Program-made: the position numbers and the translations under genes
Assembly (NCBI GenBank): GCA_000438415.1
Contig: FR902233.1
Coordinates: 2,366 to 66,365 of the forward strand
Source of the DNA: Clostridium sp. CAG:628
Lineage (GTDB): Bacteria > Bacillota_I > Bacilli_A > RF39 > UBA660
Direction: 5' to 3'
DNA: 64,000 bases
The notes under the pieces: generated by a model
Database searches by the model: none
Told to the model about the DNA's origin: nothing
The model's input: only the letters and a program-made list of their open reading frames with translations
In this document: positions 1 through 64,000 of the stretch, piece after piece
Numbering within the stretch: position 1 is the stretch's first letter
Layout: every line of letters begins with the position of its first letter

Positions 1-30550: not shown

Positions 30551-30576
30551 ATAAAAGCTCAATTAATGAGCTTTAA
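30551..30576 (-). terminator. attenuator-like hairpin between precursor peptide ORF and E1-like gene
   Basis: In minus orientation, AAAGCTCA-TTAAT-TGAGCTTT followed by a T-rich tract, immediately after the peptide stop codon. Confidence 0.4.
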
Positions 30577-30642
30577 TTAACAGTGTTGGTCTACATGACA
30601 AGAAAATTTTGCAACTGTTACTTTTTTTACGTTAATTTTCAT
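30577..30642 (-). CDS. candidate RiPP precursor peptide, 21 aa (MKINVKKVTVAKFSCHVDQHC)
   Basis: ATG at 30642 with a GGAGG RBS (8-nt spacer) and a TAA stop at 30577-30579. It sits directly upstream of the RRE-E1 gene with a hairpin between them. It is below the ORF-track size cut-off. Confidence 0.4.
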   Translation of the reverse strand: MKINVKKVTVAKFSCHVDQHC

Positions 30643-30683
30643 ATAATCTACCTCCTACCAACTGAAGTCAAATCACTTCTTGA

Positions 30684-30747
30684 AAAATATTATAGCACAC
30701 ATAACTTACTATGTAAATAGTAAGTTATTCATAGTTAGTAAGTTACG
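30684..30747 (-). promoter_or_regulatory. promoter (TTACAT-16-TGcTATAAT) overlapped by three AACTTACTA half-sites (perfect 10-4-10 palindrome 30703-30726 plus direct repeat 30736-30745)
   Basis: AACTTACTAT-GTAA-ATAGTAAGTT is centred on the -35, and TAGTAAGTTA recurs 19 bp away. The -10 shares the GTGTGCTATAAT core with the two downstream palindromic promoters. Confidence 0.4.
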
Positions 30748-30774
30748 ACAAAGAGCAAAGAAAAAACTAGTATA

Positions 30775-31854
30775 CTACTTAGTACCTAGTTTGATCTTTA
30801 AAGTCTCATTTTTACCATTTCTAATAACAGTCATTTCTATAGTTTCATCTATTTCATAACTATAAAGTCTATATCTAAATTCAGCTATATCTTTAACAGT
30901 ATCATTACCAACTTTAATAATAACATCTTCACTCTTTAATCCAGCCTTAGCCGCAGGACTATTTTTTTCAACATCAACCACTACTACACCACTATCAATA
31001 TCTTTATCAAGTCTAATACCTGCATAAGCAAGTTGCATTGTACTAGTTGCGTTTAACATACTTACACCTATATAAGGTCTACTAATTTTACCATTTTCTC
31101 TTATATTTTTTGCATAAGTTACTGCATCTTCAATAGGAATAGCAAAACCAATACCTTCAATAGTACTCTCTACTATCTTCATACTATTAATACCTATTAC
31201 TTCTCCATTAGCATTACATAATGGTCCACCACTATTACCAGGATTAATCGCAGCATCAGTTTGCATAACATTCATAATCCAGTCAGCACTAGAACCATTT
31301 ATACTTACACTAACGAGTCTATCTTTACCACTTAAAATACCTCTAGTAACAGTACCCTTAAAATTTATTCCCATAGGACTTCCCATAGTAAACACAGTAT
31401 CTCCTACTTTAGCATCTTCACTCTTTCCTAAAGATGCTACACTCTTAATAGTACCCTTATCAACCTTTAAAACAGCAATATCAGCATATTCGTCACTACC
31501 AACTATTTTAGCAGTAGTTTCACTATCATCATTATAGGTTATCTTAATAGTTTCCCCACTTTCAATAACATGATGATTAGTCATAATATATCCATTATCA
31601 TCATCAGTATCATAAACAAACCCAGTACCAGTTCCTATAAGTTCTCCCTTACTATATGTTTGTATTACAACTACAGAACCCTCAATCTTATTAACAGCCT
31701 CACTTATACCATTATCTGTAATAGTAACATTCTTCTCTTGTATAGTTTTAACAACATTACTATTAGGAAAATATTTAACAACTCCTACAATAACAAGTGC
31801 ACCAACTAAAATCCCAATTAACAAAGTAATTAAATAACTAATTTTTTGTCTCAT
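30775..31854 (-). CDS. htrA: HtrA/DegP-family serine protease with PDZ domain, membrane-anchored
   Basis: N-terminal TM helix, a trypsin-like catalytic triad context (HH..D..GNSGGPL) and a C-terminal PDZ-like region. Confidence 0.85.
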   Translation of the reverse strand: MRQKISYLITLLIGILVGALVIVGVVKYFPNSNVVKTIQEKNVTITDNGISEAVNKIEGSVVVIQTYSKGELIGTGTGFVYDTDDDNGYIMTNHHVIESGETIKITYNDDSETTAKIVGSDEYADIAVLKVDKGTIKSVASLGKSEDAKVGDTVFTMGSPMGINFKGTVTRGILSGKDRLVSVSINGSSADWIMNVMQTDAAINPGNSGGPLCNANGEVIGINSMKIVESTIEGIGFAIPIEDAVTYAKNIRENGKISRPYIGVSMLNATSTMQLAYAGIRLDKDIDSGVVVVDVEKNSPAAKAGLKSEDVIIKVGNDTVKDIAEFRYRLYSYEIDETIEMTVIRNGKNETLKIKLGTK

Positions 31855-31866
31855 AAATAATACCTC

Positions 31867-32799
31867 CTATTCAATATACATTATATCTTTATAATTTTTA
31901 GGAAATCCCATTTTCTCTATTACACTACCTATATTAATACTTTTTAATTTACCATTTAATGTATCTAATTCATAATTTATTTCATTCATCATCATCTTAA
32001 AATCAACTTTAGTAAGTAATCTCTTTAAAATAATAATTAGTGCAAAAATATCATTTTTACCATAAATATACCCATCTTCATCCTTATCTATGTTTAGTAT
32101 ATTATGATACTTAGTATCGTTAATAACTCTCTGAGTAAAATGATCAAACACTATATCCTCATGCGCACATAAATTTCTATAATTAGAAAGTATTGATAAA
32201 TACACTTCAAAATCTTCTGGTTCTATATCATATATTTTAGCTATTTCTTCTCTATCTTTATCTTTTAAAATACTAAACATTTCACTCATTAAACCAAAAC
32301 TAATGACTTTAACACCTATCCATAAAGGAATATATCCGTAGTTATCCATATAATGACTAGTCGCTCCATGTTGTCTTCCATTAATTCTAAGTTGTCTTTT
32401 TATCTTTCTAATTAAATCACTTATTTGTCTACTCTTTTCTCTATCGTTATCAAAGTTTTTAGCATTCAAATAATTTTTCTCTTTAAATCCATAATTCTTA
32501 CTCATAACATAACTAAATATAGACTTATAGTTATTTTCAACAATTAATATATTCTTAAAAATAATATTTCTAAACATTCTATCAAAAACAAATAAACTAT
32601 AAATCTCTTCAAAAGTAGTACCACTTACAAACTTTCTAGAACCATCATGTTTCAAGAAAACATGCCTATACCCCATTATAAAGAAATAATTTTCTCTTAA
32701 AAGAACTTCCTTAGTATAATCTTCATCTCTAATAACAAGTCCCTTATCTTTTAATATTTCAATTTGTTCATCTAATGTTTTAAATACTTTAGCTGTCAA
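31867..32799 (-). CDS. Abi_2 family abortive-infection protein (AbiD/AbiF-like)
   Basis: The N-terminus FKTLDEQIEILKDKGLVIRDEDYTKEVLLRENYF matches the characteristic Abi_2 (AbiD/F) start, and the protein is about 310 aa. Confidence 0.6.
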   Translation of the reverse strand: MTAKVFKTLDEQIEILKDKGLVIRDEDYTKEVLLRENYFFIMGYRHVFLKHDGSRKFVSGTTFEEIYSLFVFDRMFRNIIFKNILIVENNYKSIFSYVMSKNYGFKEKNYLNAKNFDNDREKSRQISDLIRKIKRQLRINGRQHGATSHYMDNYGYIPLWIGVKVISFGLMSEMFSILKDKDREEIAKIYDIEPEDFEVYLSILSNYRNLCAHEDIVFDHFTQRVINDTKYHNILNIDKDEDGYIYGKNDIFALIIILKRLLTKVDFKMMMNEINYELDTLNGKLKSINIGSVIEKMGFPKNYKDIMYIE

Positions 32800-32868
32800 T
32801 CCTCATCACCTAGAATAATTTTATCACAAAGAATAAACTATTACCACTTTTTTCACAAACTTTTCGTT

Positions 32869-33075
32869 TTAGTTTACTTTTTTTATTGGAGGTTTAATAG
32901 GCATTATTAAAGCAGCAATAATATATAATAAAAGTCCACTACCATAAACTAAAGAAATAAATACCCAAATAAGTCTCACAATAGTAACATCTATTTCAAA
33001 ATACTCACTTAATCCCATACATACTCCACAAAGTATTTTTCCTTCATTAACTCTATATAATCTCTTTTCTTTCAT
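32869..33075 (-). CDS. PspC-domain membrane protein
   Basis: LYRVNEGKILCGVCMGLSEYFEIDVTIVRLIWV PspC motif followed by one TM helix. Confidence 0.6.
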   Translation of the reverse strand: MKEKRLYRVNEGKILCGVCMGLSEYFEIDVTIVRLIWVFISLVYGSGLLLYIIAALIMPIKPPIKKVN

Positions 33076-33459
33076 ACTTCCTCCTTAAACACAAATTAAT
33101 AATTTTATATATATTTAATTAAAACACTATTTACTATAATAAATTATTTAAATATTTATAACATTATCACTACAATACTCCCTTACTAACATTAATTTTA
33201 ACACATTTAACTTATAAAAGATAGTTAACAATTCATTTTTACTAAAATTAACATCTACATATAATTACTCCTTAAATAATAAAATATTTTTCATACATAT
33301 CTAAGTCTTCCTTTAAAACATTTTTAAGTTCATAATCAAAGAACCTTAAACATTACTATATTTTTCAATAAATAATACTAAATCTTTATATTAATAGTTT
33401 TTTATATTTAAATACACATAAAAAGGAAGTAGAACAAATTCTCTTCCTTAAATAAATTA

Positions 33460-33858
33460 TTATCTCTTACTAAATTGTGGAGCACGTCTAGCTTTCTTAA
33501 GACCATATTTCTTACGTTCTTTAATTCTAGCATCTCTAGTAACCATACCAGCACCTTTTAAAGTAGGTCTATAACCTTCACTATCAACTTCAAGTAAAGC
33601 TCTAGCAATACCTAATCTAATAGCACCAGTTTGTCCATTAAAGCCGCCACCTTTAACAGTAACTTCAATATCATATTGACCATCAGTTCCTGTAAGTACA
33701 AGTGGTTGTTTTAAATCCATTACTAAAGTATCATAAGGCATATATTCATTAACATCAACACCATTAACAATAATACTACCTTTACCACTAGTCATTCTAA
33801 CTTGAGCTACACTTCTTTTTCTTCTTCCTGTAGCTGTATAAACTTTCTTATCTGCCAT
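33460..33858 (-). CDS. rpsI: 30S ribosomal protein S9
   Basis: [19 protein letters not shown] and a C-terminal [12 protein letters not shown]. Confidence 0.9.
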
Positions 33859-33866
33859 AATTCCTC

Positions 33867-34295
33867 CTATAAATTAATCTTTTCAGGCTTTTGAGCTTCA
33901 TGATTATGATTCATTCCTTCATAAACAAATAACTTTTTATACATTTGTCTACCAAGTCTATTCTTAGGAAGCATTCCTTTAACAGCTCTTTCAACCATTT
34001 CTACTGGATATTTTTCTTTCATAACCTTAGCAGTTCTCTCTCTTAAACCACCTGGAAATCCACTATGATTATAATATACTTTCTTATCTAATTTGTCGCC
34101 AGTTAAATTAACTTTACTAGCATTTACTATAATAACTGCATCCCCACAATTAACATGAGGTGTAAAAGTTACTTTATGTTTACCACGTAAGATATGAGCA
34201 GCCTTAGCAGCTACTTTACCTAAAGTTTCTCCTTCAGCATCAATCAAATACCATTTAGTAGAAACATCTTCTTTTCTTAACATAAATGTTTTCAT
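33867..34295 (-). CDS. rplM: 50S ribosomal protein L13
   Basis: L13-family sequence. The start is placed at the MKTF ATG (34295) with a GGAGATAAAAAT RBS. The ORF-track N-terminal extension lacks an RBS. Confidence 0.9.
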
Positions 34296-34573
34296 ATTTT
34301 TATCTCCTTCTAAATTTCTATCCTTATATATAAGACTTCCCACATCCACATACAAAGATAATTTATAAAAATGTACCAATAATAATTATACAATAACAAT
34401 ATCAAAAAAATCAAGCATAAAATCGCGTTTTTTAAAGATATTTGAACTAAAAACAAGTTTTTTAGCATAAAATATCATAAAACAACATTAAAAAAGCATT
34501 TATTATTGACAAACAAAAAATATAATATTAAAATTAAAATAGGTAAAAAGAATAAAAAATGGAGGAACAATAT

Positions 34574-35668
34574 ATGAAAAAAAATAAAACAGGAACTTTA
34601 TATTTATTATTATTTTTAATAATAATTGCCCTTGCAGGAGGAATAATTGGATTAATAGCTAACTTAAATATGAAGCCATCAAATCCTAGCGATACTAAGG
34701 ATGATGGAAAATTCAAGGTAACTTATAAATATTATGTTGATAATACAGAAACAAGTAATATAGTTAAACAAGAAAAAATAAAAATAGCTAATGAGGAATT
34801 TGAAGGTGTAATAGATGAAAAAGAAATGTACACTTTTGAAAAATATGAATGTTCTAATGAAGTAAAAGGTAGTTGGGATAATAAAAAATGGAAATTTACT
34901 CCTGACTTAACTGCTGATTCAACATGTAAATTATATTTTCTAAAAAACTTTCATGAAGTACAAATAACTACTTCTAATGCTTTGCTACCTAATAATACAA
35001 ATACACAAAAAGTGTTAGTTGAAAGAAATAATACAAAAACTTTAAATTTACTTCCAACAGAAGGTTATAAATTTGGAGAAGTAAAATGTACTGAAGGCGC
35101 TAAAGCTTCATACGACGAAACAACAAAAGATTTAGTAATTGGGAATGTTAACAAAGACACAAAATGTGATGTATCATTTATAATAAATGGATTTACTGTA
35201 GAAGTAGAAGCATCAAATGCAGAAATAAAAGAAACTAAAAAAACTGCAAACTATGGAGACACAGTAACATTTGAAATAACACCAAAAGAAAATTATGCAT
35301 TTGAAAGTGTAACATGCACTAATGAACAAAAAGCAGAATTTAATGGTAACACTTTAACAATAAAAGGACTAACAAACGATTCAAAATGTACAGTTAATTT
35401 TAAATTCACTATCGTCAAATACACAGTAAGTTTAACAGTAGAAAATGGAACACTTCTAGAAAGTTCAAAATCTCCACAAACTACTAATAACAATATGGAA
35501 GTATCGTTTGCAATTAGTAAAAATGATGGTTACTTATTTACAGGAGCAGTATTAGACTGTGGAGCTGATAAAGTAGAAAGTGAACTAACTAGTAACGTTT
35601 TAAAAATTAAAAATGTTAATAAAAACTTAACTTGTAAATACATATTAAAAGAAGATAAAGCAAATTAA
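34574..35668 (+). CDS. membrane-anchored surface protein with four ~75-aa Cys-terminated repeat domains
   Basis: N-terminal TM helix. Repeated modules each end in a conserved D/NxxC(K/T)(L/V)xF (DSTCKLYF, DTKCDVSF, DSKCTVNF, NLTCKYIL). The ATG at 34574 has a GGAGGA RBS. Confidence 0.35.
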   Translation: MKKNKTGTLYLLLFLIIIALAGGIIGLIANLNMKPSNPSDTKDDGKFKVTYKYYVDNTETSNIVKQEKIKIANEEFEGVIDEKEMYTFEKYECSNEVKGSWDNKKWKFTPDLTADSTCKLYFLKNFHEVQITTSNALLPNNTNTQKVLVERNNTKTLNLLPTEGYKFGEVKCTEGAKASYDETTKDLVIGNVNKDTKCDVSFIINGFTVEVEASNAEIKETKKTANYGDTVTFEITPKENYAFESVTCTNEQKAEFNGNTLTIKGLTNDSKCTVNFKFTIVKYTVSLTVENGTLLESSKSPQTTNNNMEVSFAISKNDGYLFTGAVLDCGADKVESELTSNVLKIKNVNKNLTCKYILKEDKAN

Positions 35669-35730
35669 TGAAAGACTTGTTCTTTCATTTTTTAATAGAC
35701 AAAACAAATAGTATTTGATAAAATTAAACC

Positions 35731-36714
35731 ATGACATGGAATATTAAAAATGTAAAAATTAGTAATAGAATTGTATTTGCACCTATGGCAGGAGTGTCTA
35801 ATATAAGTTATAGACAAATCATAAAAGAGATGGGTGCTGGTTTAATATACTCTGAAATGATAAGCACTCTGGGTATTAAGTATAACGGAAAGAAAACAAT
35901 TGACTTAATTAACTTTGAAGAAACCGAACGTCCTATTAGCATTCAAATATTTGGAAGTGATATTACTTCTTTCGTAAGTGCAGCAAAATATATTGAAGAA
36001 AACTTTCACCCTGACATAATAGACATAAACATGGGCTGCCCTGTTCCTAAAGTAGCAATAAAAAGTCAAGCAGGAAGTGCTCTACTAAAAGACCCAGATA
36101 AAATATATGAAATAGTATCAAATGTTGTAAAAAACACTAACACTCCTATCACAGTAAAAATAAGAAGTGGTTGGGATAGTGATCACATTAATGCAGTAGA
36201 AGTAGCAAAAAAAATAGAACAAGCTGGTGCTTCAGCAATTGCTATTCATGCAAGAACTAGAAGTCAAGGATACTCAGGGAAAGCTGACTGGAACATCATA
36301 AAACAAGTTAAAGAAAGTGTAAATATTCCAGTAATTGGTAATGGTGATGTATCTACAATTTATGATGCTAAGAGAATGATAGAAGAAACAAAATGTGATG
36401 CAGTAATGATAGGTCGTGCCACTCTTGGTAATCCTTGGTTTATCAAAGAATGCATAGAATATGTAGAAAATAATCGCGTCATCGATAAGCCAACTGACTT
36501 AGAAAAAATAAACATGATAATAAAGCACTATAACTTACTAAAAAAGTACACCAATACAAAAACAGCCCTTCTAGAAATTAGAACACATGCCCTATGGTAC
36601 CTAAAAGGAATACCTGGTACTAAAGAAATTAAAACTAAAATATGTCAAGCTAAAACAGAAGAAGAATTTTTAACTATAATAAATGAACTAAAAAATACTA
36701 TAAACAAGCAATAA
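35731..36714 (+). CDS. dusB: tRNA-dihydrouridine synthase
   Basis: Dus TIM-barrel motifs (APMAGVSN, DINMGCP, catalytic Cys and Lys context). Confidence 0.85.
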   Translation: MTWNIKNVKISNRIVFAPMAGVSNISYRQIIKEMGAGLIYSEMISTLGIKYNGKKTIDLINFEETERPISIQIFGSDITSFVSAAKYIEENFHPDIIDINMGCPVPKVAIKSQAGSALLKDPDKIYEIVSNVVKNTNTPITVKIRSGWDSDHINAVEVAKKIEQAGASAIAIHARTRSQGYSGKADWNIIKQVKESVNIPVIGNGDVSTIYDAKRMIEETKCDAVMIGRATLGNPWFIKECIEYVENNRVIDKPTDLEKINMIIKHYNLLKKYTNTKTALLEIRTHALWYLKGIPGTKEIKTKICQAKTEEEFLTIINELKNTINKQ

Positions 36715-36863
36715 TAAAAAGTATATTATAACCAATATACTCTTTTTATTTACCTTAACCTCTTTCACTAAAAAGTATTATACTAAATTATAATGCACAA
36801 TCATACCATTCCGTTTTTTACATATTCGTCCTTTTTCCAATGTGAACTTTTAACAACTTACTG

Positions 36864-36892
36864 TTGACAAATGGTAATTAATATAGTACAAT
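36864..36892 (+). promoter_or_regulatory. consensus sigma-A promoter (TTGACA-17-TACAAT) driving lysS leader
   Basis: Perfect -35, a 17-nt spacer and a near-perfect -10, about 240 nt upstream of the lysS ATG. Confidence 0.6.
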
Positions 36893-36898
36893 AACCAC

Positions 36899-37110
36899 GT
36901 AAATCAATGAAGAAGACGAGTAGCATTACATACTGTTTATAGAAAGCTAGGATGATGGAAACTAGTAACAAGCTTAATGTGAATAAAAACTTCCAAGTGG
37001 CTAACAAGCCCGGATAAATTCCGTTATAAATAAGAGATAATCAGTTAATGATTAAGAAGGGTGGAACCGCAGGTATCTTACTATGCCCCTTTAGTCATTA
37101 ACTTTTTTAT
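36899..37110 (+). ncRNA. T-box riboswitch leader of lysS (putative Lys specifier)
   Basis: The T-box sequence AAGAAGGGTGGAACCGCAGG lies at 37054-37073. A terminator helix AGTTAATGATT...AGTCATTAACT with a TTTTTT run ends about 25 nt before the lysS RBS. Confidence 0.55.
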
Positions 37111-37132
37111 TTAAAAGAAGGAGGAAAAAATA

Positions 37133-38626
37133 ATGGAAAGAAATTTTACAGAACAAGAATTAGTAAGAAGGGAAAAAGCAGAAAAATTAAGAAGTCTTGG
37201 TCTTGACCCATTTGGTGATAGATACGATAGAGACTCACTTGCAAACGACATCAAAGAAAAATATAAAGACTTAACTCATGAAGAATTAGAAAGTATGGAT
37301 GAGCATGCTAAAGTAGCAGGAAGAATTATGTTCATAAGAAAAATGGGTAAAGCATCATTCTTTTCAATTCAAGACAAATCAGGCAAAATTCAAATTTATA
37401 TCTCAATAAATGATATTGGAGAAGAAGATTACACTTTATTTAAAACTGCAGACATCGGAGATATTGTCGGTGTCGAAGGTAAAATAATGAAAACTATGAC
37501 TGGAGAAGTAACAATAAAATGTTTAAAATATACTCACTTAGTAAAAGCATTGAAACCACTTCCAGAAAAATTCCATGGTTTACAAGATAAAGAAGAAAGA
37601 TATAGAAGAAGATATGTTGATTTAATAATGAATGAAGAATCAAAAAGAACAGCATTCTTAAGACCAAAAATTATTAGATGTATTCAAAACTTTATGGATA
37701 ATCGTGGATTTACTGAAGTAGAAACTCCTATTCTAAACACATTATTAACTGGAGCTTCAGCTAGACCTTTCATAACTCACCATAACACTCAAGACCTAGA
37801 TATGTATTTAAGAATTGCCCTAGAACTACCTCTAAAAAGACTATTAGTTGGTGGAATGGAAGCAGTTTATGAAATTGGTAGAACATTCAGAAATGAAGGA
37901 ATGGACGCAATGCATAACCCTGAATTCACTCTAATGGAAGCATATTTAGCTTACTCAAACTTAGATGGAATGATGGAAATGACAGAAAGCATGTTCAAAA
38001 CAATTGCTAAAGAAATCTTTAACAAAGATACATTCATATGGAATGGTAACGAAATAAATATAGGTGGAGAATGGAAAAAAATAAGTATGACTGATGCAAT
38101 AAAAGAAAAAACAGGTATAGATTTTAGAAATATTACTCTAGAAGAAGCATTGAAGTTAGCAACTGAACATGGAATTGAATTAGCAGAACACGAAAAAGCA
38201 CTAGGTCACATTATCAACTTATTCTTTGAAAAATACGTTGAAGAAACACTTATTCAACCAACATTCCTATATGGTCATCCAGTCGAAATTTCACCACTAA
38301 CAAAAAGAAATCCTATTGATCCAAGATTTGTTGACCGTTTTGAATTATTTATAGGTGGAAAAGAATTTGCTAATGCTTACACTGAACTAAATGATCCAAT
38401 TGACCAATTAAAAAGATTTGAAGACCAATTAAAAGAAAGAGAATTAGGTAACGATGAAGCAAACGATATCGATATGGACTTTGTTGAAGCACTAGAATAT
38501 GGTATGCCACCAGCTGGAGGAATTGGATACGGAATTGATAGACTAGTTATGTTCTTCACAGAAAATGAATCAATTAGAGACGTAATCTTATTTCCTTTAA
38601 TGAAACCCGAAACAAAAGAGAAGTAA
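37133..38626 (+). CDS. lysS: lysyl-tRNA synthetase (class II)
   Basis: Class II aaRS motifs 1-3 (FTEVETPIL; FRNEGMDAMHNPEFT; GGIGYGIDRLVM), an N-terminal OB anticodon-binding domain, and 497 aa. Confidence 0.95.
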   Translation: MERNFTEQELVRREKAEKLRSLGLDPFGDRYDRDSLANDIKEKYKDLTHEELESMDEHAKVAGRIMFIRKMGKASFFSIQDKSGKIQIYISINDIGEEDYTLFKTADIGDIVGVEGKIMKTMTGEVTIKCLKYTHLVKALKPLPEKFHGLQDKEERYRRRYVDLIMNEESKRTAFLRPKIIRCIQNFMDNRGFTEVETPILNTLLTGASARPFITHHNTQDLDMYLRIALELPLKRLLVGGMEAVYEIGRTFRNEGMDAMHNPEFTLMEAYLAYSNLDGMMEMTESMFKTIAKEIFNKDTFIWNGNEINIGGEWKKISMTDAIKEKTGIDFRNITLEEALKLATEHGIELAEHEKALGHIINLFFEKYVEETLIQPTFLYGHPVEISPLTKRNPIDPRFVDRFELFIGGKEFANAYTELNDPIDQLKRFEDQLKERELGNDEANDIDMDFVEALEYGMPPAGGIGYGIDRLVMFFTENESIRDVILFPLMKPETKEK

Positions 38627-38645
38627 TCAATACTTCTCTTTTTAC
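38617..38645 (+). terminator. rho-independent terminator of lysS
   Basis: AGAGAAGTA-ATCAA-TACTTCTCT followed by TTTTT, overlapping the stop codon. Confidence 0.6.
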
Positions 38646-39169
38646 ATTCAGTTATTTAATCGTTATTCAAGTTTAAACTTAATTTTAATCATCATAATCA
38701 CTTAAAATCATAATATATATTTATCAAAAACTACTTAATATTTTTCTAATTTATAACAAACTTAATTGGATTATCTACTATTTGATTATTGCTTAAATTA
38801 ATATTAATACCAGAATTAGTATTAGTATTTTTTTTCTACCTTCTTATTAACTACAACATCATTTTCATTTTCAAAAATTTCTACTTCATCATATTAAAAT
38901 CATAATAACACATAATCAGTTCTAAAGTGAGATATTTTTTCAAAAAAAGCACTTCTCATAAAGCTAGTCAAAAAAGATTTTATTTGTACAAATAAGAAAA
39001 AAGCAACAATTAAAGTAATTTACAAATTAAAAAATATATATAAAATTATTTGATGCAAAACATATAATTTTTTCCTTAAATAAAAATTATAACATTTTAA
39101 ATGAAATTTTTGATATTTACTTGTAAAACTTTACATTTATATTGTATAATTAAATGGGAGGTAAAGAAA

Positions 39170-64000: not shown

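Follow-up and report, generated by a model that had tools for sequence, protein, structure and literature searches.

On the minus strand of the 64-kb stretch of DNA analysed here (hereafter the window; GC 26%), a gene of 21 codons followed by TAA (30577..30642) encodes the precursor peptide MKINVKKVTVAKFSCHVDQHC, its ATG at 30642 being preceded, across an 8-nt spacer, by a GGAGG ribosome-binding site (RBS; 30651..30655). Upstream of this ORF and past the terminator-like hairpin of an HtrA-like gene, a sigma-70-type promoter (30689..30717, minus strand; TTTACA-17-TATAAT with an extended -10 TG) shows 11 of 12 consensus matches and is the top site between 29400 and 31000. Such translation signals are infrequent: GGAGG-N5-10-ATG sites number 18 in the whole 64-kb window, 11 of them opening ORFs of at least 100 aa, and among the four that open short ORFs only the peptide ORF exceeds six codons. 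A sequence-only reading of the same DNA had described the GGAGG, the 8-nt spacer, the ATG, the 21 codons, the TAA and a stem-loop after the stop, all of which are indeed seen on the minus strand. Two genes upstream of the peptide lies an Abi_2 (abortive-infection-like) gene (31867-32799, minus strand), found in the same position in a closely related locus (L001) with 81% identity.

Three bases past the peptide stop codon, the minus strand can form a hairpin with an 8-bp stem and a 5-nt loop (30554..30574; AAAGCUCA-UUAAU-UGAGCUUU). On its own the hairpin of the window is modest, with a dG of -11.9 and a z of -1.2 in a 71-nt context and a z of -2.8 when the intergenic spacer is folded alone; its tail UAUCAUUAU is weakly U-rich, and a consensus terminator scan gave no call there. 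Across the family, a hairpin was found between the peptide stop and the RBS of the downstream enzyme gene in all 28 loci folded (z -1.3 to -7.5), built from stems that are unrelated between loci (AAAGCUCA, UAGAGUUCAGC, AAAGUCCAGUUG, AAAGCCCAU or AGAGAGA) and in many cases flanked by A and U runs. These per-locus folds were preferred as evidence over an automated count of hairpins followed by a U-tract (17 of 39), which is an undercount because minimum-free-energy stems absorb the U run. No RNA family of Rfam matched between 20000 and 36000, which means that the hairpin belongs to no known riboswitch or leader class; its probable role is that of a leaky terminator or stabiliser setting the precursor-to-enzyme ratio. 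In the microcin C operon, a terminator between mccA and mccB leads to a surplus of precursor transcript (PMC4231749).

The enzyme gene (29509..30531, minus strand) encodes a 340-aa MccB-like RRE-E1, i.e. a ThiF-like adenylyltransferase (Pfam ThiF, 9.7e-44), composed of an N-terminal peptide-clamp/RRE domain (about residues 1-95) and an adenylation domain. The G-x-G-x-x-G motif and residues D150, D152, N158, R161, Q162, K174 and D214 vary little or not at all among 65 sequences, and C258, C261, C332 and C335 constitute a Zn-type tetrad, the four-Cys cluster being conserved in the family. Among PDB sequences MccB was the best match (1.7e-35), PaaA being far weaker (9e-14). An AlphaFold2 model built on 65 homologues (pLDDT 92.9, pTM 0.89) predicts strands at 2-32, helices at 36-78 and a strand at 82-84 in the N-terminal peptide-binding domain; in Foldseek searches this model aligned with MccB over its whole length, clamp included (TM 0.78, 353 columns), with PaaA next, while ThiF and MoeB matched the catalytic C-terminal domain only. 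Cys211, located near the Mg-binding Asp, was considered as a catalytic Cys and ruled out, the position being occupied by Ser in two family enzymes (L018, L149) and in MccB. Neither a rhodanese nor a sulfurtransferase is fused to the E1 or encoded beside it.

The E1 stop codon is overlapped by 11 nt (ATGATAGTTAA) by the ATG (29519) of a third gene (27924..29519, minus strand), which has a GAGGAG 10 nt upstream of its start and encodes a 531-aa ABC-F ATPase with two ABC_tran stretches, a linker of ~110 residues and no transmembrane domain. The NCBIfam model that fits it best, NF000355 ('ribosomal protection-like ABC-F family protein'), gives 360 bits for a cut-off of 380. In all seven ABC-F members scored, this model outscored the EttA, Uup and YbiT-type models by ~100 bits, and three of the seven (P0136, P0195 and L083) passed the cut-off. 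Compared by sequence with solved structures, the ABC-F matched YbiT and then VmlR, with YbiT, VmlR, Uup and EttA about equally far. At the level of sequence, the inclusion of the housekeeping YbiT among the nearest solved relatives and the NF000355 score below cut-off would count against an ARE reading of this protein. The linker also displays an invariant patch D-K-I-A-x3-A-x3-T (residues 280-293) behind a variable loop of ~15 residues, a candidate ribosome- or ligand-facing tip.

Downstream of the ABC-F, the minus strand carries genes for a PlsC-like acyltransferase with an extra C-terminal region of ~200 residues (26740-27864) and for a hybrid histidine kinase whose multi-TM N-terminal domain of ~220 residues has no Pfam match (24925-26682). 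No terminator-like site was detected downstream of the ABC-F before 24942-24916, and a promoter-like site lies inside this stretch at 27923-27894; both genes may be co-transcribed with the cassette. They were nevertheless rejected as core cluster genes, being found in some lineages only (the window, L002, L005, L018, L026, L100, L107, L136 and L140). Further on, a 643-aa ORF (22571-24502, minus strand) matched nothing in Pfam or NCBIfam at E<=0.01 and had no homologue in the flanks of any related locus.

Homologues of the E1 formed 114 clusters in the protein collection, and a scan of species-representative genomes retrieved 29 close E1 loci (46-96% identity), mostly in metagenome-assembled genomes of uncultured gut 'Bacilli' or 'Tenericutes'. 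In 24 of these 29 loci, a 21-codon ORF ending in K-F-[SAE]-C-H-V-D-Q-[NH]-C-stop lies 44-80 nt upstream of the E1; a 25th holds a truncated copy of the peptide, and the other four are without the E1 N-terminus or upstream DNA. A metagenome scan with the back-translated pattern for C-H-V-D-Q-x-C-stop matched 66 contigs, of which 40 presented a family-type leader, and wherever these 40 extended far enough downstream an E1 homologue followed the peptide. The remaining motif matches had neither a family-type leader nor an E1 match and represent chance background. Genome and metagenome contigs together yielded 53 distinct peptide/E1 pairs, and since the same ORF precedes E1 homologues in dozens of independent contigs, a chance ORF is excluded.

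Alignment of these peptides, whose length of 21 residues is nearly constant, distinguished a basic, variable leader (residues 1-14; M-K-[FI]-x-[VI]-[KR]-K-[VLI]-x3-[KQ]-F-x) from a core, C-H-V-D-Q-x-C (residues 15-21), directly followed by the stop codon. C15, H16, V17, D18, Q19, C21 and the adjoining stop are invariant across all family loci, while their codons are not: in the 25 genome loci, TGT/TGC were used 19:6 and 13:12 for the two cysteines, CAT/CAC 11:14, GTA/GTT 8:17 and GAC/GAT 4:21, with AAC/AAT also varying. Six invariant residues with synonymous third-position changes indicate that selection acts at the protein level rather than on DNA or RNA, and the ORF is almost certainly translated, under selection and paired with the E1. 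The proposal that this ORF is a precursor-type peptide paired with the RRE-E1 is thereby backed by its conservation beside E1 homologues, the terminal Cys being invariant down to E1 identities of 29%; the refuting outcome named by the sequence-only reading, a small ORF without conservation in related genomes, did not materialise. Position 20 alone varies within the core: it is Asn in 23 of the 25 genome loci and His in the window and L007; beyond this set, L083 is one of the other loci with His, and L079 has Arg. Even near-identical relatives of the window differ there (Asn in L001, His in L107 and L140). The Cys/His quartet (C-H-x3-H-C) earlier highlighted is present in the peptide of the window but is not supported as a family trait, its second His being mostly Asn in relatives and, since position 20 varies between Asn, His and Arg, not a conserved feature; the truly conserved core, C-H-V-D-Q-x-C, also comprises invariant Val, Asp and Gln.

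Two kinds of loci share this core. In type I loci, defined by an E1 at least 41% identical to that of the window, the ABC-F start overlaps the E1 stop, usually by 11-14 nt, wherever the downstream sequence is readable and non-chimeric, with L137 (coverage 1.8) as the one possible exception. There, positions 148-2572 in the orientation of the peptide hold the peptide, an intact E1, ~450 nt without ORF and then a DNA-methyltransferase-like fragment, which represents either a real exception or a low-coverage misassembly. A second contig (L094), in which the gene after the E1 (1236-1925) begins like the family ABC-F and goes on as an FtsE-like ATPase, is probably a low-coverage assembly chimera with its junction at the Walker A motif. 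The outer flanks of type I loci vary, with HtrA/Abi in the window, priA-def-fmt in L081 and a Bce-like transporter with rpsL/rpsG in L083, and the cassette itself contains neither an exporter nor a leader peptidase.

In type II loci, the same core stands behind other leaders (...AETTCHVDQRC, ...DTPLLCHVDQNC, ...AIAVTCHVDQNC and ...VSTTCHVDQHC) and precedes E1s that are 29-34% identical to that of the window, in DNA of 25-57% GC and without an ABC-F. The occurrence of the core with divergent E1s and no ABC-F indicates that the peptide tracks the E1 and not the ABC-F, and the core has stayed constant across a very broad evolutionary span. The neighbours of type II loci include an M50-like membrane protein and an alpha/beta hydrolase downstream in L079, and, in L149, an MFS transporter, an HTH protein and an M3 (PepF) peptidase upstream with an apparent ABC-exporter start downstream. 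At the upper end of the GC range, L150 (57%; positions 1-2822) carries MTTIEVKPVEEVSTTCHVDQHC, then a truncated E1 (231 aa) and a 588-aa ORF; its core shows that the motif exists outside low-GC Bacilli. Three clusters of relatives of the L149-type E1 were found, one of which (P0237) is without RRE and without peptide, and another of which (P0236, from L159) has no CHVDQ peptide upstream of its E1. The upstream region of L159 (598-728) holds only MKYISIKSQNNLKKTFY and a short overlapping ORF, and its E1 shares 40% identity with the L149 type and lies near the L123 type; its precursor may belong to a different class.

The ABC-F subfamily is wider than the E1 family, with more than 120 clusters at 56% identity or above. 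Among four sampled relatives, peptide and E1 were found upstream of the ABC-F in two (L155 and L156) and were absent from the other two (L151/152 and L153/154). These orphan ABC-Fs share 99.4% and 99.0% identity with the E1-linked proteins of L091 and L007, respectively, and do not form a separate clade. Furthermore, DNA homology between L007 and L153 starts within the last 70 nt of the E1 gene, leaving a 3' E1 remnant, which indicates that the orphan arose by loss or replacement of the peptide and E1 within a species. In L151 (2643-5108) and L152, the orphan ABC-F (99.4%) has an rRNA adenine dimethylase-family gene (PF00398) directly upstream and a TetR/MMPL pair downstream, and in L153 a kinase similar to the hybrid histidine kinase of the window and a GNAT acetyltransferase lie upstream. 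Other, more distant ABC-F paralogues also occur in these genomes, one of them in L096 (32% identity). Decay was likewise observed within the cassette itself. Two independent assemblies (L024 and L112) share a frameshift at E1 codon 103 with an intact ABC-F, L023 and L033 have lost the E1 clamp domain and the peptide with the ABC-F again intact, and L021 has lost the peptide leader and carries stops in both E1 and ABC-F. Decayed loci thus mostly drop the peptide/E1 and retain the ABC-F. Dispensable, polymorphic biosynthesis beside a retained ABC-F fits the look of a producer/immunity pair; the same pattern also fits a resident translation factor with an optional upstream module, as the ABC-F is wider than the E1 and two of four relatives are without E1, so that it could be a resident factor next to which the peptide and E1 were inserted once.

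A conserved peptide always found before the E1, and in gut bacteria before the ABC-F as well, probably denotes a family of modified peptides not described so far, with the ribosome as a possible site of action. That the E1 modifies the peptide appears highly probable. On balance, we favour the reading in which the peptide and the MccB-like RRE-E1 constitute an undescribed family of ThiF-like (TLAT) RiPPs, with ABC-F self-protection in type I loci. In the proposed sequence of events, the hairpin would provide surplus precursor transcript, as in mccA-mccB, and the peptide leader would dock onto the E1 clamp, after which the E1, using ATP, would adenylate one of the core carboxylates. The free alpha-carboxylate of Cys21 is the likeliest, with the side chain of Asp18 as the alternative. 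A core thiol would then capture the acyl-adenylate to give a thiolactone macrocycle (-18 Da), either an AIP-like ring of seven residues from Cys15-S to the C-terminus or a GrcB-like ring from Asp18 to Cys21. MccB offered thiols forms C-terminal thioesters (PMC13255007), and GrcB makes a thiolactone between Glu35 and Cys39 by thiol capture of the acyl-AMP (PMC12596934). The universal stop after Cys21 and the closeness to MccB favour activation of the Cys21 alpha-carboxylate, EnfB and IndF lending support by analogy only, and with that carboxylate activated Cys15 would be the obvious nucleophile. Whether the product carries a thioester ring at all appears evenly poised; in a rough split of outcomes, the ring from Cys15 to the C-terminus is a reasonable but tentative possibility, the ring from Asp18 to Cys21 a rather unlikely one, and the set of other outcomes (thiocarboxylate, nucleotidylation, imide or amidation, Cys beta-thiolactone) receives slightly less than an even share. 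As His, Val, Asp and Gln are also invariant, the ring residues would matter for a target or a metal and not for biosynthesis alone.

For the RF39-like gut Bacilli, the translationally coupled ARE-like ABC-F would shield the producer's ribosome, and in distant lineages exporters and peptidases would handle the same core in its place. Self-protection by the ABC-F against a ribosome-binding product is a credible suggestion, a little short of an even chance, and would imply that the product binds the ribosome. The full proposal, in which the cassette yields a small heptapeptide, thiolactone-cyclised or otherwise activated at its C-terminus, that would bind to the large ribosomal subunit and have the ABC-F as its dedicated immunity factor, is put forward more tentatively still. 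The lack of an exporter or leader peptidase in type I loci counts against this best explanation, and a core invariant across phyla is unusual for an antibiotic and would fit a cofactor or metal ligand as well.

The present system shares its enzyme architecture with the ThiF-like RiPP enzymes of characterised chemistry, MccB, PaaA, GrcB, EnfB and IndF (PMC12250964, PMC12596934, PMC12150305, PMC11256085). The closest parallel is microcin C, in which a very short precursor gene likewise lies directly upstream of a two-domain RRE-E1, with a hairpin or terminator between precursor and enzyme genes (PMC4231749) and a free precursor C-terminus in both systems, MccB being the best match of the E1 in sequence and fold. 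However, MccA ends in Asn, which its succinimide and N-P chemistry requires, whereas here an invariant Cys closes the peptide and the residue before it varies, Asn occupying this penultimate place in most loci and His or Arg in some, and never the terminus. The earlier statement that the peptide does not end in Asn as microcin C precursors do thus extends to all family loci, each with a terminal Cys, and without a terminal Asn the peptide is not a microcin C precursor. Furthermore, McC peptides are variable carriers whereas the heptapeptide core is here conserved except at position 20, and none of the microcin C accessory functions (MccC MFS, MccD/E, MccF or HIT-type) occurs in type I loci, which have an ABC-F instead.

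Enterofaecin (EnfA/EnfB) of enterococci also derives from a 21-residue precursor, through one-ATP activation of the C-terminal carboxylate (PMC11256085, PMC12250964), and its basic leader motif (V/I)RKA recalls the [VI][KR]K[VLI] found here, both minimal clusters being without a leader peptidase; the likeness to EnfB is taken from its published description. Its core is by contrast hydrophobic (WWIVI against CHVDQxC), and its partners are ABC transporters and regulators where an ABC-F is found here. The GRC system of Streptococcus pneumoniae (GrcA/GrcB) comes close in another respect, its precursor also ending in a Cys whose thiol is used in the GrcB thiolactone and also having a His just before an acidic residue (PMC12596934). 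That residue is a Glu at i-4 (Glu-x3-Cys) in GrcA, whereas an Asp at i-3 (Asp-x2-Cys) and a second invariant Cys are found here, and the radical-SAM enzymes (GrcC/D), standalone RRE and quorum-sensing regulators of GRC have no counterpart in the present cassette. The ABC-F itself resembles the ARE ABC-F genes of antibiotic producers (OleB, CarA, SrmB, TlrC, LmrC, VarM) in being a TMD-free double-ABC protein inside a biosynthetic operon, in having a ribosomal-protection model as its top match and in being retained when biosynthesis is lost; known ARE ABC-Fs guard against polyketide, lincosamide and streptogramin antibiotics, whereas protection is only presumed here. Finally, staphylococcal AIP (AgrD/AgrB) would share a Cys-to-C-terminus thiolactone on a short ribosomal peptide, although the AIP ring has five residues, is made by the AgrB protease and is strain-variable, as against an E1 and an invariant core in the present family. 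With EnfB and IndF acting on a C-terminal Ile and GrcA ending in Cys (PMC12250964, PMC12596934, PMC12150305), the sequence-only reading overstated its case in announcing a new substrate class, non-Asn precursors being already known. Neither this core sequence nor its ABC-F partner was found in the searchable literature, a genome-mining supplement contained no match to the core sequence, and no RiPP cluster with an ABC-F was found in the literature searched.

Among the other explanations weighed, the strongest, though unlikely, is that the E1-modified peptide serves inside the cell as a cofactor, metal-binding or sulfur-carrier (thiocarboxylate) peptide, its adjacency to the ABC-F being inherited synteny. 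The core is invariant across E1s of 29-99% identity and offers Cys, His, Asp and Cys, which are classic metal ligands, and thiocarboxylates are what ThiF/MoeB-type E1s produce. Type I loci, devoid of exporter and peptidase, also sit among housekeeping genes (priA/def/fmt, rpsL/rpsG), and ABC-F orthologues occur without an E1. These same orthologues nevertheless speak against such a role, for ABC-Fs that are 99% identical come with or without the peptide and E1, which are thus dispensable within a species. Nor does the absence of a fused or adjacent rhodanese or sulfurtransferase agree with a sulfur carrier, and the MFS transporter, putative ABC exporter and M3 and M50-like peptidases of distant clusters with the same core suggest secretion, while the E1/ABC-F overlap has been kept despite reshuffled flanks.

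Another reading makes the product an AIP-like thiolactone signal sensed by the neighbouring multi-TM hybrid histidine kinase, a quorum-sensing role that we regard as improbable. It draws on the presence of a hybrid histidine kinase no more than a few kb away in the window, L002, L005, L018, L026, L100, L107, L136 and L140 and next to the orphan ABC-F of L153, on the lack of a terminator-like site from the ABC-F to the kinase in the window and on the ties of several streptococcal TLAT RiPPs to quorum sensing (PMC12250964). Most loci are however without the kinase, the invariant core shows no diversification into pherotypes, and the universal coupling of type I loci to the ABC-F would be left unexplained. 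In a last alternative, to which we assign a very low probability, the ORF would mainly be a cis-acting leader or arrest peptide, and ribosomes stalling on it would, together with the hairpin, attenuate the E1/ABC-F operon in the manner of the upstream ORFs of resistance ABC-F genes; or else the ABC-F would be a dedicated factor for translating the peptide. A short ORF followed by a terminator-like hairpin does lie upstream of an ARE-like ABC-F, and leader-peptide attenuation is established for ARE ABC-F genes. Related work has been published (PMC8546547, PMC12421871). Against this stands the distribution of the peptide, which tracks the E1, occurs with divergent E1s without an ABC-F and is absent at orphan ABC-F loci; in addition, the E1 possesses an MccB-type peptide clamp, and the hairpin lies outside the ORF, so that an attenuator-type alternative pairing is not evident.

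A ThiF-like RiPP family with ABC-F self-protection in type I loci thus stays the reading that we prefer. New peptide chemistry is beginning to emerge from RRE-fused ThiF-like enzymes, of which only five reaction types have been characterised, and the family described here adds a precursor class defined by an invariant Cys/His/Asp/Cys heptapeptide with a mandatory C-terminal Cys. With a 21-residue peptide and a single 340-aa enzyme, its chemistry is suited to a simple two-component assay, and the constant coupling to the ABC-F gives a direct, testable hypothesis on the target. The family is found widely among uncultured Bacilli of human and animal guts whose genomes are very small. If the heptapeptide does bind the ribosome with the ABC-F as its immunity factor, it would provide the first case of a RiPP coupled to ribosome protection by an ABC-F, and its production by uncultured, genome-reduced Bacilli of the human gut would be polymorphic, with non-producers keeping the orphan ABC-F as immunity. 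Its product would then represent a natural ligand that may have shaped the evolution of ARE ABC-F proteins in the gut.

Follow-up and report, generated by a model that had tools for sequence, protein, structure and literature searches.

Promoters with long palindromes on their core elements are best known from classical repressors: phage CI/Cro-type operators and the long operators of the TetR family overlap the -35 element and the spacer, and QacR IR1 extends over 28 bp and takes up two dimers. In the RNPP systems (PlcR, Rgg, ComR, TprA) a short-peptide gene carries the palindrome on or close to its -35, the gene for the helix-turn-helix (HTH) plus TPR regulator adjoins that of the peptide, and some members (TprA, PrgX) act as repressors. 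LytTR sites (AgrA/ComE/BlpR) are repeated 9-10-bp elements just upstream of a small-peptide promoter, arranged as two direct 9-bp repeats ~12 bp apart (a period of ~21 bp) upstream of a weak -35; they are also found on the sensor-kinase promoter, and the kinases are of the HPK10 type. In microcin C the very short precursor gene mccA is followed by mccB with a hairpin between the two, and the terminal Asn of the precursor is required for the N-P bond. The ThiF-type classes listed in a 2025 review (PMC12250964) and a 2024 mining study (PMC11256085) are microcin C, pantocin A, the GRC thiolactone, enterofaecin and several motif types.

The locus described here shares some features with each of these systems and departs from each in others. 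It lies in a window of 64,000 nucleotides of the uncultured gut bacterium Clostridium sp. CAG:628 (contig FR902233.1), the whole stretch of DNA that was analysed. At 25% G+C, a genome of this composition has many long A+T-rich palindromes. All the genes that concern us are encoded on the minus strand. In the direction of transcription the genes and the one hairpin between them are as follows.

30775-31854, minus strand: htrA
30577..30642, minus strand: 21-aa precursor peptide MKINVKKVTVAKFSCHVDQHC, directly upstream of the enzyme gene
30551..30577, minus strand: attenuator-like hairpin AAAGCTCA-TTAAT-TGAGCTTT, between the peptide and enzyme genes
29509..30531, minus strand: MccB-like ThiF-family adenylyltransferase, 340 aa, with an N-terminal peptide-clamp region
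27924..29585, minus strand: ABC-F ATPase, real start probably at 29519, overlapping the end of the ThiF gene
26740..27864, minus strand: PlsC-type acyltransferase, 374 aa, in the predicted P2 operon
24925..26682, minus strand: hybrid histidine kinase with ~7 transmembrane segments, HisKA, HATPase and a weak REC domain, in the predicted P2 operon
22571-24502, minus strand: 643-aa orphan gene without domains and with few homologues

Similar to microcin C, an MccB homologue adjoins a very short precursor gene, with a hairpin between them, and the best solved relative of the ThiF enzyme is MccB itself (PDB 3h5n, E 1.7e-35, residues 61-264). However, all precursors of this family end in Cys (...CHVDQ[NH]C) rather than in Asn, and neither an exporter nor MccD/E/F is present here. 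A further departure from known ThiF-type clusters is that the ABC-F gene is always coupled to the enzyme gene; the best NCBIfam match of its product is “ribosomal protection-like ABC-F”, at 360 bits against a cut-off of 380. Peptide, enzyme and ABC-F genes form a conserved, overlapping three-gene module in ~30 loci from uncultured Bacilli/“Tenericutes” gut MAGs, with the peptide C-terminus KF[AS]CHVDQ[NH]C conserved in nearly all of them. None of the classes covered by the two surveys (PMC12250964, PMC11256085) matches CHVDQNC together with an ABC-F gene, our full-text literature searches did not find the motif, and the regulated module corresponds to no described ThiF-type peptide natural product class in the literature searched.

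The peptide comes in at least two types, with His or Asn at residue 20, which are paired with the acyltransferase or with an acyl-CoA-ligase-like gene (sister strains carry a long-chain-fatty-acid-CoA-ligase-like gene in place of the acyltransferase). The hybrid kinase follows the same division: its sensor region is only 16-30% identical between strains, against 90-98% in the catalytic part, and the sensor type goes with peptide residue 20 and with the neighbouring enzyme gene, making a type-specific trio. By Pfam the kinase is HisKA-HATPase-REC with no output domain, in agreement with the initial annotation, and its REC domain scores just under the threshold (30.1 bits, cut-off 30.2).

The element that concerns us lies between htrA and the peptide gene, where we find the following features.

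30757..30799, minus strand: terminator-like hairpin followed by U6, after htrA and just upstream of the operator
30736..30745, minus strand: auxiliary third half-site TAACTTACTA
30701..30728, minus strand: operator A, a perfect palindrome, ATAACTTACTAT-TTAC-ATAGTAAGTTAT on the coding strand (ATAACTTACTAT-GTAA-ATAGTAAGTTAT on the forward strand)
30689..30717, minus strand: promoter P1, with -35 TTTACA (30717..30712), a 17-nt spacer, -16 TGTG (30699..30696) and -10 TATAAT (30694..30689)

A consensus scan ranks P1 first among the promoters of the 22-33 kb region (11/12 matches, with TG); its -35 matches at 5/6 positions and its -10 is of the extended form, TGTGcTATAAT. P1 is predicted to drive the 21-aa peptide, the MccB-like enzyme and the ABC-F gene from a putative start site near 30681. 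The anatomy of operator A and its position on this promoter can be read directly from the DNA. A repeat search gives two arms (30701-30712 and 30717-30728) of 12 nt each, 100% complementary and 4 nt apart, which together span about -47 to -20 with the centre at -33.5 relative to the putative start, and this centre coincides exactly with the -35 hexamer. Operator A is in other words a dyad-symmetric DNA site, as repressor operators are, and it overlaps a core element of what is, by consensus, a self-sufficient promoter. The auxiliary half-site (about -64 to -55) is oriented like the promoter-distal arm; the two share the direct repeat TAGTAAGTTA at 30718-30727 and 30736-30745, with 18 bp from start to start. 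The AACTTA hexamers stand at 30744, at 30726 and, inverted, at 30708, with an 18-bp period in the order forward, forward, reverse. Reading along the minus strand after htrA, we meet the terminator-like hairpin, ~15 variable bases, GTAACTTACTAAC (which holds the half-site 30745..30736), operator A and finally GTGTGCTATAAT.

These observations largely agree with the initial annotation, which had proposed an operator-like site overlapping the -35 of the precursor-peptide promoter, built of an inverted repeat at 30703-30726 and a third half-site in direct orientation 19 bp away, all less than 60 bp upstream of the -10. The overlap is borne out, the palindrome being centred on the -35 itself, and none of the three copies is more than 56 bp upstream of the -10. 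The perfect repeat is real with arms two bases longer each than described, and the third copy has the orientation described at a spacing of 18 bp, not 19.

Similar to classical repressor operators, we have here a 24-28-bp palindrome on the core elements of a sequence-strong promoter, an extra half-site nearby that could aid cooperative binding, and, as described below, reuse of the site on a second promoter; unlike them, operator A has no regulator gene adjoining it. The palindrome at the -35 of a short-peptide gene is equally reminiscent of the RNPP boxes, although their HTH and TPR regulator gene next to the peptide gene has no counterpart here. The site also differs from a simple 10-11-bp helix-turn-helix dimer footprint, in that its conserved hexamers are 18 bp apart from centre to centre.

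We assessed chance by shuffling the window with its dinucleotides preserved. In 22% of the shuffles (mean 0.24 per window) there is a perfect inverted repeat whose arms measure at least 12 nt and whose spacer measures at most 8 nt, and because the shuffles yield one as long this often, the palindrome says little by itself; the only other such repeat in the real window is a hairpin after the lysyl-tRNA synthetase gene. This result is the natural starting point for a reading in which the element has no regulatory role, that is, an A+T-rich palindrome that arose by chance or through small duplications near the promoter, was carried along when this promoter was duplicated to P2, and persists only thanks to the evolutionary youth of the cassette. 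The neighbourhood of the palindrome speaks against this reading. A third exact copy within +/-45 bp has p ~0.005 by our own arithmetic, which takes 3.39 copies as expected per window. A window search for the full pattern with up to three mismatches finds one further site, at 27909-27932, against 0.08 expected, and the core AACTTA-N12-TAAGTT occurs exactly twice against 0.09 expected, with 0/100 shuffles reaching two. Taken together with the palindrome, the third copy and the second site are beyond chance.

The second site lies at the next promoter downstream, which has to be described together with a third promoter and with a repeated element that overlaps both.

27909..27932, minus strand: operator A', AACTTATAAT-TTGC-ATAATAAGTT, 9/10 complementary, between the ABC-F and acyltransferase genes
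27894..27923, minus strand: promoter P2 by consensus scan, TTTGCA, 18 nt, TGTGcTATAAT, preceding the acyltransferase and kinase genes
27883..27908, minus strand: element B, AAAGTGTGCTATAATAAGTACACTTT, at the end of the P1 operon and including the P2 -10 box
24521..24560, minus strand: promoter P3, TTGAAA, 17 nt, TGTGcTATAAT, carrying a second element B (24521-24546) and predicted to drive the 643-aa orphan gene (22571-24502)

The centre of A' is the P2 -35 TTTGCA, at -33.5, which is identical to the position of operator A on P1, and its left arm runs into the final ABC-F codons (Asn-Leu-stop). We observe that across the five half-sites (operator A, auxiliary, A') the outer AACTTA is constant in 5/5 and TAACTTA in 4/5, with the inner four bases varying. 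Between P1 and P2 arm position 7 shows a symmetric double change (C:G to T:A), for which we calculate a chance probability of p ~0.035, while another change, at position 8, breaks the symmetry; in strain L180 the A' hexamer is itself mutated, to TAAATT instead of TAAGTT. The site thus recurs at the same position on a second promoter, as is expected of an operator serving co-regulated promoters. The initial annotation had regarded the absence of additional sites anywhere as part of what would speak against its proposal, and it had taken the motif to be different from that of the downstream genes. A further site does exist, and the motif is not confined to the peptide promoter, for P2 has this palindrome too, in degenerate form and identically placed.

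The annotation's further suggestion, a two-tier arrangement in which a second regulator recognises a “28-bp palindrome” on the downstream genes, lacks support. That palindrome is our element B, whose copies at P2 (27883-27908) and P3 (24521-24546) contain the -16 TGTG and -10 box common to all three promoters. On the coding strand it forms a 10-bp stem with one G.U pair and a 6-nt loop followed by a U-run, as intrinsic terminators do, and the two copies fold at -11.8 kcal/mol (z -3.7) and -15.5 kcal/mol (z -6.1). Since a G.U pair works on one strand only, it argues for a function at the RNA level, and we read element B as a putative terminator that ends the upstream operon and overlaps the promoter following it, in preference to a binding site for a second regulator. 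Gottfriedia (L038) has a palindrome whose outer arms are those of element B; this was also considered, and is just the terminator after an unrelated precursor peptide.

GTGTGCTATAAT is identical in P1, P2 and P3, and P3 matches P2 at 82%, from which the three are probably paralogous promoters. P3 in particular looks like a P2 paralogue that has lost the A' arms to decay and kept everything else. Because P1 and P2 may be paralogous, the motif they share could in part reflect common descent, and this evident ancestry of all three promoters is a point for the reading without a regulatory role. Against it stands the way in which the copies have diverged: P2 kept its dyad symmetry, including the symmetric double substitution, whereas P3 and the orthologous promoter of a more distant relative (L002, below) lost the arms only, and both surviving sites are centred identically on their promoters.

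Comparison with relatives bears on the same question from both sides. In the sister strains (L001, L079, L081-L088, and metagenome contigs; ThiF 92-97% identical) P1 and P2 are essentially unchanged. However, the entire block from 30746, at the auxiliary half-site, to 27865, at the start codon after P2, is 98-100% identical among them, synonymous sites included, against ~85% in the flanks, htrA among them. With the whole block this nearly identical, conservation among sister strains gives no independent support, and phylogenetic footprinting among them was ruled out as evidence for the same reason. Variable positions are no scarcer within the operator than elsewhere in the cassette, which speaks for an element without a role. 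The block coincides exactly with a single transcription unit, beginning at the auxiliary half-site and ending at the putative terminator. In L002 (ThiF 78% identical) there is no motif at P1, and the equivalent of P2 has kept its -35, element B and ribosome-binding site while its arms have decayed; element B is perfectly conserved after the ABC-F gene of L002, even though the acyltransferase that follows there shows just 34% identity. L208 (68%) lacks the motif at its peptide promoter, L210 (63%) lacks it too, and the peptide promoters of more distant relatives likewise do without it, having plain consensus promoters or unrelated palindromes in its place; that all the more distant relatives lack it again suits an element without a role.

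The distribution of the motif beyond these strains was observed in two larger sets. In ~610 kb of related loci, AACTTA-N12-TAAGTT is found only at the same two promoters of the sister strains, plus one stray match. Among the matches listed for the exact pattern in JGI metagenomes are the P1- and P2-type sites of this species (at least 11 contigs each) and ~100 unrelated AACTTAYWAT-N4-ATWRTAAGTT palindromes, A+T-rich and due to chance, the latter a reminder that such sequences can exist without a role. A third site appears neither in the window nor among the JGI metagenome matches listed, and two scans of viral contigs for the motif returned nothing. Because the motif stands at both promoters in one lineage, is absent from the sister lineage and was lost from P3, its distribution fits a lineage-specific regulator better than chance. 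Weighing the two sides, we consider it fairly unlikely that the element has no regulatory role.

The explanation we prefer, and hold with about even confidence, is that operator A and A' are operators for an unlinked dimeric repressor that co-regulates both operons. A symmetric DNA-binding protein from outside the cluster would bind the palindrome and the extra half-site, the binding unit being a dimer and the upstream half-site possibly recruiting a second dimer or subunit. Since the site covers both the -35 hexamer and the spacer, on a promoter close to consensus, binding should block RNA polymerase and so repress the peptide/MccB-like/ABC-F operon; the extra half-site could carry the occlusion further, over the region that the alpha subunit usually contacts. 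As a weaker copy occupies the identical position on P2, the acyltransferase/hybrid kinase operon would be under the same control. Our preference for a repressor over other kinds of regulator is based on the near-consensus extended -10 promoters, the plain promoters of other lineages and the placement of the site on top of the -35. In relatives without the motif a consensus promoter, TTGACA-17-TGTATAAT, stands at the same place, which gives the operator the look of negative control superimposed on a promoter that was constitutive. From these sequence features we infer that a protein binds here, that it represses, and that it is encoded elsewhere.

Against this explanation it counts that no cognate regulator was found in the cluster or the window, and further points against it are the lack of a third site, the overlap of A' with coding sequence and the mutated A' hexamer of L180. 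Pfam and NCBIfam recognise no DNA-binding regulator in the cluster, just as had been noted before, and in the 64-kb window (29 proteins by Pfam, the rest by eye) the sole recognised DNA-binding protein is ParB, whose known site parS we take to be unrelated to the operator motif. There is no adjacent HTH-TPR regulator gene of the RNPP type by the peptide gene in the window or in the ~30 related loci, and no regulator recurs in the neighbourhoods of those loci, with Xre or MarR-like genes in single loci only. What does recur is a divergent neighbour, a family of ~212 aa with no Pfam match and a methyltransferase-like LEVGCG motif. In L002 the kinase gene is followed by an Hpt-REC protein, again without an output domain. 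We know of no convincing match of the operator to the motifs of FapR, Fur/PerR, CodY, cre, LexA, CIRCE, parS, the PlcR box or the cop box. The 643-aa orphan was considered as the regulator and set aside, as it has no domains and few homologues and is absent from several strains that keep the operator; its homologue in another genome sits between obg and ruvA.

The main rival to repression is that the site binds an activator, namely a response regulator ending the phosphorelay of the hybrid kinase, with positive feedback on the peptide and sensor operons as in agr, com and blp. Several of our observations have a ready place in such a scheme. As with LytTR sites, the repeated elements stand just upstream of a small-peptide promoter and again on that of the sensor kinase, the same motif being shared by a signal promoter (P1) and a sensor promoter (P2); upstream of the -35, two of the three copies form a direct repeat, the kinase has ~7 transmembrane segments like peptide sensors and a sensor region that varies between strains, and quorum sensing often controls the ThiF-type peptide clusters that are known (PMC12250964). 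However, P1 needs no activator because it is near-consensus with an extended -10, and the same holds for its partner. Typical activator sites are at -41.5 or further upstream, and a protein bound to a site centred at -33.5, on the -35 itself, would collide with the sigma factor. Unlike in LytTR sites, the period is 18 bp rather than 21 bp, one copy is inverted and lies over the spacer, and the -35 is strong; the kinase is moreover a HisKA hybrid and not of the HPK10 type, its REC domain is marginal, and an output-domain gene, be it LytTR, OmpR or another, was found neither in the cluster nor among the scanned window proteins. We therefore regard activation as quite unlikely.

By itself the element is a routine candidate operator of an ordinary kind, and its value is as a handle on the surrounding peptide system, where the greater interest lies: a peptide cassette that is self-contained and was recently exchanged, combined with a type-specific trio of peptide, enzyme and kinase sensor. 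One cis element ties the peptide/MccB-like/ABC-F operon to the operon of a lipid enzyme and a hybrid kinase, its defined hexamers in a 70-bp fragment make a concrete probe for the regulator, and knowing the switch of the module would help to decide between an antibiotic with self-immunity and a signal. A bolder proposal, to which we attach little credence at present, is that AACTTA-N12-TAAGTT is the cis element of an undescribed peptide-signalling circuit of uncultured, probably RF39-like gut Bacilli, in which a 21-aa peptide of at least two types would be modified by the MccB-type enzyme (e.g. by C-terminal activation or cyclisation) and be sensed by a 7-TM hybrid kinase with a hypervariable sensor half, and an unlinked regulator would act on both promoters. 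In a more radical variant of this circuit the regulator could be a protein encoded in the cassette, for example the winged-helix peptide clamp of the dimeric enzyme.

Inverted arms, a short spacer and a third arm also recall the three-arm layout of FRT, which raises the highly improbable case of FRT- or dif-like recombination sites at the ends of a mobile cassette. It is to the credit of this idea that the near-identity block has one end precisely at the third half-site (30746) and the other shortly beyond P2 (27865), and that the gene after P2 is swapped between strains. On closer view the right boundary is not at the palindrome, being ~45-65 bp beyond A' and past the ribosome-binding site and start codon, and the spacer of 4 bp (6 at most) is short for tyrosine recombinases, which take 6-8 bp. 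No recombinase was recognised in the window (part by Pfam, the rest by eye), and for a block that is one transcription unit homologous recombination or a selective sweep explains the near-identity equally well.

That the palindrome acts as an RNA or DNA hairpin, such as an htrA terminator or RNA processing site, is hardly credible: although the P1 region if transcribed folds at -13.9 kcal/mol (z -2.75), the palindrome lies upstream of the P1 start and downstream of the separate U6 hairpin, its stem is followed by no U-run as an intrinsic terminator would be, at P2 the copy forms no stable structure (-3.4 kcal/mol, z 0), and Rfam gives no match on 24.4-31 kb. The U6 hairpin itself (-16.6 kcal/mol, z -3.0) should end htrA transcripts and would insulate P1 from read-through. 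The attenuator-like hairpin between the peptide and enzyme genes, for its part, occupies the same position in nearly all related loci.

The peptide gene of the cluster belongs to a three-gene module that is conserved across about 30 lineages of uncultured gut Bacilli/'Tenericutes'. We refer to the following features in and around it:

27924-30642, minus strand: three-gene module of peptide, MccB-like ThiF enzyme and ABC-F (also in L001-L029, L033, L208 and L210)
24925-27864, with peptide codon 20 at 30583-30585: type-defining region, the acyltransferase and kinase genes
27883-27908 and 24521-24546, minus strand: '28-bp palindrome' (element B)
22571-24560, minus strand: 643-aa orphan gene under promoter P3, between the kinase and diacylglycerol-kinase genes
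L011 7565-8194, L014 5997-6635 and 8 further loci: a protein family of ~212 aa

The module peptide, about 21 aa long, has the C-terminal end KF[AS]CHVDQ[NH]C, a motif that we did not find in the literature searched, and the ABC-F gene, which is ribosomal-protection-like, overlaps that of the ThiF enzyme. The module usually comes with a consensus promoter and with two hairpins, one in the 5'UTR and the other 3' of the peptide gene, and it has no exporter. At the related locus L080 (ThiF 88% identical) a 295-aa ORF without a known domain (627-1514) lies ahead of the ThiF enzyme gene, and both the peptide gene and the putative operator are absent there. In 10 distant loci the module is adjoined by the ~212-aa family, which in most of them is encoded divergently, 5' of the peptide gene; in L016/L017 it follows ABC-F. 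This family carries a methyltransferase-like LEVGCGxIP motif, has no match in Pfam or NCBIfam, and is not present in the window cluster.

Among strains, the block from 30746 to 27865 is 98-100% identical whereas the flanking genes reach just ~85%, with htrA at 77% identity at the protein level, and because of this difference the comparison suggests a cassette that was recently exchanged or swept. The block coincides exactly with one transcription unit, which begins at the auxiliary half-site and extends through the terminator as far as the start codon that follows. Two types of peptide and kinase can be distinguished. In the window, L132, L180 and L184 the peptide has His20, the neighbouring gene encodes a PlsC-type acyltransferase and the kinase carries one kind of sensor domain. 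In L001 and L081-L087 the peptide has Asn20, the neighbouring gene is long-chain-acyl-CoA-ligase-like and the kinase sensor is another one. Kinases of the two types share only 16-30% identity over residues 1-200 versus 90-98% over residues 250-585. These types resemble the agr/com pherotypes, although here just two haplotypes were seen. A second AMP-binding ligase and an adjacent acyltransferase-like gene (7716-10263, minus strand), seen in translations only, lie 20 kb from the cluster.

Two receiver domains lie within or next to the hybrid kinases:

Residues 478-567 of the kinase at 24925-26682, minus strand: receiver domain, marginally below the Pfam cut-off (30.1 bits vs 30.2)
L002 14738-15469: 243-aa protein after the hybrid kinase of the 78% relative; its N-terminus is Hpt-like (AHSLKSETRYLG) and a receiver domain forms its C-terminal part

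Because IIHSSN occupies the usual position of the acidic pair in the kinase, its domain may be a pseudo-receiver. The L002 protein is a phosphorelay component, and a DNA-binding output is again absent from it.

The '28-bp palindrome' of the initial annotation is a predicted terminator-like RNA hairpin: a U-run follows its 10-bp stem, which includes a G.U pair, and the -10 box of the following promoter makes up its loop. It is unchanged in L002, even though the downstream gene there is just 34% identical. In a 68% relative (L208/L209, 8620-8675), the 12-bp core of this hairpin/-10 element, located downstream of ABC-F, has the opposite orientation with respect to the -35 TTTGCA, and the contig terminates within the element, which could reflect either an assembly fold-back or a genuine inversion. 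P3 and its orphan gene form an insertion missing from several sister strains; no domains were found in the 643-aa protein, which has 22 homologues; in another genome, a 34% identical homologue is flanked by obg and ruvA.

Across the ~55 genes of the 64-kb window no transcription factors were recognised, and ParB (49200-50093) is the sole recognisable DNA-binding protein. A 148-aa ORF (3117-3563) looks Bro-N-like by eye and gives no Pfam match. Finally, translations of 57008-63704 (minus strand) reveal four paralogous secreted proteins of ~190-205 aa, along with two large proteins in which DTDGDG-type motifs recur.
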